In this document: positions 1-64,000 of the stretch, one piece after another | Position numbering within the stretch: the stretch's first letter is position 1 | How the letters are laid out: every line of letters starts with the position of its first letter | Assembly (NCBI GenBank): GCA_013298895.1 | Contig: JAAFJM010000005.1 | Span: 106,229-170,228 of the forward strand | DNA from: Bacteroidota bacterium | GTDB taxonomy: Bacteria; Bacteroidota; Bacteroidia; UKL13-3 | DNA length: 64,000 bases | Reading direction: 5' to 3' | The notes under the pieces: generated by a model | Told to the model about the DNA's origin: nothing | The model's database searches: none | Seen by the model: the letters and a program-made list of their open reading frames with translations, nothing else | Program-made: the position numbers and the translations under genes

Positions 1-471
1 AAACTTTATTGTAATCAGTATTTCTAAACTTTATGTAATTAGTACTTTGTGCGTTTGCAAAAAATAAATTAAGCAAAAATGCAGTATTAGTAGTATTTTC
101 CTCATTTATAAAGCAGTATTTTAAAAAGTTATTTTTTTCAAAGTTTAGAATTTATAAAGTAGGGTCACTGTTAAGTTAACATAGATTTTACTTCCTATTC
201 CTTGAGAGGGTGAATATTGCGAATTGTTTTCAAAACCAAATATTTTGTTTTTAAAAGCAATTTCATTTTGCAGTTTATAACCAACTAAATAACCCATACC
301 TATCAAGATTTTCTGTCCTAAAATTAATTGATGATTACTTCCTATTTCAATAGATTGATATAGAAATCCATAAAAATTTATTCTTAAATTAATTACTGTA
401 AATAAGCTATGGTAATCAAGTTATAAAATGTTTTATTTGTAAACTTAAAAAATCTAATTGTATATAAAGAA

Positions 472-984
472 ATGAAAAAAATAATTTTATGCGCAGCAGT
501 TGCTTTAACTGTAATTGCATGTGGCAATGGTAACACACCAAAACAAGAAACAACTCCAACAGATACAACTAAAACTGCAACTGATACTACAGCACAAGCT
601 CAATATTTTGGTGCTAAAATTACAGAAGAAGGTGCTATTGCATTGGCCGAATTAAAAGGCGCAATGGGCGAAAAGAAAGAATTAAGTACTAAGGTAATGG
701 GTGAAGTAGAGGCTGTTTGCCAGAAAAAAGGCTGTTGGATGAATATTAAAAATGCAGAAGGTGAAAGCATGCGTGTAACTTTTAAAGATTATGCTTTTTT
801 TATGCCTATGGACTGTTCAGGTAAAACTGCAATAGTAGAGGGTATGGCTAAAATAGAAGAAACAAGTATTGCTGATTTAAAAGAATATGCCAAAGACGAC
901 AACCAAAGCAAAGAAGCTATTGCTGCCATTAAAGAACCTAAAAAAGAATTGGTTTTTGAAGCAAGTGGTGTAATTTTAAAGTAG
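472..984 (+). CDS. DUF4920-like lipoprotein
   Basis: Signal peptide ending in Cys (VIACGNG) then a low-complexity Thr-rich linker. The C-terminal KKGCWMNIKN...DCSGK region resembles DUF4920 lipoproteins common in Flavobacteriia. Confidence 0.5.
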   Translation: MKKIILCAAVALTVIACGNGNTPKQETTPTDTTKTATDTTAQAQYFGAKITEEGAIALAELKGAMGEKKELSTKVMGEVEAVCQKKGCWMNIKNAEGESMRVTFKDYAFFMPMDCSGKTAIVEGMAKIEETSIADLKEYAKDDNQSKEAIAAIKEPKKELVFEASGVILK

Positions 985-1002
985 TTAACAAAATTGTTTT
1001 AT

Positions 1003-1040
1003 AAAAACAGCCAATAATTTTTTTATTGGCTGTTTTTTAT
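1003..1040. terminator. Rho-independent terminator
   Basis: Perfect inverted repeat AAAAACAGCCAATAA / TTATTGGCTGTTTTT with a 5-nt loop and flanking T-run, directly after the stop at 984. Confidence 0.7.
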
Positions 1041-1057
1041 TTTACCAAAGTAAAAAT

Positions 1058-1525
1058 ATGAAAAAAGTAATTTACATAATTGTATTAGCGTTATTTACAG
1101 GTATTTTAATTAATGCTTGTACAAATAATAATAACCAACAAGCAGGAGCAAAAATTGCTGATTCTGCAACAGTTATTGAAACCGTAAAAGACCCAAATAA
1201 ACCCAAACCTATGGCTTTAATGATGCGCCAAATGGCAGCCAATGCAGATAGCATGAAAGCTAAACTTTTAAGAGGTGAAAGTATAGATAGTTTATCGTTT
1301 CCTTTTATTCGTTTTTACTTAGTAGAACCCACCGACAAAAATGTTTTGGAACCTCAGTTTTTCGAAAATGCTAAAGTTTATCAAGCTGCTCATAAAGCTA
1401 TTTTTGACCATCCTGAAAATCAAAAAAAATATTATAACTTAATGATTGGTGCTTGTATTAGTTGTCATGAAAATTATTGTAGTGGCCCATTACGCAGGAT
1501 AAAAAAAATGCCAATAATAGATTAA
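1058..1525 (+). CDS. Lipoprotein with a single CXXCH motif, putative c-type cytochrome
   Basis: Lipoprotein signal (LINAC). A C-terminal CISCH matches the heme c attachment motif CXXCH. No other homology recognised. Confidence 0.4.
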   Translation: MKKVIYIIVLALFTGILINACTNNNNQQAGAKIADSATVIETVKDPNKPKPMALMMRQMAANADSMKAKLLRGESIDSLSFPFIRFYLVEPTDKNVLEPQFFENAKVYQAAHKAIFDHPENQKKYYNLMIGACISCHENYCSGPLRRIKKMPIID

Positions 1526-1527
1526 GT

Positions 1528-2010
1528 ATGAAAAGTATTTTTACCATTATTTCTTTACTAGTTATTGGTTCGTGTGGTATTTTTAAAAATAAGTCTACCA
1601 TGATTTTAAACGGAAGAGCAACCCAAGAAACACTCACAAATAATCAATATTTTTGGTTTACTGATGAATACAATAATTATAAAGTAAATCAAGAATTAAT
1701 TAATCAATTAAAGCCTTTAAAGGAAGACTTAAAAGTGCTTATAGTAGCAGGTACATGGTGTGGTGATACTCAACGAGAATTACCTCGTTTTTTTAAAATT
1801 GCTAATCAAATTGGCATTCCAGCAGAAAATATTGAAATGATAATGGTAAATGAAAAAAAGCAATCAGCTGCATTTAATATTTCGGTTATTCAGGTTACTA
1901 ACATTCCAACATTTATTTTTTTTAAAGATGGCAAAGAGCAAGGAAGAATTATTGAAAAACCCAAAACCACCATTGAAGAGGACTTATGTAACCTATTAAA
2001 TTTAATGTAA
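1528..2010 (+). CDS. Thioredoxin-fold lipoprotein (monothiol WCGDT motif)
   Basis: Lipoprotein signal (VIGSCG). VAGTWCGDTQRELP resembles the thioredoxin WCGPC active site but only one Cys is present. Starts 3 bp after the preceding gene. Confidence 0.5.
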   Translation: MKSIFTIISLLVIGSCGIFKNKSTMILNGRATQETLTNNQYFWFTDEYNNYKVNQELINQLKPLKEDLKVLIVAGTWCGDTQRELPRFFKIANQIGIPAENIEMIMVNEKKQSAAFNISVIQVTNIPTFIFFKDGKEQGRIIEKPKTTIEEDLCNLLNLM

Positions 2011-2194
2011 AAAACATTAGTTAGTTCACACTAAAAGTTCTTTAAAGTAACAATATCGCAAAACTCCTATTTCTTTAATAACTCCTTTGAAAAGTATACT
2101 GATAAAATCTTTTGTTAAAAGGAAATGACTTTGATAAAGGTTAGCGTATATCAATTCATAAAAACGCTTTAACCAACAAATAATAGAAAATTTA

Positions 2195-4408
2195 TTATTC
2201 TATTACATCCATAAAAATACCCCTTATTCTAAAATCATTCAAATCATCTCCTTTCAAAATAATATCTTCATATTCGTCCATTGTCGATAAAGGTTTCAAG
2301 ATTATTGATTCATGTTTACGTTCATCATTGGATAAATTCCATTTACTATGATACTCCTTAACTGTATAACCAGAACCAAATTCAGAGTCTCTTATATTCG
2401 TTGATTCTACTAAAACAATTTTACCATTTCTTGATCCTCCTTCATCTTGTCTGAATAAACAATACGAACCATTTGGTATTTTTTTATTCATAGATTCTCC
2501 TATTACTTTACAAATGAAATAACCTTTTTTAGCTGAGATATTAAATGGCGGTTCTACCCATATCAACTCTGAATGTTGCTGCAAGTCGCTAAAGTTTCCT
2601 GCTGCTGCGGAGATATCAACTAATGGTATTGAATTGACGTATGGTTTTGCTTCTTCAAACCGTAGGATTCTGAATGGAATTTCTTTTTTGAAAGTCTCAA
2701 TGTGATTTTGTAAATACTCTCTCAACTCTTTGTTATAAGCGTAAATAAAAGTTCCCTTTATTCCACGATACATTATTGTCTTGTAAATATTAACAATAAA
2801 GTTCTTTAGTTCTTCTTCATTTACTCCGATTCGCCCATATTTATCAAAATAGTTACTTGAATCAATTTCGATTTTATTTGTCGCAGAGTTGTAATTTATT
2901 TCTTTTCCGAAAATAACTCCTGTATAGTTTAAATCATATCCTTGAACTGTATGAATACAACCAATTTCATGCAAAGGATTATTAATGTCTTTTGGATTGT
3001 TAATCCAATCTTTATCAGTTTGATTCCATTGAAATTGTAGGCCTTCAATTTCTATATCTATCGCATCTGGAGTTGGATTCTTTTTTTTGGGGTCAGATTG
3101 CCATTCCCATGAATACCCTGCAACTAACCTACACAAGTGAAAGTCTTCTTCTTTTTTTGATAATTCGGTATACAAATCTTTAAATGATTCAAATAATACA
3201 AGATCATATGATTCTTCTCTATATTTAGATTGAATTGTTCTTTTAACATTTAGTAATTCGTCAACAAATTGAATATAGTTATTACCACCTTTTACTCTCA
3301 TTTGAGACTTCAGTTCAAGCTTTAACGTGTTTTTCTCATTCAATAAAGTATTAAAATTTGAAGAGTCAACATCAGAAGGCTTCACAGATTGAGCTGAGTC
3401 ATAAAAGAAAATTTGGTTCTTGCTATTTGCAAGTATCCAATCCAACTCAGTGCCAGTGTCATCTAAATTTAATTTTTGATTATTCTTTTTAAATGCACCT
3501 CTCCAGCCAATATTTTTATATTGCCTAAGTCTGTGAGCTTCGTCAACGATTAATAAATCATATTTCTCTGAACTAAAAGTGTCTGATGGGTTTATTACCA
3601 TAGATGCTTTAAGCCCTGGAATTTTTCTGAATACATTTTCTAATGATTCTCTAAGAGAAGTCATTGCCACTACTAAACCAATTTTTGCATTAGGATATTT
3701 ATTTCTAAATTCAATGATATAATTAATCTCTCGCAATTCATCATCATTGAAATCTTCGATTTGTATATTTCCAACATCTGTACTCAAAAGTTTAATCAAA
3801 TAGGTGGCAAGAATGGTTTTTCCAGTTCCAGCACCTCCGCTAATAAAAATTCTATTTGATTTTTTTGATGTTAATCCTTCCAATATTTCAATAACAGAAT
3901 TATATTGATCTTCATTAAGCGACTTATATGGGGAATATTTAAATAATTCTGAATTTTCTATTTCAGTTAATGATTTTGTTACAATTTTTTTCTCAATAAG
4001 TTGATTCCAAATTTCTTTAAAAAGATTTTTATATAAATCCTGTTGATAATAATTGTGATTTATTAACCCGTAATTACCATTCTGAAGCTTATAAGTACCT
4101 TCAGCTGTTATATATTGAATTAAACTCGACTCAATATCTAATGTTGCGGACTTATTGAATTTATCTGAACCAATAATAGATATTTTATCAAGCTTACACC
4201 TTTCAGGATTTGCTAAATGATTTTTGATACGGCTAGATGCATTTGTCGATTCACCAACATATGCAATTTTTATTGAATCGTTTTGAATAAAATAAACCAA
4301 TGGCCATTGGTTTTTAACCCAAGTATTTTGTTCAATACTACTTAGTGAGAGTTTGTTAAAATCATATTGTTCAGAAACTTCAATTGATAATTCAAAGGAT
4401 AAACTCAT
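2195..4408 (-). CDS. GIY-YIG nuclease / DUF2075-type P-loop ATPase / C-terminal S24 (LexA/UmuD-like) peptidase domain fusion protein
   Basis: N-terminus VYFIQNDSIKIAYVGES...SSRIKNH...DIESSL matches GIY-YIG (GIY, YIG, conserved R, N/H, E). Walker A motif ISGGAGTGKT plus LLIVDEAHRL Walker B/DEAH-like, as in DUF2075/Schlafen-like ATPases. C-terminus has GESM (Ser in the G[DE]SM context) and YTVKEY (Lys in TVK[RE]) about 45 residues apart, with GKIVLV, as in the S24 Ser-Lys dyad fold. Its ATG overlaps the upstream gene's stop by 4 bp (ATGA). Confidence 0.75.
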   Translation of the reverse strand: MSLSFELSIEVSEQYDFNKLSLSSIEQNTWVKNQWPLVYFIQNDSIKIAYVGESTNASSRIKNHLANPERCKLDKISIIGSDKFNKSATLDIESSLIQYITAEGTYKLQNGNYGLINHNYYQQDLYKNLFKEIWNQLIEKKIVTKSLTEIENSELFKYSPYKSLNEDQYNSVIEILEGLTSKKSNRIFISGGAGTGKTILATYLIKLLSTDVGNIQIEDFNDDELREINYIIEFRNKYPNAKIGLVVAMTSLRESLENVFRKIPGLKASMVINPSDTFSSEKYDLLIVDEAHRLRQYKNIGWRGAFKKNNQKLNLDDTGTELDWILANSKNQIFFYDSAQSVKPSDVDSSNFNTLLNEKNTLKLELKSQMRVKGGNNYIQFVDELLNVKRTIQSKYREESYDLVLFESFKDLYTELSKKEEDFHLCRLVAGYSWEWQSDPKKKNPTPDAIDIEIEGLQFQWNQTDKDWINNPKDINNPLHEIGCIHTVQGYDLNYTGVIFGKEINYNSATNKIEIDSSNYFDKYGRIGVNEEELKNFIVNIYKTIMYRGIKGTFIYAYNKELREYLQNHIETFKKEIPFRILRFEEAKPYVNSIPLVDISAAAGNFSDLQQHSELIWVEPPFNISAKKGYFICKVIGESMNKKIPNGSYCLFRQDEGGSRNGKIVLVESTNIRDSEFGSGYTVKEYHSKWNLSNDERKHESIILKPLSTMDEYEDIILKGDDLNDFRIRGIFMDVIE

Positions 4409-5019
4409 AATTCAGTGTATTTTTTAGCAACGCCTTTAGACTTATCTACTGGATATTTTTTATCATTTTCAATGGTTTTATCTATAACAGCATCAAACAA
4501 ATCAATGCCATAATTATTAGCCAAGTACAAGCAATAAGTAACTATATCAGCTAATTCATTTTTTACTTTATCTTCATCTACATCCTTTTCTCTATCCCAA
4601 AGAAACAAGTCAATCAGCTCACCAGCCTCCGATCCTATAGCCATAGATAAATTTTTAGATGTATGAAACTTTTTCCAATCCCTTTCACTTCTAAAGCTAT
4701 CCAAAAACTTCATCATTTCATTTAATGGATTAAAACCTAAAGGCTGTTCATAGACTAAAACAATTTGATTTGGGCCTATTAAATTCTTATGGAAAATAAA
4801 ATCACCTTCTTCGTATGAATTTTCAACATTAAAAACATCAGGTGCCAAAATAATATCAAAGCCTTGTTCTCTTAAAAAACTATTTACCAAAACTATTTGC
4901 TTTTGTATAGATTCGGCTTCGAATGTTCTTTTAAATAACTTCCCTTCTGTCCAGCCATGATGGAGTTCCGCTAATCTATCAGAAAAAGGATAAACTTCAG
5001 ATAATAAAGGTAATTTCAT
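4405..5019 (-). CDS. MazG-like all-alpha NTP pyrophosphohydrolase with an uncharacterised ~100-aa N-terminal domain
   Basis: The C-terminal half FHTSKNLSMAIGSEAGELIDLFLW...NELADIVTYCLYLA carries the ExxE...ExxD metal-binding signature of MazG/YpjD-type NTP-PPases. The gene sits between the neighbouring genes with a 2-nt gap on one side and a 4-nt overlap on the other. Confidence 0.65.
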   Translation of the reverse strand: MKLPLLSEVYPFSDRLAELHHGWTEGKLFKRTFEAESIQKQIVLVNSFLREQGFDIILAPDVFNVENSYEEGDFIFHKNLIGPNQIVLVYEQPLGFNPLNEMMKFLDSFRSERDWKKFHTSKNLSMAIGSEAGELIDLFLWDREKDVDEDKVKNELADIVTYCLYLANNYGIDLFDAVIDKTIENDKKYPVDKSKGVAKKYTEL

Positions 5020-5021
5020 AG

Positions 5022-6998
5022 TTAATTTTGAGGTTTATGCATTGTCAATGCTAATTTATATTCATCATCGTAAGGCAATTGTAATTGTGGAAGCATTTCG
5101 GGTATTGCCAAAGCCCAACTAACATAGTAGTAAGCAAGAACATGATAACCTGAAAAGGTTTTTCCTTTAATCGAACTTATTCTGTAATCGTCTTTATCAG
5201 GCCTATAACCTTGCGTGCCTTGCATAGCAATTTCTAACGCCATTTTCTTAATTTCTTCTTTAGGCATTCCAACGAAAAATTGAAGAGCATCAACCATGAA
5301 CATAACCACTGCCATGTTAGTACCAATGCTCTGCTGTGACTTTTGGAACTTTTCCATTTCCCTTTCTTTGTAAGGGTCTTTGGATTCCAAATCATAAGGA
5401 TCTTTTTCAATGGATGATAAAAGCTCGTCTATATTTGTTCTTTTTGTTCTGTATTCATTTTCATTAACAAGTTCAAAGTTCTTATCAAGTTTTAAGTCTT
5501 CTGCCCAATGCAATACCAATTCATACTCTTCAGCAGGTTCTTTATCGTCCTTGTATTGCAAATACTCTTCATAAAAATCTGTTGCTAATTTCATTTCTGA
5601 CGGAATAGCATTGAAGTCTTTGATAAAGTCAAAACCAAATAATTCTTTGAACTGAATTGCATTTACAATATTGTAGACCTTGCTTTTTGAAATGATGTCT
5701 TTGGGAGAGAGTTCAACAATCTTTTTATCTGTTACAGCCTTCAGGCCTTCTTGTAACATATTGTAGAGAGAGATAAATTGAAAAGGTCTGAGTTCTGCGA
5801 ATTCATTATAAAGGAAATTCTCAATAAATAAGTCAATTGGCGTATTGAATATTTGACGGTTCATGCCTTCAAATAAATTAGAACAATAATCAGCAATTGA
5901 CTTTTCAGAAATTCCCATTTTGTTGAATTTCTTGATTGTCGGTTCAAGTTCTTTTATGAATTCTGTTTTATGATTCTGAGTAGAAATAAATAATTGGTTT
6001 AACTCACCTTTTCTTGCTTCAATAACAAAATCTAAATGCACCAATTCATGCATTATTAAATGTTCAACCGCTGGATAACTTGGTTTGTATTTTACAATGT
6101 GAGTTTCTCTGTCATAGTTTTCTGCAAACTCAAATTTTGCTGCCGTTGGGATTTCTTCATCTTGAATAATGTCAATTTTTCTGTCACCATCAAATTCAAG
6201 TTTGTGTCTGTATTCCCTGAATATTTTTTTGCCAGTATCAGTTGCAATTATTTTTTTAGAAATCTCGAAAGCTTGTCTTACAGAGTTTTGGTATAAAATA
6301 TCCTTACTTTTATTCAGTTTAATTGCTTGAATGGTGCTGTAAAAAGATGACTGCAAGTCCGCTTCCATTTCGGCAATCATTCCTAAAGCAAAATGAGTGT
6401 TTGCATATTGATCATTAATCTTTAAAGCCTCATAAAAATATTTTTTTGCTTCTTCCAATTTACCTTGTTGCATAAGGTTTGCACCAATATTATTTATGGT
6501 GATATTGTCCTTAGGATTTGCAATTTGTGCTTGGTCATAATACTTCATTGCAGTTGGAACATCATCTTTAAATTTAGCAAAGATGTTTCCCATCATAAGT
6601 AAAGCCCATCCATTTTTTGAATCCCAACGCAAAGCGTCAATTAAGCAATTTATTGCTTCATCTTGGTTACCTTCATCGGATAGTACTTGTCCCATAATTC
6701 GGTGGTATTCCGAATTTGTTGGATTTTTTTCAATGAGTTTTTTTAGGATTGGTTTTGCCTCTGAGTATTTTCCTTTTTCGCAAAATGAAACAACTTTTTG
6801 AAAATCTATTTCTTGAGCAAGAATTGAAGATGTATCGATTTCTATTTTTACAAAATCATCATTAATTGATACTCTGGGCTTAATAGAAGCAAAAGTGTAA
6901 TAATTTTCTAGTGTATTGATAATGAGCGATTTACCCCCCCCAATTAATTCTGGGAAGATTTCTAGTAAAAAGTTATCTATTTTATGAATAATTACCAT
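5022..6998 (-). CDS. TPR-repeat protein with a C-terminal HExxH metallopeptidase-like motif
   Basis: Several 34-aa TPR-like repeats (YHRIMGQVL..., ALLMMGNIF..., NNIGANLMQQG..., HFALGMIAE...). The C-terminal region has HELVH. The ORF track starts at TTG (7016). I prefer the ATG at 6996-6998 (MVIIHKID...) because a TAcaTTTG -7 box (complement of 7014-7021) lies just upstream. Confidence 0.6.
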   Translation of the reverse strand: MVIIHKIDNFLLEIFPELIGGGKSLIINTLENYYTFASIKPRVSINDDFVKIEIDTSSILAQEIDFQKVVSFCEKGKYSEAKPILKKLIEKNPTNSEYHRIMGQVLSDEGNQDEAINCLIDALRWDSKNGWALLMMGNIFAKFKDDVPTAMKYYDQAQIANPKDNITINNIGANLMQQGKLEEAKKYFYEALKINDQYANTHFALGMIAEMEADLQSSFYSTIQAIKLNKSKDILYQNSVRQAFEISKKIIATDTGKKIFREYRHKLEFDGDRKIDIIQDEEIPTAAKFEFAENYDRETHIVKYKPSYPAVEHLIMHELVHLDFVIEARKGELNQLFISTQNHKTEFIKELEPTIKKFNKMGISEKSIADYCSNLFEGMNRQIFNTPIDLFIENFLYNEFAELRPFQFISLYNMLQEGLKAVTDKKIVELSPKDIISKSKVYNIVNAIQFKELFGFDFIKDFNAIPSEMKLATDFYEEYLQYKDDKEPAEEYELVLHWAEDLKLDKNFELVNENEYRTKRTNIDELLSSIEKDPYDLESKDPYKEREMEKFQKSQQSIGTNMAVVMFMVDALQFFVGMPKEEIKKMALEIAMQGTQGYRPDKDDYRISSIKGKTFSGYHVLAYYYVSWALAIPEMLPQLQLPYDDEYKLALTMHKPQN

Positions 6999-7013
6999 TA
7001 GTTTTTTATGATT

Positions 7014-7021
7014 CAAATGTA
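7014..7021 (-). promoter_or_regulatory. Bacteroidota sigma-A -7 box (TAnnTTTG) for the three-gene operon
   Basis: Minus-strand TACATTTG, 16-23 nt upstream of the ATG at 6998. Confidence 0.35.
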
Positions 7022-7189
7022 ATGCAAAATGATATTATTTCATTAAAAAGTATGTGTGAATAGATATCAGAATTTAATTTAAAATATAGTCCTTATGAAA
7101 TCAATTACTTAAAATGTGCTTCTTAAAAATAAAATTACTTTACTAACCAAATTTGATAAATATGTCAAGCACTATTTTAGTTCTAAAAC

Positions 7190-7385
7190 CCGTGCGGGAA
7201 AGGTTTTGTCAAAGTTCAAGACTTTAACAAAGGTAAAGACAGTTAAAAAGGAACTACTTTTGGTTTCAAGTTTAAAACTTTGACAAAGTATATTCCGCAT
7301 AATTTTCCCTATTAATCTATTCCGTAGGGGAACACCTTTGTCAAAGTTCAAGACTATACAAAGGTAAAGACCAATAAAAAGGAAA
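7190..7385. repeat. Intergenic composite repeat: two ~65-bp direct copies plus an inverted partial copy
   Basis: CCGTgcGGGAAaggTTTGTCAAAGTTCAAGACTtTAaCAAAGGTAAAGACagtTAAAAAGGAA (7190-7253) recurs at 7322-7385 with few mismatches. CAAGTTTAAAACTTTGACAAAG (7267-7288) is an inverted partial copy of the core TTTGTCAAAGTT. Lies between the divergent operon (start 6998) and the PKD gene (7515). Confidence 0.7.
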
Positions 7386-7514
7386 ACTGCACTCATCCTA
7401 TAAAACTTTACAATAAAAAAATTTACTTTTAATTGGAGTAAACTAAACTTTATTATATTCGTTTAAAATTGTTGTTACCCTAAAAAGGCTTCACCAAATA
7501 GTTAGGATATAAAT

Positions 7515-10500
7515 ATGGTTAAAAAAATTTACTTAATAATTTTAGTGTTGCTTGCAACATTAAAAATTTCAGCCCAAACTTGTACTATTATTGCCAATTC
7601 AAATTTAGTATGCCTTGGCAATGCCATAAATTTTAGCGCAACTTTTACACAAGGCTTAACTCCTAGCATTTATGAATGGAATTTTGGGAATGGCGTTACC
7701 AATAATCAAGCTAGTCCTACCTATAACTACCCTAATACAGGTAACTTTACACCAACCTTGAAAATTACTTTTACCAACAATTCGCAGTGCGTGGTAAATG
7801 GAAGCAATATTCAAGTGGTGGCACTGCCTATTGCCGATTTTGTAATAACTACTGCTACACGCCAATGTTTTAAAGGCAATAGTGTTTGTGTAAATGATTT
7901 ATCAAAACCAGGACCAAGCGGAAGTCCATTGAATATTCGTACTTTTTTATGGGGAGATGGTGGTTTTGATGTAAGTCCAATAAGTAATAAAAACTTTTGT
8001 AATACCTATACAAACAGCGCTGGTAGTACTAACTCACTCGTACTTGAGGTTACCGATGCCAATGGCTGTTTAACACGACTTGAAAAAAACAATGCCATTG
8101 TTATTTTACCCAAATCGGATGCCATTAGTTTTGTAACACAATACAATGTAAAATGCAATACCACTCCAGTTACATTTTTAAATACTTCCATTTTATCACA
8201 ATCAAAGGTTAAGAAATTTACTTGGGATTTTGGTGATGGTACCATTGATTCGTCAAGTACCAAATGGAATAATTTTATACATAATTATACTATTGGAGGT
8301 TATTTTTCACCACGATTAATCGTTACCGATTTAAATGATTGTAAAGATACTTTTGTATTGGTTAATGGAGCCCAAAATCTTAAATTAGATGACAAAATTA
8401 CAATTACCAATGTAGATAAATGTTTTAGTAAACAAGATTATTCTTTTTCAGTACCAGGCTCATCAGGGGCAAATATTTATTGGTCTATTTACGATGAAAA
8501 AGGCAAAATATTTGACACCATATACAATACAGCATATATACAATTGGCCAACAAAAAATTTAATTGTGGTTGGTACAAAGTAAACATGTATGCCAGTGCT
8601 GGCAGTTGTAATATAAAAGCAGATACTTTAGTTGAAGTTTTTGGCCCTAATACTATTTTAGCCAATGATACAGTTAGACCATTAAATGAAAACCAGTGTA
8701 ATCCTAACGATACTGTTTTTTTTAGAGTTCCTCCTCCTGAAATTTCATGTTTTTATAAAAATGTAACCAATTGGCTTTGGGACTTTGGTGATGGTTTTGC
8801 ACCTCCTTGTACCACTGATACTAAAAACGGAATTAATGTAGGTGTAAATTGTAGGTATAGTAAAGATAGCACTAATATCAAACACAAATACAATCCAACA
8901 AAACCAGATTGTTATAATGTAAAACTATTAATTACCGACCCTATAAAAAATTGTAGTGACCTTGATTCTTCATTGGTAATATTAAGTAGCCCCAACGCAA
9001 AACCTAATTTACCAACACGCAGAGGATTATACTATTACACCATTCCTCCTGGTAAAGCAGGACCACCACAAAATTGTTTTTCAAGTACCTTTGTATTTCA
9101 ATACGAAGAAACCTTACCCGATTGCGGCAGAGAAAGAGTATGGATTAACCTAGATTCGGCTGCTGGAAAAAACAGATGGGACTCTGTATATCCTAAAGAA
9201 AATTTTCACATTACGAGGTATTCAAATACTGCAGATCCTAACGGATGGGTTACAGTTGGTTTAATCATTAAAAATGGCATTTGTTACGATACCGCTTGGT
9301 ATCACAATATGTTTCAGCTACTCAAAATAAAACCTCAGTTTAAGGCAACGGTAGAAGGAAAATGCCCTCCTTATAAAGTTACAGTTAATTTAATTGACTC
9401 CATACAAGATAGCATAGTTACCGCACGAATAAGTTTTAATGGTATTGACAGTGTTCAAAACTTAGCTTTAACAGACTCGGTTATAAACCAGAAAGTGGGG
9501 TACTTTAATTCAATGGGAATTAAAACAATACGTGTTACATTAACCAATGCCAAAGGCTGTAGCCAAGTTTACGACACTTTGCTATACCTTGGCTTTTATA
9601 AAGATTTAGCCATACCAAAACCAATAGGTTGTTTTAAAGATTCAATTCAATTTTTAGAGGTAGTGGATTATTATTCTAAAACTACCAACTATTGGAAACA
9701 ACCCGCGAGAGCAATTGCTAATAAAGAAAAGTTGTGGTGGAACTTTGGAGATACGAATGTATTTGTAGCGGGAGGCAGTTCACCAAAATATAAATTTAGT
9801 AGACCGGGCAATTTTTTAGTAAAAATTGCAATTCAAGATAGTCTTGGATGCAGAGATACTATGATAGCTAGGCAAACAATAAAAATAGTAGATGTAAAGG
9901 CTAATATTTTACCTATTAGTGCTAACTTAATTTGTGCTCCTAAAATTATTCCATTTAAAGACAATTCAAAAGTTATTGACTCATCAGCATTATATGGCAA
10001 TAGTAGCTACGACAACATCATTTCTTGGAGTTGGGACTTTGGGGATTTAAAAGCCAAATCATTATTAAAAGATCCTCTTCATGACTATACAAGTAATGAT
10101 TCTTTTATGGTTACACACATAGTAAAAACTACAGCTGGATGCACCGATACTGTATTTTTACCTTTAATTATTAAAGGCCCCAAACCTAAATATCTTTTTT
10201 CAAGTGGAGATACATTAGGATGCGCCCCTGTTAAACTAAAACTAAATAATACAACAGGAAAACAAATTAAAAGTTGGCAATGGACAGTAAATGGTCCGTT
10301 AAACTTCATTATCTCAACTGATAAAGACACTGCAACAGATTTTTCGTTGGTAAAAGCAGGGAAATATAGAATTTTATTATTAGGAACTGACTCATTGGTA
10401 AATGAAGTAACTGGACAAACTGTTTATTGCACATCTGTTTACCCCGATACTTTAAACCCAAGTCAAAAGCCTGTTTATGTAACCGTTTACGACAAACCTT

Positions 10501-11300
10501 TAGTAAATTTAATTGGGCCTGATACTATTTGTCCAAACCAAAATTTCTCAATAATAGCAAGGGCGGATACCATTTATAATCAATTTTTATGGCAGGTAAG
10601 TGATGGATTTACGGCACCACTAAAACCAAAAACTGATACAGTATTCACTCATAGTATTAAAGATACCGGAAACTTTATTATAACTATGATTCCAAGTACG
10701 TCTGTGAAAATTTCATGTTTGGATACTGGCTATCATGCAATTTATGTTAGCAATATTAAAGCTAATTTTGACATTGATGATACCAAATCACCCTTGTATT
10801 CTTTTATAAATAAATCAACTAATGCTGTAAGTTATAATTGGAATTTTGGACAACCAAATTCAGGATCTGAAAATAGTTCAAACATTCAAAACCCAAGTCA
10901 TGATTATAAAAACTTAAACGATAGTTTTAAAATTTGTTTAGTAGTAAAAAATGCAGGCGATTGTTATGATACAGCATGTAAAGTAATATTGCCAGTAGCA
11001 CGTTTAATAAATGTGCCAAATGTGTTTACACCCAATAACGATGGCATAAACGATGCTTTTGATATAGATATTTTCGGAGAATTTGAGTACAATTTAAAAA
11101 TATTTAACCGTTGGGGAGGTAAAGTTTTTGAAGGAACTAAAGATGGTAAAGGAAATGATGGCATTAATTGGAATGGAAAAACAGATAATGATGGATATCC
11201 TAATCCTGACGGTGTTTATTACTATACCTTTAAATACAAATTTAACAGTACGGAACCCGAAAGAACTTTACATGGAAGTATCACATTAATTCGTGAATAA
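7515..11300 (+). CDS. PKD-repeat surface protein with T9SS type B (gliding-motility-associated) C-terminal sorting domain
   Basis: Signal peptide. Repeated W(N/D)FG(D/N)G PKD signatures throughout. C-terminus VPNVFTPNNDGINDAFDI...FNRWGGKVFEG...GVYYYTF is characteristic of the CHU_C / T9SS type B sorting domain. Confidence 0.8.
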   Translation: MVKKIYLIILVLLATLKISAQTCTIIANSNLVCLGNAINFSATFTQGLTPSIYEWNFGNGVTNNQASPTYNYPNTGNFTPTLKITFTNNSQCVVNGSNIQVVALPIADFVITTATRQCFKGNSVCVNDLSKPGPSGSPLNIRTFLWGDGGFDVSPISNKNFCNTYTNSAGSTNSLVLEVTDANGCLTRLEKNNAIVILPKSDAISFVTQYNVKCNTTPVTFLNTSILSQSKVKKFTWDFGDGTIDSSSTKWNNFIHNYTIGGYFSPRLIVTDLNDCKDTFVLVNGAQNLKLDDKITITNVDKCFSKQDYSFSVPGSSGANIYWSIYDEKGKIFDTIYNTAYIQLANKKFNCGWYKVNMYASAGSCNIKADTLVEVFGPNTILANDTVRPLNENQCNPNDTVFFRVPPPEISCFYKNVTNWLWDFGDGFAPPCTTDTKNGINVGVNCRYSKDSTNIKHKYNPTKPDCYNVKLLITDPIKNCSDLDSSLVILSSPNAKPNLPTRRGLYYYTIPPGKAGPPQNCFSSTFVFQYEETLPDCGRERVWINLDSAAGKNRWDSVYPKENFHITRYSNTADPNGWVTVGLIIKNGICYDTAWYHNMFQLLKIKPQFKATVEGKCPPYKVTVNLIDSIQDSIVTARISFNGIDSVQNLALTDSVINQKVGYFNSMGIKTIRVTLTNAKGCSQVYDTLLYLGFYKDLAIPKPIGCFKDSIQFLEVVDYYSKTTNYWKQPARAIANKEKLWWNFGDTNVFVAGGSSPKYKFSRPGNFLVKIAIQDSLGCRDTMIARQTIKIVDVKANILPISANLICAPKIIPFKDNSKVIDSSALYGNSSYDNIISWSWDFGDLKAKSLLKDPLHDYTSNDSFMVTHIVKTTAGCTDTVFLPLIIKGPKPKYLFSSGDTLGCAPVKLKLNNTTGKQIKSWQWTVNGPLNFIISTDKDTATDFSLVKAGKYRILLLGTDSLVNEVTGQTVYCTSVYPDTLNPSQKPVYVTVYDKPLVNLIGPDTICPNQNFSIIARADTIYNQFLWQVSDGFTAPLKPKTDTVFTHSIKDTGNFIITMIPSTSVKISCLDTGYHAIYVSNIKANFDIDDTKSPLYSFINKSTNAVSYNWNFGQPNSGSENSSNIQNPSHDYKNLNDSFKICLVVKNAGDCYDTACKVILPVARLINVPNVFTPNNDGINDAFDIDIFGEFEYNLKIFNRWGGKVFEGTKDGKGNDGINWNGKTDNDGYPNPDGVYYYTFKYKFNSTEPERTLHGSITLIRE

Positions 11301-11309
11301 AAATATTAT

Positions 11310-11663
11310 ATGACTAATGAACACATAGCTTTAAAATGGTTTGAAGCGTTTAACAACCATAATCTTGATAATTTATTAAACTTATACAGTGAAAATGCCA
11401 AACACTATAGTCCTAAGTTAAAGGTAAGACAACCAGAAACTAATGGCTTAATAGTTGGTAAAAATGCACTTAGAGTTTGGTGGGCTGATGCTTTTAAACG
11501 TTTGACTAATTTACATTATGAAGTAACATCACTAACCGCAAACAATAACCGGGTTTTTATGGAATACATAAGAAAGGTACCCAATGAAGAGGAAATCTTA
11601 GTGGCCGAAGTACTTGAAATTGAAGATGGTTTAATAGTTGCATCAAGGGTTTACCATGGATAA
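11310..11663 (+). CDS. NTF2-like / SnoaL-like small protein
   Basis: 117 aa, cytoplasmic. The pattern ALKWFEAFNNHNLDNLLNLYSENAKHYSP...ASRVYHG is typical of the NTF2-like superfamily. Confidence 0.5.
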   Translation: MTNEHIALKWFEAFNNHNLDNLLNLYSENAKHYSPKLKVRQPETNGLIVGKNALRVWWADAFKRLTNLHYEVTSLTANNNRVFMEYIRKVPNEEEILVAEVLEIEDGLIVASRVYHG

Positions 11664-11675
11664 ATTAATTGAATA

Positions 11676-12185
11676 GTGAAATCTTCAATTTTATTATTCC
11701 TTATGCTGCTCATATTTGTTTTTAGCAGCTGTCAAAAGCGGTATTGGTATAGGTCTTTTGTATGGGGTTCTGACAAAAATTTAGTCCCTGCTAATATTGT
11801 AATAAACAATAGCAGCACTCAATTACTTAATAAAGCTTTTGAAGATGAAATATTAACTGCCTGCAAAAAACAATTGCAAAAAAAAGGCTTCAAAATCTCA
11901 ACAAAAAAAGCAGCCTTCACCTTTGAATTAAACATTAAAGTTGACAAATTTTCAGTAAGCGGTTTAGCATATTATGGTGGAGAAAAAACATATTTATACC
12001 CCTACTACGACAAAGATGTAAAAGCAATATTATTAGATTGCTACTTATTCGAAACTAAAAAAGATTTACGTTGGAAGGTATGGGAAAATAGTAATGATTT
12101 ATATTTTTTTGGTAAACAAAAGCGTGATATGAGAAGAACAAAAAGTATGGTTAAATATTTAATTAGGAGCGCCAAGCAAAAATGA
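11676..12185 (+). CDS. Hypothetical lipoprotein
   Basis: Signal peptide with lipobox (VFSSCQ). No recognisable domain. Confidence 0.4.
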   Translation: MKSSILLFLMLLIFVFSSCQKRYWYRSFVWGSDKNLVPANIVINNSSTQLLNKAFEDEILTACKKQLQKKGFKISTKKAAFTFELNIKVDKFSVSGLAYYGGEKTYLYPYYDKDVKAILLDCYLFETKKDLRWKVWENSNDLYFFGKQKRDMRRTKSMVKYLIRSAKQK

Positions 12186-12883
12186 AAAATTTACTAAAAT
12201 TAATCTTGGTATTATTTGTAATATCAAATAATGCCTATGCACAAACAGAGAAACTATTAGATAAAGTAAAGAAACAATCTGCAAGTATTAAATCTGGCTC
12301 CTATATAGTAACCAAACGATTCAAATATTTTGATTTTAATGAAACAAAAACAGCAAAATTAGCTGTTCAATTTTGCGAACTAAAAAACACCACACTTTGT
12401 ATAATTAACGATTTAGAAAATGAAGAAATTATGTATTTTGACACTTCAAAGTATGTGTATCACTTTAGTAAAAAGGATTCAATTTTAAGAATTTTAATAG
12501 CATATAATCCAAACCAAGATTTACTTTATCGCTATATGCAACCATATGGATATCCTGCTATTTACCCATCTAATTTAAAAAATACCCAAATATTAAATTC
12601 AAAAACATTATGTACCTTAGTTGACACTAATTTTGATAATGAAAATGGAATATTTAGAAATGAAAAATTTGAATTCACGGTTGATAAAAAGCTAAATACA
12701 ATTATAAATTATAAAACCTATTTAGAAATGAGAGCCTATAATGGCAGTTATAACAATCAAAGAATAGAAGAAAGCATTACAAATGTTAAACTAAATAATT
12801 TTAAAGCACCTAAATTTTTAAAAAAAATAAAGCTAGAAATGAGCAGATTACCCATTAAAAGAAAAATGCTAATGGGTTACTAA
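12182..12883 (+). CDS. Hypothetical secreted protein
   Basis: N-terminal signal peptide (ISNNAYAQ). 4-bp overlap with the upstream gene. Confidence 0.4.
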   Translation: MKNLLKLILVLFVISNNAYAQTEKLLDKVKKQSASIKSGSYIVTKRFKYFDFNETKTAKLAVQFCELKNTTLCIINDLENEEIMYFDTSKYVYHFSKKDSILRILIAYNPNQDLLYRYMQPYGYPAIYPSNLKNTQILNSKTLCTLVDTNFDNENGIFRNEKFEFTVDKKLNTIINYKTYLEMRAYNGSYNNQRIEESITNVKLNNFKAPKFLKKIKLEMSRLPIKRKMLMGY

Positions 12884-12892
12884 TAATTCATT

Positions 12893-12934
12893 AAACAAAA
12901 AAGCCAACAGAATTAACTGTTGGCTTTTTTATTT
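12893..12934. terminator. Bidirectional rho-independent terminator
   Basis: AAGCCAACAG-aattaa-CTGTTGGCTT hairpin flanked by an A-run and a T-run, between the convergent genes ending at 12883 (+) and 12954 (-). Confidence 0.7.
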
Positions 12935-12953
12935 TAAAATGAAATATATGATA

Positions 12954-14867
12954 CTATTTTACTTCTTCAAAAGTAGCATCTTGTGTATTACTATCTGCCG
13001 ACCCTGCATTAGCATCTGAACCTGCTTCAGCACCATTGGCTTCAGCATTTTGAGTTGCTTTATACATATCTTCGCTAGCGGCAGCCCAAGCTGTATTTAA
13101 AGCTTCTAAAGCAGCATCAATTCTAGGTAAGTCTTTAGCTGAATGTGCAGCTTTTAATTCTTCTAAACCTTTTTCAATCGCCTCTTTTTTCTCTACCGGA
13201 ATTTTCTCGCCATATTCTTTTAACTGTTTTTCAGTTTGGAATATTAAGCTATCTGCCATATTGATTTTTTCAGCTTCTTCTTTTGCTTGTTTATCGGCAT
13301 CTGCATTGGCTTCTGCTTCAGCTTTCATGCGTTTAATATCATCATCGCTTAAACCTGAAGATGCTTCGATACGAATTTTTTGCTCTTTTCCAGTTCCTTT
13401 ATCTTTTGCACTTACATGTAAAATACCGTTAGCATCAATATCAAAAATAACTTCTACTTGAGGTACTCCGCGAGGTGCAGGAGGAATGCCATCTAAGTGG
13501 AAACGACCTAAACTTCTGTTTTGCGCTGCCATTGGACGCTCACCTTGTAAAACATGAATTTCTACACTTGGTTGGTTATCGCTAGCTGTACTAAATGTTT
13601 CCGATTTTTTTGTTGGAATAGTTGTGTTTGCATCAATTAATTTGGTAAAAACACCACCCATAGTTTCAATACCTAAACTTAAAGGAGTTACGTCTAATAA
13701 TAAAACGTCTTTTACCTCGCCAGTTAATACACCACCTTGAATGGCAGCTCCAATAGCTACTACTTCATCAGGATTTACACCTTTTGATGCTGCTTTGCCA
13801 AAGTATTTTTCTACCGCTTCTTGAATAGCAGGAATACGGGTTGAACCACCTACTAAAATAATTTCATCTATATCGCTTGTGCTGTAACCAGCATTTTTCA
13901 ATGCAGTTTTACATGGCTCAATAGTACGTTTGATTAAGCTATCAGCTAATTGCTCAAATTTAGCACGAGTTAATGTTTTAACTAAATGTTTTGGAATTCC
14001 ATCAACAGGAATAATATAAGGTAAATTAACCTCAGTTTGAGTTGAACTTGAAAGTTCAATTTTTGCTTTTTCAGCAGCTTCTTTCAAACGTTGTAAAGCC
14101 ATTGGGTCTTTACGCAAATCAATACCTTCATCGTTTTTAAACTCATCTGCCAACCAATCAATGATTACTTGGTCAAAATCGTCACCACCTAGGTGAGTAT
14201 CACCATCAGTACTTTTTACTTCAAAAGTTCCAGTTCCATCTACATCGTACATTTCTAAAACAGAAACGTCATGTGTTCCACCACCACAATCAAAAACTAC
14301 TACTTTAATGTCTTTTTTGCTTGCTTTATCTAATCCATAAGCTAATGCAGCTGCGGTTGGCTCGTTGATAATACGTTTAACAGTTAAGCCTGCAATTTCG
14401 CCAGCTTCTTTAGTTGCCTGACGTTGTGCATCGTTAAAGTATGCAGGAACAGTAATAACTGCTTCTTTTACTTCATAACCTAAATAATCTTCAGCAGTTT
14501 TTTTCATTTTTTGTAAAACCATTGCTGAAATTTCTTGTGGAGTATATAATCTTCCGTCAATGTCAACACGAGGAGTATTATTGTCACCTTTTTTAACAGT
14601 GTACGACATACGACTAATTTCTGTAGAAACTTGGTCGAATGTGTTACCCATAAAACGTTTAATAGAAGAAATGGTGTTTTTAGGATTAGTAACTGCCTGA
14701 CGTTTTGCAGGATCACCAATTTTACGTTCACCATCTTTAATAAATGCTACAATTGAAGGAGTCGTTCTACGTCCTTCGCTGTTGGCAATAACCACGGGTT
14801 CGTTGCCTTCCATTACCGCAACGCACGAGTTGGTTGTTCCTAAATCTATACCTATTATTTTACTCAT
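12954..14867 (-). CDS. dnaK: Molecular chaperone DnaK (Hsp70)
   Basis: [18 protein letters not shown]..., DLGGGTFD-like and other Hsp70 signatures throughout, C-terminal lid. The ORF track extends 11 codons upstream; I take the start at the conserved [10 protein letters not shown]. Confidence 0.95.
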
Positions 14868-14964
14868 AATTTTGTTTGTTATTTTCTCCTTCAGTGTCAA
14901 TCATAATGCCAAGCCAAAAAATGACAATCTAACTAAAAAATTGGCTTGTTTTTTAACTTTTAGG

Positions 14965-14993
14965 CAAAAAAATAGCTGCCTTTTGGCAGCTAT
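14965..14993 (-). terminator. Rho-independent terminator for the lipoprotein gene
   Basis: ATAGCTGCC-tttt-GGCAGCTAT hairpin with an A-run on the plus strand (T-run on the minus strand), downstream of the stop at 15020. Confidence 0.6.
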
Positions 14994-15019
14994 TATGACA
15001 TATTTAGTTTAGTGAAATT

Positions 15020-16003
15020 CTATTGCTGAAATTGCGGTAAAGCTTTAATTATAGCAATGCCACCGTTATCTACTGTTATAGCAGATTGTATATTAATAGT
15101 TCGAGCAGCAAATAAACCCAATGCACCACCTTTAATGTTTGTATAGTCAGTTCGCTTTTGAACAAATGAAATATTAGGTTTACTTACTTCTTGGATATCT
15201 AATAAGTCTGCACTAGCTCCCCAAGTAACATATTCAACACCAACATATTGTCTGATTACATTGTTAGATTGAGTTTCAAAATAAGCTCTCCAATCTTTTA
15301 AAACATCAGGTGATTTAATTAGAAATGAAACAATTGAATTAGGTTGGTATTTAGCAGTTTCATCACTAGATTGTACGTAGTAATCATAAAATTTCTCTTC
15401 AAAAGCGGTTGGATTTGATAAAGGAGCCTCTAAGTATTTTAATCTTATTGCTGCATCAATAATAAAGGCCGAAGTATTTATTCTGTAACTAAATCTAAAT
15501 TTATTTGCACTGTTTTCTGAAATGGTAATATTGCGCGATTCTATAGCTTGATCACCAATTAGATTACACATAGCGGTATATTTATTACCTGTTAATGTAT
15601 TTATTACACTCAAATTGACACTTTGTATATCAGGATACTGCTTTAAATTGTAAACATCCGATTTATAAATGAAGTTTTTATCGTTGGCAAAAAAGCCTGC
15701 ATTCTTTGAAATTTCGTTTGTTCTATAGCAATTTATAGTGTCATTTGTAAATGCTCTAACTACAATTAGCTGCACTTTAATATTTTTAAGTTCCAACGAA
15801 TCAGAAATTTTAGAAGCTTCATTGGCTTTTACTTCAATAGAATTCTGAAACACCTTTTGAATTCTTAAATATTGTACAGTATCATTAATGTTAATAAAGC
15901 CGTAAATCACAGGTATTTCGCGGTAAGGAGCGTTTATTTCGAGCTTGTTATCACAAGAAATAAAGCCTAAAAGAACAATAATTATTAATATATTTTTTTT
16001 CAT
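15020..16003 (-). CDS. Hypothetical lipoprotein
   Basis: Lipoprotein signal (LGFISCDN). No recognised catalytic motif. Possibly a DUF4270-like Bacteroidota lipoprotein, a weak impression only. Confidence 0.4.
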   Translation of the reverse strand: MKKNILIIIVLLGFISCDNKLEINAPYREIPVIYGFININDTVQYLRIQKVFQNSIEVKANEASKISDSLELKNIKVQLIVVRAFTNDTINCYRTNEISKNAGFFANDKNFIYKSDVYNLKQYPDIQSVNLSVINTLTGNKYTAMCNLIGDQAIESRNITISENSANKFRFSYRINTSAFIIDAAIRLKYLEAPLSNPTAFEEKFYDYYVQSSDETAKYQPNSIVSFLIKSPDVLKDWRAYFETQSNNVIRQYVGVEYVTWGASADLLDIQEVSKPNISFVQKRTDYTNIKGGALGLFAARTINIQSAITVDNGGIAIIKALPQFQQ

Positions 16004-16081
16004 TTTGAGGTGGCAATATAGCTTTATGCTTTTAAATTCATTTTATGTATGACAAATAATTTTGATTAATGGTTTTATCTT

Positions 16082-16089
16082 TACATTTG
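16082..16089 (+). promoter_or_regulatory. Bacteroidota -7 box TAcaTTTG upstream of panB
   Basis: TACATTTG about 20 nt upstream of the panB ATG. Matches the TAnnTTTG consensus. Confidence 0.3.
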
Positions 16090-16108
16090 AAAAATAAAAA
16101 AAATTACA

Positions 16109-16924
16109 ATGAGCGTTCATAAAGAGTATAAAAAAATAACTACCCACAGTTTACAAGAAATGAAAATACGTGACGAAAAAATTAGCATGCTTACTGCTTA
16201 CGACTACAGCATGGCTAAAATTTTTGACGAAGCCAAAATTGATGTATTATTGGTGGGCGATAGTGCAAGCAATGTAATGCATGGCCACGAAACTACTTTA
16301 CCCATCACATTAGATGAAATGATAAGCCATGCCGCAGCTGTTATTAGAGCCGTTAACCGCTGCCTAGTAGTGGTGGATTTACCTTTTGGAAGTTATCAAG
16401 GTAACTCAAAGGAAGCTTTAAACTCTTCAATCAGAATCATGAAAGAATCCGAGGCGCATGCAGTTAAATTAGAGGGTGGCGAAGAAGTGGTAGAATCTAT
16501 CAAACGTATATTAACTGCCGGAATACCTGTTATGGGCCATTTGGGTTTGACACCACAAAGTATTTATAAATTTGGAACTTATGAAGTTAGGGCAAAAGAA
16601 GATGCTGAAGCACAGAAACTATTACACGATGCTAAATTATTAGAAGAAGCAGGTTGTTTTGCTTTGGTTTTAGAAAAAATTCCATCAAAATTGGCAAAGC
16701 AAGTAACTGAATTGGTGAAAATTCCGGTAATTGGAATTGGTGCAGGTTCTGATGTGGATGGCCAAGTTTTGGTAAGCCACGATTTATTGGGCATTAACAA
16801 AGATTTTTCACCTAAGTTTTTACGCAGGTATTTAAACTTATTTGATGAAATTAAAGGTGCAGTTGAGCAATACATAGCTGATGTAAAATCGGTTGATTTC
16901 CCGAATGAGAAAGAGCAGTATTAA
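16109..16924 (+). CDS. panB: 3-methyl-2-oxobutanoate hydroxymethyltransferase
   Basis: [45 protein letters not shown] and VKLEGG are canonical PanB motifs. Confidence 0.9.
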
Positions 16925-16976
16925 TGAGTGCGGAGTTCGAAGTGACAAAAGTGCGAAGTGAAATGCTAAATGAATT

Positions 16977-17011
16977 AGCAATTAGCAATTGGCAATAAGC
17001 AATTGGCAAAA
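16977..17011. repeat. Heptanucleotide simple sequence repeat (5 tandem units of RGCAATW)
   Basis: AGCAATT AGCAATT GGCAATA AGCAATT GGCAAAA, sitting 27 bp upstream of the ATG at 17038. A second imperfect repeat of AGTGCG(A)AGT(T)CGAAGTGA lies at 16927-16960. Confidence 0.6.
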
Positions 17012-17037
17012 GTTTGACTACTCAGTAAAAATAAATT

Positions 17038-17634
17038 ATGAAATTTAAGAATTTAGTTCAATTGAAGTTTTGCTTGCTTCTAAGTTTGTTAGTTGTATAC
17101 ATTGCTGCAAATGCCAATGAAATTGACAGCTTGAAAACGGATAAACAAGTTTTGGCATTTATAAAAAAACTATCTCCTAAAGACGAAAGAATAGGTGGAA
17201 CAAGTTTTAATGCTCATAATAGTTATGATTCAAAAACGCAAAAAACGGCTGATTCATTAGGAGTTAAAAATTGGATAAAAATTGACTTTGACCAAAATGG
17301 CGAAACAGATTTGATTGCATTTAATTTGTATGATTTGCAGCAAATAGTCGCTGTTTTTTCAATAAATGGAAAGTACAAAAAAATTAATTCTACTTGGAGT
17401 GTTGGTTTTAAATATCCACTTACTTATCCAATTATTAAAAATATTGACAGTAAAAATTTGATTTTAATTTACCACAATCAAAGAACAAGTAATAGAATAA
17501 AATTAGGAGAAGATTTAAATTATACTCCAATTGAATGCGATACTATTATGTTTGAAGATGGGATGTTTTTAAATTATTATAAAAATCCTCAAAAACATAT
17601 AGTTGAAAGCCTTAGTATAAAAAAGCTATTATAA
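17038..17634 (+). CDS. Hypothetical secreted protein
   Basis: Signal peptide (AANANE). No recognisable domain. Confidence 0.35.
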   Translation: MKFKNLVQLKFCLLLSLLVVYIAANANEIDSLKTDKQVLAFIKKLSPKDERIGGTSFNAHNSYDSKTQKTADSLGVKNWIKIDFDQNGETDLIAFNLYDLQQIVAVFSINGKYKKINSTWSVGFKYPLTYPIIKNIDSKNLILIYHNQRTSNRIKLGEDLNYTPIECDTIMFEDGMFLNYYKNPQKHIVESLSIKKLL

Positions 17635-17650
17635 TGATGTTGGCGGAGAA

Positions 17651-17983
17651 ATGAATATGGAAATTGATTTTATTAATCTGAAAGATAGTTGCTTTGAAAT
17701 TAGCTATAATTATTCCACTACATATCCGATTAAAGAAATATTTACCTATAAATTAACTCAATCTGAAATATTGAAAATTAAATATTTAATCGAGGGCTCT
17801 AATTTTCCAACACTAAATAATAATAATAAATATAATTTGAGCCACCATAATAAATATTCTATAGAAATAATTTATGACAATGGTAAAGTAAAAAAAATCG
17901 AAGACGTTGGAGGTGTTGTAAACTATAATTTTTCAGAAATTTATTTTATGATGTACAACTTCAATTGGCTAAAATCACAATAA
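17651..17983 (+). CDS. Hypothetical small protein
   Basis: 110-aa ORF immediately downstream. Asn/Tyr-rich. No homology recognised. Confidence 0.3.
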   Translation: MNMEIDFINLKDSCFEISYNYSTTYPIKEIFTYKLTQSEILKIKYLIEGSNFPTLNNNNKYNLSHHNKYSIEIIYDNGKVKKIEDVGGVVNYNFSEIYFMMYNFNWLKSQ

Positions 17984-18039
17984 CTCAATAAACCTTCTAA
18001 TCTTTCAATCTTGTAATTTTTCAATCTTTAAATCAAAAA

Positions 18040-18690
18040 ATGGTTCAAATCCTATACGAAGACAATCACTTAATAGCTGCTTTAAAACAAAGCGGACAAA
18101 CAGTTCAGCCTGAACCTAACAAACCTAAAAGTTTGGAAGAGGAGGTTAAACAATACATAAAGGTAAACGAAAATAAACCAGGCGAGGTATATTTAGGTGT
18201 AATTCATAGGATTGACATGCCCGTAAGTGGCTTGGTTTTATTTGCCAAAAGCAGTAAAGCCCTAGTGCGCATGAACGAAATTTTTCAAAAACGTGAAGTA
18301 GAAAAACATTATATAGCCAAAGTTCATAATACACCTCCAAGTGCTAAAGGCTTACTTACACATTGGCTACGCAGAGATGAAAATAAAAACTTTACCAAGG
18401 CCTTTGACGAAGAAGTTACCAAAGCCACCAAAGCACAATTAGAATATACTTTGCTAAAAAAAGAAGGTAAATTTAGCTGGCTCAAAATAAAATTATTAAC
18501 TGGACGAAAACACCAAATTAGGGCGCAGTTGGCTTATATTGGTTGCAGCATAGCTGGAGATGTAAAATATGGAGCACAAACACCAAACCGAAATGGCAGC
18601 ATTTGTTTACACTCTTTCAGTTTAAGTTTTATACACCCGGTAAAAAAAGAACCTATTTTAATTGAAACTGAAATGCCTACTTTTTTATAA
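18040..18690 (+). CDS. RluA-family RNA pseudouridine synthase
   Basis: ILYEDNHLIAALKQSG and the HRIDMPVSGLVLFAKS catalytic Asp motif. Confidence 0.8.
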   Translation: MVQILYEDNHLIAALKQSGQTVQPEPNKPKSLEEEVKQYIKVNENKPGEVYLGVIHRIDMPVSGLVLFAKSSKALVRMNEIFQKREVEKHYIAKVHNTPPSAKGLLTHWLRRDENKNFTKAFDEEVTKATKAQLEYTLLKKEGKFSWLKIKLLTGRKHQIRAQLAYIGCSIAGDVKYGAQTPNRNGSICLHSFSLSFIHPVKKEPILIETEMPTFL

Positions 18691-19365
18691 ATAAGTTATT
18701 CCAAGAGGATATTCTTTACAAACTGAATTTAATAAAAACTCATAATCGGTTGGTTTATTTACAAAATCGAGTGCTGCGCAATTAATTACCAGAACACGTG
18801 CATTTTGTTGGCTATGTAAGTATTTAAAATACGTTTCTTGCAAACCTTGTAAATAACTATCTTCCATTTTTCGTTCATACACTCGGCCTCGGTTTAAAAT
18901 ATTCCATTGCAGTTTTTCAATAGGCGAATGCAAGTAAACCAATAAATCGGGTTGAGGAATTTGAAAATTAATAATTTCGAACATTTGACGGTATAGTTTA
19001 TACTCGTCATCGTCCAAAGTATTTTGCGAAAACAACAAACATTTAGCAAAAATATAATCGCTTATTATAGGCTCACCAAATAAGTTTTCTTCTACCAAAT
19101 GCTTTTTTAGTTGATTAAAACGAGCAGCCAAAAAGCTCATTTCGAGCGGAAATGCATACCTGGCTTTGTTCTCGTAAAATTTGGGTAGAAATGAATTATC
19201 TTCAAATTCTTCCATAATTTTTTTAGCATTTAAGCTGTTAGCCAACATATTAGCCAAAGTGCTTTTACCTGCACCAATATTACCTTCAATGGCTATAAAA
19301 CGATATGGAGTTAAAAAATTCAAGAACTGCGAAAATGGACTTATAAAAATGATTGATATGTACAT
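18685..19365 (-). CDS. Deoxynucleoside kinase
   Basis: IAIEGNIGAGKSTLANML P-loop, ERS...DRY-like dNK motifs (ISDYIFAKCLLF, LLVYLHSP). The true start may lie downstream of the called ATG. Confidence 0.75.
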   Translation of the reverse strand: MYISIIFISPFSQFLNFLTPYRFIAIEGNIGAGKSTLANMLANSLNAKKIMEEFEDNSFLPKFYENKARYAFPLEMSFLAARFNQLKKHLVEENLFGEPIISDYIFAKCLLFSQNTLDDDEYKLYRQMFEIINFQIPQPDLLVYLHSPIEKLQWNILNRGRVYERKMEDSYLQGLQETYFKYLHSQQNARVLVINCAALDFVNKPTDYEFLLNSVCKEYPLGITYL

Positions 19366-19430
19366 TTTTTCAACTAATTAAATGTGAATAATACCACTTA
19401 ACAATAAGTTTATATTACTAAATAATTAAT

Positions 19431-21212
19431 TTGCTTAATTTTGATTTTTATAAAAATACCGAACAAACTATGAGCGAATTAATAAATGAACAAGATGTAG
19501 CCAAAGCCTTAAAATTGGAAAAACTACATATCAGTTTAATTGCTCCCGCAATAATGAAACTGCTAAAGCTCGATAAAATTAACGAAGCATACAGCCCTTA
19601 CTCTGAATTACAAAGTTTTGAATTTACCGATAAAATGCTTGCTGAGTTAGGTATTGATTACGAAATAGATGCAGAAGATTTAAAAAACATACCAAAAACA
19701 GAACCTTTTATAGCCATAGCAAACCATCCTTATGGCGGAATTGATGGATTAATTTTGGTTTCTATTTTAAATAAAATAAGGCCCGATACAAAAGTATTGG
19801 CAAATTACCTATTACAACAAATTCCAGCTATACAAGATAATATTATTGCGGTTAATCCTTTTAATGATGCTAAAAACAGCAATATAAATGTACAGGGTTT
19901 AAAAACACTTATGGGTTATGTAAAAGAGCATCCCATAGCAATTTTTCCTGCTGGTGAAGTTTCTGCTTTGAGTTTAAATACACTAAAAATTGCAGATAAA
20001 AAATGGGATCCAACTATTGGTAAAATTATTCAAAGAGCCAATATCAAAGTGTTGCCTATTTATTTTAGTGGCCACAATAGTTTAGCCTTTAACCTTTTAG
20101 GGTTAATTAGTCCGAGTTTACGAACAGTTAAATTACCTTCTGAGTTATTTAATAAAAAACAAAAAGTTAAAGTTAGAATTGGCAAACCCATTTTGCCAAA
20201 ATCATTAGCCGAATTTGAAAATAGCGATGAATTATTGCGCTTTGTAAGGGCTAAAACTTATGCTTTGGGCTCTGGTTTTGAAGTAAAAAAATTCTTCAAT
20301 ATAAACCTCAATCGATTAATTAGACCAAGACCTATCATAGAAGAAACGCCAACAGATGAAATAATAAATAATATAAAAAACATTCCTGAAGATTGCGTTT
20401 ACAAACACGAAAATTTTGAAGTTTATATAAGTAGTTCCTACAATATTCCAGCAGTTTTAAAGGAAATAACAAGGCTACGTGAGATTACATTTAGAGCAGT
20501 AGGCGAAGGTACCAACCGCAGTTTTGACACTGATGAGTTTGATTTATATTACAAACATTTATTTATTTGGGATTCGGCCGAAAATAAAATTGTAGGCGCA
20601 TATCGATTAGGTTTAGGAGATGAGCTTTTTAAGCAATTTGGCAAAAAAGGATTTTACTTAAACCAACTATTCAAACTTAAAAAACCTTTTGCCCCTATTT
20701 TAAAAGAAAGCATAGAATTAGGTCGTTCGTTTGTAGCATTGGATTACCAACGCAAACCTTTGAGTTTAATGTTGCTTTGGAAAGGTATCAACGAGTTTTT
20801 AAAACAAAACAAAGGTCGATATAATTATATGATTGGCCCGGTAAGTATTAGTGGAGAGTTTTCTAATCTGTCGAAAGATTTATTGGTGGCTTATATTAGG
20901 CATAATCATTTTGATAGGGCTTTATCGAAAATGGTAAAACCACGCAAAAAATTCAAGTATAAATTTAAAGGTGAAGACAAAAAACTATTGCTTGAAAAGC
21001 ACATGGACGACATTAAATTATTGGATAATTTAATTGGCGACATAGAGACCAATCATGCCAAAATACCTGTTTTGATAAAAAAATATTTGAAGCTAAAAGG
21101 AAAAATTATTGCATTTAATGTGGACCCTAAATTCAATAATTCTTTAGACGGATTTTTAATTTTAAATATTAACGAAATACCTGACGAAGCCTTTGATATG
21201 GTAAGCCGATAA
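19431..21212 (+). CDS. Bifunctional acyltransferase, OlsF-like (N-terminal PlsC-type O-acyltransferase plus C-terminal GNAT-like N-acyltransferase); candidate aminolipid synthase
   Basis: N-terminal domain has the acyltransferase ANHPYGGIDGL (HX4-5D) motif and a FPAGE-like FPAGEVS. The C-terminal ~300 aa resembles OlsB/GlsB-type N-acyl amino acid synthases. The ~590-aa length matches Bacteroidota OlsF. Confidence 0.6.
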   Translation: MLNFDFYKNTEQTMSELINEQDVAKALKLEKLHISLIAPAIMKLLKLDKINEAYSPYSELQSFEFTDKMLAELGIDYEIDAEDLKNIPKTEPFIAIANHPYGGIDGLILVSILNKIRPDTKVLANYLLQQIPAIQDNIIAVNPFNDAKNSNINVQGLKTLMGYVKEHPIAIFPAGEVSALSLNTLKIADKKWDPTIGKIIQRANIKVLPIYFSGHNSLAFNLLGLISPSLRTVKLPSELFNKKQKVKVRIGKPILPKSLAEFENSDELLRFVRAKTYALGSGFEVKKFFNINLNRLIRPRPIIEETPTDEIINNIKNIPEDCVYKHENFEVYISSSYNIPAVLKEITRLREITFRAVGEGTNRSFDTDEFDLYYKHLFIWDSAENKIVGAYRLGLGDELFKQFGKKGFYLNQLFKLKKPFAPILKESIELGRSFVALDYQRKPLSLMLLWKGINEFLKQNKGRYNYMIGPVSISGEFSNLSKDLLVAYIRHNHFDRALSKMVKPRKKFKYKFKGEDKKLLLEKHMDDIKLLDNLIGDIETNHAKIPVLIKKYLKLKGKIIAFNVDPKFNNSLDGFLILNINEIPDEAFDMVSR

Positions 21213-21292
21213 GCCTTAAAACTTTTATGGTGGCAAACCGCCTTTAAATTGCTGCATATTTACTATACTTGCATTCTATAATTTTTACAACT

Positions 21293-22243
21293 ATGGAAGC
21301 AGGAATTCCCTCAATTGATTTAAACGACTTTTTAAGTGGCGATACTCAGCGCAAAGAAAAGTTTGTACAAGAACTAGGCAGAGCTTACGAAGAGATAGGC
21401 TTTGTGGCCGTTAAAGGACATTTATTAACAGACGATACTTCGAGTACTTTATACCAACAAGTCCAAAACTTTTTTAACTTACCATTAGAGAAAAAAGTAA
21501 CATTTGAAGACCCTGAAATAGCCGGACAAAGAGGTTATGTGGGTTTTGGAAAAGAACATGCCAAGGGCCGCAGCGAAGGCGATTTAAAAGAATTTTGGCA
21601 TTTTGGTCAAACGGTAGAAGGCGATGATCCAATAAGAAGCGAATACCCTGAAAACATATTTGTACCTGAGCTACCTGCTTTTAACGAATATGGCATAAAA
21701 GCATATAAACAATTAGAAGAAACTGGCAAACACATGTTGCGCGCCATTGCTTTATACTTAGGTTTAGATGAATTTTATTTTGATGCAAAAATAAAAAATG
21801 GCAATTCTATTTTACGCCCTATTCATTATCCACCTATAACTAATGAACCTAAAAGTGCTGTAAGAGCTGCTGAACACGAAGACATTAACCTCATTACTTT
21901 GTTAATGGGCGCTAGTGCTGAGGGTTTAGAGGTATTAAACAAACAAGGCGAATGGGTGGCAATTACTGCATTACCTGAGCAGTTGGTTGTTAACGTAGGT
22001 GATATGTTACAACGTTTGACCAATAATAAACTAAAATCAACTACACACCGAGTGGTAAATCCACCAAAAGAAAAATGGGGAACTAGCCGTTTTAGTATTC
22101 CTTTCTTTTTACACCCGCGTAGCGAAATGCGTTTGGATTGTTTGGAAAGTTGCGTAACTAGCAGTTATCAATTACATTATGAACCAATCAGTGCTGGCGA
22201 ATATTTAAATGAACGCTTGCGCGAAATTGGCTTAAAAAAATAA
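21293..22243 (+). CDS. 2-oxoglutarate/Fe(II)-dependent oxygenase (isopenicillin-N-synthase-like)
   Basis: IPSIDL N-terminal DIOX_N pattern. HEDINLITLL ... STTHRV fits the HxD...H facial triad plus RxS 2OG-binding motif. Start set at MEAGIPSIDL. Confidence 0.7.
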   Translation: MEAGIPSIDLNDFLSGDTQRKEKFVQELGRAYEEIGFVAVKGHLLTDDTSSTLYQQVQNFFNLPLEKKVTFEDPEIAGQRGYVGFGKEHAKGRSEGDLKEFWHFGQTVEGDDPIRSEYPENIFVPELPAFNEYGIKAYKQLEETGKHMLRAIALYLGLDEFYFDAKIKNGNSILRPIHYPPITNEPKSAVRAAEHEDINLITLLMGASAEGLEVLNKQGEWVAITALPEQLVVNVGDMLQRLTNNKLKSTTHRVVNPPKEKWGTSRFSIPFFLHPRSEMRLDCLESCVTSSYQLHYEPISAGEYLNERLREIGLKK

Positions 22244-22266
22244 TTGTATTAGATATTATCAAATAA

Positions 22267-23166
22267 ATGCACGCTTTTCCAAAGCCAAATATTACTTTTA
22301 ATCCTGCTTCGCAAACACTTAGTGACGCAAAATTTAGCATTGTAATTCCTAGTTGGAATAACTTGGCTATGTTACAGTTTTGCTTAGCAGCCATTAAAAA
22401 AAATTCTACTTATAAACATCAAATAATTATTCATGTAAATGAAGGAACAGACGGTACTTTAGATTGGATAAAAACCCAACAATTAGATTATACTTATTCG
22501 GTTCAAAATGCAGGTGTGTGTTATGCCATGAATGCCATGGCTACTTTAGCTAAAACGGATTATATATTGTTCTTAAACGATGATATGTATGTATGTCCTG
22601 AATGGGATGAAGTATTATGGAACGAAGTGCAATTACAAAACAATCATTTATGGTATTTTAGTGGCACTATGATAGAGCCAAAAGACAGTGGTAATAAATG
22701 TGCCATAGCTCCTTTCGATTTTGGCAATTCGCCAGAAAATTTTAAAGAAAAAGAACTGCTTACTTTTGTATCAAAACTAAAACACCACGATTGGTTTGGC
22801 GCAAGCTGGCCTCCAAGTTTGGTGCATATCAGTTTGTTTAATCAAGTAAATGGCTATAGCGAAGAGTTTAGCCCGGGCATGTATAGCGACCCCGATTTTT
22901 CAATGAAACTTTGGCAAGCAGGTGTGCGAAATTTTAAAGGATTGGGCAATAGTTTGGTTTATCATTTTCAAAGTAAAAGCACAGGCCGTGTTCAAAAAAA
23001 CAATGGCCGTAAACAATTCGCTGCCAAATGGAAATTACCATCATCGTATTTTTATAAAAATGTATTGCTGTTAGGCAATGTATTTAACCAAAATACAACT
23101 CTTAAATTTACCAAAGATATTTTTTACTTAAGCGCCAAATTGAGAGCTTGGTGGATAGCAAAATAA
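22267..23166 (+). CDS. Family 2 glycosyltransferase
   Basis: FSIVIPSWNN ... ILFLNDDMY is the GT2 DXD context. Confidence 0.7.
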   Translation: MHAFPKPNITFNPASQTLSDAKFSIVIPSWNNLAMLQFCLAAIKKNSTYKHQIIIHVNEGTDGTLDWIKTQQLDYTYSVQNAGVCYAMNAMATLAKTDYILFLNDDMYVCPEWDEVLWNEVQLQNNHLWYFSGTMIEPKDSGNKCAIAPFDFGNSPENFKEKELLTFVSKLKHHDWFGASWPPSLVHISLFNQVNGYSEEFSPGMYSDPDFSMKLWQAGVRNFKGLGNSLVYHFQSKSTGRVQKNNGRKQFAAKWKLPSSYFYKNVLLLGNVFNQNTTLKFTKDIFYLSAKLRAWWIAK

Positions 23167-23172
23167 GTAACT

Positions 23173-23916
23173 ATGAATTTAAGTGTAGCCATCATAACTC
23201 ATAACGAATCACAAAATATTGAGCGATGCATTAACTCGGTTAAAGCCATTGCAGATGATATTGTGGTAATAGACTCATATAGTACTGACAATACAGCAAA
23301 ACTAGCAAAAGAATTAGGTGCAAGGGTTATTCTACAAAAATTTTTAGGACATATAGAACAAAAAAACTTTGCCATCAGCAAGGCGCAATATCCTTTTATA
23401 CTTTCGCTTGATGCAGATGAAGCCATTGACGAAAAACTAAAACAAGAAATCATTACTTTAAAAAACAGCAATAAAATTGCCGATGGATATATTATAAACA
23501 GGCATAATAATTACTGCGGACAATGGATAAATCATGGTGCTTGGAAAAGCGATTTAAAACTTCGCTTATGGGATAGCCGCAAAGGCAAATGGGGAGGCAT
23601 GAATCCGCACGATAAATTTGAAATGGAAACCAATGCCAAAATAACCATGCTTGAAGGTAAAATATTACATTGGAGTTATACCTCAGTAGCGCAACATGAA
23701 GGCAAGGTAGATTATTTTTCGTCCATAGCTGCAAAGGCTTATCACGCTAAGGAAAAAAAATCTTCCCTATTTAAAATTGTATTCAGTCCCCTATTTAGGT
23801 TTTTACGCGATTATATATTTAAACTAGGTTTTTTAGATGGTAAATATGGTTTTGTAATAGCCAAACTTACCGCCAAAGAGGTTTATTTTAAGTATAAAAA
23901 ATTGAGTAAACTGTAA
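23173..23916 (+). CDS. Family 2 glycosyltransferase
   Basis: LSVAIITHNESQNIERCINS ... LSLDADE is the GT2 fold with DXD. Confidence 0.7.
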   Translation: MNLSVAIITHNESQNIERCINSVKAIADDIVVIDSYSTDNTAKLAKELGARVILQKFLGHIEQKNFAISKAQYPFILSLDADEAIDEKLKQEIITLKNSNKIADGYIINRHNNYCGQWINHGAWKSDLKLRLWDSRKGKWGGMNPHDKFEMETNAKITMLEGKILHWSYTSVAQHEGKVDYFSSIAAKAYHAKEKKSSLFKIVFSPLFRFLRDYIFKLGFLDGKYGFVIAKLTAKEVYFKYKKLSKL

Positions 23917-24199
23917 AATTTACTACAAAACAAATTCAGTAATTTAATTTCTGAAACCAATCTATACATTTGTTATACCTAATTACTAGATAAAAGTATA
24001 TCAAATTGAAATCAAAAAACAGCTCATTTTACTGGAAAGCAATTCACTCAAATCAATCAGATGAGGAAGAAATAGTATCCATTAACCAAAAGATAGATTT
24101 CCGATTTTATCAGAAGGAGTTCTAAACCTCAATCATTATATGTTGGAAAATTCAAGGGGAAATATTTTTGCGTGAGTCGTTTATATAGACAAATAAAAC

Positions 24200-24706
24200 A
24201 TGACAAAAGAACTAAATTATAGAACAGCAACTGAAAAAGATTTAAAACAACTTCAGCAGTTGGGTTTATTGGCTTACGGACAATTCCAAAATGTATTAGG
24301 AAATGAAAATTGGGAATTAATGAAAGCCAATCATAATGACGATAATACTTATTTAAACATTTTAAAATTAGCAAAGTGTTTTGTTTGTGAAAATGCAAAC
24401 GAACTTGTTGGAATGGCTTTTTTGATACCAAATGGAAATCCAACAACTATTTTTGAAAAGGAATGGTGCTATATAAGATTGGTAGGCGTTCATCCAAAAT
24501 TTGAAGGTATGGGAATCGGTAGAAAATTAACACAAATGTGCATTGATAAAGCCAAAGAAACAGGAGAAAAAACCATTGCTTTACATACTTCCGAGTTCCA
24601 AAATGCAGCTAGGCATATTTATGAAAGTCTTGGCTTTGTTAAGCAAAAAAATCTTGATTTAATTTACGGAAAGCAATATTATTTATATACCCTAAAGTTA
24701 CAATAG
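24200..24706 (+). CDS. GNAT family N-acetyltransferase
   Basis: RLVGVHPKFEGMGIGRKL is the acetyl-CoA binding motif A (R/Q-x-x-G-x-G/A). Confidence 0.75.
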   Translation: MTKELNYRTATEKDLKQLQQLGLLAYGQFQNVLGNENWELMKANHNDDNTYLNILKLAKCFVCENANELVGMAFLIPNGNPTTIFEKEWCYIRLVGVHPKFEGMGIGRKLTQMCIDKAKETGEKTIALHTSEFQNAARHIYESLGFVKQKNLDLIYGKQYYLYTLKLQ

Positions 24707-24708
24707 CA

Positions 24709-25178
24709 ATGAATATAATATTTCACAAAGCCACTCTCAGCGATATTTCTACTTTAGTTGAAAACAGGATTTATTTGCACTTGAATTATCAGGAGCACAA
24801 AATGAAGAGGCTATTGAATCATTAAGAAATCAAATGACTAACTATTTTTCAAATGCAATCCAAAATAATACCTGTATTTCATTCATTGCAAAATGTGATG
24901 GGATAGTTGCAGGTATTGGTTCTGTTCATTTACGCGAAATGCCAGGCAATTTTAAAAATCCTTCTGGAAAATGGGGTTATATTATGAATATGTACACGGT
25001 TCCTGCATTCAGAAGAAACGGTATTTGTAAAAACAGTGTGAATTTATTGTTGAAAGTTGAAAAAAAATATGGCTATCATGCATTTGAATTTCATGTCATC
25101 AAATTAGGTGAAATAGTTTATACACAAGAAGGGTTTGTTCATCATGAAGAGCCAACATTGAGGAAATTTATTTTATGA
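24709..25178 (+). pseudogene. GNAT family acetyltransferase disrupted by a frameshift near 24765-24775
   Basis: MNIIFHKATLSDISTLVENRI... runs into a stop. The continuation ...DLFALELSGAQNEEAIESLRNQMTNYFSNAIQ... is in another frame and joins the called ORF 24834-25178. A single-base indel restores a typical ~155-aa GNAT. Confidence 0.55.
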
Positions 25179-25639
25179 AAATAATAAAAACTAAAGAATT
25201 AACCCCGCACCAATCAGCCCAAATTAACCAATTATGGAATGATGAATACCCTTTAAAATTAAAGGATAGATTTCCTATTTTGTTAGATGGTGCAGACTGG
25301 CACAATCATTATATTATTTTAGATGAAGAACAAAATGTAATTGCTTGGGCAGTTGATTTTGAAAAAGAAAAACAAATTCGATTTTCTATTATTGTTGCCT
25401 CAAAACAAAAAGGCAAAGGTTTGGGAGGGTTATTAATAGACAAATTGAAAGAAGAAAATAAAGAATTTTATGGTTGGGTAATTGACCATAATGATGATTT
25501 GAAAAGTAATGGAGAACATTACCAAACCCCAATGCCATTTTACTTAAAACATGGTTTTGAAATATTAAATGATATCAGAATTGACAATGAAATGATAAAG
25601 GCTGTTTTGATTAAATGGATTAAGAATAATAACTCATAA
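25175..25639 (+). CDS. GNAT family N-acetyltransferase
   Basis: VASKQKGKGLGGLLI motif A. 4-bp overlap with the upstream gene. Confidence 0.7.
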   Translation: MKIIKTKELTPHQSAQINQLWNDEYPLKLKDRFPILLDGADWHNHYIILDEEQNVIAWAVDFEKEKQIRFSIIVASKQKGKGLGGLLIDKLKEENKEFYGWVIDHNDDLKSNGEHYQTPMPFYLKHGFEILNDIRIDNEMIKAVLIKWIKNNNS

Positions 25640-25642
25640 AAA

Positions 25643-26188
25643 ATGAAAACTACATTCAAATATTCACTAGAGGGACAAGAAACAGATAGATTATTGTTTA
25701 GAAGAATTACTGAACAAGATTTTGACACATGGTTAGTATTTTGCAAATACCCAGATTCGTTGAAGTATATTTTTTCGCAAGAACAACTAAAGGTTGAAGA
25801 CCCAATAGAACGCTGTAACATTTGGTTTAAAAGGGTTTTTAACCGATACGAAAACGAACTTGGTGGCATGAATGCTTTAATTGATAAACAAACAGGCGAA
25901 TTGGTGGGTCAATGTGGCTTACTCATTCAAACCATTGATGATATGGAAGAGTTAGAAATTGGCTATTCGCTTATGCCAGCATTCCGAGGAAAAGGATACG
26001 CCAGTGAAGCAGCTATTAAATGTAAAGAGTTTGCTTTCGAAAATGAGTATGCAACTTCACTCATTTCGGTAATAGTTCCTGAAAATTCGGCTTCAATAAA
26101 AGTTGCCATGAATAATGGAATGAAATTGGACAAAACCACTACCAGTAATGGAGATATTGTAAATATTTATAGAATCAATAAACCATGA
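25643..26188 (+). CDS. GNAT family N-acetyltransferase (RimJ/RimL-like)
   Basis: LMPAFRGKGYASEAA is the motif A typical of the RimL subfamily. Confidence 0.7.
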   Translation: MKTTFKYSLEGQETDRLLFRRITEQDFDTWLVFCKYPDSLKYIFSQEQLKVEDPIERCNIWFKRVFNRYENELGGMNALIDKQTGELVGQCGLLIQTIDDMEELEIGYSLMPAFRGKGYASEAAIKCKEFAFENEYATSLISVIVPENSASIKVAMNNGMKLDKTTTSNGDIVNIYRINKP

Positions 26189-26652
26189 CACATGAACATC
26201 ATTACAAAATAACCACTATTTGGCAAGGCAATAAAGAAGAAGGAACCAATAATGTAAGGACGTATGATAGAAGCCATACGATTTATAATAATGGAAAACC
26301 CGATTTATACTTAACTACCGACAATGCAGCTGTGGGTGATAAATCAAAGCTAAATCCCGAAGATTTATTGGTATCGGCCATATCATCTTGTCACATGTTA
26401 TCCTATTTGTATTTATGTGCAATGGAAGGCATCATCGTAACTGAATACATTGACCAAGCAGCGGGTGTAATGATAGAAAACACCAATGGTGGAGGGCAGT
26501 TTAAAACGGTAACTTTAAATCCAAACATAAAAGTAAAACAGGAAACTATGATACCAAAAGCTATTGAACTGCATCATAAGGCACATGAAATTTGTTATAT
26601 AGCCAATTCAGTTAACTTCGAAGTAGTCTGTAATCCTGCTTGCTCTATTTAA
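26185..26652 (+). CDS. OsmC-family protein (putative peroxiredoxin / organic hydroperoxide resistance)
   Basis: ~150 aa with the conserved Cys in SSCHML and a second Cys near the C-terminus, as in OsmC/Ohr. Confidence 0.6.
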   Translation: MTHEHHYKITTIWQGNKEEGTNNVRTYDRSHTIYNNGKPDLYLTTDNAAVGDKSKLNPEDLLVSAISSCHMLSYLYLCAMEGIIVTEYIDQAAGVMIENTNGGGQFKTVTLNPNIKVKQETMIPKAIELHHKAHEICYIANSVNFEVVCNPACSI

Positions 26653-26661
26653 ATAAACCAC

Positions 26662-27207
26662 ATGAAAAATAAACCTATAGAAACCGAAAGACTCATCATA
26701 CGAGAACTTCTACCAAGCGATGTTAAGGATATGTTTGAGTTAGATTCAAACCCTGAGGTTCACAAATACCTTGGCGAAAATCCGGTTAAAAGTATTGAGC
26801 AATCTCAAGAGGTAATTACAATGGTAAGGAACCAATACCAAACCAATGGCATTGGCAGATGGGCTACCATTGAAAAAGAAACAGGCTTATTTATAGGATG
26901 GAGTGGATTAAAATTTATTACCGAACCCGAAAATAATAAAGTAAATTACCATGATATTGGCTATAGATTTATGCCCCAATTTTGGGGTAAAGGATATGCC
27001 ACAGAAGCAACCAAAGCGTGGCTAACATATGGTTTTGAACAATTAAATTTAACTGGAATTATTGGAGCTGCACATCAAGAAAACAAGGCATCGCGCAGGG
27101 TACTTGAAAAATGCGGGCTTCAATTTGTAGAGCAATTTATGTGGCACGATATAACATGTGATTGGCTGAGCATAAGTAAAGAAAATTGGCTTGAATTAAA
27201 TAAATAA
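26662..27207 (+). CDS. GNAT family N-acetyltransferase (RimJ/RimL-like)
   Basis: FMPQFWGKGYATEAT motif A. Confidence 0.7.
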   Translation: MKNKPIETERLIIRELLPSDVKDMFELDSNPEVHKYLGENPVKSIEQSQEVITMVRNQYQTNGIGRWATIEKETGLFIGWSGLKFITEPENNKVNYHDIGYRFMPQFWGKGYATEATKAWLTYGFEQLNLTGIIGAAHQENKASRRVLEKCGLQFVEQFMWHDITCDWLSISKENWLELNK

Positions 27208-27209
27208 GT

Positions 27210-28019
27210 ATGAACCCAGAAATTGATTATATAGAAATAAACAAGCAATCTTGGAACAATAGAACGGATTTTCATGTGAGTTCAGATTTTTATGATATGG
27301 ATGCTTTTTTAAAAGGCAAAAGTTCATTGAATGAGATTGAATTGAATTTATTGGGTGATATAAAAGGTAAAAGCATTCTGCATTTACAGTGTCATTTCGG
27401 ACAAGATTCTATCTCGCTGCAACGTTTAGGAGCAGAGGTTGTAGGTATTGATTTGTCAGATAAATCAATTGCAATGGCAAAGGAAATAGCAATGAAGACC
27501 AATTCAAATGCTTCATTTATTTGTACTGATATTTATAATTTACCCAATTGTTTGGATCAACAATTTGATATTGTTTATACCAGTTATGGAACCATAGGCT
27601 GGCTGCCTGATTTAGATAAATGGGCTTCGGTTGTACAGCATTTTTTAAAACCAAATGGCAAATTTGTTTTTGTTGAATTTCATCCAGTGGTGTGGATGTT
27701 TGATGATGATTTTGATAAAATTGGCTATAACTATTTTAACTCAGGAGCTATTGTAGAAACCGAAAGTGGAACATATGCAGACAGGAATGCTGACCTAAAG
27801 CAAGAATACGTGATGTGGAATCATGGTTTGAGTGAAGTGTTGAATAGTTTAATAAAAAATAACCTGCTCATTAATTCTTTTGATGAGTTTGACTATTCAC
27901 CCTACAACTGTTTTAAGCATACCATTGAATTTGAACCTAAGAAATTTCGCATTAAACATTTGGAAAATAAGATTCCTATGGTATATGCATTAACAGCAAC
28001 TAAAAAGGAAAAGCTATGA
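27210..28019 (+). CDS. Class I SAM-dependent methyltransferase
   Basis: ILHLQCHFGQDSISL ... VVGIDLSDKSIAMAKE is a glycine-rich motif I plus acidic motif II. Confidence 0.7.
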   Translation: MNPEIDYIEINKQSWNNRTDFHVSSDFYDMDAFLKGKSSLNEIELNLLGDIKGKSILHLQCHFGQDSISLQRLGAEVVGIDLSDKSIAMAKEIAMKTNSNASFICTDIYNLPNCLDQQFDIVYTSYGTIGWLPDLDKWASVVQHFLKPNGKFVFVEFHPVVWMFDDDFDKIGYNYFNSGAIVETESGTYADRNADLKQEYVMWNHGLSEVLNSLIKNNLLINSFDEFDYSPYNCFKHTIEFEPKKFRIKHLENKIPMVYALTATKKEKL

Positions 28020-29122
28020 ATGAAAGAATAATTGGGTTTGACTTAGCAAGGGCTTATGCTATTTTCGGGATGTATATAGTAAACTTTATTTTTTGCTTCG
28101 GCACTTTTAGAAATGAAACTCTTGTAGCCAAGTTCACCAATCTTTTTATTGGCAACTCAACTTCCATATTTATTATTTGTGCTGGAATGGGAATCATGTT
28201 ATTGGCAAACCGCCACAATGAAAGCGTTGAAGATAAAAGGAACTTGAAATCAATACTAGTGAAACGTTCATTGTTTCTATTTACATTAGGTATCTTACTA
28301 TATAGTTGGTGGCCGGGCGACATCCTCCACTTTTATGCCGGCTATATGCACATAGCAATATTTATACTATTTATCCCTAAACGAAATTATTTATTGATTG
28401 CATTAGCATTTATATTGATTTATAATATCCTACAAATTTTCATTCCAATTTTTACAAGTTGGAATTTACAAACAACAAAATATGCAGATTTTTGGACACC
28501 TATTGGTTTTTTTAGAAATACACTATACAATGGTTGGAATTCTATTTTTCCATGGTTTGCCTATTTCTCTGTTGGAATGTTCTTGGGTAAATTAAATTGG
28601 CAAGACAAAAGAATTTGGAAAAAATTGTTTCTAATGGGCTTTTGTTTACTTTTTATTTTCAAAGCATTGCGGCTATACATAATCTATGATTTTGAAAATC
28701 CTTTACATAAGCAATTTTATATCGATTCTTGGTTTTACTTGATGGAAGATTATTTTCCAGTTAATATTCCTTTTATGATGATTACCATTGGTTGGGCATT
28801 AATGGTTATCTCAATTTGTATGTATTTAGGTGTTAAATTTTCATCAAGTAAGATAATTAGTATGTTATCACAAACAGGTAAAATGTCCCTTTCTCTTTAT
28901 GTTTTTCACATAACTATTGGAATGATTATTCTTTCTGTTTTAACAAATAAAAAAAATACAGGTTTTCCTCAGACAGGTGTGCCTATTGATTCCGAATTCT
29001 TATTACTTTATACCATAATATTCTTTTTAATAAGTGTTGTTTTTAGTAATATGTGGAGTAAGAAATTTAAACATGGTCCATTAGAAATGTTGATGAGAAA
29101 ATTATCTAATTCGAAAATTTGA
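28016..29122 (+). CDS. Polytopic membrane protein (DUF418/YeiB-like)
   Basis: About 10 predicted hydrophobic helices, architecture like DUF418/acyltransferase_3 family membrane proteins. 4-bp overlap. Confidence 0.4.
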   Translation: MNERIIGFDLARAYAIFGMYIVNFIFCFGTFRNETLVAKFTNLFIGNSTSIFIICAGMGIMLLANRHNESVEDKRNLKSILVKRSLFLFTLGILLYSWWPGDILHFYAGYMHIAIFILFIPKRNYLLIALAFILIYNILQIFIPIFTSWNLQTTKYADFWTPIGFFRNTLYNGWNSIFPWFAYFSVGMFLGKLNWQDKRIWKKLFLMGFCLLFIFKALRLYIIYDFENPLHKQFYIDSWFYLMEDYFPVNIPFMMITIGWALMVISICMYLGVKFSSSKIISMLSQTGKMSLSLYVFHITIGMIILSVLTNKKNTGFPQTGVPIDSEFLLLYTIIFFLISVVFSNMWSKKFKHGPLEMLMRKLSNSKI

Positions 29123-29125
29123 TTT

Positions 29126-29956
29126 ATGACAAACTACCTAGATTATCAATTTGAAGACAGTGAAACCTTCATCAATACTTTTGATGAAGCGCCCTTATGG
29201 AGTGCCTCTTTTGGACTTTTGCTTCTGAAACACTTAGAACTAAAACCAAATCAATTTGTGGTTGATATTGGTTCGGGTGCTGGTTTCCCATTGTTAGAAT
29301 TAGCAGGAAGGATGGGTAGTTCATGTAAATTATTTGGTATTGATACATGGAACAACGCTAACCAAAGAGCTAAGCAAAAAATAAAAGATTACAATTATTC
29401 TAATATTGAAATCATAGAATGTTCTGCGCATAAAATGCCATTTGAAAATAATTCCATCGACCTTATAATTTCGAATTTAGGAATTAATAATTTTGATACT
29501 CCTTCTGATGTTTTCATGGAATGCAACAGGGTATTAAAACCTAAAGGTAAGCTAGCATTAACCACTAATATTAATGGGCATTGGAAGGAATTTTATCAGG
29601 TATTTTATGCCTCCCTGATACAAATAGGCAAGTCTAATTTGATTGAGAAACTGGAACATGAAGAAGCCCACAGAGGTAACATACAAAGTGTTTCAGAATT
29701 ATTTATTCAGAGTGGATTTAGAATAAGCAAAACTATAGAAGATAGTTTTGTAATGAAATTTGTAGATGGAACGGCCTTTTTGAACCATCATTTTGTTAAG
29801 TTAGGTTGGCTTTCATCATGGACTAATCTTTTTTCAAAAGAGGATTTGCAAGATATATTTACAGTATTACAAAATAATTTAAATATTTATTCTCAAGAAA
29901 ATGATGGACTGAATTTAACTGTTCCCATGTTATTTATAGAAGGAGAAAAACAATGA
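29126..29956 (+). CDS. Class I SAM-dependent methyltransferase
   Basis: VVDIGSGAGFPLLELAGRMG motif I, LISNLGINNF, VLKPKGKLAL post-I motifs. Confidence 0.7.
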   Translation: MTNYLDYQFEDSETFINTFDEAPLWSASFGLLLLKHLELKPNQFVVDIGSGAGFPLLELAGRMGSSCKLFGIDTWNNANQRAKQKIKDYNYSNIEIIECSAHKMPFENNSIDLIISNLGINNFDTPSDVFMECNRVLKPKGKLALTTNINGHWKEFYQVFYASLIQIGKSNLIEKLEHEEAHRGNIQSVSELFIQSGFRISKTIEDSFVMKFVDGTAFLNHHFVKLGWLSSWTNLFSKEDLQDIFTVLQNNLNIYSQENDGLNLTVPMLFIEGEKQ

Positions 29957-30801
29957 AAAATAAAATCATCCAATTAATTATCGCAGTATTGCTATTATTA
30001 AACAATGGTAATGTTTTAGCACAAGTAAAAATTCCTTATGGAGATAATAAAGAAGTAGGCAAATATGTTACTTTAAACGGAGCCAAACATTATTACGAAG
30101 TATATGGAAATGGAACACCATTACTGCTGATACATGGCAATTCAACTCCCACACGAGGCTGGGCACCACAAATTAAATATTTTTCAAAAAAGTATAAAGT
30201 GTATTCCATTGATTGCCGCGGACGAGGTAAATCAGAATTAGGCAAAGACTCCTTAACTTATATACAACAAGCCAAAGATATGGCTGAATTCATCAAGGAA
30301 ATGAAATTAGATTCGGTGTATATTGTTGGCAAAAGCGATGGCGGAATCATAGCCATTTTATTGGGAATTTATTACCCTGAAAAAATTAAGAAAATGGTGG
30401 CTTTTGGCGCAAACATGGAACCTGATAGCAATGCCTTATACCCCAATACAGTGATTGAATGCCATGATGAACGAGTAAAAGCTGATAGAATATTAGCCAA
30501 AGGCGATACCACTAAAAACTGGCTAATAGAGCAACAACGTTATAGAATGATGGAATTTCAACCACATATAACTGCTAAAGATTTACAAACAATAAATGTT
30601 CCTATTTTGGTGATGTCAACTGATAGAGATTTAATAAAAGAAGAACATACTTTATTTATCTACAAAAATATTCCTAAAGCCAACTTATGCATTGTGCCAA
30701 ACGAAAAGCATGGAATAGCAAAGCTCAATCCTGATTTGTTTAATGCCATTGTTGACAAATATTTAAGCGAAAGCTATAAAGGGAATGAATTCCGCTATTA
30801 A
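29953..30801 (+). CDS. Alpha/beta-hydrolase fold protein (secreted)
   Basis: Signal peptide. LLLIHGNS ... IVGKSDGGIIA is the G-x-S-x-G nucleophile elbow variant. Late His (NEKHGIA). Confidence 0.65.
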   Translation: MKNKIIQLIIAVLLLLNNGNVLAQVKIPYGDNKEVGKYVTLNGAKHYYEVYGNGTPLLLIHGNSTPTRGWAPQIKYFSKKYKVYSIDCRGRGKSELGKDSLTYIQQAKDMAEFIKEMKLDSVYIVGKSDGGIIAILLGIYYPEKIKKMVAFGANMEPDSNALYPNTVIECHDERVKADRILAKGDTTKNWLIEQQRYRMMEFQPHITAKDLQTINVPILVMSTDRDLIKEEHTLFIYKNIPKANLCIVPNEKHGIAKLNPDLFNAIVDKYLSESYKGNEFRY

Positions 30802-30813
30802 GAATTATTTTGA

Positions 30814-31911
30814 ATGAAAATAGGTAAACTCTTTTTTATTTTACTTTGCTTTTTTTACACAGCAAAAGCACAATCTATTGACAAAATTCAATTTATATTG
30901 GATAGTGCTTATGCTAAATCTGTATTTTATGGCAATGTTCTAATTACTCAAAATAATCAAATACTTCTTGAAAAAAGTTATGGTTATGCCGATGCAACAA
31001 AGCAAGAGCCATTAACAAACAAAAACGCCTTTCAAGTGGCTTCTATTTCAAAGCAATTCACGGCTTACGCCATTATGATTTGCCAACATAAAGGACTTTT
31101 GCATATAGATAGTTTGGCTAGTAAATACTTGCCAACTTTCCCATATAAAAACATACGCGTAAAACATTTGCTTAACCATTCATCGGGGCTACCTAACTTT
31201 TGGGATCAAATAAGGCCTAATTTAGACACTTTGAAGGCAAATGGCAATAATGATGTGTTGGATTATTTAATAGCGCATCCTTTGCCCTTACAATTTGAGC
31301 CAGGCACTAAGTTTCAATATTGCGATATAGGCTATGATTTTTTAGCTAATATCATTGAAAATGTTTCAGGACAAACTTATCAAGTCTTTATGCATAATAA
31401 TATTTTCAAGCCGCTCAAGATGAAGAATACTTATGCTTATATGGTAACTGATATAAGTAGAATTAATAATAAAAATTTAGCCATTGGACATACTTTGGTA
31501 AAAGGAAAATTGGAATATGCACACCTCCAACCCCAAAATAATTTTGTAAGTTACTTAGGTAATTTTTATGGAGATGGCTCTATGGTAACTACTGCTAATG
31601 ATTTAGCATTATGGAGTTATGCCTTAAAAAATTGCACATTATTACCTTGCGATTTACAAGCATTAACAATGGACTCCAGCATTTTTGTGAGAGAAAATAT
31701 TAACTATGGTTTGGGATGGCTTGTAAAAAATACACCCACTGGAAAATTACTTTATCATACAGGCGGGCACCCTGGCAATTTACATGTCATTTATAGAATT
31801 CCTGAAAGTAACATTACTTTTATTTTCTTGTCAAATGCCGAAACTGCTAATCACAGAGCAATAAGAAATAGGGTTTTGGACTTGTTAAACCAATATGTCA
31901 AAATATACTAA
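30814..31911 (+). CDS. Serine hydrolase of the beta-lactamase/transpeptidase family
   Basis: Signal peptide. FQVASISKQFTAYAI is the S-x-x-K active site. HSSGL, and HTGGHPG is a KTG-like variant. Confidence 0.75.
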   Translation: MKIGKLFFILLCFFYTAKAQSIDKIQFILDSAYAKSVFYGNVLITQNNQILLEKSYGYADATKQEPLTNKNAFQVASISKQFTAYAIMICQHKGLLHIDSLASKYLPTFPYKNIRVKHLLNHSSGLPNFWDQIRPNLDTLKANGNNDVLDYLIAHPLPLQFEPGTKFQYCDIGYDFLANIIENVSGQTYQVFMHNNIFKPLKMKNTYAYMVTDISRINNKNLAIGHTLVKGKLEYAHLQPQNNFVSYLGNFYGDGSMVTTANDLALWSYALKNCTLLPCDLQALTMDSSIFVRENINYGLGWLVKNTPTGKLLYHTGGHPGNLHVIYRIPESNITFIFLSNAETANHRAIRNRVLDLLNQYVKIY

Positions 31912-31921
31912 CTAGCTAAAA

Positions 31922-31961
31922 AATAAAAGCCAAACATTAACTTATGTATGGCTTTTATTTT
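31922..31961. terminator. Bidirectional rho-independent terminator
   Basis: AAGCCAAACA...TGTATGGCTT hairpin with flanking A/T runs, between the convergent genes ending at 31911 and 31968. Confidence 0.55.
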
Positions 31962-31967
31962 GAAAAA

Positions 31968-32930
31968 CTAATAACTAACTACAGCTTGTTTATTATCGTT
32001 GCGTATGTTGGTCCAAACAACTTTATAACCATAAGGACAACCACTTGAAACAACAGCCCCTGATTGGTCAACGCCATAGGTAACTGTTATTTCTCTAGCA
32101 ATTTTTTTATGTGATTTAATACCACTAACCGGAACCCAACTTCCATTAAAACAATTACTATTTTTTGTAAAAACAATTGTTTGAGTAATTATGGTATTGA
32201 ATGGATTACCAAATCTGTTTGTTCCAGCCACAGCTATATTATTCACTCCATCAATACTTTCAAAACCAGAAACTTTAAGGGTAGGTACACCAGTTTCCGA
32301 TATCAAAATTTCACGTTTAAGATAAACAGACCAAAATCTTTGAGTACTATCTTCAAAAGTAACAATCATATTACCTCTAATTGCATGTAACACGCTGGTA
32401 CCACCTGCTGTTAGCATATTAACCAATCCACCATTTAAATTACTCATCATATGTGTTCCATTTAAAACAATTGATTTATTAGTACTATTATTTCTAACCA
32501 ATAAATTATTAAAAGTAATGGTAACCATAGCGTTAACATCTCTCCATTTTGAACCTGAGGTTAATTGAATCACAATTTGCCCACTTCTAAATTTGGTTCC
32601 ATTGGCATTATTACCATTATAATTAATAACGTACATTTTTTCTGCCACAATTGAATCAATAGTAGCACCTGCAATAGAAAATCCTTTTCCTAAATTAGAT
32701 GCTCCCATGTAAGCATTAACATCATCTAGTGATGCTTCAGTTTCTTTTGTAACACTTGCTTCATCAGAAGAATGTTGAATTTGGGAAGCAGTATCGTCCG
32801 AAAAATCATCACTATTTTTTTTCTTACATGCCTGAAATCCTAATACTGATATAATAATCAACCCTAATAAAAGCTTGTTTTTTAACGTTTTCATATATTC
32901 AATTTTTAATTTATTTCTATTGTGTTGCAC
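31968..32930 (-). CDS. Hypothetical lipoprotein
   Basis: Lipoprotein signal (GFQACKK). Ser/Asp-rich linker. No recognised domain. Confidence 0.4.
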   Translation of the reverse strand: MQHNRNKLKIEYMKTLKNKLLLGLIIISVLGFQACKKKNSDDFSDDTASQIQHSSDEASVTKETEASLDDVNAYMGASNLGKGFSIAGATIDSIVAEKMYVINYNGNNANGTKFRSGQIVIQLTSGSKWRDVNAMVTITFNNLLVRNNSTNKSIVLNGTHMMSNLNGGLVNMLTAGGTSVLHAIRGNMIVTFEDSTQRFWSVYLKREILISETGVPTLKVSGFESIDGVNNIAVAGTNRFGNPFNTIITQTIVFTKNSNCFNGSWVPVSGIKSHKKIAREITVTYGVDQSGAVVSSGCPYGYKVVWTNIRNDNKQAVVSY

Positions 32931-32964
32931 TTAACTTTAAAAGGTTGAATTCAATGAATATTTT

Positions 32965-35900
32965 TTATAATTCTATTACCACATCATCTTGCGCAACTAA
33001 GCTGCCTGGTTTTAATAAAATAGCTTTTACTTTACCTGCAAATGGAGCCACTACAGTACTTTCCATTTTCATAGCTTCTATGGCAAACAATGGGGTGTTT
33101 TTTTCAATTTCATCGCCAACAGACACCATTATTTTAGATAGTTTACCTTGTAATGGTGCACCAATTTCATTTTCCGAACTAACCTTTTTATTGGTTAAAG
33201 CAGTAACTTTAAAATTTCTATCTTTAACATCAATGGCCCTTGTTTGTCCATTAAGCTTAAAAAACACGCTTCTTATTCCATGCTCATCCGATTCGGTTAT
33301 ATACATCATTTTAACCAAGATACTCTTACCCGGAGCAAGCTCTATTAAGGTTTCTTCATCAGCATTTAAACCATAGAAAAAGGCTGTGGTGGGCAAATAA
33401 TACACATCGCCATATTGCTCTCTATGTGCTGCATATTCTTCAAAAACCTTTGGATAAAACAAATAACTCAATAAATCTAAGAAGGTATATTCATTGCCAA
33501 ATTTAGCTTTAAAATCATCAAATGCTTTATCAAAATCAATGGGCTGCATGTGTTCATTTGGTCTTGATGTATAAGGAACTACATCTTTCAAAACCAATTT
33601 TTGCAAAGGTTTTGGAAAACCACCTTCGGGCTGACCTAAATCGCCTTTTAACAATCCAATTACACTATCGGGAAACGAAATACTATCGCCATTGGCAAAA
33701 ATATCAACTTTATTATAACCGTTAGCAGTCATAAATAAAGCCATATCGCCCACCACTTTGCTTGATGGGGTAACTTTTATGATATCGCCAAACAATTCGT
33801 TTGCTACCACATAATTTTTCTTAATGGTTTCAAATTGATCTTCTAATCCTAATCCACGAGCTTGCGGACGCAAGTTTGAATATTGTCCACCCGGAATTTC
33901 ATGGTCGTAAACTTCTGCTGTACCAGCTTTTAACTCACTTTCAAAAGGATAATACCATTCGCGAACATCTTCCCAATAATTACTAAATTCATTGAGTTTA
34001 GGTAAGTTTATTTTGCATTCTCTCTCCTGCCCTTCCATCATAGCAACTATAGAGTTAAAATTAGGTTGCGATGTTAAACCACTCATACTAGCCAAACATA
34101 CATCTACTATATCCACTCCCGCTTCAATGGCTTTTAAATAAGTAGCAGGTTGAATGCTGCTGGTATCGTGCGTATGTAAGTGAATTGGAATATCAATGCT
34201 CTTTTTAAGTTCAGTAATTAATATTTGCGCTTGGTATGGTTTAAGTAAACCTGCCATATCTTTTATGCCTAAAATATGTGCCCCAGCATCTTCTAATCGT
34301 TTAGCTAAATCAAGATAATAATTGAGGTTAAATTTTTTATTTTTTTCATTATTTAAAAAATCGCCACTATAGCAAATACAAGCTTCTGCAATTCCATTGG
34401 TGCGTTCGTTAATGGCATTGATAGAAACCTTCATGCCATCTAGCCAATTCAAAGAATCAAACACACGGAATACATCAATGCCATACTCCCAACTTTTCTC
34501 TATAAATTTTTCTACCAAGTTATCAGGATAAGCTGTGTAGCCAACTGCGTTTGCGCCACGAATTAACATTTGGAAAAGTGTATTTGGAATGGCTTCGCGC
34601 AATAGTTGCAAACGTTGCCATGGGTCTTCATGTAAAAAACGTAAGGCAACATCAAAAGTTGCTCCTCCCCACATTTCTAAACTAAATAATTCAGGATGAT
34701 TCTTAGCAAAACTTTCCGCTACTTTCAGCATATCGATGGTACGAACTCTGGTAGCTAATAAACTTTGATGAGCATCTCTAAAAGTAGTGTCGGTATAAAG
34801 TATTTGAGGATTGTTTTTAATACTTTCAATAAACTTAGGTCGGCCTAATTCGTTTAATAAATCTTTAGTTCCTTTTGGATAAGGTGCATACTTATCAAAA
34901 CTTGGCACATTAGGGTGACGAAACTGTGCATTAGGATTGATGTATTTTACATCCTCATTTCCATTAACTACAATGTTAGCAAGGTATTTTAAAGTTTTTG
35001 TACCGCTATCTTTACGCTTACTAAAAACAAATAAATTGGGGTTATCTTGAATAAAATTAACAGTACATTTCCCTGCTATAAAAGTAGGATGGCGTAATAC
35101 ATTTTCTAAAAATGCAATATTGGTTTTAACACCTCTAATTCTAAACTCAGACAATACCCTAATTAAACGCTCGCAGGTTTCGGGCAATGAACGACCTTTG
35201 GCAGTTACTTTAACCAAAAGCGAATCGAAAAAAGGCGATATTTTTACCCCAGGATAACTACTTCCTTCATCTAACCTAATACCATGTCCGCCCGCATTTC
35301 TGTATGCTATAATGGTTCCATAATCAGGTTGAAAATTATTGGCTGCATCTTCTGTTGTTATGCGGCATTGAATGGCAAAACCTTCGTAGGAAACATCAGC
35401 TTGGCTTTTAATATTTATTTCGGGCGAATCTAACCTGCAACCTTTGGCGATTAATAATTGATTTTTTACAATATCAACACCTGTAATTTCCTCGGTAACG
35501 GTATGTTCCACTTGTATGCGTGGATTTACTTCTATAAAAAATACATTTTCGTCTTTATCCACTAAAAACTCAACTGTACCTACATTATTATAATTTACTT
35601 TTTTGCAAATGGCTACAGCATAATCATACAACTTCTGCTTGGTTTCAGCTTTTAAACTTGGGCTTGGCGCCATTTCCACCACTTTTTGAAACCTGCGTTG
35701 CACAGAACAATCACGTTCAAATAAATGGATTAAATTTCCATAATTATCGCCCATAATTTGCACTTCAATGTGCTTAGGTTGGTCAATAAATTTTTCGAAG
35801 AAAATAGTACCATCCCCAAAAGCTACTTGAGCTTCGTTTTTTGCTTCATTAAACTGCTGTTCTAAATCAGCCATATTGCGCAATACACGCATACCTCGTC

Positions 35901-36393
35901 CGCCACCACCAGCAGCAGCTTTTATCATAATTGGCAAACCAATTCGAGTAGCTTCCTGCTGTGCAATGGCAACATTGGTTAAATCAACTTTACTATCTTC
36001 AATAATGGGAACTTGTGCTTCAATGGCTACTTTTTTAGCCATTACTTTATCACCAAGGTTAAGCATTACTTGTGGCTCAGGACCAACAAATACAATGCCT
36101 TCCTCTTTACAACGTTGGGCAAACTGAGCATTTTCACTTAAAAAACCATAACCAGGATGTATGCCATCTACTTCATACAATTTGGCTATTCTAATTATCT
36201 CTTCTATATCTAAATAAGGTTTTAAAGGTTCGCTTTCATCGCCTATTTGGTAGCTTTCGTCAGCTTTATACCTATGCAATGAATACCTGTCTTCGTAAGT
36301 ATATACAGCTACAGTTTTGATATGTAACTCATTTGCTGCACGCAGCACGCGAATGGCAATTTCGCCTCGATTAGCCACCAATAATTTTTTCAT
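32965..36393 (-). CDS. pyc: Pyruvate carboxylase (biotin carboxylase + carboxyltransferase + biotinyl carrier domains)
   Basis: N-terminal biotin carboxylase (MKKLLVANRGEIAIRV..), central HMGL-like carboxyltransferase (HLHTHDTSS), C-terminal biotinylation motif EAMKME. 1142 aa. Confidence 0.92.
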   Translation of the reverse strand: MKKLLVANRGEIAIRVLRAANELHIKTVAVYTYEDRYSLHRYKADESYQIGDESEPLKPYLDIEEIIRIAKLYEVDGIHPGYGFLSENAQFAQRCKEEGIVFVGPEPQVMLNLGDKVMAKKVAIEAQVPIIEDSKVDLTNVAIAQQEATRIGLPIMIKAAAGGGGRGMRVLRNMADLEQQFNEAKNEAQVAFGDGTIFFEKFIDQPKHIEVQIMGDNYGNLIHLFERDCSVQRRFQKVVEMAPSPSLKAETKQKLYDYAVAICKKVNYNNVGTVEFLVDKDENVFFIEVNPRIQVEHTVTEEITGVDIVKNQLLIAKGCRLDSPEINIKSQADVSYEGFAIQCRITTEDAANNFQPDYGTIIAYRNAGGHGIRLDEGSSYPGVKISPFFDSLLVKVTAKGRSLPETCERLIRVLSEFRIRGVKTNIAFLENVLRHPTFIAGKCTVNFIQDNPNLFVFSKRKDSGTKTLKYLANIVVNGNEDVKYINPNAQFRHPNVPSFDKYAPYPKGTKDLLNELGRPKFIESIKNNPQILYTDTTFRDAHQSLLATRVRTIDMLKVAESFAKNHPELFSLEMWGGATFDVALRFLHEDPWQRLQLLREAIPNTLFQMLIRGANAVGYTAYPDNLVEKFIEKSWEYGIDVFRVFDSLNWLDGMKVSINAINERTNGIAEACICYSGDFLNNEKNKKFNLNYYLDLAKRLEDAGAHILGIKDMAGLLKPYQAQILITELKKSIDIPIHLHTHDTSSIQPATYLKAIEAGVDIVDVCLASMSGLTSQPNFNSIVAMMEGQERECKINLPKLNEFSNYWEDVREWYYPFESELKAGTAEVYDHEIPGGQYSNLRPQARGLGLEDQFETIKKNYVVANELFGDIIKVTPSSKVVGDMALFMTANGYNKVDIFANGDSISFPDSVIGLLKGDLGQPEGGFPKPLQKLVLKDVVPYTSRPNEHMQPIDFDKAFDDFKAKFGNEYTFLDLLSYLFYPKVFEEYAAHREQYGDVYYLPTTAFFYGLNADEETLIELAPGKSILVKMMYITESDEHGIRSVFFKLNGQTRAIDVKDRNFKVTALTNKKVSSENEIGAPLQGKLSKIMVSVGDEIEKNTPLFAIEAMKMESTVVAPFAGKVKAILLKPGSLVAQDDVVIEL

Positions 36394-36572
36394 AACGGAG
36401 TAGTAAATAATATAAGCAAATTATAAAAATAATTGTACAAAAAAAGGAAACTTTATATAATCAAATTGTGAATTGTATAATTATTGACTTACAACAAAAT
36501 AAACTTGGTAAATTAGAATAGTGGTGGCAATAAAATTTTATTTTAGTCTTAAACTATTTTATGTTTTTTTGA

Positions 36573-37160
36573 ATGAACAAAATTACTCGAATGAATCCAA
36601 AATATATAAATGAATTTCCATACAATATTATATTTGATGAAGAACTTGATGAACGTTCCATAAGTGATACACTGATTGATACTATTTACAGCGATAATAG
36701 AACTAGGTATTTTAATAAATACTTTAAACAAACAAGCGAGTTTTTATACCCTTCCAATCATAAACTAAAACATAGAATAGCAGAGCAAAACATTAATAAA
36801 ATTTCTTTCATAATATTTGGCTTGGCTGTTATAGGCTGTATTTGCTATAACAATTGGGGTAAAGCTGATTACGAAAATATAATTCCTCAGTACCTACTTT
36901 TATTTATTATTCCTTACTTAGGTATTTTATCAATAATTAAACGCCTCGGAATAAAAACTGGATTGGTATTTATATTTGATGAAAATAGCTTTACCATTGA
37001 AGATCGAAGTTATGAAAGGATACAAGAATTTAAATACAACGAAATAATTGATGTACTCATCGTTCAAAGGCCTTCCGATAGTAAATTCAGTGGAACTTAT
37101 TTAATAATTATTGACAAAGACAAAGTATGTTACAGGTTTAACGTGAGCAATTTTAGCTAA
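36573..37160 (+). CDS. Hypothetical membrane protein
   Basis: Two central hydrophobic helices. No homology recognised. Confidence 0.35.
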   Translation: MNKITRMNPKYINEFPYNIIFDEELDERSISDTLIDTIYSDNRTRYFNKYFKQTSEFLYPSNHKLKHRIAEQNINKISFIIFGLAVIGCICYNNWGKADYENIIPQYLLLFIIPYLGILSIIKRLGIKTGLVFIFDENSFTIEDRSYERIQEFKYNEIIDVLIVQRPSDSKFSGTYLIIIDKDKVCYRFNVSNFS

Positions 37161-37282
37161 GGCATTTTGGCTAATAACATAGAAGCTAGAATTAAACGAA
37201 CAACTCATTAAATATTACTTTTCTTATTAATTTTAGGAAAGTATTATTTAATACCTACCTTTCAGCCCTTATTTTAAATAAA

Positions 37283-37792
37283 ATGGCAATAGAAGCAAAT
37301 AAGGTTGTTACTTTAAATTACAAGTTATCGAACCACAAAACAGGAGAAAAAATTGAAGAAACGACTCCAGAACATCCAATGGTATTTTTATTTGGCACAG
37401 GAGCTGTAATACCTGAGTTTGAAATAAACCTACATGGTAAAAACATTGGCGATACTTTTGAATTCTCCATTGAATCGGCAAATGCTTATGGCAATCCAAA
37501 TCCAAACGAAATAGTTCAAATTCCGGTTGATGCATTTTTAGATGAAGATGGAAACATGGAAACTGAATATGTATATGTTGGTGCTGTTGTTCCTATGAAC
37601 GATGAGGAAGGAAACCAACTTACTGGAACTGTATTGGCTATTACTAATACTTATGTAGAAATGGATTTTAACCATCCTTTAGCTGGAACTGACTTAAAAT
37701 TTGAAGGTGAAATAGTTGGTATTAGAGAAGCTACTGCCGATGAATTATCTCATGGGCACGCTCATGGCGCTGATGGACACGCACACCACTAA
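37283..37792 (+). CDS. slyD: FKBP-type peptidyl-prolyl cis-trans isomerase SlyD
   Basis: FKBP fold with IF-domain insertion and a C-terminal His-rich metal-binding tail HGHAHGADGHAHH. Confidence 0.8.
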   Translation: MAIEANKVVTLNYKLSNHKTGEKIEETTPEHPMVFLFGTGAVIPEFEINLHGKNIGDTFEFSIESANAYGNPNPNEIVQIPVDAFLDEDGNMETEYVYVGAVVPMNDEEGNQLTGTVLAITNTYVEMDFNHPLAGTDLKFEGEIVGIREATADELSHGHAHGADGHAHH

Positions 37793-37852
37793 ACAAACTA
37801 TTTGTTGAAAAAATACCACTAATTTAAAGGCAATAAAAGTTATTGAGTATCA

Positions 37853-37890
37853 AAAGGGCTGTTTTCTGAATTGAAAATAGCCCTTTTTTG
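37853..37890 (+). terminator. Rho-independent terminator after slyD
   Basis: AAAGGGCTGTTTTC-tgaattg-AAAATAGCCCTTT hairpin (one G:U wobble) followed by a T-run. Confidence 0.6.
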
Positions 37891-38319
37891 ATTTAAAGCC
37901 TAATTACCATTGATTAGATATTATAAACTATTTGAAATTTAAACTTTATTAAATTAAAATCTTTAACATCCATTCTTTTTACATAAAATAGAATTAGACT
38001 TTTGATAGACTTTTTTAATAAAAAACTAATTTTCAATAAAATAAATAATCAAATATTAAAGTAAAATATAATTAAACAATAACACCAAAAAGTGACTAAA
38101 AATGAAAAAAATTAACCATTTTATGTAAAATCATCAAATTGAAATTTTCATTTAAAAAAATACAAAGTATAAGTGTTAATTTTAAGCATTTAAAAAAAAA
38201 TGATATGAAAACAAAGAAGGTGTGTCAAAATTGGGAAGTAAATTGTATTGAATAATGTTTACATTACTAAAAATTAATAAACTCATATAAAAACACTTTG
38301 ACAAATTAAATTACTTATT

Positions 38320-38760
38320 ATGTTTGACTCTGCAACATTGATAAGTATTGCCCGAACACAAATGAATTTACCCGTTACTTTCGATTCTTCCTATGTAAAT
38401 TATGGTTTGGTATCGTTTGGCGGAACCGATTCTACAATTGTTGTTCACCCAACTAATTCTGAAAATCAAGTTGCCAAAGTGATTAAAATCAATACTGCCG
38501 AAGTTTGGGCAGGAACTACCATTTCTATGGCTGTAAATCCTGAACCATGATTTAGTGCAGCTATTCCTTTTACTGCCTCAGAAAATGACGCTAAAGCATA
38601 CGTTTACAATATGTTAGGCGATGAAGTGGTTAGCAAAATTAATTTCCAAACAACGGAATAAGAATTATTAACTTAGATACTCGTTCTTTAAAACAAGGCA
38701 CTTGTTTATTGAAAGTTAAAGCAGGTAATGCTGTTAAAACTATCAAATTCCAAAGAGACT
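38320..38760 (+). pseudogene. Remnant of a T9SS type A C-terminal sorting domain (Por_Secre_tail), frameshifted and with an internal stop
   Basis: Three consecutive short reading frames give ...AKAYVYNMLGDEVVSKINFQ... and ...INLDTRSLKQGTCLLKVKAGNAVKTIKFQRD. These are the hallmark CTD motifs IYN.LG.EV...INLS.L..G.Y.LK.. Only the C-terminal ~120 codons remain, and upstream is 500 bp of AT-rich non-coding DNA. Confidence 0.5.
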
Positions 38761-38870
38761 AGTTTTCAAGTTTTACATATAATTGTAAGAATTAGGTTGG
38801 AGCAATCCGGCCTTTTTCTTTTTAAAATATATACTACTTTTGGCATCGTATTTATATACACCAATCTTAA

Positions 38871-39650
38871 ATGAATATACCTATTCTTAGAACCGTAACT
38901 ATTACACGTTATATAACTCCTCTGCGCGAAGGTGGCTCTTTGCCAGCTTTGGCCGAAGCAGATGATAATTTTAAATATGTACTCAAATTTAATGGTTCTG
39001 GCCATGGTACCAAAGTGTTAGTAGCCGAGTTATTAGGTGGCGAAATTGCCCGTGCCTTGGGTTTACAAGTGCCCGAATTGGTGTTTGCTAATTTACATGA
39101 AGCCTTTGGTCAAACCGAGGCTGACGAAGAAATTCAAGATTTATTGAAGGCTAGCAAGGGGCTTAATTTAGCATTACATTTCTTGTCAGGTTCCATTAAT
39201 TTTGATCCAGCAGTTAAAACCATTGAACCTCACTTAGCTTCCAAAATAGTTTGGCTAGATTCGTTTATTACCAATATGGATAGAACATTCAGAAATACTA
39301 ATATGTTACTGTTTAATAGGGAATTATGGTTAATTGATCATGGGGCAAGTTTTTATTTTCACCATTCAGGAACCGATTGGGAAAATGCTGCTAAAACACC
39401 TTTTGCCATTATTAAAAGCCATGTTTTATTGCCGCAGGCCACAGAATTAACCCTAGTTGACGAGGAAATAAAAAAGGTTTTAACGGTTGATAAACTTACC
39501 GAAATTGTAAATTTAATTCCAGCTGAATGGTTGGTTTGGAACGATACTAATAAAACTCCAGATGAGCTGAAAAACATGTATTTGCAGTTTTTAATTACTC
39601 GCTTGAATCATTCTCACATTTTTATAAACGAAGCTCAAAATGCAAGATAA
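38871..39650 (+). CDS. HipA-like / PI3-4-kinase-fold Ser/Thr kinase, short single-domain form
   Basis: YVLKF is a putative ATP-binding Lys. FITNMDRTFRNTNMLL resembles the HipA/CtkA catalytic loop (D.H.KN). WLIDHGASF is the DFG-equivalent metal-binding motif. Confidence 0.5.
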   Translation: MNIPILRTVTITRYITPLREGGSLPALAEADDNFKYVLKFNGSGHGTKVLVAELLGGEIARALGLQVPELVFANLHEAFGQTEADEEIQDLLKASKGLNLALHFLSGSINFDPAVKTIEPHLASKIVWLDSFITNMDRTFRNTNMLLFNRELWLIDHGASFYFHHSGTDWENAAKTPFAIIKSHVLLPQATELTLVDEEIKKVLTVDKLTEIVNLIPAEWLVWNDTNKTPDELKNMYLQFLITRLNHSHIFINEAQNAR

Positions 39651-40023
39651 TCACATATATGAATATGCGGTAATTCGTGTTTTGCCGGTTATTGAACGCG
39701 AAGAATTTGTAAACGTGGGCATTATTTTATTTTGTAAAAAAGCCAATTTTATAAAAGTGCATTATACTGTAAATGAAGCTAAACTATTAGTTTTTTCAGA
39801 AAAAATTGATATTGAACAAATTAACTTGAATTTACAATCATTAGCTAATATTGCACACGGCATAAAAAATAGCAATCCAATTGCTGAATTAGATGTACCT
39901 TCAAGGTTTAGATGGCTCACAGCAGTAAGAAGTTCAGCCATTCAGCTATCACGTCCACACCCAGGATTGTGTTCTGATTTAGAAAAAACCGCTCAACGAT
40001 TGTTTGAGGAAATAGTTCTTTAG
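39640..40023 (+). CDS. DUF3037-like small protein, translationally coupled to the kinase
   Basis: 127 aa. EYAVIRVLPVIEREEFVNVGIILF matches the conserved N-terminal block of DUF3037. Its ATG overlaps the kinase stop by 11 nt. Confidence 0.5.
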   Translation: MQDNHIYEYAVIRVLPVIEREEFVNVGIILFCKKANFIKVHYTVNEAKLLVFSEKIDIEQINLNLQSLANIAHGIKNSNPIAELDVPSRFRWLTAVRSSAIQLSRPHPGLCSDLEKTAQRLFEEIVL

Positions 40024-40461
40024 CAAACAACATTTAAAGTTCTTATAAATAATCTGCAGTACTATATTTTTCTGCACTAAACTATTGATGTTTGAAGTTA
40101 AATAAATGGTGTAGTATTGTTCATTTTTACAATATACTTGCGGCCCCTAACAAGCCATTTTAGTAACTTATTTACCCATTAAAGTATCAGTTCTTTAGGT
40201 CATAAATATTAACTTTGCTTCGGCTTTCATTTTTTTAGTATTGTAAAAGCCGTTTTGAATAGCATGACTAAAACAATAGGAAAGGTATTCCAATGAACTT
40301 TCGTTCATGTTCTCCAATAGAATGATATACCTCTGCACGATTTGATGATGATTATAAATGTTTATGGTAATGAACCAAGTGCAACTAATAATTGCAAGCT
40401 ATTAACTTTTTCAGGGTATTTTTTAGAAATAATCTAGCTATTACCCCTCCAAAGCTGTGCT

Positions 40462-40745
40462 CTAATAAGTAGCCTTGCTTAAATGGTAGTTTGAATAAAT
40501 GGTGTTTAAATCGTTAAAAGTTTCTTGAAAAGTAAATTGGGCATTTTTGTCTAATGATCTTCCCTCGCCACGTCTGTCATATACAATTACATAAAAGCCG
40601 TTTTCGGTAAGCTTTTTTGATGTTGTACCTTCAAAATTAGCACAATTATAACCAGGACCACCATGCAAAAATATAAGTGGTTTATCTTTGGCATTGCCAA
40701 ATGTTCTAATTAAAAGGGTATATCCAACTGAAGCAACGTTTGTTA
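40462..40745 (-). pseudogene. Truncated alpha/beta-hydrolase (proline-iminopeptidase-like) gene fragment
   Basis: The minus strand encodes ...FGNAKDKPLIFLHGGPG...VIVYDRRGEGRS..., the N-terminal ~95 aa of an alpha/beta hydrolase. It has no in-frame Met upstream (a stop precedes it) and no nucleophile-elbow region downstream. Confidence 0.5.
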
Positions 40746-41264
40746 CAATAAAAATGAAGCAATAAAAAGTAATTTCATAATATTTTTTTGTTTGTTTAAA
40801 CTTATAGATACAAAGCAGAGCAAAATGTTACAGGTTAAAACATTTGTTTTGTAAACTGTCTGATTAAAACAAAGAGCAAATAAAAATATAACTTTCCATT
40901 CCAAATAAGAGCATGAGAAATAGGAAAAACAACAACCATATAACTATTTAAACATTAAATAATAACACTAAATTTACTAGTAATGTTGTAGTTTTTTTAT
41001 AAATAAAAAATATTGAGCGAAAATATAAAAGGGGGTAAAAAAGAATCAAAATAGTGTACAAGTAGAAAAGTTACATCATCAAAAAAAACAAAAAAAAGTT
41101 TGAAAATAATTTTTTTTACTATATTGGTTGTGGTAAATTTTACCATAATTAAATTTAAAATCAATATATTGATCAACAGTTTCGATTAAAAAAATGCATA
41201 AAAAACTATTACGTACATAAAATAAAAAAAATCAATGCTAATGGATAAACTAAACAGATACAAA

Positions 41265-44200
41265 ATGAAAAAAATGTTACTTCAGTGCCTTTTATTTCTT
41301 ACACCAGTCTTAGCATTTGCGCAAAAGGATAAAGTGTTAGTCATTAAATCTGGCAACGGATTTAAACTTACTGTAAATGGAAAAGAGACGTTCATCAATG
41401 GAATGAATTGGGATTATTTTCCAATTGGTACCAACTACAATTATAGTTTATGGAAGCAATCAGATGATGTGATTATTGCAGCATTAGATATTGAAATGCC
41501 CCTTCTTAAAAATATGGGCGTTAATGTTATTAGGCAATATACTGGCGTTCCAGCAAAATGGGTAAAATATATTTATGAAAATTATGGTATTTATACCATG
41601 CTTAATCATTCTTTTGGCCGCTATGGTTTAACTGTTAAGGGCAAATGGGAACCAAATACTGACTACGCTGATCCAAATGTGCGCGAAATTTTATTGAACG
41701 AAACCAAAGAGATGGTAAGGGAATACAAGGAAACACCTGGTGTTTTGCTTTTTTTGCTAGGTAATGAAAATAACTATGGTCTTTTTTGGAGAGGTGCAGA
41801 AACAGAGAACATACCATTTGCCGACAGAAAGTCAACAAAAGCGGCTTATGACATGTACAAACTCTTCAACGATGCTACAAAAGCATTAAAAGAATTAGAT
41901 AGCAATCACCCAATATCAATATGTAATGGAGACTTATTATTTTCAGATATCATTGCCAAAGAGTGCAAGGATGTTGATATTTTAGGAATTAATTGTTACC
42001 GCGGGTCTTCTTTTACTAATTTGTACGATAAAGTAAAAAAGGATTTAAATATGCCCATATTACTTACTGAATTTGGTTCAGATGCCTATAATACGCTGGC
42101 AAATAAAGAAGATCAAGAATATCAAGCCAAAGTGTTACTTAGCAATTGGAAAGAAATATACGAAAATGCTTCTGGAATGGGTAAAAATGACAATAGCTTG
42201 GGTGGATTCACATTTCAGTTTAGCGATGGCTGGTGGAAAACCGGTCAAACAATAAATTTAGATGAACACGATGCCACTGCTTCATGGTCGAATGGCGGTT
42301 ACAAAAATGATTTTGTTTTAGGTGAGAATAATATGAATGAAGAGTGGTTTGGAATATGTGCTAAAGGACAAACAAATGAGCGAGGAACATACGAACTTTA
42401 TCCAAGAGCAGCCTATTATGCTCTGCAAAGTGTTCATCAGTTTAATCCTTACACTGCAAATCCTGAATCTATAAATATTTTGTTTAAAGGAATTTCTGTG
42501 GCAGATGCTACTTTAAGGGCAAGGGGAGATAAAGCGGTGTTGGAGTCTAAAGATAAAGGCAAATTGTATTTAAGTAATTTACAGGCCAATTTTAACACTT
42601 ACCAAACTGGCGGAAGTTTAATTTCAACTCCTACAACTGCTAACCCAGCAAGCACAACATTTCCAAATGAACAAGGCTTCGACCACATGGAATCATTTAA
42701 TATTGGAGTGACAGCAAGACCTGCTCCTAACATGAGGGCAAATGTTCAATTTAATGTGTTAGGTAATGTTGCTACCAGACCAATTGATGAAATATTTTAT
42801 GAAAACAGGGGACGTAATTTAACGGTTCAAACACCAAATGGACCTCAACAGATTAATTCAAACAATAGGTTGCAATTATATAGAGCAAGTTATACTTGGG
42901 ATGCTCAAGAATTTAAGGTAACAGGTTTTTACAGAACCGGCCACTACCATTGGGGGTATGAGGGCGATTTTTTTGGACTTTATCGTGAGGCTAATTACGG
43001 GCCAAATATTGATATTTATAATGGCAATGCTCCTTTTGGTTTTGAAGTGGAAGCAAAGAAAATGTTAAAAGGCTTGAAAATTGCATTTGGCCCTGAATTA
43101 TGGTGGGGTGCAAACCCCGCTTTTCTAGCAAAATATAGTAGAAAATTAATCGGTTTAGATGTAACTGGTATATTCCATGAAGATCTCGTACAAAGGAGTG
43201 ATTTACAAAGTTCATTTGCTGTACCTGTTCCAAAAACGAGAAGATTGACATTAGCGATTGGTAAAAAAACAGAAAAATTCACATTTGATGTGGGTGGAAT
43301 TTGGGGAGGTCAGCCTCTTGTTGGAAGAGGTTTCCAAATGATCCAAGACAATATTGTGTATGTTGATAAAATAAAAAGTACAGATAATTTTGGAGGAAAA
43401 GTAAAACTTACTTATTCAATAGGATCGATACGATGGTATGGTCTTGCGTCTTATATGGGGCTAGTTGCTAACGGTGGTGTAGATCAAACTAAAACTTTTA
43501 CAGGATGGGTACTTAAGGATATTGGAAGTGGAAATATGTACAATGTACTTTCAGGGTTTACCTACAACATTGGTAAATTTCAAATTGCTCCTAATTTCTT
43601 GTATCAAAAACCTTTAGTAGGACCAATTGGGCCACAATTTGCTGCACCAGCCAGGCCAAGAAATATATTAGATGATCCTTTTTCAGTAAGAGGAAACAGA
43701 GAAACTTTGGGTGGAGAGCTTTTACTAACCTTTGACCCTACTCCAGCTACTTGGATGTATGAATGGGACAATGATAGAATGGAAGATGCACAGTTTGCCA
43801 TGAGTACAGGCTTTGTGTATCGCCATCTACCTACTATTCAAGATGCAGCTATTGGTATTCTTGGAAATGGACGTACTACTTTCGTGTTTCCTGGTTCAGC
43901 ACCAGCACAAGATTTGTGGGAAGCAAATACCAGAATGGTTTCCAAAATAAATCCTCAATTCGGTATTATAGGAAATATTTATTTTGGAAATGGACAAGCA
44001 AATGGAAGTGATACCAGAACTATAAATAGATATGGTATTGACATCAGAACCATTTACAAAAAAATGAAACTAATTACGATGGTTAAAATTGATGATTGGG
44101 GACCTTTTGATTACCACAGAGATTTTAACCAAACTTTCCCGCTTCAGTTGATAGGTGATTGGTCAGTAGAAATAGGGAAACCGGACTGGTTTATGTTGCC

Positions 44201-44378
44201 TGGAACAAAACTTGGATTTAGAGGAACCTACCGCACACTAAATAGATACTCCAATAGATATTCACCAACTACGAAAATGAATAACTTAGGTGAAATTGTT
44301 CCAGACCCAAATGCTATTGGATTCCCTGATGGAAATGAGTGGGAATTTAGAACCTATATCCAAATAAACATTAACTAA
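41265..44378 (+). CDS. Secreted clan GH-A glycoside hydrolase domain (GH5-like) fused to a ~600-aa putative outer-membrane beta-barrel
   Basis: Signal peptide (MKKMLLQCLLFLTPVLAFAQ). The N-terminal ~400 aa carry the LFLLGNENNY acid/base and ILLTEFG nucleophile Glu motifs of TIM-barrel clan GH-A hydrolases. The C-terminal ~600 aa are Gly/Tyr/Asn/Trp-rich with alternating hydrophobic residues, typical of OM beta-barrels. The ORF track starts 10 codons earlier at 41235. Confidence 0.55.
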   Translation: MKKMLLQCLLFLTPVLAFAQKDKVLVIKSGNGFKLTVNGKETFINGMNWDYFPIGTNYNYSLWKQSDDVIIAALDIEMPLLKNMGVNVIRQYTGVPAKWVKYIYENYGIYTMLNHSFGRYGLTVKGKWEPNTDYADPNVREILLNETKEMVREYKETPGVLLFLLGNENNYGLFWRGAETENIPFADRKSTKAAYDMYKLFNDATKALKELDSNHPISICNGDLLFSDIIAKECKDVDILGINCYRGSSFTNLYDKVKKDLNMPILLTEFGSDAYNTLANKEDQEYQAKVLLSNWKEIYENASGMGKNDNSLGGFTFQFSDGWWKTGQTINLDEHDATASWSNGGYKNDFVLGENNMNEEWFGICAKGQTNERGTYELYPRAAYYALQSVHQFNPYTANPESINILFKGISVADATLRARGDKAVLESKDKGKLYLSNLQANFNTYQTGGSLISTPTTANPASTTFPNEQGFDHMESFNIGVTARPAPNMRANVQFNVLGNVATRPIDEIFYENRGRNLTVQTPNGPQQINSNNRLQLYRASYTWDAQEFKVTGFYRTGHYHWGYEGDFFGLYREANYGPNIDIYNGNAPFGFEVEAKKMLKGLKIAFGPELWWGANPAFLAKYSRKLIGLDVTGIFHEDLVQRSDLQSSFAVPVPKTRRLTLAIGKKTEKFTFDVGGIWGGQPLVGRGFQMIQDNIVYVDKIKSTDNFGGKVKLTYSIGSIRWYGLASYMGLVANGGVDQTKTFTGWVLKDIGSGNMYNVLSGFTYNIGKFQIAPNFLYQKPLVGPIGPQFAAPARPRNILDDPFSVRGNRETLGGELLLTFDPTPATWMYEWDNDRMEDAQFAMSTGFVYRHLPTIQDAAIGILGNGRTTFVFPGSAPAQDLWEANTRMVSKINPQFGIIGNIYFGNGQANGSDTRTINRYGIDIRTIYKKMKLITMVKIDDWGPFDYHRDFNQTFPLQLIGDWSVEIGKPDWFMLPGTKLGFRGTYRTLNRYSNRYSPTTKMNNLGEIVPDPNAIGFPDGNEWEFRTYIQININ

Positions 44379-44408
44379 TGAAATTCAATACTTATAAAAA
44401 AACAAAAA

Positions 44409-45818
44409 ATGAATATTTTAAGTAAAAAAATTATTTCTATAAGTCTCTTATCTACATTATTTGTTGTTCAATTTGGATGTAAAAGAGATTTATCTAACGA
44501 TGCAGTATTGCCTACGTTTTCAAAAAATGGAGGGATTTTTACCGATAATTTTATTGGTTTAGGCTCTAATTTTTATTTCCCATTTGCTGATGCAAAACCG
44601 GATGTGTTTTCCGTAGATATGAAAGAGGGTTTCGAAAGCAATGCTTCTATAAGAATAGACGTACCCAACAATACTGACCCAACAGGGACTTATGCAGGGG
44701 CTATTTTTAGGGTAGATGGAGCAGGTAGAAATCTTTCAGGTTTTGATGCACTTACATTTTATGTTAAAGCATCTACAGGTGTAAAACTAGGGGATGTAGG
44801 GTTTGGAATAGACTACCTTGGTGACAAATACAAAGTTTCAATACAAAATGTAAATGTAGGTACTGGGTGGTCCAAAGTAATTATTCCTATTCCTGATGCA
44901 TCTAAACTTACAAACGAAAGAGGTGTGTTTTGGTTTGCTGCAGGAACTCAAGGAACAAATGGCTCAGGCTATGCCCTTTGGTTTGATGAAATAAAATTTG
45001 AAAAACTAGGAACTGTAGGCAAACCAACTTCCACTATTTTGGATGGTCAAACAAGCACTATTAAATCATTTAATGGCTCTACTATAAATATAACTGGACT
45101 AGACCATATTTATAACCTTACAAATGGTCAAGATGTTAAAGTAATTTCAACTGCCGCTTATTATAATTTTACCAGCTCTAATCCAACCGTGGCTACTGTT
45201 AATGATATAGGAGTTATAACCGTTTTAGCAACGGGAAATGCAGAAATAACAGCTAGCGTAAATGGTGTTCCAGCCAAAGGGAAAGTTATAATTGAGTCGA
45301 AAGGAGATTTTGTAGGTGCACCGGCTCCAACAAAGCCTCAAAATGACGTAAAATCTATTTTTAGTGACGCTTATACCGATGCAACAACAAGTAATTTCAC
45401 CCCTGGTTTTGGAGGTTCTACAACAATAACCGATATCTTAACAACAAGTACTGGAAAGATTGCTCAGTATAGTAACAATAATTACACGGGAATAATGTTC
45501 ACTGAAAACCCTTTAGACGGAACAACAATGGGATTTTTACATATAGATGCTTACGTTGAGAACGCCTCTACCACAATTGGAATTCAAATTAGAGATATAG
45601 GTGCAAATAAAACCATTAATACCGATGTGAACACAGGAAATCCCATAGGAGATGATAAAGATTTAAGAACTACTTTATCAGGCTTTCAAGCGGGAGTTTG
45701 GAAGTCTTTTGATATACCTTTAAATGGTGCAATCCAAAACCAAAAAGGTAACTTAGGTGCACTTATTGTTACTGGTGGTCCTAATTTTATTCTCGACAAT
45801 ATTTATTTCTATAAATAA
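44409..45818 (+). CDS. Surface lipoprotein with Big_2 (bacterial Ig-like) domain; putative glycan-binding SusE/F-like protein
   Basis: Lipobox (VVQFGCKRD). ISTAAYYNFTSSNPTVATVNDIGVITVLATGNAEITASV is a Big_2 signature. Confidence 0.5.
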   Translation: MNILSKKIISISLLSTLFVVQFGCKRDLSNDAVLPTFSKNGGIFTDNFIGLGSNFYFPFADAKPDVFSVDMKEGFESNASIRIDVPNNTDPTGTYAGAIFRVDGAGRNLSGFDALTFYVKASTGVKLGDVGFGIDYLGDKYKVSIQNVNVGTGWSKVIIPIPDASKLTNERGVFWFAAGTQGTNGSGYALWFDEIKFEKLGTVGKPTSTILDGQTSTIKSFNGSTINITGLDHIYNLTNGQDVKVISTAAYYNFTSSNPTVATVNDIGVITVLATGNAEITASVNGVPAKGKVIIESKGDFVGAPAPTKPQNDVKSIFSDAYTDATTSNFTPGFGGSTTITDILTTSTGKIAQYSNNNYTGIMFTENPLDGTTMGFLHIDAYVENASTTIGIQIRDIGANKTINTDVNTGNPIGDDKDLRTTLSGFQAGVWKSFDIPLNGAIQNQKGNLGALIVTGGPNFILDNIYFYK

Positions 45819-45853
45819 AATAAAGCAAGTTCAATCCTTTAAAAAATGTATTA

Positions 45854-46666
45854 ATGAAGTATATAAATAAAATAATGATAGTGGCTATGCTATTTGTAAT
45901 GCTAGCAGGTTGTGAAGTAGAACCAAAACAAACCCTACCAAATAGAAGCTTCGAGTTGGTTTGGAGTGACGAGTTTGAAGGTGATTCGGGCGTTGCCCCC
46001 AATGCAACTAAATGGACATACGATTTAGGTACTGGTCAAAATGGTTGGGGGAATAACGAACTTCAATCCTATACGAATAAAGCACAAAATGTATCTTTAG
46101 ATGGAAAAGGAAATCTGTTGATAACAGCAATAAAAAATGGTTCCAATTATACCTCTGCACGTATCAAAACGAAAGGAATATTTTCTCAGAAATATGGCAA
46201 ATTTGAGGCACGTATTAAAACACCAACAGGAGCTGGCATGTGGCCTGCGTTTTGGATGTTGGGTGATAATATTGATAGTGTAAGTTGGCCAAAATGTGGT
46301 GAGATTGATATCATGGAACAAAAAGGAAAGTTTTCGAATATTACTTACGGTACTATTCATGGGCCTGGTTACTTTGGTGGCGAAGCTATAAGCTCCCCTT
46401 ATTCAATACCCAATAGCCGATTCGATAATGATTTTTTCATTTACGCTGTAGAATGGAATGAAAGCCAGATTGATTTTTTTGTGAATGGTTATCTTTATAG
46501 AAGAATCACACCTGCTGAAACGAAAGGACAGTGGGTATTCAAACAATCATTTTTTATGATCCTTAATTTAGCAGTAGGTGGAAACTTTGGAGGACCTCCA
46601 AATGAGAATACACCATTTCCAGGAACTATGGCTGTGGATTATGTCAGAGTTTATAAGTATAAATAA
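45854..46666 (+). CDS. GH16 endo-beta-1,3-glucanase (laminarinase) lipoprotein
   Basis: Lipobox (MLAGCEV). ELVWSDEFEG and the GH16 catalytic motif EIDIME (ExDxxE). ARIKTKG, WPAFWMLG. Confidence 0.85.
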   Translation: MKYINKIMIVAMLFVMLAGCEVEPKQTLPNRSFELVWSDEFEGDSGVAPNATKWTYDLGTGQNGWGNNELQSYTNKAQNVSLDGKGNLLITAIKNGSNYTSARIKTKGIFSQKYGKFEARIKTPTGAGMWPAFWMLGDNIDSVSWPKCGEIDIMEQKGKFSNITYGTIHGPGYFGGEAISSPYSIPNSRFDNDFFIYAVEWNESQIDFFVNGYLYRRITPAETKGQWVFKQSFFMILNLAVGGNFGGPPNENTPFPGTMAVDYVRVYKYK

Positions 46667-46780
46667 CTCTGCAACATTGTTATTTGTTATATTTAAATTA
46701 GCTGATAACACTTTTGAAATATAATGTTTTGAAAAAATTAGATTCTTAAAATTTATAAAAAGGTAAATAAATACCAATTA

Positions 46781-49700
46781 ATGACAGGTCAAAATCAAGA
46801 AAAACAAGAGTCTTTAGTAGCAATAAAGCGATTGAAAATTGAAGGTGAAAACTTCTTTTGCATTTCAAACAATAATGAAATGCGTCCATTTTTTATGAGT
46901 ATAGTAAGCGATTCTCATCATTGGATGTTTATATCCAGTAATGGAGGGATTACTGCTGGACGTAAGAGTGCTGAGTACGCATTATTTCCTTATTACACTG
47001 TTGATAAAATTACTGAATCATACGACATTACTGGTTCTAAGTCAATATTTCAAGTAATTCAAAATGACGAAATCCATGTATGGGAACCATTTTCTGAACG
47101 AAATGAAAGCGAATTTCACACTGCTAGAAACCTATATAAAAATGCTATTGGTAATAAAATCATTTTTGAAGAAATAAATCATACGCTTGGGCTTACATTT
47201 AGATATGAATGGAACTCTAGCAATATGTATGGGTTTGTACGTAAATCTACTATAGAAAATATAGGAGATAAAGAACTTAAAATTAATTTGCTAGATGGCA
47301 TACAAAATATAATGCCAGATGGTGTAAGTAGTGATTTACAAAACGCTGCTAGTAATCTTGTTGATGCGTACAAGAGAAATGAATTAGATGCGGGTTCAGG
47401 GATGGGGATATTTGCCCTAAGTGCAATTATAGTAGATAAAGCTGAACCTAGCGAAGCACTTAAAGCCAACGTTGCTTGGTCTCTTGGACTTGATAATCCA
47501 AAATATTTAGTGTCTTCTTTGCAACTTAATGCTTTTAGAAAGGGATTAGGCATAGTTCAAGAAGAAGATGTGAAGGCAGAAAAAGGATCTTATTTCATTA
47601 ATAAAGAAATTACATTATCACCTGGGAATAAAAAAAATTGGTTAATTATAGCTGATGTAAACCAAAGCCAGGCCGATGTTGTTAGATTAATTAATGAGAT
47701 TAAAACCAATAAAGAAATTAGAAAACTGGTAGAAGACGACATAGAACTTGGCTCTCAACGATTAATTGAACTTAATGCATCATCTGATGGCATCCAATTG
47801 TCGGATGATGTTTACAGGGATACACGACATTTTTCCAATACCCTTTTCAATATAATGCGAGGCGGCATTTTCGATTTCAATTACCAAATCGAAAAGTGGG
47901 ATTTAGTTAAACACTTCATTACGGCTAACAAAACGGTTTATGAAAAGCACCATAAGTTGTTTGATGGCTTGGCTGAAACTTTCACAGTTTTTGAATTAGA
48001 AAAATTATCATCTGAAACTGACGACAACCATTTTAAGAGACTATGTGCAGAATACATGCCTTTAAAATTCAGCAGAAGGCATGGTGATCCAAGTAGGCCT
48101 TGGAATAAATTTTCAATCAACACCCGAAGCGCGGTTGACCACTCAAAGGTATTGGATTACGAAGGCAACTGGCGAGATATTTTTCAAAACTGGGAAGCAC
48201 TAGCAATCTCTTACCCTGCCTTTACCAAGAGTATGGTTCACAAGTTTTTAAATGCAACTACTTTTGAAGGATATAATCCTTATAGGTTAACTAAAAGTGG
48301 TTTTGATTGGGAAACAGTAGAGCATGATAATCCTTGGTCGTATATTGGTTATTGGGGAGATCATCAGATTATATATTTGTTAAAATTATTGGAAATTAAT
48401 GAGAAGTATTTTCCTGGTCAATTAAGTAGCCAATTTAATCAAGACCTTTTTGTATATGCCAATGTTCCTTACAAAATAAAGAGTTATAATGAAATTGTGA
48501 ACAACGCTAAAGATACCATAGAGTTTGAGGAGGCGTTGGATGCAAAAATCAGAAAAAAGCGTGACTTAATAGGTTCTGACGCTACACTTTTAGAAGATCA
48601 AAAAGGAAAAATTTATTCCGTAAATTTTATAGAGAAAATATTAGCAACTGTTTTGTCTAAACTCTCCAATTTTATTCCTGGTGGTGGAATTTGGATGAAT
48701 ACCCAAAGGCCGGAATGGAATGATGCAAACAATGCACTTGTAGGGAATGGTGTTTCCGTTGTAACCCTCTGCTACCTGCGAAGGTTCCTTGTGTTTTTTG
48801 ATAAGCTTATTGAGCAAACAGCGGATGAAGATCGCGTTGAAGTATCGAATGAGTTAATCATCTTCTTTAAAAAATTACATACAACTTTTGATGAACATGC
48901 AGCATTGTTAAAAAATGACATCAATGATGCTCAACGCAAAGAAATACTTGATAGTTTAGGTCAAGCAGGAAGTGATTACAGAGAACATATTTACAAACAA
49001 TCATTTTGGGGAGAGAAAAGAACAATTTCATACCGTAGGCTTAAAGCATTTGCTAAAGTAAGTTTACAGTTTATAGAACATACAATCAACGCCAATAAAC
49101 GTGATGATGAGATGTATCATTCCTACAATTTGATGAGCATTCGAGACAATAATGAAATTTCTATTTCTTACCTCAATGAAATGCTCGAAGGACAAGTTGC
49201 TGTGCTGAGTTCGGGTTACCTATCTCCAAAGGATGCCTTAAAACTATTGGATAGTATGAAGAAGAGTGCGCTTTTCCGTCCTGATCAGTACAGCTATTTG
49301 CTTTACCCAAATAAAATACTTCCTAAGTTTTTAGAGAAGAACAATATCCCAAAAGAAGCCATAAAACAATCAAAGCTTATCAATGCAATGTTAGCTGATG
49401 GCGATAAATCGCTTGTAGAGCAAGACATAAAAGGAGATTACCATTTTAACGGTAACTTTAAAAATGCTGCCGATTTAAGTGATGCCATTTCAAAATTGGA
49501 GAATTCAAAGTATGGTCAGTTCATTCAAAGTGAAAAGAAAGCTCTTTTAGATACTTTTGAATTAGTTTTTGACCATAAATCATTTACTGGCCGTTCTGGT
49601 ACATTTTATGGCTACGAAGGTCTAGGCTCTATTTACTGGCACATGGTTTCTAAACTGCAATTGGCTGTGCAAGAAGTATGTTTGCAAGCAATAGAAAAAG

Positions 49701-50236
49701 AAGAAAGTGCCGAGGTAATTGGAAAATTATTGGAGCATTATTACGAAATAAATGCAGGCGTTGGTGTGCACAAATCGCCATCACTTTACGGTGCATTTCC
49801 TACCGATCCATACTCTCACACTCCGGCTAACAGAGGAGCGCAACAACCAGGCATGACAGGCCAGGTAAAAGAAGACATTCTTAGTAGATTTGGCGAATTG
49901 GGTGTTTTTGTTTCCAATGGTCGTTTGTATTTTAATCCATGTTTATTAAGAAAAAACGAGTTTACAACAGAAGACCGTTTGTTTAATTACGTTACCATAA
50001 ATAAGGAACATAAAACTTTTGCACCTGCCCTTGGCTCACTTTGTTTTACTATTTGCCAAGTTCCAGTCATTTACTGTTTATCAAATGAAAATCGTCTTGA
50101 AATTGAAAAGAAAGATGGTAATTTAAGTAAACATGATACCCTGTACCTTGATGCAGAAACAAGCACACAAATCTTTAATAGAACAGGTAAAGTAGCTAAA
50201 ATTACTGTATATGTCAAAGAATCAATATTGAAGTAA
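46781..50236 (+). CDS. Large cytoplasmic protein; candidate beta-1,3-glucan phosphorylase (GH149/GH161/GH94-clan-like)
   Basis: 1151 aa, no signal peptide. Embedded among GH16/GH17/GH30 genes. Size and context match the GH149-type phosphorylases described in flavobacterial laminarin loci. I cannot confirm catalytic motifs by eye. Confidence 0.4.
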   Translation: MTGQNQEKQESLVAIKRLKIEGENFFCISNNNEMRPFFMSIVSDSHHWMFISSNGGITAGRKSAEYALFPYYTVDKITESYDITGSKSIFQVIQNDEIHVWEPFSERNESEFHTARNLYKNAIGNKIIFEEINHTLGLTFRYEWNSSNMYGFVRKSTIENIGDKELKINLLDGIQNIMPDGVSSDLQNAASNLVDAYKRNELDAGSGMGIFALSAIIVDKAEPSEALKANVAWSLGLDNPKYLVSSLQLNAFRKGLGIVQEEDVKAEKGSYFINKEITLSPGNKKNWLIIADVNQSQADVVRLINEIKTNKEIRKLVEDDIELGSQRLIELNASSDGIQLSDDVYRDTRHFSNTLFNIMRGGIFDFNYQIEKWDLVKHFITANKTVYEKHHKLFDGLAETFTVFELEKLSSETDDNHFKRLCAEYMPLKFSRRHGDPSRPWNKFSINTRSAVDHSKVLDYEGNWRDIFQNWEALAISYPAFTKSMVHKFLNATTFEGYNPYRLTKSGFDWETVEHDNPWSYIGYWGDHQIIYLLKLLEINEKYFPGQLSSQFNQDLFVYANVPYKIKSYNEIVNNAKDTIEFEEALDAKIRKKRDLIGSDATLLEDQKGKIYSVNFIEKILATVLSKLSNFIPGGGIWMNTQRPEWNDANNALVGNGVSVVTLCYLRRFLVFFDKLIEQTADEDRVEVSNELIIFFKKLHTTFDEHAALLKNDINDAQRKEILDSLGQAGSDYREHIYKQSFWGEKRTISYRRLKAFAKVSLQFIEHTINANKRDDEMYHSYNLMSIRDNNEISISYLNEMLEGQVAVLSSGYLSPKDALKLLDSMKKSALFRPDQYSYLLYPNKILPKFLEKNNIPKEAIKQSKLINAMLADGDKSLVEQDIKGDYHFNGNFKNAADLSDAISKLENSKYGQFIQSEKKALLDTFELVFDHKSFTGRSGTFYGYEGLGSIYWHMVSKLQLAVQEVCLQAIEKEESAEVIGKLLEHYYEINAGVGVHKSPSLYGAFPTDPYSHTPANRGAQQPGMTGQVKEDILSRFGELGVFVSNGRLYFNPCLLRKNEFTTEDRLFNYVTINKEHKTFAPALGSLCFTICQVPVIYCLSNENRLEIEKKDGNLSKHDTLYLDAETSTQIFNRTGKVAKITVYVKESILK

Positions 50237-50238
50237 TC

Positions 50239-51522
50239 ATGCGAAAAGTTAGTATAACATATTATTTTTTAGTGCTTTTAACTGTTATGCTAACTTCGTG
50301 TGGCTCTCAAAACGCTACCAAAGAAAACTCAAAACAATTGGAGAAAACAAAAACGGCCGCTCAAATTTTAGGTGATTCTAACTACCAAGCAATATGCTAT
50401 GGAGGTTATCGCACAAATACGCGAGATTCACAGCCCTCTGTTTCTCAAATTAAAGAAGACGTGAAAATACTAAGTGCAATGGGCATAAAATTGCTCCGCA
50501 CTTATAATACAAAGTATGACGAGGTAAGAAGTTTGATGCAGGCAATAACTGAGTTGCGCTCAGAGAACCCAGATTTTGAAATGTATGTAATGCTTGGTGC
50601 TTGGATAGATTGCGAAAATGCTTGGACAGAGAAGACACCTAATCATAACAAAGAAAACATAAAAGCGAATACCGAGGAGATTGAAAGAGCTGTTGACCTA
50701 GCAAACAAATATCCTGAAATTATAAAAATAATTGCTGTGGGTAATGAAGCCATGGTAAAATGGGCAGCCAGCTATTATGTAGAACCACATATTATTTTAA
50801 AATGGATTACTTACTTACAAAACTTAAAAAAAGAAAATAGTTTACCTCAAGATTTATGGATTACCTCTTCCGATAACTTCGCTTCTTGGGGTGGTGGCGA
50901 CTCCTCTTACCATGTCAGTGATTTAAAGAAAATATATGAAGCAGTAGATTATGTTTCTATTCATACATATCCAATGCACGACACCCATTACAATCCTGTT
51001 TTTTGGGGATTAACTGCGCAGGAAGAAGCTTTAACGCCAGAAGAAAAAATAGACACTTTGATGTTGCGTTCCTTAAATTATGCAAAAAAGCAATACCTTG
51101 GCGTATCTAATTATATGAAATCTATTGGAATAGATAAACCCATTCATATTGGAGAAACTGGTTGGGCTTCAAGCTCTGATGGTTTGTATGGAAATAATGG
51201 TTCCAAAGCATGTGATGAATATAAATCTGGAAAATATTATAAATTGATGCGTGAATGGACCAATCAAGAAAAAATTACTTGTTTTTATTTTGAGGCCTTT
51301 GACGAGCAATGGAAAGATGCCAACAACCTAAAAGGTTCAGAAAATCATTTTGGATTATTTACCATTGAGGGTAAAGCCAAATATGCACTATGGGAAAAAG
51401 TAGATCAAGGTGTATTTAAGCACTTAAAAAGAGATGGCAATTCAATTGAAAAAACTTACAATGGTAAAGAAGAAGATTTGCTAAAGATGGTTGAATTACC
51501 TAAAATTAAAAATATTAAATAA
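50239..51522 (+). CDS. GH17-family beta-1,3-glucanase/transglycosylase lipoprotein
   Basis: Lipobox (MLTSCGS). IAVGNEAM is the acid/base region and IHIGETGWASS the nucleophile region (GH17 signature x-E-[ST]-G-W-[PA]-S). Confidence 0.7.
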   Translation: MRKVSITYYFLVLLTVMLTSCGSQNATKENSKQLEKTKTAAQILGDSNYQAICYGGYRTNTRDSQPSVSQIKEDVKILSAMGIKLLRTYNTKYDEVRSLMQAITELRSENPDFEMYVMLGAWIDCENAWTEKTPNHNKENIKANTEEIERAVDLANKYPEIIKIIAVGNEAMVKWAASYYVEPHIILKWITYLQNLKKENSLPQDLWITSSDNFASWGGGDSSYHVSDLKKIYEAVDYVSIHTYPMHDTHYNPVFWGLTAQEEALTPEEKIDTLMLRSLNYAKKQYLGVSNYMKSIGIDKPIHIGETGWASSSDGLYGNNGSKACDEYKSGKYYKLMREWTNQEKITCFYFEAFDEQWKDANNLKGSENHFGLFTIEGKAKYALWEKVDQGVFKHLKRDGNSIEKTYNGKEEDLLKMVELPKIKNIK

Positions 51523-53030
51523 TGAAGAACATGAAACAGCATTTATTTTCCGTAAAAACTTTTCTATTGGTGATGACTTGTGCTGTTTTTGTTCAATGTA
51601 ATAATATTAGAAAAATGACTATTGATGTATATGAAACCTCAGAAAACGGAAATTCACTTACGCTTATAAAAGATTTTAAACCCGCTGACGAATCTTTAAC
51701 ATTAAAGGTAAATCCAGCCGAGCAATTTCAAAAAATTACAGGATTTGGAGGGTCATTTACTGAGGCATCGGCCCATTTGTTAAATAAATTGAGCCTTGCC
51801 AACAGAAAAAAAATATTAGACGCTTATTTTAGTCAAGAAGGCGCAAATTATTCTCTAACCAGAACACATATTGCATCGTGCGACTTTTCGTTAAGCAACT
51901 ACACCTATGCCAAAGTTGAAAACGATTTGGAAATGAAACATTTTACAATTGAAGATGATAAAATGGATTTAATTCCGATGATTTTAGATGCCAAGAAAAC
52001 ATCAAAAGAAGGATTTAAAATTATAGCCTCTCCATGGACTTGCCCACCGTGGATGAAAGACAATAAAAAATTTGTTGGAGGGAAATTATTACCCGAGTTT
52101 AATGATGCTTTTGCTTTGTATTTTTCAAAATATTTATCGGCTTATAAAAAAGAAGGAATTGATATTTGGGGCGTAACAGTAATTAATGAGCCACATGGCA
52201 ACGGAAATAACTGGGAAAGCACCTTGTTTTCACCAAAAGAAATGACTGATTTTGTTCAAAACCATCTTGGGCCAAAATTAGAAAAAGACAATTGGGGTAA
52301 AGTAAACATTTTTGGTTACGACCAAAACCGAGCTGGCTTAAAGGAATGGGTTGATGAAATGTACAAAGATGAAAAATCATCAAAGTATTATGCTGGTGTT
52401 GCCATTCACTGGTACGAAAGCACGTATAATTATTTTCCAGATGCACTTCAATATGCGCACAAAAAAGCACCTAATAAATATTTAATAGAAACCGAAGGTT
52501 GTGTAGATTCAGAAGTTCCAAAGTGGCAGGATGATAAATGGTATTGGCAAAAAGAAGCCACCGATTGGGGTTGGGACTGGGCAAGCGAAAAGGACCGTCA
52601 TTTACACCCAAAATATGCACCTGTAAATAGGTATGCAACAGACATAATTGGCTGTTTGAATAATTATGTAGATGGTTGGGTAGATTGGAACATGGTTTTA
52701 AACAAACAAGGAGGGCCTAATTGGTTTAAAAATTGGTGTGTAGCTCCTGTAATTGTAGATGAAGAAAAGGACGAAGTGTATTTTACACCATTGTACTTTA
52801 TAATGGCACATTTTAGTAAATTTATGCGACCAGGAGCTGTTAAAATTGGCTGTGAAATAAATCACAAAGAAGTAATGACAACGGCTGTTCAAAACCCTGA
52901 TGGAAGCATTGTGATTGCATTATTTAACCCTACGGATAAAAAATACAATATTGCAATCAACATCAATAAGGAAATAAAAACAATTGCCATAGATTCAAAA
53001 GCATTACAAACAATAGTAATTAAAAATTAA
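51522..53030 (+). CDS. GH30-family beta-glucosidase/beta-1,6-glucanase
   Basis: Signal peptide. ITGFGGSFTEASA, VTVINEPHG (catalytic acid/base NEP) and the glucosylceramidase-like architecture. Confidence 0.75.
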   Translation: MKNMKQHLFSVKTFLLVMTCAVFVQCNNIRKMTIDVYETSENGNSLTLIKDFKPADESLTLKVNPAEQFQKITGFGGSFTEASAHLLNKLSLANRKKILDAYFSQEGANYSLTRTHIASCDFSLSNYTYAKVENDLEMKHFTIEDDKMDLIPMILDAKKTSKEGFKIIASPWTCPPWMKDNKKFVGGKLLPEFNDAFALYFSKYLSAYKKEGIDIWGVTVINEPHGNGNNWESTLFSPKEMTDFVQNHLGPKLEKDNWGKVNIFGYDQNRAGLKEWVDEMYKDEKSSKYYAGVAIHWYESTYNYFPDALQYAHKKAPNKYLIETEGCVDSEVPKWQDDKWYWQKEATDWGWDWASEKDRHLHPKYAPVNRYATDIIGCLNNYVDGWVDWNMVLNKQGGPNWFKNWCVAPVIVDEEKDEVYFTPLYFIMAHFSKFMRPGAVKIGCEINHKEVMTTAVQNPDGSIVIALFNPTDKKYNIAININKEIKTIAIDSKALQTIVIKN

Positions 53031-53041
53031 TAACATAGATT

Positions 53042-55396
53042 ATGTCCAATCAAATTTCATCACAAAAAGTGCCCATGGGGCAAAAAATCGCCTTCGGATT
53101 GGGAATGCTAGCCAACCAAATGTTCCCAGCTATGATTGGTATTTTTACCGTTGTATTGGTAGAAAAACTTGGATTTAGTGGATTGTTACTTGGATTAACC
53201 TATTTTATTCCTAAGTTTTATGATGCTTTATTTGATCTTATAATGGGATATGTAAGCGATAATACTAAATCTAAATGGGGTAGAAGAAGACAATATGTAT
53301 TGGCAGGTGCTATTATATTAGGGATTTCATTTTCATTAATGTGGCAATTGTATGCTGAAAATGGTGTTACTTACAATTTTTGGTACTTTTTAGTTGTGTC
53401 GCTAGTTTTTTATTCAGGGCTTACCATATTTAGTATTCCTTATGTAGCAATGGGATACGAAATGAGTGATGATTTTCATGAACGAACAAATATCATGGCT
53501 ACTTCCCAACTTATTGGTCAATTAGCTTGGGTTGTTGCTCCTTGGTTTTGGGTAATAATGGCTGATGAATCTTTGTTTCCATCAACCGATGTAGCAGTTA
53601 GAACTTTATCGGTGTATGTTGCAATTGGATGTAGCATTTTAGCAGCCATTCCAGCTTTCTTTATTCCAAGTAAATCAACATTGAACGAAAATTATAGCCC
53701 AATTGATTTTAAAGGAATACTTGGCAGTTTTGGAGAAATCAAAGAAGGATTAAAAGCTTCGGCAGAAATTAAACCATTCAGAAAAATTTGTATTGCAACC
53801 TTCTTAATTTTTAATGCTTTTCAAACCACAGCAGGTTTTTCTTATTTTATCATCAAATATTATTTGTTTAAGGGAAATGAAGACGGTTTTGGATTATGGC
53901 CAACATTATTTGGATGTGTGGGAGCTATGATTACTACAGTTATTGTAATACCTATTGTTGCTAGAATGTCTAAAATAATGGGAAAAAAGAAGGCATTTTT
54001 AGTTTCTCAAAGCATTTCAGTATTTGGTTATATTTTATTATGGATACTTTTTGTTCCGGGGAAACCTTATCTTTTTCTTTTTGCATTACCTTTTTTTGCA
54101 TTTGGTATTGGAAGTTTGTTTACCCTAATGATGTCTATGACTTCTGATGTAATAGATATTGACGAATTAAATACTGGAAAAAGAAGAGAAGGAAGTTTGG
54201 GGGCTATCTATTGGTGGATGGTAAAATTTGGAACTGCCGTAGCGGGATTATTAAGTGGTTTAATTCTAACTTTTGTTAGTTTTAAATCTAATGCACCTAC
54301 CCAAACAGATGAAACTATGTTTTGGTTAAGAATCTTCTTTGTTGGAATTCCAATATTAGGAACATTGGCTGCTATTTGGGCAATGAAAGATTATGATATT
54401 GATGAAGTAAAAGCATTAGAAGTAAGAGATCTTTTAGAAAAAAGGAAAAAACCTTCAGTAAATAAGCAATCATCCAGTTATCTTACTGGCAAATTACTTT
54501 CTTTATCCAATAATGGATCTTTAATCAATAAGTTGGTTGGAACAGATTTAAGTTCAAAAAGCGAAGAAGAAATAGAAACTCTATTTTCTAAGCAATTTAA
54601 TACTGGTTTAAATGGATTATGTTTTAGTCCTTATATTGAAGGGCAAAAAGTGGGCGATATTTTATCGGCCGAACAAATAAGAAGAAGATTAGAAATTATT
54701 GCACCGCATACAAAATGGATTAGAACTTTTTCATGCACAGAAGGAAATGAATTGATACCAGAAATTGCGCACCAAAAAAGCATTAAAACAGTTGTTGGAG
54801 CATGGATAAGCAATGATAGAGTGAGGAATGAAAAAGAAATAAATGAATTGATAAAACTTGCAAATGCTGGCTTGGTTGATATTGCAGCGGTAGGTAATGA
54901 AGTTTTGCATAGGGAAGAGATTTCAGAGGATGAATTAATTGAATACATTAAAAGAGTTAAAAACGCCATTCCAAATCATATTGAAGTAGGTTATGTTGAC
55001 GCCTATTATCAATTTATTGAAAGGCCTATACTTGTTGATGCTTGCGACTTGATTTTATGTAATTTCTATCCTTTCTGGGAAGGTGCTAACATTGATTATT
55101 CTGCATCTTATCTTTCAAATATGCTTGAGGTTACCAAAGCAGTAAGTAAGAATAAAAGAATAATTATTACAGAAACAGGATGGCCTAGTTTTGGAGAAAC
55201 AGTAGAAAATGCTGTACCATCAAAAATAAATGCGATGAAATATTTTGTTGTTTCGCAAGAATGGGCAAAAAGCAATAAAATAGAATTATTCCATTTTTCA
55301 TCATTCGATGAATCATGGAAAGTTATTCAAGAAGGTAAATTGGGAACATCTTGGGGATTATGGGATAAAAACGAAAAATTCAAGTTCAAAAAATAA
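53042..55396 (+). CDS. Fusion protein: N-terminal MFS/GPH-family sugar transporter (~460 aa) plus C-terminal GH17 domain (~300 aa)
   Basis: The N-terminal half has about 12 hydrophobic helices and a GPH-like DxxxGxRR region (DNTKSKWGRRRQ). The C-terminal half has AAVGNEVLH and IIITETGWPSFGE, a match to the GH17 signature, and is ~45% identical to the next gene. Confidence 0.7.
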   Translation: MSNQISSQKVPMGQKIAFGLGMLANQMFPAMIGIFTVVLVEKLGFSGLLLGLTYFIPKFYDALFDLIMGYVSDNTKSKWGRRRQYVLAGAIILGISFSLMWQLYAENGVTYNFWYFLVVSLVFYSGLTIFSIPYVAMGYEMSDDFHERTNIMATSQLIGQLAWVVAPWFWVIMADESLFPSTDVAVRTLSVYVAIGCSILAAIPAFFIPSKSTLNENYSPIDFKGILGSFGEIKEGLKASAEIKPFRKICIATFLIFNAFQTTAGFSYFIIKYYLFKGNEDGFGLWPTLFGCVGAMITTVIVIPIVARMSKIMGKKKAFLVSQSISVFGYILLWILFVPGKPYLFLFALPFFAFGIGSLFTLMMSMTSDVIDIDELNTGKRREGSLGAIYWWMVKFGTAVAGLLSGLILTFVSFKSNAPTQTDETMFWLRIFFVGIPILGTLAAIWAMKDYDIDEVKALEVRDLLEKRKKPSVNKQSSSYLTGKLLSLSNNGSLINKLVGTDLSSKSEEEIETLFSKQFNTGLNGLCFSPYIEGQKVGDILSAEQIRRRLEIIAPHTKWIRTFSCTEGNELIPEIAHQKSIKTVVGAWISNDRVRNEKEINELIKLANAGLVDIAAVGNEVLHREEISEDELIEYIKRVKNAIPNHIEVGYVDAYYQFIERPILVDACDLILCNFYPFWEGANIDYSASYLSNMLEVTKAVSKNKRIIITETGWPSFGETVENAVPSKINAMKYFVVSQEWAKSNKIELFHFSSFDESWKVIQEGKLGTSWGLWDKNEKFKFKK

Positions 55397-55407
55397 ATAT
55401 ACATATC

Positions 55408-56355
55408 ATGTCATATAGAGAAGGTCATTTATTTAATCAAAAGAATCAGGAAAACTATTCTAATTCACACACTGAAAAACATGCTAATTCATATCACGAA
55501 ACTATTCATGTTAATTATTCTGAACTTTCAAATGATGATTTAAAAAGTTTATGGCATAAAACACTTCTGGGTGGAATGCATGGTATTTGTTTTAGTATTT
55601 ATGAAGATGGACAAAAGCCAGGAGCAATCATTACAGAAGCCCAAGTAGAAAGGCGCATAAAAATATTACAACCTTATGCCAAATGGGTGCGCTCGTTCTC
55701 TTGTATTGAAGGAAACGAACACGTGCCAAGAATGGCAAAAAAGTACGGAATGAAAACCCTTGTGGGGGCATGGCTTGGAGATGATTTAGAATTGAACGAA
55801 AGAGAAATTGAAGGCTTAATTGCGATGGCAAATGAAGGCTTGGTTGATGTGGCTGCTGTGGGTAATGAAGTGATGTATAGAAAAGATTTAACAGAAGAAC
55901 AATTATTAGCATATATACAAAGAGTAAAAGAAGCTATACCTCATATTCCAGTTGGTTATGTTGATGCCTATTACGAATTTTCTCACCGACCAAGAATTAC
56001 AGAAATTTGCGATGTGATTTTAACAAACTGTTACCCCTATTGGGAAGGATGTCCTATTGAATATTCCTTTGAACATATGAAAAGCATGTTTGAGTCCGCC
56101 AAAAATGCTAGTCAAGGTAAACGTGTAATTGTTACAGAAACTGGTTGGCCAAGCGAAGGTGGAGCATTTAAAGCATCAGTTGCTAGTAATGAAAATGCAA
56201 TGCGTTATTTTATTGATTGCCAGAATTGGTGTAATATAAATGGTATTGAGAGTTTTTATTTTGCTTCATTTGATGAATCTTGGAAAACTGGTCCAGAAGG
56301 CGATGTTGGAGCGTATTGGGGACTTTGGGATAAACATGAACAATTGAAATTTTAA
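55408..56355 (+). CDS. GH17-family protein without signal peptide (cytoplasmic paralogue)
   Basis: AAVGNEVMYR, VIVTETGWPSEGG. No N-terminal signal sequence. Paralogous to the C-terminal domain of the preceding fusion. Confidence 0.7.
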   Translation: MSYREGHLFNQKNQENYSNSHTEKHANSYHETIHVNYSELSNDDLKSLWHKTLLGGMHGICFSIYEDGQKPGAIITEAQVERRIKILQPYAKWVRSFSCIEGNEHVPRMAKKYGMKTLVGAWLGDDLELNEREIEGLIAMANEGLVDVAAVGNEVMYRKDLTEEQLLAYIQRVKEAIPHIPVGYVDAYYEFSHRPRITEICDVILTNCYPYWEGCPIEYSFEHMKSMFESAKNASQGKRVIVTETGWPSEGGAFKASVASNENAMRYFIDCQNWCNINGIESFYFASFDESWKTGPEGDVGAYWGLWDKHEQLKF

Positions 56356-57302
56356 TGGCGGATTTTTTTAATCAATTTAATTTACCATTTGCCAAAGCCA
56401 TGTGTTATTCTGGCTTTCGAAATGGACAACAACCAGGTGGAATTGTGCCATCTTACGAAGAAATAAAAGAAGATTTACTGCTTTTAGCACCTCATTGTAA
56501 TTACTTGCGATTGTATGATTGTGATGAGCACGCGTTAACCGTAATCAAGGTTATTCTCGAAGAAAAATTAGACTTCAAATTAATGCTTGGGGCGTACATC
56601 GTAGCCGAATTGAATAACCACGGCTGCCCATGGGGTGGTGGTATTTATGAGGAAAGGCAATTGGAAGAAAATAGGAAAATGAACGACCAAAAAATTCAAA
56701 GCCTAATCGATTGGTCTAATCAGTATACTGAAATTATTTGTTGTGTATCACTTGGCAATGAAGCTTGTGTTGATTGGACGGATCATTTTGTACCTGTTGA
56801 CCGTGTAATAGAGTTTGCAAAAAGAGTGAAGAAAAGTATTGAACAACCAATTACCTTCTGCGAGAATTATGTTCCCTGGTTAAATTATCTCGCACCACTT
56901 GTAGAGGTAATAGATTTCATTTCAATACACACCTATCCAGTTTGGGAATACAAACACATAAACGAATCTGTTGATTATACCATTGCTAATTATCAAATGG
57001 TAGCCAATCAATATCCTCAAATTCCTGTGGTAATTACGGAAGCGGGCTGGGCTACCAATTCGCATGGCAGAGGAATTCATGTTGAACATGTAAATGAAGA
57101 GAATCAGAAAATTTACTATGAAGACTTAATGGATTGGTCTATTAAAAACAATGTATTGACCTTCTTTTTCGAAGCATTTGACGAACAATGGAAAGGGTCA
57201 CCAGATCCATTGGAACCTGAAAAGCATTGGGGAGTGTTTAAAGCTGACAGGACGCCTAAATTGGTTTTTGCAGAATCCGCTAAAGTGTTAAAATCAACAT
57301 AA
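56355..57302 (+). CDS. Divergent GH17-like protein without signal peptide
   Basis: SLGNEACVDW, VVITEAGWATNSHG. The start overlaps the upstream stop (ATGA-type overlap at 56355). Confidence 0.6.
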   Translation: MADFFNQFNLPFAKAMCYSGFRNGQQPGGIVPSYEEIKEDLLLLAPHCNYLRLYDCDEHALTVIKVILEEKLDFKLMLGAYIVAELNNHGCPWGGGIYEERQLEENRKMNDQKIQSLIDWSNQYTEIICCVSLGNEACVDWTDHFVPVDRVIEFAKRVKKSIEQPITFCENYVPWLNYLAPLVEVIDFISIHTYPVWEYKHINESVDYTIANYQMVANQYPQIPVVITEAGWATNSHGRGIHVEHVNEENQKIYYEDLMDWSIKNNVLTFFFEAFDEQWKGSPDPLEPEKHWGVFKADRTPKLVFAESAKVLKST

Positions 57303-57380
57303 GCCTCCATCACTTTTGGGTGATGGCACGCTATTTAAACAGATTAACTTGTATTGGTAAAACTAAATACTTCTTATATC

Positions 57381-58106
57381 TTAAAGTTCAAAAGAAAAGC
57401 CCTTTTCTTCTAGTACCTTGTATCTTTTTTCATCAAATTGAAATAGTTTGGCAGGACGGTGAGCAACATTTTCTTTAAACTCATTCAAAGGTTGTAAAAT
57501 ATTCATTTCAAGAATTTTTTTCCTGAAATTAGATTTGTCAAACTTATATCCTAGTAGGGCTTCGTATAACAATTGTAATTCCAGTAGTGTAAATTTAGTT
57601 GGCAACAATTCAAATCCTGTAGGCTTATGTCGAACCTCATGTTTTAATGTTTCGATGCCTTTTTGAAGAATAGTATAATGATCAAAAGCCAATTCAGGCA
57701 ACTCATTTATACTAAACCATTCTGCAGATTTTGCCCAAGAAGAAGCAATGGGATTATAGCTCAAACTATTTACTACTGAAAAATAGCCTACCGTAACCAC
57801 TCGATCCAATGGATGTCTATCTATACTTCCAAAAGCGAAAAACTGCTTCATGTAAATGTTTTTTAATCCAGTGAGCTTTTCCAACACGTTATTAGCAGCA
57901 TCACATAAGTTTTGTTCAGGCTCTACAAGATCTCCAATTAAGGCCCAATGATCTTTAAATGGCTCCAAACTTCTTTGCACCAGCAATACCTTTATCTCAC
58001 CTTCTTGGTAACCAAAAATCACACAATCAACAGATAAACCAAAAATAAAGTACTCCCTGATTGGAATATTATAGTCGGATATATAGTAAGCATTTGTTGA
58101 TTTCAT
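57381..58106 (-). CDS. NrtR/AraR-like Nudix-domain transcriptional regulator
   Basis: Nudix-like fold (GLSVDCVIFGY...VLLVQR...WALIGDLVE, degenerate Nudix box) followed by a C-terminal winged-helix (FTLLELQLLYEALLG), as in Bacteroides AraR/NrtR. I take the start at MKSTNAYY (58106) rather than the upstream ATG, which would add a hydrophobic extension. Confidence 0.5.
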   Translation of the reverse strand: MKSTNAYYISDYNIPIREYFIFGLSVDCVIFGYQEGEIKVLLVQRSLEPFKDHWALIGDLVEPEQNLCDAANNVLEKLTGLKNIYMKQFFAFGSIDRHPLDRVVTVGYFSVVNSLSYNPIASSWAKSAEWFSINELPELAFDHYTILQKGIETLKHEVRHKPTGFELLPTKFTLLELQLLYEALLGYKFDKSNFRKKILEMNILQPLNEFKENVAHRPAKLFQFDEKRYKVLEEKGFSFEL

Positions 58107-58215
58107 GTTGCAAAATAACAGAAGAATTGTAAGTAAAATAAATTTACTTATAGTATTTTTTACTTTAACTTTTTTTGCTTTACTTGCGTTTACAAATATA
58201 TTAATATAATTACAT

Positions 58216-60051
58216 ATGAAAAAAATCATTACTTTAAGTTTATCCTTACTTGTTTCAAGCATAGGATTTTCTCAAAACGCCCCAATTAATTTTGAAACGG
58301 GTGGTCAAGGTGCGAGTTGGACTTGGACAACTTTTGAGAATGGCACGAATCCAACATTAGAAATTGTAAACAATCCTAGTTCAGTTGCTCCAAACACTTC
58401 TAGTAAAGTAGCAAAATTTACTGCACTAAAAGGAGGTAATCCGTGGGCTGGATGTGAGTCTGCGAAAGGTTCAGATATTGGTACGTTTTCTTTATCTGCA
58501 TCAAATGCCAGAGTGAAAATTTTGGTTTACAAAACTAGAATTAGCGATGTTGGAATCAAGTTCGTTAACAGCACCAATGGCTCTACAGGCGAAATCAAAG
58601 TTCCTAATACTAAAATCAACGAGTGGGAAGAGTTAACTTTTGACTTTTCTTCAAAAATTGGTGTCCCTGAATCAAATAATATTACTCAAATTGTAATATT
58701 CCCTGATTTCATTCCCGGTGGTGATCCTAGAGCTGATACTACTATTTCTTATTTCGACAATATTACATTTTCTGCCGGCACTACTTTAGCTGAACCAACT
58801 GCGCCTGCCATGGCTCCAACCAAACTAGCCGCTGATGTTATTTCATTGTTTAGCAACGCTTATACCAATGTAACAGTTGATACTTGGAGAACAGGTTGGT
58901 CTAACGGTACACTTACAGAAATGAAAATTGGCACTGATGATGTTAAAAAATACTCTGGATTGGATTTTGTTGGTATTGAAATGATTGCAAAACCAATTAA
59001 TATCAGTGCTATGGATTTGTTTGAATTTGACATTTGGACGCCAAATTCAACTAATTTTAGATTCAAATTAGTTGATGCTGGAGCCAATGGAACTATTGGA
59101 GGTGGGGATGATAAAGAGCACGAACTTACTGTTACTCCTACATTAGAAGGATGGAATCATATAGCGGTGCCAATATCGAATTTTACTGGCTTAACAACTA
59201 AGTCAAATATTGCACAACTTATTTTTGGAAGTGCGCCTGTAGGTACATCTATAGTTTATTTGGATAATATTATGTTTAGTAAAGCCCCTGTATTGGCTGA
59301 ACCAACTGTTGCAGCAAAAACTCCTACAAAATTAGCTAAAGACGTTATTTCTTTGTTTAGCAATGCTTACACCAATGTAACAGTTGATACATGGAGAACT
59401 TCTTGGTCTAATGGAACACTTACAGAAACGAAAATTGGAGCTGATGATGTTAAAAAATACACTGGATTAGATTTTGTTGGGATTGAAACGATTGCAAAAC
59501 AAATTGATTTAACTGGTATGGATTCATTTGAATTTGATATGTGGACGCCAAATTCTACTGCTTTTAGGTTCAAATTAGTTGATGCAGGCGCTGATGGTGT
59601 TATTGGTGGTGGTAATGATAAAGAACATGAAACAACCATTACACCGACTTTAAACGGTTGGAATCACGTAGCAGTGTCAATATCGAGCATGACAGGCCTT
59701 ACAACCAAAAAGAATATTGCACAACTTATTTTTGCAAGTGCGCCTGTAGGGACTTCAATTGTTTACATTGATAATGTTTTATTTAGCAAAAAAACTTCAG
59801 TAGGTGTTTCTTCTATTGCGCAAGAAACAATTGGTGTTTTCCCAAATCCTGCAAGCAATAATTTAAATATCACCACTAAAAATAATATTCAAGATATTGC
59901 CATTTACAATGCATTGGGTCAGGTTGTATTAACAACTTCACCAAATGCTAATACTGTAAATGTTGATATTACTAGTTTACCAAACGGTTTTTATACTGTT
60001 AAGGCTAGCATAAATGGTGTTGATACCTTCAAGAAAATTATAAAAGAATAA
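58216..60051 (+). CDS. T9SS type A cargo protein with three CBM-like beta-sandwich domains (two near-identical tandem copies)
   Basis: Signal peptide. The C-terminus VFPNPASNNLNITT...IYNALGQVV...GFYTVKA is Por_Secre_tail. Internal 169-aa repeats are ~85% identical. Confidence 0.75.
   Translation: MKKIITLSLSLLVSSIGFSQNAPINFETGGQGASWTWTTFENGTNPTLEIVNNPSSVAPNTSSKVAKFTALKGGNPWAGCESAKGSDIGTFSLSASNARVKILVYKTRISDVGIKFVNSTNGSTGEIKVPNTKINEWEELTFDFSSKIGVPESNNITQIVIFPDFIPGGDPRADTTISYFDNITFSAGTTLAEPTAPAMAPTKLAADVISLFSNAYTNVTVDTWRTGWSNGTLTEMKIGTDDVKKYSGLDFVGIEMIAKPINISAMDLFEFDIWTPNSTNFRFKLVDAGANGTIGGGDDKEHELTVTPTLEGWNHIAVPISNFTGLTTKSNIAQLIFGSAPVGTSIVYLDNIMFSKAPVLAEPTVAAKTPTKLAKDVISLFSNAYTNVTVDTWRTSWSNGTLTETKIGADDVKKYTGLDFVGIETIAKQIDLTGMDSFEFDMWTPNSTAFRFKLVDAGADGVIGGGNDKEHETTITPTLNGWNHVAVSISSMTGLTTKKNIAQLIFASAPVGTSIVYIDNVLFSKKTSVGVSSIAQETIGVFPNPASNNLNITTKNNIQDIAIYNALGQVVLTTSPNANTVNVDITSLPNGFYTVKASINGVDTFKKIIKE
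58789..59802 (+). repeat. Tandem 507-bp intragenic duplication (2 copies, ~85% nt identity)
   Basis: GCTGAACCAACTG... at 58789 recurs at 59296, and the sequences stay collinear for ~500 bp. Confidence 0.8.
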
Positions 60052-60074
60052 ATTTAAGATTTTAAAATAATACA

Positions 60075-60111
60075 AAGGGCAAGCAGTTTTACTGCTTGCC
60101 CTTTTTGTTTT
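60075..60111 (+). terminator. Rho-independent terminator
   Basis: AAGGGCAAGCAG-tttta-CTGCTTGCCCTT followed by TTTTGTTTT. Confidence 0.7.
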
Positions 60112-60809
60112 ATAAATTAGTTCCACTTACTTAAGGCTTCATTTCAAAAAGGAGCTTACCGTTTGTGTGTTTACATTTACGATACCCACGAGCAAGTAGC
60201 TTGCGCTAATTTTCCATTTTGGGTAAAGTAGGTTAATTCTTATTGATGGTAAATGGAATTTTGCTTTTACTTAAAGGTGTTTCATTTGCCTTAAAATAAA
60301 TTGATTCATTATCGTAACATTGGAAATTATCGCAAGTGCCGCTTCGTTTTCCTTTAATAATAATATTATCAATTAATACATTTACATTAGGTTTTTTATT
60401 ATAAATTCTGTAAGTAAAATTGCGCATATAATTATCAATCTTTAATGCTTCAAAATTCCAAATGTTAAAATTATATATGTAATTTATATTGTCACTATAA
60501 ATTGGTATTAAATTGCCAATACTATAACTCGTTTTCTATTTCCCAAAAAATTTTGCAGGCCTCTTTATATTTGCTATTGAACATGGCTTGTTTAATGTAA
60601 AAAATAAATTTTAGTCAACTACAAAATAGTGGTAAAAAAATAATTCAATATTACCAATAGCCATATACCTAGTATATATAATATAATTCTCATTTTTTGG
60701 CATGTCAATTATTTTCGAAAATTTTGACTAATTTAAAAATTAAGTATGGCCATAAAATAATTTGTACTACGGCTAAAAAAGTTATTTTTGTTTTAAAAGA
60801 ATAATATCA

Positions 60810-62924
60810 ATGAAAATAAAAAAATTACTAAGTATTGTTTTACTAGCAAGTTCTTACGCAGCTTTTGCACAGAGCTTTACAGTAAACTCTCCAAACAAAA
60901 AAATTTCCTTATCACTTAAATTAAATGAAGCAGGTGCTTTAAATTACAGTGTAAACTTTAAGGCCAAGCCTGTTGTTGAAACCTCCAAGTTAGGTTTTAA
61001 AATAAACGATCAAGCCGATTTAATGAACAACTTTAGTATTTTAAAAGTTGATTCAAGTACCTTTAACGAAACATGGACTCCTGTTTGGGGCGAAACAAAA
61101 ACCATTGTAAATAATTATAAAGAAATAGCCATTACTTTAAAAGAAAAAGGCGATAAACCTCGTATAGTTCAAGTAGTATTTAGGGTTTTTAATGATGGTG
61201 TGGGCTTTAGATATGTTTTTCCTGAACAACCAAATTTATTCCATTTTGTAGTAGCTGATGAAGAAACTACCATTAATTTAACTGGTGACCATAAAATTTG
61301 GTGGATGCCAGGTGATTTTGATACCAATGAATATACTTACAATACATCGCAAATATCTGAAATTGAAAAATTAGCTAAAAAACGTGATGGCGCTATATTT
61401 ACTGCTACTCCTTTAAAAGGTGCTTTTGTACAAACTCCTTTAATGGTAAAAACCAAAGACAATTTATACGTTAGTATACACGAAGCAGCGTTAATCAATT
61501 ATCCTGCAATGGACTTAATGTTTGACTTAAGCACATTTGAAGCTACTACTAAAATAGCCAATGATGCGGTTGGAAATAAAGCTTATATGCGCGCTCCTTG
61601 CCACACTCCTTGGCGAACAATAATTATAAGCGATGATGCCAGAGATATTATCGCTTCAAAAACTATTTTGAATTTAAATGAACCATCAAAATTAACCAAC
61701 ACCAGTTATATTAAACCAATGAAATACGTTGGCATTTGGTTAGAAATGCATTTAGGACTTTCTACATGGGATTTTGCTGGTGGACAATCGGCTAGTGATG
61801 CAGGTTCAGATGGTAAACAAAAGACTAAAACCAAACATGGTGCCACTACTGAAAATACAAAAAAATACATTGACTTTGCTGCTAAAAATGGTTTTGGTGG
61901 TGTGTTAGTAGAAGGTTGGAACGATGGATGGGAAGATTGGTTTGGCAAATGGAAGGAAGATGTTTTTGATTTTGTAACTCCATATCCTGATTACGATTTT
62001 AAAGGCTTAAATGCTTATGCGCAAAGCAAAGGTGTTGGTATGATAACTCACCACGAAACAAGTGGAAGTGTTACTAATTACGAACGTTATATGGATACTG
62101 CTTACCGCTTAATGGCAAGTGTTGGAAGCCATGCTTTAAAATCGGGTTATGTTGGAAAAATTATTCCACGTGGCGAGTTTCATGATGGACAATGGATGGT
62201 AAACCATTACTTACGTGCCATTAAAAAAGCAGCTGATTACAATATTATGGTGGTAGCTCACGAGCCAGTGCGTCCTACTGGTTTGCACCGCACTTATCCA
62301 AACTTTATGGCTGCTGAGGCTGCTCGCGGACAAGAGTTTAATTTTTGGAGCGAAGGCAATTCACCTGAGCACGAAACCATTTTACCATTTACTCGCTTAA
62401 TGGGTGGTCCAATGGATTATACGCCTGGTATTTTTAAAATTAAAAAGAGCAGCTATTACCCAGGTGCTAAAGAACAAGTTCATACTACTTTAACCAAACA
62501 GTTAGCATTGTATTTAACATTGTATAGCCCAATACAAATGGCTACTGATTTACCTGAAAATTACGAGGCCAAACCTGATGCATTCCAGTTTATTAAAGAT
62601 GTAGCTGTTGATTGGGACGATACCAAAGTAGTTCATGCAGAACCAGGTGAGTATTTAACCATAGCTCGTAAAGCTAAAGGAACCAACAACTGGTTTTTAG
62701 GAAGCATTACCGATGAAAATGCAAGAGAGTTAAACATGGATTTTAGCTTTTTAGATAAAGGTAAAAAATATACTGCTACCATTTACCGCGATGCACCTGA
62801 TGCTAGTTGGGATAAAAATCCAGAAGCCTATGTAATTGAAAAAATTACTGTTACCAATAAATCAAAACTATTGTTAAAATTAGCTCCAGGCGGAGGAACT
62901 GCCATCAGTATTATTGCACAATAA
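60810..62924 (+). CDS. GH97-family alpha-glucosidase (SusB-like)
   Basis: Signal peptide. The N-terminal SPNKKISLSLKLNEAGALNYSVNFKAKPVVETSKLGF pattern and the ~700-aa three-domain length are typical of GH97. Confidence 0.75.
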   Translation: MKIKKLLSIVLLASSYAAFAQSFTVNSPNKKISLSLKLNEAGALNYSVNFKAKPVVETSKLGFKINDQADLMNNFSILKVDSSTFNETWTPVWGETKTIVNNYKEIAITLKEKGDKPRIVQVVFRVFNDGVGFRYVFPEQPNLFHFVVADEETTINLTGDHKIWWMPGDFDTNEYTYNTSQISEIEKLAKKRDGAIFTATPLKGAFVQTPLMVKTKDNLYVSIHEAALINYPAMDLMFDLSTFEATTKIANDAVGNKAYMRAPCHTPWRTIIISDDARDIIASKTILNLNEPSKLTNTSYIKPMKYVGIWLEMHLGLSTWDFAGGQSASDAGSDGKQKTKTKHGATTENTKKYIDFAAKNGFGGVLVEGWNDGWEDWFGKWKEDVFDFVTPYPDYDFKGLNAYAQSKGVGMITHHETSGSVTNYERYMDTAYRLMASVGSHALKSGYVGKIIPRGEFHDGQWMVNHYLRAIKKAADYNIMVVAHEPVRPTGLHRTYPNFMAAEAARGQEFNFWSEGNSPEHETILPFTRLMGGPMDYTPGIFKIKKSSYYPGAKEQVHTTLTKQLALYLTLYSPIQMATDLPENYEAKPDAFQFIKDVAVDWDDTKVVHAEPGEYLTIARKAKGTNNWFLGSITDENARELNMDFSFLDKGKKYTATIYRDAPDASWDKNPEAYVIEKITVTNKSKLLLKLAPGGGTAISIIAQ

Positions 62925-62936
62925 ATAGTTTATGCA

Positions 62937-62976
62937 AAAGGGGCTGTTTCAAAATTTGAAACAGCCCCTTTTTTAT
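62937..62976. terminator. Bidirectional rho-independent terminator
   Basis: AAAAGGGGCTGTTTCAAA / TTGAAACAGCCCCTTTT perfect hairpin between convergent genes. Confidence 0.75.
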
Positions 62977-62996
62977 TAATTAAAGTATAACCAACA

Positions 62997-63674
62997 CTAT
63001 TTCCTCATTTGTCCGTTTAAAGCACTTGCCTTAAACCCACTATCATACCCAAAACTAATTCCGAGATAAAGATATTGAAGAGATGACTTATAGATCTCTG
63101 AAGTTCCTCTCCATTCAGAATTGGGAGTGAATGTATAGCCTAAACGTAAATTATAGAAAATACCATCATCAGTTAAATAGTCTATGGTTTCAATACCCAA
63201 ATTAAACCCAATACTTACGTTGGACCAATAAATACCATTGGGTTGATTGGGAGCAATTAAAACCAAATTATTGTTTCTCATTGCTATATCATATTTAAAC
63301 AAGTCAAATCCGGTATGAATAAGTACTTTATCTGCAAGTAGCATTTTCCCTAAATCATAATTGGCACCTAAGGTTACACTAGATACATTGTGTAAAATAT
63401 CCCAACTTCCAAAATTATCCATATAATCTATACTTGTGCTTAAAGAAGTTTCAATACCCCATTTTTGACCTTTGAATTTATAAAAGGATCCTACCATTTC
63501 TTGCCCTACCCTATATTTATTTACTCCAGTAGCTCTATTTATTTGGCTTACCAAGCCTTTATGGCTAAATACTCTCCATTCTCCAACCATTCCAACCATG
63601 TGAGATTTTTGTGCGTTGGCCGTACAAGCTAGTGCTACAAATAAAAGTGTAATAAGTATTTTTGTATTAATCAT
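62997..63674 (-). CDS. Outer-membrane beta-barrel protein (hypothetical)
   Basis: Signal peptide (ACTANAQ). Alternating hydrophobic pattern. C-terminal aromatic-rich strands. Confidence 0.45.
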   Translation of the reverse strand: MINTKILITLLFVALACTANAQKSHMVGMVGEWRVFSHKGLVSQINRATGVNKYRVGQEMVGSFYKFKGQKWGIETSLSTSIDYMDNFGSWDILHNVSSVTLGANYDLGKMLLADKVLIHTGFDLFKYDIAMRNNNLVLIAPNQPNGIYWSNVSIGFNLGIETIDYLTDDGIFYNLRLGYTFTPNSEWRGTSEIYKSSLQYLYLGISFGYDSGFKASALNGQMRK

Positions 63675-63750
63675 ATTTGCGGTGGCAAATAATTAAACTT
63701 AAAAATAGTTAACAACAACCTTTAGGTTGTAACATGTAAATTTATATTTT

Positions 63751-63963
63751 ATGGAATACGCAAAAAGAATTCGATTAATAAGGGAAAATAAAGGTTTTAC
63801 ACAAGAATATGTAGCTGATAAATTAGCAGTAAGCCAAGCTGCATATAGTAAAATGGAGAGAAAGGCAGGGAATTGTTCTTTATTAACTTTGGAAAAGGTT
63901 GCTGAAGTGCTAGAAGTTACATTGCCTTTTTTGATTGATGTAAAAAAAGAGCATTATGAATAA
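63751..63963 (+). CDS. XRE-family helix-turn-helix transcriptional regulator
   Basis: FTQEYVADKLAVSQAAYSKMERK is the canonical XRE HTH. Confidence 0.7.
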   Translation: MEYAKRIRLIRENKGFTQEYVADKLAVSQAAYSKMERKAGNCSLLTLEKVAEVLEVTLPFLIDVKKEHYE

Positions 63964-64000
63964 AAGAAGCTCCATATAACAAGGTATTTGGTCATTTATT

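Follow-up and report, generated by a model that had tools for sequence, protein, structure and literature searches.

A candidate mobile defence module in Bacteroidota that pairs a MazG-like enzyme with an S24-bearing nuclease-helicase

The window (the whole 64,000-nucleotide stretch of Bacteroidota DNA that we analysed) carries three minus-strand genes at positions 2195-6998, which we call A, B, and C (Table 1). We propose that they are a mobile, unnamed module of the defence type, built around a nuclease-helicase of the Nhi kind that is probably switched by self-cleavage. Judging from the sequences, we put the probability of this reading at roughly 55%. The conserved core has two genes, with B directly upstream of C, and A is optional. 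The gene structure, domains, conserved catalytic residues, linkage, modularity, and scattered, mobile occurrence are observed; from them we infer the anti-phage function, the direction of the S24 switch, its RecA trigger, the substrate of the MazG-like enzyme, and the part played by A.

Table 1. Features of the operon and its upstream region, in window coordinates
Feature	Position	Strand	Description
Gene C	2195-4408	-	737 aa; GIY-YIG nuclease + DUF2075/Schlafen-group-3 SF1 helicase + LexA/UmuD-type S24 domain; predicted effector
S24 module of C	2198-2641	-	aa 590-737; Pfam S24, alignment to E. coli LexA and UmuD
Lys684 in TVKEY	2357-2359	-	predicted catalytic residue
Ser639 in GESM	2492-2494	-	predicted catalytic residue
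Predicted scissile bond, Ala603-Gly604	2597-2602	-	AAA-G at residues 601-604, cut before G
DUF2075/SLFN-g3 helicase core of C	2735-3850	-	aa 187-558; Pfam and alignment
Walker B of C, LIVDEAHR	3530-3553	-	VDEAH invariant
Walker A of C, GGAGTGKT	3815-3838	-	invariant
GIY-YIG nuclease core of C	4073-4303	-	aa 36-112; alignment, Pfam GIY-YIG, PADLOC PDC-S14 (E = 4e-7)
Gene B	4405-5019	-	204 aa; N-terminal domain + DCTPP1/RS21-C6-type MazG-like NTP pyrophosphatase
MazG-like domain of B	4408-4722	-	aa 100-204; DCTPP1/RS21-C6-type
N-terminal domain of B	4723-5019	-	aa 1-99; lineage-specific, without recognised fold
Gene A	5022-6998	-	658 aa; small N-terminal beta domain, TPR array, ~400-aa helical domain with HExxH; optional accessory gene
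HExxH of A (HELVH)	6036-6050	-	aa 317-321; H317-E318-x-x-H321 invariant
TPR array of A	6249-6833	-	aa 56-250
Poly-G tract (G8)	6934-6941	-	codons 20-22 of A; candidate slipped-strand phase-variation switch
-7 box TACATTTG	7014-7021	-	matches the Bacteroidota -7 consensus TAnnTTTG; 15 nt before the ATG of A
Intergenic repeats	7190-7385		two direct 64-nt copies + one inverted copy; common core GTCTTGAACTTTGACAAA

Organization, linkage, and spread of the operon

The sequence-only reading had described three tightly packed genes, and inspection of the sequence agrees: A and B are separated by 2 nt, and B and C overlap by 4 nt (ATGA). The open reading frame called for A spans 5022-7016, but all of its homologues have 656-660 amino acids and begin with MQIIHK or MVIIHK, so we rejected the TTG at 7016 and placed the start at the ATG at 6998. 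The operon had also been credited with its own -7 promoter box. A matching sequence is indeed present and is consistent with a promoter, but the motif occurs 104 times in the window against 121 expected, which is at or below chance, so we consider it a promoter candidate only. The upstream region does contain repeats, as claimed: there are three matches where 0.15 would be expected, and the rest of the window has none. These are possibly an operator or REP-like elements, and it is uncertain that they belong to the operon. The flanking genes encode a DUF4920 protein, a thioredoxin-like protein, and a PKD/CHU_C adhesin.

Of 80 species loci, 79 have a MazG gene immediately upstream of C, and the same is true of 26 of the 30 full-length metagenome loci. 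This linkage is kept in relatives that lack the S24 domain (L093), in a relative that is only 37% identical (L094), and on a plasmid of B. thuringiensis (L095); the pair is found on Bacillus megaplasmids. On three viral contigs (L100, L101, and L103), B and C are linked in an altered gene order. Operons with all three genes in the order A-B-C are not peculiar to this genome, as they are found in at least 16 species. But A is present in just ~20% of the B-C loci and absent from ~80%, so the earlier view of three genes acting as one unit gives way to a core of B and C.

No conserved neighbours surround the operon across 80 species, which bears out the suggestion that it is an inserted accessory module. 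Identities of 89-93% are seen across metagenome-assembled genomes labelled as Spirosomataceae, Chitinophaga, Crocinitomicaceae, and Flavobacteriaceae, whereas among species of Flavobacterium the figure is only 71-73%. Only 163 species in the genome collection had a match. Carriers are few and scattered, their identities do not follow taxonomic lines, and the module looks like one that spreads horizontally. Cultured carriers include Flavobacterium swingsii DSM 21789, F. nitrogenifigens, F. hydrophilum, Pedobacter suwonensis DSM 18130, P. frigoris, and Ulvibacter antarcticus DSM 23424, so the proposal can be tested directly. If it is correct, B and C are a new and widespread two-gene defence pair of Bacteroidota, Bacillus plasmids, and some viral contigs.

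Placement in defence islands, which the sequence-only reading had suggested as a check, is seen for some relatives. The neighbours at L001 include Thoeris, Shedu, RelA/SpoT, and HigBA; those at L191 include GmrSD and a methylase; and L094 is surrounded by defence genes. At five loci (L020, L022, L025, L074, and L094), B-C adjoins a Type IV restriction enzyme, which is directly upstream at the first three. SoFic/Fic and RhuM also recur among the neighbours. However, ordinary metabolic genes account for the majority of the 145 closest neighbour proteins, so any enrichment in defence islands is qualitative only. At L192-L194, a cassette of a helix-turn-helix (HTH) gene, A, and MazG precedes a pair resembling PADLOC PDC-M26 in place of C; this is a candidate for a different effector pair.

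The nuclease-helicase and its S24 domain

The domains that had been assigned to A, B, and C were all recovered, including the fusion in C of a GIY-YIG nuclease, a DUF2075/Schlafen-like ATPase, and an S24 domain. Homologues of C number in the thousands, have the same length, and are 75-90% identical. The helicase is the clearest part in Pfam (SLFN-g3/DUF2075, E = 9e-59). The GIY-YIG match of the window protein is weak, at 19.9 bits, which is below the cutoff of 22.6; all 14 members of the clade match this family, the best at 2.6e-7. In the alignment, the GIY and YIG motifs read VYF (residues 38-40) and YVG (50-52), and Y39, Y50, G52, E53, R60, H64, E93, and N110 are invariant. All 14 clade members match the helicase and S24 families as well, and the GIY-YIG residues, both Walker motifs, the S24 cleavage site, and its catalytic dyad show little or no variation, even among sequences that are only 36% identical.

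The S24 domain of C scores above the Pfam cutoff (PF00717 Peptidase_S24, 28.9 bits against 23.3), and its best match within the clade is 1.4e-11. It also matches the C-terminal domain of LexA in the PDB and the CI-type repressors of phrog_4 (1e-8). S639 and K684 align with the Ser-Lys dyads of LexA (S119 and K156) and UmuD (S60 and K97). The AAA-G site, which is ~35 residues before the serine, aligns with A84-G85 of LexA and C24-G25 of UmuD. In 14 sequences with identities as low as 36%, G604 and S639 never vary, and conservation of K684 is at least 90%. By sequence, the domain is a complete LexA/UmuD-type module. Because the cleavage site and the dyad are conserved, gating of the nuclease-ATPase by its S24 domain, as first suggested from the sequence, is plausible.

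We envisage that the S24 domain holds C in check and that self-cleavage at Ala603-Gly604 would release an active enzyme of ~600 amino acids. This enzyme would degrade foreign DNA as it replicates, and perhaps the host's DNA as well. The self-cleavage switch of S24 proteins and RecA* is familiar from repressors and UmuD. If C behaves like LexA, UmuD, and phage CI, its cleavage would be stimulated by the RecA-ssDNA filaments that arise from phage replication or DNA damage. Some S24 proteins self-cleave without RecA, and the direction of the switch could be the opposite, with cleavage inactivating C instead of activating it.

An S24 switch would suit DNA repair equally well, as UmuD illustrates. 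Suppose that the operon were an accessory module for repair or tolerance of DNA damage: C, once cleaved with RecA*, would be a nuclease-helicase that processes forks or lesions, as when UmuD becomes UmuD', and the MazG-like enzyme would remove damaged or non-canonical dNTPs. The completeness of the LexA/UmuD-type module fits this idea, as do the many loci among housekeeping genes and the house-cleaning role of the DCTPP1 family to which B is related. A GIY-YIG fold is also found in the nuclease domain of UvrC. Bacteroidota have S24-based SOS networks (PMC8565304), which is again as a repair module would have it. But we found no SOS box upstream of the operon, its synteny is not conserved, and its rare and patchy occurrence, at odds with taxonomy, argues against a repair role. 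So do the restriction and defence genes that adjoin the module, the presence of C's S24 subfamily on a Type IV restriction enzyme, and the exchange in which HTH-A-MazG is joined to another candidate pair of defence effectors. We consider repair unlikely.

That restriction enzyme, a PLD-SNF2-DUF3427 protein, has an S24 domain that is 45% identical to that of C (E = 2e-46), and its family matches PADLOC's mREase_IV at 1.5e-239. The 80 metagenome loci that best match this S24 subfamily include 37 of the restriction-enzyme type and 37 of the C type. Both effectors also occur without S24. A broader version of the defence reading, which we advance tentatively and would not bet on, is that this S24 domain is a portable post-translational sensor of infection or DNA damage on immune nucleases (C and the Type IV enzyme). 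RecA-ssDNA would then license DNA destruction without transcription, with MazG editing of the dCTP pool, or of modified dCTP, as a second arm. With such a system, bacteria would have their own equivalent of SLFN11, which acts at RPA-coated ssDNA. If this is true, the S24/RecA* switch has found a new use in activating the immune effectors that carry it, a classical Type IV restriction enzyme among them, and it would explain how these nucleases spare their own cell until infection.

The MazG-like enzyme and the optional gene A

B is well above the Pfam cutoff for MazG-like proteins (PF12643, 59.7 bits against 27). Its ExxE (EAGE) and ExxD (ELAD) motifs are invariant in the alignment; the residues are E31, E34, E55, and D58 in the numbering of the aligned fragment of B (window 4405-4719). 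In profile searches of the PDB, mouse and human DCTPP1, at 3e-29, are the closest solved relatives, and 4qgp matches at 7e-31. The additional N-terminal domain of ~100 amino acids that had been noted in B is genuine, as ~30 proteins with 47-100% identity cover B over its full length. We obtained no family assignment for this domain. The 204-aa form of B was found only inside A-B-C operons.

Under the defence reading, the nucleotide pool would be the target of B, whose most plausible role is to remove dCTP or 5-modified dCTP; this would fit the repeated pairing of the module with modification-dependent nucleases. This would join nucleotide-pool enzymology to a Schlafen-type nuclease-helicase, and we found neither a B-C pairing nor a description of such a system in the literature.

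The tight coupling of B and C, with overlapping stop and start codons, would also be natural for a selfish addiction pair resembling a toxin-antitoxin system, in which C is a DNA-damaging toxin that MazG or S24 neutralises. Such a pair would be retained because cells that lose it die, and it would have no dedicated role against phages. The pair moves horizontally, including on Bacillus megaplasmids, and mazG of E. coli is co-transcribed with mazEF. However, MazG is not a labile binder but an enzyme whose catalytic residues are conserved, C has candidates for autoinhibition of its own, and a three-domain helicase of 737 amino acids is atypical as a toxin. Also, many toxin-antitoxin pairs double as defence systems, so this idea overlaps with the one we prefer. 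As a separate explanation, we give it little credence.

A had been viewed as the sensor or scaffold of the system. Its TPR array and HExxH motif are as first described, and the HExxH is invariant among homologues, but A is hardly an essential sensor because it is missing from most B-C loci and broken in several: in six of them (L019, L026, L036, L044, L084, and L089), A is frameshifted or split and B-C is intact. The C-terminal domain of A matched no Pfam family at E <= 5, and A matched no PDB sequence outside of the TPR region. An AlphaFold 2 model of the HExxH domain has a pLDDT of 30-55 and no recognisable fold. Where A is present, it often follows a gene for an XRE/C-protein-like HTH protein. 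In relatives at L001/L028, L014, L084, and L191-L194, an XRE HTH gene (63-105 aa) heads the operon, 2-5 nt upstream of A; these proteins match PADLOC's capH at 2e-5 and Control_protein at 7.5e-7. We found no HTH open reading frame upstream of A in the window.

The poly-G tract of A is the sole G8 run in the window. Across six conspecific assemblies with identical flanks, this 5' coding tract reads G8, G9, or G10, which changes the frame, and in other species it reads G9-G11, with some copies in frame and some out. These length differences make the tract a candidate phase switch, though they could also be homopolymer errors of assembly. If real, it would be an example of phase variation of an accessory gene in a freshwater Bacteroidota population.

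These observations bear on a stricter form of the proposal, an obligate three-component system in which A senses infection, MazG is the nucleotide effector, C is the gated nuclease, and all are needed. It would account for the same-order operons in at least 16 species, for the 85-89% identity of A across families, which implies strong constraint, and for the restriction of the extended B to loci with A. But most B-C loci do without A or tolerate its disruption, A also accompanies a different effector pair, and a mutable poly-G tract implies that an OFF state is tolerated. An obligate role for A seems improbable to us. Instead, A looks more like an optional regulatory add-on to the B-C pair: a front-end, perhaps a regulator of the metallopeptidase type, that in relatives is preceded by a C-protein- or CapH-like HTH protein. 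The copy in this genome lacks such a partner and is probably toggled by its poly-G tract.

Comparison with known systems

The claim that the operon is not a named defence system held up in PADLOC v2.0, where C had only weak and partial matches (AbiO at 2e-9, PDC-S14 at 4e-7, and PDC-S41 at 1e-5) and B had none. The best of these, AbiO (PDLC02350), is a lactococcal abortive infection protein that aligns with residues 276-430 in the helicase core, and it lacks the GIY-YIG domain, the S24 domain, and the MazG partner.

In CapH/CapP and ImmR/ImmA-type pairs, an XRE HTH protein and an HExxH metallopeptidase are encoded upstream of immune operons (10.1101/2022.04.27.489752; PMC13228613). The relatives with an XRE HTH gene directly before A, whose HExxH is invariant, have a similar arrangement. 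Unlike CapP, ImmA, or IrrE (M78), A has 658 amino acids and a TPR array, and its PADLOC matches were to TPRs only, with no capP at E <= 0.01 and no Peptidase_M78; unlike in CapH/CapP, the operon in the window has no HTH gene.

The Type IV methyl-directed restriction enzyme (PLD-SNF2-DUF3427; mREase_IV) is a frequent neighbour of B-C, and one version of it shares the S24 subfamily of C. Its nuclease and helicase belong to different families, and none is encoded in the window. DUF2075 NTPases adjoining DUF3427 enzymes were noted earlier by Lutz et al. 2019 (PMC6765204).

B shares the ExxE...ExxD metal-binding motifs of DCTPP1/RS21-C6 (MazG-like, PF12643). Unlike DCTPP1, it carries, in this genome, the extra N-terminal domain, and its gene overlaps that of a nuclease-helicase. 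The S24 domain of C has the features of LexA, UmuD, and CI, namely an (A/C)-G site, a GxSM serine, and a TVK lysine, in the same order and spacing. But it sits at the C-terminus of an enzyme with no DNA-binding domain attached, and it forms a subfamily of its own, with ~20% identity (by eye) to LexA, against the 45% to the Type IV restriction enzyme.

The closest parallel to C as a whole is Nhi of S. epidermidis (SERP2475), a validated anti-phage nuclease-helicase (Bari et al. 2022, bioRxiv 10.1101/776245); Nhi-like proteins have been validated as well (Millman et al. 2022, 10.1101/2022.05.11.491447). The PADLOC matches included no model by the name of Nhi. The nuclease of Nhi and Nhi-like proteins is PD-(D/E)xK rather than GIY-YIG, and Nhi has no S24 domain and acts alone, whereas C has an S24 domain and, in 79 of 80 loci, a MazG partner. 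Like C, these proteins combine an N-terminal nuclease and a DUF2075 (PF09848) SF1 helicase on a single polypeptide, and C has the DUF2075 core with both Walker motifs.

A conserved MazG-helicase pair

The operon consists of three close-packed minus-strand genes, listed in the table: A (TPR/HExxH), B (MazG-like), and C (a GIY-YIG nuclease joined to a DUF2075/Schlafen-type helicase, with a C-terminal S24 domain). B's stop codon and C's start codon overlap as ATGA, and A and B are separated by 2 nt, which confirms the layout that was described from the sequence alone. We preferred the ATG as the start of A over the TTG because its homologs are all 656-660 aa and begin at the equivalent position.

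Features of the operon and of the adjoining intergenic region (window coordinates)
Feature	Position	Strand	Description
Gene C	2195-4408	minus	ORF of 737 aa
Gene B	4405-5019	minus	ORF of 204 aa
Gene A	5022-6998	minus	658 aa; listed as an ORF at 5022-7016, from TTG
G8 run in codons 20-22 of A	6934-6941	minus	sole G8 in the window
Intergenic element with GTCTTGAACTTTGACAAA core	7190-7385		3 copies (2 direct, 1 inverted), between A and the PKD gene

The MazG-like domain of B (amino acids 100-204; 59.7 bits to Pfam) has invariant ExxE and ExxD motifs. Its nearest solved structures are an archaeal pyrophosphatase (E = 7e-31) and mammalian dCTP pyrophosphatase 1 (DCTPP1; E = 3e-29). The first ~100 residues match no Pfam family at E ≤ 5, and they are conserved in about 30 proteins (47-100% identity), so the proposed extra N-terminal domain is genuine.

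Relatives of C were sought in one genome per species, and 163 species had matches. We analyzed the best 80, all of them full length and 63-100% identical to C. (Locus numbers such as L093 denote relatives from other genomes, metagenomes, plasmids, or viral contigs.) By title, nearly all of the 80 are from Bacteroidota; there is also one Balneola and one 3-kb contig that is labelled Rhizobium. A MazG gene ends on the start codon of C in 79 of these 80 loci, and the sole exception is cut by the contig end. No other neighboring family is common to more than 7 of the 80. The pairing is kept with an S24-less relative (L093), with an S24-bearing relative that is just 37% identical (L094), and on a Bacillus thuringiensis megaplasmid (32% identity). 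On viral contigs, MazG lies near C, but downstream or on the opposite strand. Because the linkage outlasts rearrangement, it argues for functional coupling of B and C. On the Paenibacillus plasmid pY5S7-1 (L096, 2522-5581), the gene upstream of a GIY-YIG-DUF2075 relative encodes a DUF3578 protein in place of MazG, so the partner gene is replaceable.

The core of the system is this two-gene unit, B-C, with catalytic residues that are all conserved. As a less likely alternative, the pair could be a selfish toxin-antitoxin-like unit.

The S24 tail of C and its spread

All three domains that had been assigned to C were borne out by Pfam and by an alignment of 14 S24-bearing relatives, with identities down to 36%. 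In the window protein, Pfam places the SLFN-g3/DUF2075 helicase at amino acids 187-558 (E = 9e-59), Peptidase_S24 at 596-687 (28.9 bits, above the cutoff), and a weak GIY-YIG match at 37-73; each of the three families is matched by 14/14 of the relatives. Eight residues of the GIY-YIG domain (Y39, Y50, G52, E53, R60, H64, E93, and N110) are invariant across the alignment, as are Walker A (G191-K197) and Walker B (D289 and E290).

The tail of C aligns residue for residue with Escherichia coli LexA and UmuD. IPLVDISAAA|GNF in C pairs with LPLVGRVAA|GEP in LexA; GESM pairs with GMSM and GDSM, and TVKEY with TVKRL and TVKKL. Across the 14 sequences, G604 and S639 never vary, and K684 is kept in at least 90%. 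A family profile of the tail reaches the C-terminal domain of LexA in the PDB, while phmmer searches of the PDB with C or with the tail found nothing useful. The tail also matches a family of phage CI-type repressors (phrog_4, 1e-8). Given this alignment, the conserved cleavage site and dyad, and the profile matches, the tail is, by sequence, a complete self-cleavage module and no degenerate remnant.

A LexA-type domain raises the alternative that the operon is an SOS-type repair module. No match to the Bacteroidota SOS box, CTAA-N5-TTAG, lies near the operon, so transcriptional SOS control is not supported; the scan was for this motif (PMC8565304 has a second one, GGA-N5-TCC). Elsewhere in the window, panB and a lipoprotein-like gene flank two exact matches (16966-16978 and 17080-17092; 114 nt apart). 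Two matches are about what chance would give for the window, and they have no SOS-type gene beside them.

Most relatives of C are ~560-590 aa and lack S24. The domain also occurs outside the family: in L074, a 1152-aa PLD-SNF2-DUF3427 protein (12735-16193) beside B-C has a C-terminal S24 that is 45% identical to that of C (E = 2e-46). The form that lacks S24 is an end-to-end match (1.5e-239) to the PADLOC model for Type IV methyl-directed restriction enzymes (mREase_IV). We searched metagenomes with an alignment of this S24 subfamily and classified the 80 best loci: 37 were of the restriction-enzyme type, 37 were of the C type, 4 were truncated at contig ends, and 2 had other architectures. 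The S24-bearing restriction enzymes are ~1120-1170 aa (metagenome loci L111-L151, many of them marine). MazG adjoins 26/30 of the full-length C-type genes, versus 1/37 of the restriction-enzyme type. MazG is thus tied to the DUF2075 effector, and S24 is a module added independently. Two short S24-subfamily ORFs in metagenome loci, without DUF2075 or PLD/DUF3427 (L139, 627-1097, 157 aa; L186, 855-1802, 316 aa), might be free-standing S24 proteins or fusions of another kind.

Gene A, an optional front-end

As had been proposed, A combines a TPR array with an HExxH motif. Amino acids 1-250, an N-terminal beta domain followed by the TPR array, are confidently modelled. The helical region of ~400 aa after the TPRs has an invariant H313...H317-E-x-x-H321, and it matches no family in Pfam (E ≤ 5), the PDB, NCBIfam, or PADLOC. 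It has no confident model; the single-sequence AlphaFold2 model of A has a pLDDT of 39.

The sequence-only reading took the three genes as one fixed unit. If the system were an obligate three-gene one, we would expect A wherever B and C are found. Intact A is highly conserved (84-89% identity across families), and the 204-aa form of B is restricted to A-B-C operons. But just ~17 of the 80 best loci (and 4/20 metagenome loci) have A, and L019, L026, L036, L044, L084, and L089 have it in split or frameshifted form beside an intact B and C. The operon itself was observed correctly and the interpretation was partly right: the core is B-C, and A is optional. In L036, L084 (7696-9671), and L089 (7713-9672), the break falls between the TPR and HExxH parts; in the last two, it comes after low-complexity runs (NKQTNKQT and HTHTHT).

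Several relatives have an XRE HTH gene (63-105 aa; matching PADLOC's Control_protein and capH models) 2-5 nt upstream of A. In L192-L194 (L192, 5678-12123), C is missing after HTH-A-MazG, and its place is taken by a PDC-M26A-like protein of 534 aa and a 738-aa DUF2357/PDDEXK_7 protein, a pair that reads as McrBC-like from its domain content. Since the HTH gene and A are patchy and the effector can be swapped, the architecture is modular: optional HTH, optional A, MazG, and effector.

Near its start, A contains a run of G's that varies among six same-species assemblies with identical flanks. A G8 run (the window, L008, L009, and L010) keeps A in frame. A G9 run (L011 and L013) or a G10 run (L012) shifts the frame, and A is then called as 640 aa from an internal start or as 557 aa, respectively. 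In other species the site has G9-G11, partly in frame and partly not, and the orthologs in L014, L023, and L028 have no tract. Besides the window, tracts are recorded in L008-L013, L019, L026, L044, L046, L051, and L059. The tract is a candidate signature of slipped-strand phase variation, with homopolymer assembly error as a caveat.

Mobility, defense context, and known systems

The window is from a Lake Mendota Bacteroidia MAG lineage. The operon's G+C (~0.28-0.33) equals that of its flanks. Its neighbors encode a DUF4920 protein, a thioredoxin-like protein, and a 1261-aa PKD/CHU_C type IX secretion adhesin. Scans for sigma-70 promoters and terminators gave nothing informative, and a lookup of the flanking thioredoxin gene for an empty insertion site gave an occupied locus only. 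The repeated intergenic element has no copy elsewhere in the window. In sibling strains, the A-PKD intergenic region holds an opposite-strand ORF of 227-232 aa (L008, 7038-7736; L010, 355-1053; L011 and L013, 281-964) with YHVYNRG and HFHLL motifs; the label "RAYT/IS200-like" comes from these motifs by eye, and the 227-aa ORF has no Pfam match at E ≤ 5. C from L013 (JBIIBC010000016.1) is 100% identical to the window's C across the best matching segment.

C from MAGs labelled Flavobacteriaceae, Spirosomataceae, Chitinophaga, or Crocinitomicaceae is 89-93% identical to the window's C, and C from Flavobacterium species is 71-73% identical, although the labels of MAGs call for caution. By these comparisons, identity does not follow taxonomy and the module is accessory and mobile. 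The surroundings of B-C differ at every locus compared, which agrees with the original view of an accessory module in unrelated flanks. C-like genes are scarce in phages (4/50,697 phage records and 9/2.9 million viral contigs); we therefore rejected C as a phage gene and consider the module to be cellular.

Some relatives lie in clear defense islands. The L001 island includes ThsB/ThsA, RelA/SpoT, and a Gp49/HTH pair as well as a Shedu SduA_C protein; L094 combines a NUDIX protein with a methyltransferase-HNH protein and a Type IV restriction enzyme; and at L191 a methylase of the EcoRI type accompanies a GmrSD-like protein. Directly upstream of MazG-C, three MAGs (labelled Cytophagaceae or Aquirufa) carry a Type IV restriction enzyme of 966-969 aa (mREase_IV, 1.5e-239; L020, 6731-9631; L022, 6736-9645; L025, 6746-9646), an arrangement that could represent a composite island or a larger system. 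Most of the 145 nearest neighbor proteins are ordinary; Fic/SoFic (4-5) and RhuM (3) recur, as raw counts. DUF2075 NTPases, some fused to GIY-YIG, were previously reported to adjoin DUF3427 enzymes (Lutz et al. 2019, PMC6765204).

We predict that S24 keeps the nuclease-helicase inactive until the protein cleaves itself. The trigger, by analogy, would be RecA-ssDNA, built up in phage replication or DNA damage. B might alter the pool of dCTP or modified dCTP, which would fit its affinity to DCTPP1 and its repeated association with modification-dependent nucleases. The HTH protein and A may work in the manner of a CapH/CapP regulator, and the window's A, which lacks an HTH partner, might be toggled by its G tract. 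Cultured carriers, among them Flavobacterium swingsii DSM 21789 and Pedobacter suwonensis DSM 18130, make the defense reading testable.

PADLOC searches matched none of the three proteins to a named system, in agreement with the initial impression, and our literature search found nothing relevant on MazG pairing with DUF2075/Schlafen proteins or on S24 fusions in defense. There is a conserved two-gene core, a LexA-type module that is also carried by a restriction enzyme, and an optional HTH/A front-end. By sequence, A is outside the CapH/CapP family. The nearest validated relatives are the anti-phage proteins Nhi and Nhi-like, in which the DUF2075 helicase is joined to a PD-(D/E)xK nuclease. 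The operon is probably a defense system of this nuclease-helicase kind, with two undescribed features: a near-invariant partner, MazG, and an S24 domain that would act as a portable switch.

Follow-up and report, generated by a model that had tools for sequence, protein, structure and literature searches.

A two-gene module has been recognised in the window, that is, the stretch of 64,000 nucleotides of a Bacteroidota genome analysed here. Its main gene encodes a 737-residue protein that joins a GIY-YIG nuclease, an SF1B helicase and a C-terminal peptidase S24 domain of the LexA/UmuD type, and its second gene encodes a MazG-like NTP pyrophosphatase related to DCTPP1 (Table 1). We propose, with a probability of about 0.5, that this module is related to Nhi and AbiO and that autocleavage by the S24 domain, for which RecA-ssDNA is the probable stimulus, licenses the nuclease-helicase.

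Table 1. Features of the two-gene module and of the accessory upstream gene, in window coordinates.
Feature	Position	Strand	Basis or remark
Whole main gene (737 aa + stop codon): GIY-YIG nuclease + SF1B (DUF2075/SLFN group 3) helicase + S24 peptidase	2195..4408	(-)	ORF and Pfam
GIY-YIG nuclease domain, about residues 30-115	4064..4321	(-)	Conserved Y39, Y50, G52, E53, R60, H64, E93, N110
SF1B helicase / DUF2075 (Pfam SLFN-g3_helicase), residues 187-558	2735..3850	(-)	Pfam PF09848, E 9e-59
Walker A, GAGTGKT	3815-3835	(-)	Motif position in helicase domain
Walker B, VDEAH	3533-3547	(-)	Motif position in helicase domain
Linker, residues 559-595	2624..2734	(-)	End points of ~560-600-aa representatives; reduced pLDDT
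Peptidase S24 (LexA/UmuD/CI-type) domain, residues 596-737	2198..2623	(-)	
Predicted autocleavage site AAAG, residues 601-604	2597..2608	(-)	Position, conservation and LexA alignment
Predicted scissile bond Ala603|Gly604	Codons 2600-2602 and 2597-2599	(-)	
GESM, residues 637-640, nucleophile Ser639	2489..2500; Ser639 codon 2492-2494	(-)	
GKIVLV, residues 662-667			Between GESM and TVKEY
TVKEY, residues 682-686, general base Lys684	2351..2365; Lys684 codon 2357-2359	(-)	
Partner ORF, 204 aa	4405-5019	(-)	Stop overlaps main-gene start by 4 nt
Partner core, MazG-like/DCTPP1-like all-alpha NTP pyrophosphatase, residues 96-204	4405..4734	(-)	Pfam MazG-like, E 3e-16
Upstream accessory gene for a TPR protein of 664 aa, HExxH motif HELVH at residues 323-327	5022..7016; HELVH 6036-6050	(-)	

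The C-terminal domain, of about 140 residues, is a genuine S24 domain, as the earlier note had proposed from the motifs GESM and TVKEY with GKIVLV between them. It is matched by Pfam Peptidase_S24 (PF00717) over residues 596-687 with 28.9 bits (gathering cut-off 23.3, E 1e-6), a family for which distant relatives reach 49-69 bits, and residues 591-707 are covered by the PHROG family phrog_4, annotated as a transcriptional repressor (E 1e-8). An hhalign comparison of the family profile with E. coli LexA (E 0.003) pairs A603-G604 with A84-G85, S639 with S119 (GMSM) and K684 with K156 (TVKRL); in T. maritima LexA the AAAG site aligns with RAG. Searches against PDB sequences were weak, with nothing relevant found by phmmer when the C-terminal 174 residues were used as a single sequence and T. 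maritima LexA reached by the family profile at just E 0.054, so that a fold comparison was needed to place the domain. The full-length protein is modelled by AlphaFold with pLDDT 87.1 and pTM 0.75. The S24 domain is predicted to have the LexA/UmuD-type beta fold that had been anticipated: the closest structural matches of the S24 domain are the C-terminal domains of LexA and CI, and RecA-filament-bound structures of LexA, UmuD and CI (8trg, 8gms, 8gmt, 8gmu) are found among the matches.

The S24 domain stands, in the Pfam domain order, C-terminal to the GIY-YIG nuclease and the P-loop helicase, in agreement with the earlier note. None of the HTH families of Pfam matches the 737-residue protein, and thus the latter is not a repressor, as had also been claimed. 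In fact, it has neither the winged-helix N-terminus nor the full-length equivalog score of a LexA repressor, since the NCBIfam model TIGR00498, whose cut-off is 110.95, reaches just 14 bits and aligns with the C-terminal part only.

Ser639 and Lys684 are separated by 45 residues, the distance originally read from the sequence. The corresponding spacing is 37 in E. coli LexA (Ser119/Lys156) and 43 in lambda CI; the eight residues in excess of LexA correspond to a low-confidence loop, 674-678. On the other side of the nucleophile, A603 lies 36 residues upstream of Ser639, and the distance from cleavage site to serine is 35 in LexA and 36 in UmuD. The predicted site is located at a strand-loop junction, where strand 593-602 ends and a loop (603-613) begins whose pLDDT, below 50, is the lowest of the full model. 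This canonical AAAG site had been overlooked by the earlier note, even though it lies within the segment 2195-2650 that was described there.

Conservation of the two catalytic residues among orthologues, on which the S24 assignment had been made to depend, is almost complete. Ser639 is invariant in every aligned sequence, including 98 of 98 valid relatives, and is flanked by the nearly invariant Gly637 and Met640; Lys684 is kept in 97 of the 98. Over the same relatives, which are 29-90% identical, the P1 position is occupied by Ala or Cys in 97, and P1' by Gly, likewise in 97. The sole relative without the lysine, P0242 (K to R), has lost the Ala-Gly site as well, and its S24 domain is 33% identical against 54% for its core. 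Family score, beta fold, homologous Ser/Lys dyad and internal Ala/Cys-Gly site thus all place the domain among S24 peptidases. The case for self-cleavage, as judged from sequence, is stronger than previously argued because of the conserved Ala/Cys-Gly pair 36 residues upstream of the nucleophile and because one lineage has lost site and lysine together; with dyad and site kept, the S24 autopeptidase is predicted to be catalytically intact.

The remainder of the protein is a nuclease-helicase. Pfam GIY-YIG gives 19.9 bits on the window protein, under the cut-off of 22.6; in homologues the same family (PF01541) scores 23-36 bits, over the cut-off, for example in P0260, P0272, P0370, P0387 and P0389. 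Across 35 diverse sequences Y50, G52, E53, R60, H64, E93 and N110 are invariant and Y39 is present in at least 90%, and the full-length model predicts a beta-beta-alpha-beta-alpha topology at 37-103. A PDB profile search with the nuclease domain returned I-TevI, UvrC and T4 EndoII as best matches, marginally (E about 0.02). We assign the domain to the GIY-YIG superfamily. The helicase belongs to the DUF2075 / SLFN group 3 family (PF09848) of SF1B by family match, Walker motifs and fold: G191, G194, T195, G196 and K197 of Walker A and D289, E290 and H292 of the DEAH motif are invariant across 44 sequences, and the Foldseek neighbours of the full model are DSH9, Upf1, RecD2, RecD, Dna2, nsp13 and Pif1, at E <=2e-8.

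The S24 domain is an optional part of this enzyme. A homologue search with the main protein found more than 7000 sequences; the 120 listed are 74-92% identical, all 120 fall in the same length class, and the S24 Pfam domain is missing from only two of them. Among 150 representatives clustered at 50% identity, most measure 550-600 residues and end at query position ~570, inside the linker, where the pLDDT of the full-length model drops to 77-82 (residues 571-600). Just 19 of these 150 have S24, and in a neighbour-joining tree they are interspersed with S24-less sisters; one S24-less gene was checked within its contig. Many S24-less homologues stop about 30 residues ahead of the cleavage site, and since the majority of relatives are no longer than about 570 residues in query numbering, cleavage is predicted to yield a product similar to an enzyme that exists in nature. 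The covariation of S24 and core identity, which bears on one ancient fusion versus repeated gains, is weak (rho 0.17, p 0.05).

The family is patchily distributed, in at least 570 of 185,579 species genomes, and its members are 75-90% identical between different Bacteroidota families, at variable insertion sites. The nuclease-helicase/MazG pair is thus a small horizontally mobile module of Bacteroidota. Split or frameshifted copies recur among the relatives, which we take as a sign of dispensability. A homologue search with the C-terminal fragment mostly returned 'LexA-like' proteins of 142-300 residues. Stand-alone S24 genes were considered and rejected: the one example followed into its contig, at locus L156, proved to be the end of a full-length gene that has been split or frameshifted; the remaining ones come mostly from short contigs. 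In IMG/VR viral contigs, matches are only 24-51% identical, which indicates that the module is not phage-borne; the better ones, situated close to the ends of contigs, resemble the S24 domains of phage repressors.

The MazG-like partner, to which the main gene is translationally coupled, is found directly upstream at every one of the 65 genome loci that are informative, and the 4-nt overlap recurs in 61 of them; it is also upstream in distant lineages, both with and without S24. Its nearest solved relative is dCTP pyrophosphatase 1 (RS21-C6), matched at E 1.4e-16 over the whole 108-residue core, and in the window it has an extra N-terminal extension of 95 residues without Pfam match. The obligatory DCTPP1-like partner and the optional nature of S24 had both been overlooked by the earlier note.

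The genomic context links the module to defence only occasionally. Relatives adjoin Thoeris, Shedu and toxin-antitoxin genes (locus L001), PLD-helicase-DUF3427, HNH and AbiEi (L156), a KAP NTPase (L089), or SocA, methylase, HATPase and HNH genes (L158), and matches to DRT, LmuB and SoFic occur among flanking genes. A scan of 131 flanking ORFs gave scattered defence matches with housekeeping functions predominant, and flanks across 80 loci are mostly housekeeping, which counts against an anti-phage reading; the window locus itself has housekeeping neighbours (DUF4920, thioredoxin-like and PKD/T9SS proteins) and no defence island. Among PADLOC models, AbiO matches the helicase region only (E 2e-9), the candidates PDC-S14 and PDC-S41 match partially, and none of the Nhi models gives a match up to E 0.1.

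In the mechanism that we propose, the S24 domain would hold its own cleavage-site loop, with the Ala603|Gly604 bond, beside the Ser639/Lys684 dyad, and a signal that stabilises the cleavable conformation would induce self-cleavage. The likeliest signal would be RecA-ssDNA filaments arising from phage replication or DNA breakage. The products would be a nuclease-helicase of ~603 residues and an S24 fragment of ~134 residues; the former, equivalent to the natural S24-less enzymes, would be freed to degrade replicating (phage) DNA, while the MazG-like partner would act on the dNTP pool. We infer that cleavage occurs, that RecA* is its trigger, that its direction is activating and that the module has an anti-phage role. 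LexA and CI, the best-known S24 proteins, are inactivated by cleavage. Activation is favoured here, indirectly, because many S24-less homologues end ~30 residues before the site and because an N-terminal fragment of Nhi is reported to be active: full-length Nhi, a related nuclease-DUF2075 protein, is reported to be nearly inactive as a nuclease, and the authors of that study mention truncation as a step that might occur naturally (bioRxiv 10.1101/776245). In a more ambitious form of the proposal, which we advance tentatively and with the odds somewhat against it, the protein would be an immune effector with its own SOS-type sensor, in which RecA-ssDNA filaments of phage replication directly catalyse self-cleavage and arm the nuclease-helicase without transcription; since its helicase domain is the bacterial homologue of that of SLFN11, which likewise connects ssDNA and replication stress with a nuclease, it would be a bacterial counterpart of Schlafen-type replication-stress killing, with the DCTPP1-like partner as a second arm acting on the dNTP pool.

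Cleavage could also act in the opposite direction. In LexA and lambda CI the functional domain is cut away from the S24 domain, through which the protein dimerises, and activity is lost; the C-terminal domains of these proteins are the closest structural matches found here, and Nhi is reported to act as a dimer (bioRxiv 10.1101/776245). If S24 were a needed dimerisation module, RecA*-stimulated cleavage during the host SOS response would inactivate the enzyme and spare host repair intermediates. This is unlikely, because most family members lack S24 and yet have invariant nuclease and helicase motifs, so that S24-mediated dimerisation is not generally required, and because the product without S24 would equal the natural S24-less enzymes. 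That S24 never cleaves, and serves only for dimerisation or for targeting to RecA filaments, is very improbable. S24 C-terminal domains do dimerise and bind RecA filaments (8trg and 8gms are among the matches), and the P0242 lineage retains S24 without lysine or site; nevertheless, across 29-90% identity the nucleophile, the general base and the Ala/Cys-Gly bond are nearly always retained, and P0242, with its joint loss and faster drift, behaves as it should if Ser, Lys and site cooperate in catalysis.

An activating switch might instead answer another trigger, such as ssDNA binding or ATP hydrolysis in its own helicase, a phage protein, or the MazG-like or TPR-HExxH partners. IrvR, a LexA-like S24 protein, is reported to work without RecA (PMC7101444), ssDNA on the SLFN group 3 helicase domain activates human SLFN11 (PMC13056530), and eight residues are inserted between Ser and Lys relative to LexA; however, the closest solved relatives, LexA, UmuD and CI, are all RecA*-dependent, structures on RecA filaments (8trg, 8gms, 8gmt, 8gmu) are among the matches, and nothing in the present data points to a different stimulus, for which reasons we regard such a trigger as improbable. 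Quite unlikely, too, is a role outside immunity, in which a UvrC/Slx1-like nuclease with its helicase would serve SOS-linked repair or damage tolerance, activated as UmuD is to UmuD', next to a house-cleaning dNTP pyrophosphatase. By profile, the GIY-YIG domain comes closest to UvrC and I-TevI, DCTPP1 is a house-cleaning enzyme, UmuD is an HTH-less S24 protein whose cleavage activates a repair function, and the window locus and many others lie amid housekeeping genes. Against this, the distribution is patchy, identity between families is very high at variable insertion sites, disrupted copies recur, defence genes adjoin several loci, and the characterised nuclease-DUF2075 proteins (Nhi, Nhi-like and AbiO) are anti-phage.

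The S24 autopeptidases known so far act as switches in repressors (LexA, CI) and in UmuD, a subunit of Pol V. The protein described here differs from LexA and lambda CI (MEROPS S24, Pfam PF00717) in that it has no N-terminal HTH DNA-binding domain and in that the predicted released piece is a nuclease-helicase of ~600 residues and not a repressor domain. UmuD, an S24 protein without DNA-binding domain, is activated by cleavage, in which it loses an arm of 24 residues, and works through Pol V; in the present protein the place of that 'arm' is taken by the entire enzyme. A comparable concept is known from CapH/CapP and ImmR/ImmA, where a protease responds to DNA damage or ssDNA and unleashes a defence or mobile-element function; in those systems a metallopeptidase cleaves a separate HTH repressor, so that control is transcriptional, whereas the S24 serine peptidase described here is part of the effector polypeptide. 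Nhi, Nhi-like and AbiO, which are single-protein anti-phage systems, likewise have an N-terminal nuclease followed by a DUF2075/SF1B helicase, but the nucleases of Nhi and AbiO are PD-(D/E)XK and not GIY-YIG, and an S24 domain or a MazG-like partner is described for none of the three. Group 3 Schlafens (SLFN11, SLFN5, SLFN13) share the helicase family PF09848, and in SLFN11 a helicase-like domain answering ssDNA and replication stress gates the nuclease (PMC13056530), an analogy only; their effector is a tRNA-cleaving Slfn-core RNase and not a GIY-YIG nuclease, and they have no S24. Unlike DCTPP1/RS21-C6, the partner described here is a bacterial protein of 109 residues, translationally coupled to the nuclease-helicase.

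No description of S24 built into a nuclease-helicase was found in the literature on DUF2075, S24 or MazG-like proteins in defence, and the two-gene module of nuclease-helicase and DCTPP1-like protein, which is defined by the always-coupled second gene, was not found in the PADLOC library or in the literature searched. If the switch works as proposed, a single polypeptide would couple RecA-ssDNA to an effector with no transcription step. It would moreover show in concrete terms how the nuclease-DUF2075 defence proteins, which are poorly understood, may be activated; proteolytic truncation had already been suspected for them by the authors of the Nhi study. A bacterial parallel to SLFN11 that is easy to handle in experiments would also be gained.

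In the surroundings of the operon, sigma-70 promoters and intrinsic terminators were predicted no more often than expected by chance. The accessory gene upstream of the partner, whose true start may be Met7, is present at 13 of the 60 loci having enough upstream sequence. A homologue search with its product returned only sequences at least 89% identical, and its profile found only TPR proteins in the PDB; TPR Pfam matches are confined to residues ~75-225 of the 664. Outside this region, H323, E324 and H327 of the HExxH motif are invariant in 14 TPR-HExxH sequences of 43-96% identity.

The main gene is predicted to encode a nuclease and a helicase followed by a C-terminal peptidase domain, and it lies directly downstream of a MazG-like gene, itself preceded by a gene with TPR repeats and an HExxH motif; the features of this module, and the neighbours found at some loci of related genomes, are collected in the table. 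In the central domain the Walker A and DEAH residues are invariant, and the structural neighbours are the SF1B helicases DSH9, Upf1, RecD2, RecD, Dna2, nsp13 and Pif1. The Pfam cut-off for GIY-YIG is passed by homologues of the protein. Among 35 diverse sequences Y50, G52, E53, R60, H64, E93 and N110 of the N-terminal domain are invariant and Y39 is kept in at least 90%. A profile of this domain finds I-TevI, UvrC and T4 endonuclease II as top PDB sequences (E about 0.02, marginal but consistent), and the predicted model has the beta-beta-alpha-beta-alpha core. The full-length model reaches a pLDDT of 87.1 and a pTM of 0.75. The protein belongs to the DUF2075/SLFN group 3 helicase family and to the GIY-YIG superfamily.

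Features of the module in the window and genes neighbouring it at related loci
Feature	Position	Strand	Details
Main gene, single ORF	window 2195-4408	-	737 aa
GIY-YIG	residues 37-73		Pfam 19.9 bits, just under cut-off 22.6
SLFN-g3_helicase (formerly DUF2075)	residues 187-558		Pfam E 9e-59
Peptidase_S24	residues 596-687		Pfam 28.9 bits, cut-off 23.3
AAAG, predicted cleavage site	residues 601-604; window 2597-2608		Ala-Gly bond 36 residues N-terminal of serine
MazG-like ORF, upstream of main gene	window 4405-5019	-	Pfam core; end lies 4 nt within main gene
TPR-HExxH gene, upstream of MazG-like gene	window 5022-7016; HELVH 6036-6050	-	664 aa; TPR at residues ~75-225
Locus L001			Neighbours: toxin-antitoxin genes, Thoeris ThsB/ThsA, Shedu
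Locus L156 (Pedobacter)			Neighbours: PLD-helicase-DUF3427, HNH, AbiEi
Locus L089			Neighbour: KAP NTPase
Locus L158			Neighbours: SocA, methylase, HATPase, HNH genes

The earlier note had recognised an S24 domain with a Ser-Lys dyad from three motifs, and these are present as GESM (residues 637-640), GKIVLV (662-667) and TVKEY (682-686). Comparison of the S24 region by sequence alone with the PDB was insufficient to place the domain, and a profile built from 64 family members reached Thermotoga LexA at E 0.054 only, with both the cleavage site and GESM aligned. Alignment by hhalign of the family profile with an approximate sequence of E. coli LexA gave E 0.003 over 132 columns and paired IPLVDISAAAG with LPLVG-RVAAG, GESM with GMSM and TVKEY with TVKRL, so that A603-G604 corresponds to A84-G85, S639 to S119 and K684 to K156 of LexA. 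For residues 564-737, AlphaFold modelling with the 64-member alignment gave a mean pLDDT of 83.5, and RecA complexes of LexA, UmuD and CI are among the structural matches of the model. Since site and dyad align with those of LexA, neither a wrong fold nor an unconserved dyad, which the earlier note had named as refuting, was found, and by all features testable here the protein belongs to peptidase family S24. It cannot be classed as a LexA, since it lacks the DNA-binding domain: zero HTH families were matched in a Pfam scan, as the earlier note had claimed, and the LexA equivalog model, with its cut-off of 111 bits, reaches only 14, over the C-terminal part alone.

The AAAG cleavage site is absent from the earlier note. 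The distance between the Ala-Gly bond and the serine is 35 residues in LexA and 36 in UmuD. Conservation was assessed on 100 sequences from 80 genome loci and from representatives at 50% identity, of which 98 are valid relatives and two, misaligned truncated ORFs, were left out. P1 is Ala or Cys in 97 of the 98, P1' is Gly in the same number, the serine is invariant and the lysine is present in all but one. The exception, a 728-aa relative (P0242), has Arg in place of the lysine and has likewise lost the Ala-Gly site while retaining the S24 domain, as expected of a site, base and nucleophile that act jointly; with 33% identity to the window protein, its S24 domain has evolved much faster than its core (54%). 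In the full-length model the predicted site is at the end of strand 593-602, and confidence across the protein is lowest in the loop that follows (603-613), in keeping with a mobile cleavage-site region.

Representatives at 50% identity were searched exhaustively, which yielded 3090 relatives. Among the best 150 of these the majority are 550-600 aa long, ending at query position ~570, and 19 carry an S24 domain, including a second, more LexA-like type in a lineage where GIY-YIG is not detectably matched (P0256, P0259, P0354). When the core is arranged in a rough neighbour-joining tree, forms with and without S24 are intermingled as sister pairs, and S24 identity co-varies only weakly with core identity; this makes the S24 domain a modular accessory. 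The GIY-YIG-DUF2075 core accepts different add-on domains at either end, since a C-terminal HTH_3 (XRE) domain replaces S24 in P0389 (700 aa) and P0260 (730 aa) bears an N-terminal HSDR_N domain. The predicted N-terminal product, 1-603, is equal to the natural S24-less enzyme plus ~30 linker residues; one S24-less gene was confirmed in its contig. Split or truncated nuclease-helicase-S24 copies (L156 3385-5579, also L068, L073 and L082) suggest frequent inactivation of the gene. The one 192-aa protein labelled 'LexA-like' or 'SOS-response repressor LexA' that was examined in its contig, at L156, was rejected as a separate gene, as it is the C-terminal piece of the split copy.

Of the readings considered, a self-cleaving licence on the nuclease-helicase is the best supported. 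The interpretation of the earlier note, RecA-stimulated autocleavage as a switch, is partly supported, and the mechanism is plausible. Its first step is observed: the S24 active site is intact and is conserved in cis together with its own substrate bond. This pattern of conservation speaks against a non-catalytic S24 domain, which is unlikely. As in the S24 family, stabilisation of the cleavable conformation would lead to cutting of the bond. In every close solved relative the stabilising agent is the RecA-ssDNA filament, which is the likely trigger here, with a trigger other than RecA as a rival.

Cleavage could also inactivate the enzyme, as a LexA-type off-switch. Activation is favoured because the nuclease-helicase that would be released is equivalent to the S24-less enzymes; the protein would then work like UmuD, an S24 protein without HTH for which cleavage is a licence. 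Some support comes from the nuclease-DUF2075 defence enzyme Nhi: at full length it has hardly any nuclease activity, an N-terminal fragment is active, and its authors consider truncation a step that may occur naturally (bioRxiv 10.1101/776245). SLFN11, in which the homologous, ssDNA-binding helicase domain activates a nuclease (PMC13056530), offers a parallel by analogy only. A role in SOS repair competes with defence; genomic context and the comparison with Nhi, Nhi-like and AbiO proteins suggest that the target of the licensed enzyme would be replicating phage DNA, with the MazG/DCTPP1-like partner acting on the dNTP pool. The prediction of a licence is specific and unexpected for S24 biology.

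The conserved core of the partner ORF is a MazG-like pyrophosphatase according to Pfam, and its nearest solved relative is dCTP pyrophosphatase 1 (E 1.4e-16). The full-length nuclease-helicase-S24 gene occurs in 66 of the best 80 genomes; all 65 full-length loci with enough upstream sequence have the MazG-like gene, with an identical 4-nt overlap in 61. The pairing is also present in distant lineages, both S24-bearing and S24-less. Outside the window and L008, a locus 99% identical to it, the MazG-like protein has 106-130 aa, usually 109, in nearly all loci, and its gene directly follows the TPR gene where the latter is present. In the window (4735-5019, minus strand) and in L008 it has an extra N-terminal extension of 95 aa with no Pfam match, to be explained by insertion of a small domain or by a mis-called start.

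The TPR-HExxH gene, encoding ~660 aa, stands ahead of the pair at 13 of 60 loci, the window included. Neither Pfam nor the PDB sequences gave a match to its C-terminal region (~430 aa), over which the at least 120 database relatives listed are all 89-100% identical. HExxH (H323, E324, H327) is invariant, so the protein may be a metallopeptidase. Directly upstream of the TPR-HExxH gene, three distinct loci have a 105-aa XRE-type HTH gene that the window lacks (L001 733-1050, L011 2687-3004, L051 2713-2997), an order that recalls the repressor/metallopeptidase pairs ImmR/ImmA and CapH/CapP.

At least 570 species genomes encode the S24-bearing type, and the best 80 of these are Bacteroidota throughout, one Balneola excepted. 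Proteins 75-90% identical occur in Flavobacteriaceae, Chitinophagaceae, Cytophagaceae, Saprospiraceae, Crocinitomicaceae and Spirosomataceae, and such identity across families points to horizontal transfer of the module, which was absent from the viral contigs searched. Insertion sites are variable and flanking genes mostly housekeeping; in the window the module is flanked by thioredoxin-like and DUF4920 genes at one end and by a PKD/T9SS protein at the other. Several loci are clear defence islands, and DRT, LmuB and SoFic matches are scattered among flanking genes. In Pedobacter the PLD-helicase-DUF3427 protein (L156 5598-8741) directly adjoins the module; this class was previously seen beside DUF2075 NTPases in a paper on modification-dependent restriction enzymes (PMC6765204).

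The protein is built like Nhi and AbiO, as a nuclease plus DUF2075 helicase; none of the PADLOC Nhi models matched it, and the AbiO match spans its helicase region only. The fusion is already visible in databases, because automatic annotations carry both labels ('DUF2075 family protein / ... / SOS-response transcriptional repressor LexA'). No paper describing it was found in full-text literature searched for DUF2075 with S24, DUF2075 with MazG, and S24 or MazG-like proteins in defence. The analysis confirms the earlier observation and adds to it the cleavage site, the partner gene and the modularity of the S24 domain. Unrelated to this finding, the window also contains overlapping genes for a HipA_2-type kinase-like protein (259 aa) and a DUF3037 protein (127 aa) at 38871-40023 on the plus strand.

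Follow-up and report, generated by a model that had tools for sequence, protein, structure and literature searches.

The closest described relatives of the repeat reported here are the REP/REPIN-RAYT systems, or 'REPtrons', among them E. coli TnpA-REP with its GTAG-tagged REPs (PDB 4ER8) and the REPINs of Pseudomonas. In these systems, short extragenic hairpin palindromes form clusters or arrays that flank a single HUH-Y1 gene at a conserved chromosomal site, and more copies lie in unrelated intergenic regions. RAYTs show single-copy, syntenic behaviour (PMC5581495), and loss of the RAYT followed by decay of the REPINs has been described for E. coli, Pseudomonas, and Neisseria (bioRxiv 10.1101/2021.07.10.451892). 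For Bacteroidetes, Quentin et al. 2018 (PMC6006769) describe TnpA-REP subclasses bordered by 'double foot' or atypical structures. In subclass 2.4 the REPs are long, of the 'double foot' type, and have three G-C pairs at the base of the stem, and subclass 2.6 has atypical flanking structures with copies elsewhere in the genome; atypical tags have also been reported in Bacteroidetes subclasses (PMC6006769). Subclasses 2.4 and 2.6 correspond to RAYT groups 4 and 5 of Bertels et al. 2017 and share Bacteroidetes hosts with the family described below.

In the 64-kb stretch of DNA analysed here (the window), a composite repeat upstream of a PKD adhesin gene is very probably a two-unit REP-type array of a RAYT-flanking family, orphaned and decaying at its RAYT site after the RAYT was lost. 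The RAYT gene itself is absent from the 64-kb window, so the link between the units and a RAYT rests on related genomes. Comparing the family with REPtrons, the repeats are likewise short extragenic hairpin palindromes, their clusters or arrays in relatives flank a single HUH-Y1 gene at a conserved chromosomal site with more copies in unrelated intergenic regions, RAYT loss is accompanied by decay of the orphaned repeats, and the protein fold is closest to 4ER8. However, the foot is GTGC(GGG) and stands 2-5 nt from the stem, whereas canonical REPs have GT[AG]G at the hairpin base. The unit also differs in being composite, with two near-identical AT-rich 12-13-bp hairpins within a closing GGG/CCC stem, and the flanking units are in direct orientation, with a copy number that appears low in the window's closest relatives. 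Unlike REPtron RAYTs, the 210-aa protein escapes Pfam Y1_Tnp, and it has F/E at the positions aligned with the GTAG-contacting W94/Q95 of E. coli TnpA-REP. By analogy with that enzyme, this replacement may relate to the different tag.

The Bacteroidetes subclasses come closer in several respects. Like subclasses 2.4 and 2.6, the protein has an NH[IFV]H HuH motif and a tyrosine motif of the YIxNNP / YIH[QN]NP kind, and the GTGC-GGG ... CCC-GCAC unit, which encloses two hairpins (H1 and H2), has the double-foot layout of subclass 2.4 with a GTGC tag. The family is nevertheless set apart by a tyrosine motif that is mostly YIHHNP, by FE where 2.4 and 2.6 have WQ, and by a length of 210 aa compared with means of 179-194 aa. 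The survey behind these subclasses was collected by the Pfam Y1_Tnp profile, which is blind to the present RAYT family at E 0.01, and the family was therefore probably not sampled (PMC6006769). The resemblance to IS200/IS605 elements lies in the HUH-Y1 fold, with the TnpA proteins of IS608, ISDra2, and IS200 as the next-best structures, and in an enzyme gene flanked by DNA hairpins. However, the motif is YIHxNP (class 2, TnpA-REP type) and not Y[IV]ENQ, the gene occupies a conserved syntenic position (purN-RAYT-amidohydrolase in at least five MAGs) instead of occurring in many copies, and the repeats have spread without the gene. The locus is best filed as REP/RAYT, a known kind, to which the array described here adds an atypical tag and a composite unit.

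The repeat array upstream of the PKD adhesin gene

All repeat copies lie inside the 516-nt gap that separates a minus-strand TPR gene, with its likely ATG at 6998, from a plus-strand gene for a PKD/CHU_C (type IX secretion) adhesin that starts at 7515. The TPR gene is the first of an operon that also encodes a MazG-like protein and a Schlafen-group-3 helicase with GIY-YIG and S24 domains; a look-up of the TPR protein with the start as called in L028, one of the related loci (numbered with an L throughout), found no record. A repeat search placed two direct copies of about 64 nt each at 7190-7253 and 7322-7385, 132 nt apart from start to start, with an identity of 70% ungapped or about 83% by our own count if a 1-nt gap is allowed. 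The same search found an inverted partial copy at 7265-7299, with 35-nt arms that are 74% complementary to 7193-7227. When the 64 kb was scanned for the 19-mer core TTTGTCAAAGTTCAAGACT with up to 3 mismatches, there were three matches, two exact and one inverted with 3 mismatches, all within the 7190-7385 part of the gap. The expectation from shuffled sequence was 0.04, and no shuffle gave three matches. The direct-plus-inverted repeat that an earlier sequence-only reading of this DNA had noticed in the divergent gap is thus borne out. Part of the impression of an inverted copy comes from the core, CTTTG-N-CAAAG, being palindromic on its own.

A profile built solely from the units of related genomes (nhmmer) matched the window at 7190-7294 (E 8.5e-28) and at 7323-7383 (E 1e-10), with no further significant match elsewhere in the 64-kb window. 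The first match marks unit 1 (7190-7300, plus strand), which is of the 'double-foot' type and is composed of a 5' foot, hairpin H1, a linker, a remnant of hairpin H2, and an inverted 3' foot. Unit 1 shares 90% identity with L010 282-173 and 84-86% with units of L023 and L030. Its 5' foot, GTGCGGG (7192-7198, plus), is intact. H1 spans 7203-7233 on the plus strand, with arms at 7203-7215 and 7221-7233 around the loop TCAAG (7216-7220), and has been damaged by a G>A change at 7226 that leaves 10/11 inner pairs. Of H2, only the second arm, ACTTTGACAAAGT (7277-7289, plus), is left; its first arm and A6 loop are missing, a state shared with the 104-nt variant of the unit in L003 and L010. This surviving arm is what had been read as an inverted partial copy, and it belongs to the same unit of about 110 nt as the first direct copy. 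The inverted 3' foot, ATATTCCGCAT (7290-7300, plus), has one G-C pair fewer than the consensus ATAGCCCGCAC obtained by comparing L023 and L003 units, and pairs with 7193-7197 in the predicted fold. As single-stranded DNA, unit 1 forms a long hairpin with a dG of -17.5 kcal/mol (z -4.3).

Downstream of unit 1, a 21-nt inter-unit linker, AATTTTCCCTATTAATCTATT (7301-7321, plus), is shared with L023, in which units are separated by the same linker (CATTTTCCCTATTAATCCATT), and it is this linker that gives rise to the 132-nt spacing. Unit 2 (7322-7385, plus) is the terminal, truncated unit and has an ortholog upstream of the PKD adhesin gene in L003, L031, and L032. Its foot has mutated to GTAGGGG (7324-7330). 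The H1 of unit 2 retains an arm at 7335-7347 and a loop at 7348-7352; the second arm (7353-7364) is broken by a 1-nt deletion and a mismatch, leaving 7/11 inner pairs. Unit 2 lacks H2 and the 3' foot, and its fold is weak (z -2.0).

Two other features of the window were considered. A minus-strand ORF of 74 aa (7172-7396) runs across the repeats, has no family match, and was treated as spurious. At 58737-59543, two 300-nt direct copies, 79% identical and 507 nt apart, are unrelated to the REP array and are probably a duplicated coding segment.

The repeat family and its RAYT-type transposase in related genomes

In related genomes, the canonical unit consists of a GTGCGGG foot, H1 (CTTTGTCAAAGT-TCAAG-ACTTTGACAAAG), a linker of about 42 nt, H2 (the same stem with an A6 loop), and an inverted foot, CCCGCAC. 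The full unit is about 104-131 nt long, and both stems are 12-13 bp. The fold of a complete unit has a free energy of -31 kcal/mol (z -6.7), and a closed two-hairpin structure would be possible as single-stranded DNA. Among the fetched copies, H1 is often accompanied by H2, and the foot GTGCGGGA, with at most one mismatch, lies 2-5 nt upstream of H1 in 45/65 hairpins of the fetched loci. The hairpin is well kept, with all 11 inner pairs of H1 present in 37/39 copies outside the window. Covariation in the hairpin stems amounts to two internal compensated variants plus the outermost pair. The support is thin because one master sequence dominates, and the covariation is weak evidence that selection may act on the hairpin.

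A scan of a species-representative genome collection found the 19-mer core in 27 loci, nearly all of them in freshwater Bacteroidota MAGs. In each of six MAGs the exact core occurs on 2-4 contigs, often two to four times per locus, and the neighbourhoods amount to about ten distinct, unrelated intergenic contexts overall among related MAGs. The three closest genomes, the MAGs of L003, L010, and L023, have the exact core at one locus only, as does the 64-kb window. Every cluster in the loci fetched from the genome scan is intergenic, in convergent, tandem, and divergent settings alike, and the neighbours are unrelated to one another, including a T9SS surface protein and mfd, recF and a response regulator, a fatty-acid desaturase, and a DEAD-box helicase. 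The units of the relatives are arranged head to tail in tandem arrays with a period of 104-150 nt. Some matches were set aside as chance: the core match in Ensifer (L009), because the second arm is absent; the single match of a 19-mer scan of viral contigs (L040), which lies inside a coding region and also has no second arm; and the single match of a metagenome scan with AACTTTGACAAAGTATAKYCCG, the 3' part of the window-type unit, which falls in a kinase-like fragment (L038). The viral-contig scan with the 19-mer thus gave no sign that phages carry the units, and a literature search for the core sequence returned unrelated primers only.

Other palindromes accompany the units. A small hairpin (AGACCTGACAGGTCT / AGACCTGAAAGG...CCTGTCAGGTCT) recurs beside the REP arrays at L023 3860-3900 and 5085-5105, L010 1000-1035, and L030 3570-3590. 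In L002, L011, and L019 the units come with more hairpin modules, such as CCTATAAGGTTTTTGAAAC... and a terminator-like stem rich in G+C. Several types of palindrome are mixed within the arrays.

A 210-aa ORF is bracketed on both sides by units in six genome loci (L006, L010, L012, L022, L023, and L025), and the same gene with flanking units is present in metagenome contigs L030-L037. The protein carries the HUH motif NHFH and the tyrosine motif YIHxNP; NHFH and YIH[HN]NP are invariant or nearly so in 45 homologues. At E 0.01, Pfam assigned no family to the protein, Y1_Tnp included. The NCBIfam model REP_Tyr_transpos (NF047646) matched it with an E of 8e-12 and 45 bits, below the curated cut-off of 80 bits. 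With a 45-sequence profile, the only significant sequence match in the PDB was 4ER8, E. coli TnpA-REP (E 4.7e-4), and the alignment sets YIHxNPxKHGFV against YIYINPVKHGWV. The AlphaFold model of the protein has a pLDDT of 87.9, and its best Foldseek match was 4ER8_A (E 6.8e-7, TM 0.72), followed by the TnpA proteins of IS608, IS200, and ISDra2. Judged by its motifs and the predicted fold, the 210-aa protein is an HUH-Y1 enzyme of the TnpA-REP type. The family has 3939 homologues at E <= 0.001; the named ones among the best 120 are almost all from Bacteroidota, and some homologues bear the JGI label 'REP element-mobilizing transposase RayT'.

One clade of this RAYT sits at the fixed purN-RAYT-amidohydrolase position in at least five MAGs, in line with the single-copy, syntenic behaviour described for RAYTs (PMC5581495). 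This purN/amidohydrolase 'home' locus is absent from the window.

The site with and without the RAYT gene

In the comparison of orthologous intergenic regions that the sequence-only reading had proposed, L010 and L031/L032 carry a RAYT at this site, and L003 does not. Window 259-7230 aligns with L010 8000-1032 at 98.1% identity. In L010, the RAYT lies between a left unit, on the side of the TPR operon, and a 104-nt tandem array. The L010 contig stops inside this array (L010 1-282 / L028 10685-10964), and we therefore infer the linkage of TPR operon, RAYT, and PKD adhesin gene within one genome. Window 7187-7230 aligns to both the left and the right unit of L010, which puts the junction inside a repeat unit, the pattern that recombination between direct repeats leaves when it deletes the intervening DNA. 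Toward the adhesin gene, window 7189-12883 is 91.6% identical to L003, which has three units after an HTH gene and before the adhesin gene, without a RAYT. L031 and L032, 90.6% identical to the window on the adhesin side, have the order RAYT stop, units, the same terminal truncated unit, a conserved leader, and the PKD adhesin start. The RAYTs of L010, L023, and L031 are 85-89% identical to one another, which is consistent with orthology at the PKD adhesin site. Most simply, the presence of the RAYT at this site would be ancestral, and the gene would then have been lost independently in the window and in L003. To judge from these alignments, recombination between the flanking units most likely gave rise to the RAYT-less allele of the window.

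A second RAYT clade offers a parallel. There, L008 corresponds to L012 minus about 700 nt that hold the RAYT and one unit, and a 91-nt unit is common to both flanks. The RAYT-less allele has the order amidohydrolase, repeat units, purN (L008 4885-5064 compared with L012 2881-3809), with the junction in the 91-nt unit. On a smaller scale, L031 1420-1440 and L032 990-1045 differ by a 50-nt deletion between two CTTTGTCNAAGT cores, and their RAYT proteins are identical. Together, the loss in L008/L012 and the deletion in L031/L032 indicate that the arrays are recombinationally active, the deletion pointing to continuing slippage or recombination within them. In addition, neither of the two H1 hairpins in the window is intact, compared with 37/39 elsewhere (Fisher p 0.007). 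This damage fits relaxed maintenance after loss of the RAYT.

The events could have unfolded as follows. By analogy with E. coli TnpA-REP and IS608, the RAYT would recognise the hairpin and foot on single-stranded DNA and cut and rejoin the strand there. Such cutting and rejoining would, again by analogy, carry units into other intergenic regions and generate tandem arrays beside the RAYT's own gene. In the lineage of the window, the home site of the RAYT would have been directly upstream of the PKD adhesin gene, and recombination between direct units on its two sides would have removed the gene. The deletion would leave one hybrid unit and the old terminal unit, and without a local RAYT both would decay. 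Any effect on the TPR-MazG-helicase operon or the adhesin gene would be incidental.

The terminal unit is followed by a non-repeat block on the plus strand (7386-7473), which is not REP and is near-invariant among four orthologous loci. The near-invariant run, 7381-7473, overlaps the last 5 nt of unit 2. Of its 93 nt, two vary among the window, L003, L031, and L032, against about 91% identity in the adhesin coding region. An RNA fold of 7386-7520 was not significant (z +0.5), and the block had no Rfam match. The block probably serves the PKD adhesin gene as its promoter or leader.

The genes to the left of the REP/RAYT site vary among relatives and are mostly defence-like. In the window, and also in L010, they are the TPR gene, the MazG-like gene, and the SLFN-g3 helicase gene with GIY-YIG and S24 domains (window 2195-6998, minus strand), which have weak PADLOC matches to AbiO and PDC-S14/M16B. 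L003 has an HTH_3 gene and a restriction-like Mrr_cat_2/ResIII gene (6125-7999), L023 an HTH_3 gene and an N6_N4 methyltransferase gene (5106-7385), and L030/L031 have ABC-transporter accessory genes (L030 114-3559). The right side, with the terminal unit and the PKD adhesin gene, is constant wherever it is visible, which is not the case for L023 or L010. From this gene order, the REP/RAYT site looks like the boundary of a variable island. The array had also been read as a possible footprint of the insertion that delivered the operon. The terminal unit has orthologs in genomes without the operon (L003, L031/L032), and a scar of that insertion is not supported. The idea of a scar does survive in another form, with the array marking the loss of the RAYT at a synteny breakpoint.

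Alternative explanations and implications

The repeats could instead serve the neighbouring genes, either as operator sites or as structured RNAs. In the first case, which the sequence-only reading had also put forward, a dimeric transcription factor would bind CTTTG-N-CAAAG and regulate the divergent TPR operon, the adhesin gene, or both; the core is indeed a perfect 5-1-5 palindrome that occurs three to four times in a divergent promoter gap, and an HTH_3 gene adjoins the array in L003 and L023. However, it is the 3' end of that HTH gene, not its promoter, that abuts the array, and the window array has no HTH or other regulator gene next to it. Units of the family also occur between convergent gene ends (L008, L014, and L016) and beside unrelated genes, they flank the RAYT gene in relatives, and their conservation spans about 100 nt, taking in the foot, the linker, and the second hairpin beyond the palindrome. 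The window sites are the most degenerate of the family. The -7 promoter consensus of Bacteroidetes is TAnnTTTG. An exact match 16 nt upstream of the TPR ATG (7021-7014, minus), the candidate -7 box of the TPR operon, lies outside the units, which speaks against an operator array. There are also exact matches inside the units at 7235-7228 (minus), 7366-7359 (minus), and 7255-7262 (plus), and the in-unit TACCTTTG pair of -7-like boxes points toward the TPR operon; the TTG at the usual upstream spacing is absent for all in-unit -7-like boxes. A scan with a sigma-70 promoter model, which is unsuited to Bacteroidota promoters, gave no enrichment. Overall, no evidence was found for a regulatory role of the units at the TPR operon or the adhesin gene, and we hold an operator array to be highly improbable. 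As for tandem genes of a structured small RNA or cis-regulatory RNA, the significantly stable folds (z -4.3 to -6.7) and the exact TAnnTTTG boxes in the units at 7235(-), 7255(+), and 7366(-) would suit them, yet the stems, being perfect palindromes, fold as well on one strand as on the other, and the occurrence in both orientations and in all gene contexts fits DNA-level elements better. An Rfam 15 scan of 6900-7600 (E <= 10) returned chance-level matches only, the best of them, to a model of an animal miRNA, scoring 29.2 bits where the gathering score is 80. Likewise, no intrinsic terminator (a G+C-rich stem with a T run) was found in 6900-7600, where the array lies between divergent gene starts. 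RNA genes of this kind are extremely unlikely here.

The remaining alternatives accept a mobile or REP-type origin in some form. A MITE-like element was the nearest of the three options in the sequence-only reading, inasmuch as the repeat is a dispersed non-coding hairpin element in about ten contexts that in relatives flanks an HUH transposase gene; the match is to the REP/REPIN type, not to a MITE derived from a DDE transposon with terminal inverted repeats and target-site duplications. Such a classical MITE, a deletion derivative of a DDE-transposase IS, would explain the inverted ends of unit 1 (TGCGG...CCGCA), its length of about 110 nt, and the DDE_Tnp_1 gene beside the L023 array. However, there is no target-site duplication around 7190-7300, with AAAAC|CCGTG on one side and CGCAT|AATTT on the other. 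Head-to-tail tandem arrays with a 104-150 nt period also argue against it, and the consistently linked gene encodes an HUH-Y1 enzyme, not a DDE transposase, whose gene occurs at one locus only. We consider a classical MITE exceedingly improbable. It is very unlikely, too, that the units are real REP elements and the RAYT-less join is an assembly artefact, the true order being TPR operon, unit, RAYT, units, and adhesin gene as seen in L010 and L031 combined. Direct and similar repeats flanking the RAYT could let an assembler bypass the gene, and the L010 contig does break in its array. Nevertheless, the 21-nt linker 7301-7321, the G>A at 7226, and the foot variant are absent from the L010 array, and the window array is thus not a simple collapse of it. 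Moreover, the Logan contig L029 matches 12.6 kb of the window at 100% identity, although it may derive from the same reads, and RAYT-less alleles are also found in other assemblies, those of L003 and L008. A more far-reaching proposal, which we regard as unlikely, is that the RAYT/REP site would be a recombination hotspot that swaps defence cargo via the arrays and perhaps the RAYT, and that the enzyme would form an undescribed, Pfam-invisible RAYT subclass reading a GTGC-tagged double-hairpin unit.

In accounting for the dispersal, the tandem arrays, and the linkage to a RAYT, the operator array, the DDE-type MITE, the small RNA, and the assembly artefact all fall short of the REP/RAYT reading. 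On the favoured explanation, RAYT loss from a REP/RAYT locus, the composite repeat would be a relic of that locus and not a regulatory site specific to the defence-like operon. The arrays would explain contig breaks and synteny breakpoints in MAGs of this kind. They break short-read assemblies, and RAYT loci may accordingly be under-represented in MAGs. The site would provide a sequence-resolved example, seen twice independently, of a domesticated transposase gene being lost by recombination between its own flanking repeats. Decay of the repeats after loss of the RAYT is the pattern predicted by population studies of REPIN-RAYT systems in Proteobacteria, and here it would be met in uncultured freshwater Bacteroidota. 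Its size (3939 homologues), its invisibility to Pfam, and the unusual tag of its repeats make the RAYT-like family a reasonable target for studying how HUH-Y1 enzymes read different guide sequences.

Follow-up and report, generated by a model that had tools for sequence, protein, structure and literature searches.

In the Retron-Sda1 operon of Sphingobacterium daejeonense, a HipA-like kinase together with a DUF3037 protein acts as a stand-alone defence against phage Bas51; deletion of the kinase abolished defence, deletion of DUF3037 was toxic, and a strong DUF3037/HipA-like association across genomes was reported (PMC12548924). In the Escherichia coli system DS-6 from the DefensePredictor work, which has been renamed HipAD, a HipA-related kinase is paired with a protein carrying DUF3037 and DUF1829; catalytic mutation of DS-6A abolishes defence, and binding between DS-6A and DS-6B is predicted by AlphaFold3 (PMC13092281). 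Systems of the HipAD kind are the sole setting with an experimentally supported role for DUF3037, namely, the neutralisation of a toxic defence kinase (PMC12548924; PMC13092281). A lineage-wide conserved toxin-antitoxin (TA) system of the Hip type exists in Legionella (PMC10653801). PADLOC already lists the pair type as candidate system PDC-M66. The name HipAD was reportedly introduced by Brenes and Laub in 2025.

The window analysed here is a stretch of 64,000 nucleotides of contig JAAFJM010000005.1 from a Bacteroidota bacterium, and the features at and around its kinase-DUF3037 pair are listed in Table 1. The same two families, the same gene order and overlapping genes are shared by the window pair, PDC-M66, DS-6 (HipAD) and the Retron-Sda1 module. 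The pairing itself is already known, and the TA-like or defence function proposed for the window pair in an earlier sequence-only reading is not new, as it agrees with the published experiments on homologous pairs (PMC12548924; PMC13092281). That reading also described DUF3037 as a family of unknown function, which no longer holds.

Table 1. Features of the kinase-DUF3037 locus, in window coordinates
Feature	Position	Strand	Basis or remark
T9SS (Por_Secre_tail) pseudogene	38287..38762	+	tblastn against the intact 990-aa L001 orthologue; blastn; Pfam on orthologues
Terminator-like hairpin with T-run (putative)	38794..38813	+	Consensus scan; lies after the T9SS pseudogene and parts that gene from the pair
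Promoter-like element TACTTTTG	38835..38842	+	Matches TAnnTTTG; lies 29 nt ahead of the kinase start codon
Kinase gene (HipA_2)	38871..39650	+	ORF of 259 aa; divergent Bacteroidota branch of HipA_2, atypical Ser/Thr-type kinase
Kinase/DUF3037 overlap, ATGCAAGATAA	39640..39650	+	11 nt; DUF3037 start codon within the last kinase codons
DUF3037 gene	39640..40023	+	ORF of 127 aa, single-domain; presumed antidote or partner of the kinase
Alpha/beta-hydrolase pseudogene, frameshifted	about 40397..40775	-	Weak Pfam match; frame analysis; resembles the window's own intact hydrolase

Protein families and comparison with described modules

The two genes and their 11-nt overlap, as described in the sequence-only reading (a 259-aa kinase and a 127-aa DUF3037 protein), were borne out by the ORFs and by Pfam matches to HipA_2 and DUF3037. 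The same arrangement, including both flanking fragments, was present in an independent Logan assembly and in a JGI metagenome contig, which rules out an artefact of assembly. The GC content of the pair (0.28-0.40) was similar to that of nearby coding regions, and NCBIfam has no model for either protein. The overlap of the two genes suggests that their translation is likely coupled.

The kinase matched Pfam HipA_2 (PF20613, E = 2.2e-19, 70.1 bits with a cut-off of 27), with residues 13-247 aligned to profile positions 3-233 of 240, and PADLOC profile PDC-M66A (E = 1.1e-23); a faint Pfam match to PI3_PI4_kinase covered the catalytic region. Among 79 orthologues, the catalytic loop (N135-x-D137-R138...N142) and the DFG-equivalent (I155-D156-x-G158) that had been recognised in the letters alone proved to be at least 97% conserved, and so did K39 and the G21-G22-S23 loop. 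The AlphaFold2 model, built from a shallow alignment of 33 sequences at least 70% identical, was only moderate (pLDDT 62.5, pTM 0.68). At that model quality, the fold was that of an atypical protein kinase (HipA/CtkA/PI3-4K class), and the catalytic residues are intact.

A direct sequence tie of the kinase to canonical HipA was considered and rejected, as the profile search against the PDB gave no significant match to any solved structure, including any HipA, and hhalign against E. coli HipA was likewise not significant, with a local match of only 12 residues (IARALGLQVPEL / LAKELGLNVPDA). The earlier assignment to the HipA family stood for HipA_2 and for the HipA/PI3-4K-class fold but not for canonical HipA_C, for which neither a Pfam match nor a significant profile match to E. 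coli HipA was obtained; because of these two negative results, an aminoacyl-tRNA synthetase target cannot be assumed. "HipA-like" is thus a fold-level label for this kinase and does not denote canonical HipA membership. Many public records of homologous HipA_2 kinases carry the name "aminotransferase class I and II," which appears to be a propagated mis-annotation.

The partner protein matched Pfam DUF3037 (PF11236, E = 2.5e-41, 141 bits with a cut-off of 22.6), and its residues 9-126 covered the whole profile (1-118 of 118). With PADLOC PDC-M66B it aligned at E = 5.4e-13 over positions 3-128 of 281 only. The AlphaFold2 model was confident (pLDDT 89.4, pTM 0.82), with a topology of a three-stranded meander, four helices, a short hairpin and a C-terminal helix, and no structural relative was found in the PDB. 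Profile searches, proposed earlier for both proteins, gave the Pfam families HipA_2 and DUF3037 but no significant solved-structure match for either.

In 45 diverse members of the DUF3037 family, P16, N25 and G27 were invariant, and positions Y9, R13, R20, E22, G74, R89, F90, W92, and L93, followed by S98, Q102, H107, G109, and L121, were at least 90% conserved. The conserved polar residues would fit an enzymatic or ligand-binding role as well, not just a simple plug. Among 150 listed representatives of 1,131 clusters (50% identity), full-length DUF3037 proteins were mostly about 125-135 aa long; the minimal DUF3037 is the commonest length class among these representatives, though it is not the experimentally tested form.

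For the prophage-type form, one Klebsiella copy served as the comparator (Klebsiella phage Kp4864-1, unannotated, L087 1917-4310). In this copy, a gene for a CI-like repressor (HTH_3 + Peptidase_S24) is followed by that of a 250-aa kinase, which is overlapped by the gene of a 280-aa DUF3037 protein matching PDC-M66B positions 6-271; the C-terminal ~150 residues of the latter had no Pfam match. The placement of this pair after a CI-like repressor is typical of prophage-borne defence cargo. In both the window and the Klebsiella copy, as in PDC-M66/DS-6, the HipA_2-type kinase gene has a same-strand DUF3037 gene immediately downstream. Their kinases were 29% identical over residues 11-161 of the window protein only, and their DUF3037 domains were 24% identical.

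Several differences set the window pair apart from these relatives. Its kinase scored 70 bits on HipA_2, compared to 261 for the prophage-type kinase, and the C-terminal ~100 residues were unaligned. Its DUF3037 protein stops at the end of the domain at 127 aa, whereas the PDC-M66B profile spans 281 positions, and it has neither the DUF1829 carried by DS-6B nor the DNA-binding-protein-like region of the Sda1 DUF3037 protein. No HTH or repressor gene, nor any other gene for a DNA-binding protein, was seen next to the window pair. The window subtype is chromosomal and phylum-wide rather than patchy or mobile, in comparison to the prophage-type pair of E. coli, which is accessory (289 of 5,426 complete genomes, 5.3%).

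More distant from the window pair are the other Hip-type and fold-related systems. In comparison to canonical HipBA, the window kinase had no Pfam match to HipA_C or Couple_hipA (E ≤ 1) and is shorter (259 aa versus 440 aa in E. coli HipA), a HipB-like HTH antitoxin is absent, and the partner gene lies downstream and not upstream. No HTH ORF was seen upstream, where the T9SS pseudogene and then an FKBP gene are located. HipBST of E. coli O127 and Legionella pneumophila differs from the pair by its HipB and its reversed gene order, and DUF3037 showed no significant similarity to the antitoxin HipS. The likeness to CtkA of Helicobacter pylori and to type II PI4-kinases is one of fold only, drawn from the pLDDT 62.5 model at 11-13% identity; these kinases have no DUF3037 partner and a different biology.

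Linkage, distribution and selection

A scan seeded with DUF3037, in which each species was represented by a single genome, yielded at least 595 matches, of which the best 80 loci were examined. The tighter DUF3037 alignment A3 was used, the most diverse one (A1) being too divergent, and the scope of the survey is Bacteroidota-type relatives with at least ~49% identity. Of the 80 loci, 79 were labelled Bacteroidota and came from Flavobacteriales, Bacteroidales, Sphingobacteriales, Chitinophagales, and Cytophagales. The kinase was immediately upstream of DUF3037 in 78 of these best 80 of at least 595; one of the two exceptions ends at a contig end, and the other (L042) has a decayed kinase. In the reciprocal kinase-seeded metagenome scan, the gene directly following the kinase was DUF3037 in every one of the 79 testable loci. 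The linkage is thus obligate in the loci covered, and the habitual adjacency for which the sequence-only reading had proposed a context survey was confirmed. Each of the 78 orthologous loci has an overlap, which measures 11, 14 or 23 nt. The linkage was also found in Streptomyces, with a 4-nt overlap, and in the Klebsiella prophage-type copy.

In the exceptional locus, from a Flavobacteriales MAG (L042 3000-4020), only the C-terminal ~50 residues of the decayed kinase were recognisable and the overlapping DUF3037 gene was intact. In Leptolyngbya (L089 2739-3411), an intact DUF3037 gene follows an 88-aa ORF near an IS110 transposase, and this ORF may be a candidate kinase remnant. No kinase without DUF3037 was found among the 79 testable kinase-seeded metagenome loci. 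This asymmetry, with DUF3037 outliving the kinase and the reverse not found, is as expected of a toxin and its antidote, with small counts.

In a neighbour-joining tree computed from the concatenated pair, the branching agrees broadly with taxonomy, and the pairwise identities of kinase and DUF3037 correlate (r = 0.89), which is co-divergence. Identity across families was about 60-70%. The position of the pair is fixed within Flavobacterium and within Chryseobacterium, and its neighbours vary between families. Comparison of the window pair with those of its relatives L001 and L006 gave, at a dS of about 0.2, dN/dS ratios of 0.07-0.09 (kinase) and 0.07-0.14 (DUF3037).

The 93 non-redundant immediate neighbours carried 133 Pfam families, none of them in more than four proteins, and no integrase or transposase was among the 25 most frequent neighbour families listed. 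PADLOC matches of neighbours were confined to GajB (labelled UvrD helicase), DRT-associated and Mko models with one to two proteins each, and probably represent ordinary UvrD- and PolA-type enzymes. The neighbours are housekeeping genes, without a defence-island signal. No relative of the pair was found in 2.9 million viral contigs, and one distant match (24%), in Klebsiella phage Kp4864-1, was found in 50,697 phage records. Among 72,556 plasmid records there were eight matches, on large records, of which seven were classed as non-mobilizable; one of the matches clearly represents a run of housekeeping genes. A megablast search with the region gave no plasmid match.

From the tree, the fixed synteny, the housekeeping neighbours, the dN/dS ratios and the lack of matches in the viral contigs it follows that the pair was not recently acquired. 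It is an old, vertically inherited resident under strong purifying selection whose neighbours have decayed. The acquisition or ongoing reshuffling suggested for it in the sequence-only reading is not supported by these results, the decay being restricted to the neighbours.

One locus of divergent label was a MAG contig assigned to Hydrocarboniphaga daqingensis (L026, CALRIU020000001.1), with a pair 70-71% identical to that of the window. Hydrocarboniphaga daqingensis is a gammaproteobacterium. In the pair tree, L026 clusters beside a Bacteroidota MAG (L039), which probably reflects mis-binning or mislabelling of the contig rather than transfer.

Flanking remnants and transcription signals

The fragments on both sides of the pair, read earlier as remnants of a T9SS gene upstream and of an alpha/beta hydrolase downstream, were confirmed as pseudogenes. 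In the T9SS pseudogene, the start codon is changed to ATA, two in-frame stops are present, and the N-terminal ~99 residues are joined to the C-terminal ~63 (residues 1-99, then 928-953, then a frameshift, then 954-990), with residues ~100-927 deleted. In L001, the gene directly upstream of the kinase is intact and encodes a protein of 990 aa that ends in a T9SS C-terminal sorting domain. The DNA identity between L001 and the window was 94% across the pair, and since the homology extends into the 3' end of the upstream gene, the junction between the pair and that gene is ancestral. L006 was 89% identical over window positions 38578-43975, and its T9SS gene is truncated differently, leaving a 126-aa C-terminal stub.

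The hydrolase remnant encodes a signal peptide followed by a stop, and its HGGPG motif and HSFGG nucleophile elbow lie in different frames. Its Pfam match was weak (Hydrolase_4/Abhydrolase_1, with Hydrolase_4 at 7e-5, below the cut-off). In L006, the hydrolase gene is also broken, with further indels. The AT-rich stretches described earlier were confirmed outside both remnants at 15-23% GC, with 15-19% at ~37900-38350 and 21-23% at ~40750-41350.

The 990-aa T9SS protein of L001 (4134-5496) contains at least three internal repeats, each matching window positions 38270-38585 at ~79-80% DNA identity. The ~2.5-kb deletion in the T9SS gene of the window joins similar short peptide motifs (FTASE|NDAKAYVYN versus TVSEKDAKVYVYN), and this similarity at the junction suggests that recombination between similar stretches removed the segment. 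In L001 and L006, unlike in the window, the gene before the T9SS gene is of the PcrB family. The 15% GC stretch at window positions 37900-38200, between the FKBP gene and the T9SS pseudogene, may be a rearrangement junction.

The neighbours of the pair in the window are genes for a pyruvate carboxylase and an FKBP isomerase, together with an apparent cluster for beta-glucan utilisation. At positions 41235-53030, same-strand genes encode glycoside hydrolases (a 1047-aa protein with a GH2-like TIM barrel, GH16, GH17-like, and GH30), and this stretch looks like a beta-glucan utilisation locus. Within the cluster, two large proteins had no Pfam match at E ≤ 1e-5 (469 aa at 44409-45818 and 1151 aa at 46781-50236). 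An ORF of 195 aa at 36573-37160, also called in the Logan assembly, had no significant Pfam match and may encode a putative membrane protein, judging from its hydrophobic stretches.

The hairpin ahead of the pair is a putative terminator. The element TACTTTTG is read as a promoter element because it matches TAnnTTTG, the Bacteroidota -7 promoter consensus. A promoter-like motif within 100 nt upstream of the kinase ATG was present in 58 of 75 loci, compared to 25 of 375 background windows. With the hairpin and the promoter-like element, the pair looks like an independent two-gene operon.

Toxin-antidote and alternative readings

We lean, with moderate confidence, towards a module of kinase toxin and DUF3037 antidote of the PDC-M66/HipAD kind, in a minimal, domesticated and Bacteroidota-wide form. 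The linkage and co-divergence of the two proteins, the asymmetric decay, the experiments on homologues (PMC12548924; PMC13092281) and the promoter-like element speak for it. A small operon with its own promoter would encode an active HipA_2 kinase and a DUF3037 protein, and the overlapping stop and start codons would allow DUF3037 to be made in step with the kinase. From the analogy with the tested modules we infer the toxicity of the kinase, its neutralisation by DUF3037, the trigger and the target. By homology to DS-6/HipAD and to the Sda1-linked module, the DUF3037 protein would bind the kinase and keep it inactive. If this restraint were lost, e.g., upon phage infection or other stress, the freed kinase would phosphorylate an essential cell component and growth would stop. 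The minimal subtype, in which DUF3037 has no C-terminal extension, has passed vertically through Bacteroidota under strong selection, and in the lineage of the window its flanking genes have decayed.

Several results speak against a toxin and its antidote. The window subtype is only 24-29% identical to the compared prophage-type copy, its DUF3037 is without the C-terminal domain of DS-6B, of the Sda1 protein and of the PADLOC profile, and the kinase model is moderate only. The phylum-wide, syntenic occurrence in a housekeeping context with a dN/dS of about 0.1, broadly in step with taxonomy, is unlike typical TA or defence modules, as are the failure to find viral relatives and the few phage and plasmid matches, and the conserved polar residues of DUF3037 also fit other roles.

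The main alternative is a housekeeping signalling pair, either an obligate two-subunit enzyme or a kinase with its regulator or substrate, which would serve ordinary Bacteroidota physiology instead of acting as toxin-antidote or in immunity, with the mobile defence versions as derived offshoots; we regard this as a possible but rather less probable reading. The phylum-wide distribution tracking taxonomy, the position fixed within genera and the housekeeping neighbours favour it, as do the strong purifying selection that holds both genes amid decaying flanks, the identity of about 60-70% across families, and the failure to find viral relatives, with very few phage and plasmid matches. It is further consistent with the conserved polar residues of DUF3037 (R13, R20, E22, N25, R89, W92, S98, Q102, and H107) and with the absence, in Pfam and PADLOC, of a DNA-binding domain for TA-style autoregulation. 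However, homologous pairs act as toxin and neutraliser and in phage defence (PMC12548924; PMC13092281), and the kinase decays while DUF3037 stays, the reverse not being found. The conserved Hip-type TA system of Legionella is a precedent for a module conserved throughout a lineage (PMC10653801), and conservation by itself is therefore compatible with a TA role.

The remaining two readings are largely excluded. That the pair is a split HipA in permuted order, with DUF3037 as a HipS-like version of the N-terminal subdomain of HipA that would neutralise the kinase as HipS does HipT, is highly improbable; DUF3037 showed no significant similarity to HipS. Arrival by recent horizontal transfer, as a mobile islet in a decaying region, would fit the decayed genes and AT-rich spacers on both sides and the flanks that differ among L001, L006, and the window, but can hardly be upheld against the ancestral junction seen in L001 at 94% DNA identity with homology into the 3' end of the upstream gene, the congruence of tree and taxonomy with synteny conserved within genera, the lack of an integrase or transposase among the 25 most frequent neighbour families listed, the GC content of 0.28-0.40 like that of nearby coding regions, and the failure to find viral relatives.

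On the nature of the minimal pair, we advance one wider proposal only tentatively. It is perhaps a kinase switch that belongs to the vertically inherited core of Bacteroidota physiology. This switch would be either a toxin-antidote that has been domesticated or a housekeeping ancestor from which the mobile HipAD-type defence systems were recruited, and the DUF3037 fold without a solved relative might control the kinase or work with it. The modules validated, only recently, are accessory, prophage- or retron-linked forms with an extra C-terminal domain on DUF3037, and the interest of the window pair lies in its core-gene-like behaviour in a family otherwise known from mobile defence elements. 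With its confident model and no solved structural relative, DUF3037 is a good target for structure determination. If the pair is a true toxin-antidote, it would be an unusually domesticated one, and the bare DUF3037 domain would suffice to restrain the kinase. Otherwise, the pair would be an unrecognised kinase signalling module of a phylum that includes gut Bacteroides and environmental Flavobacterium.
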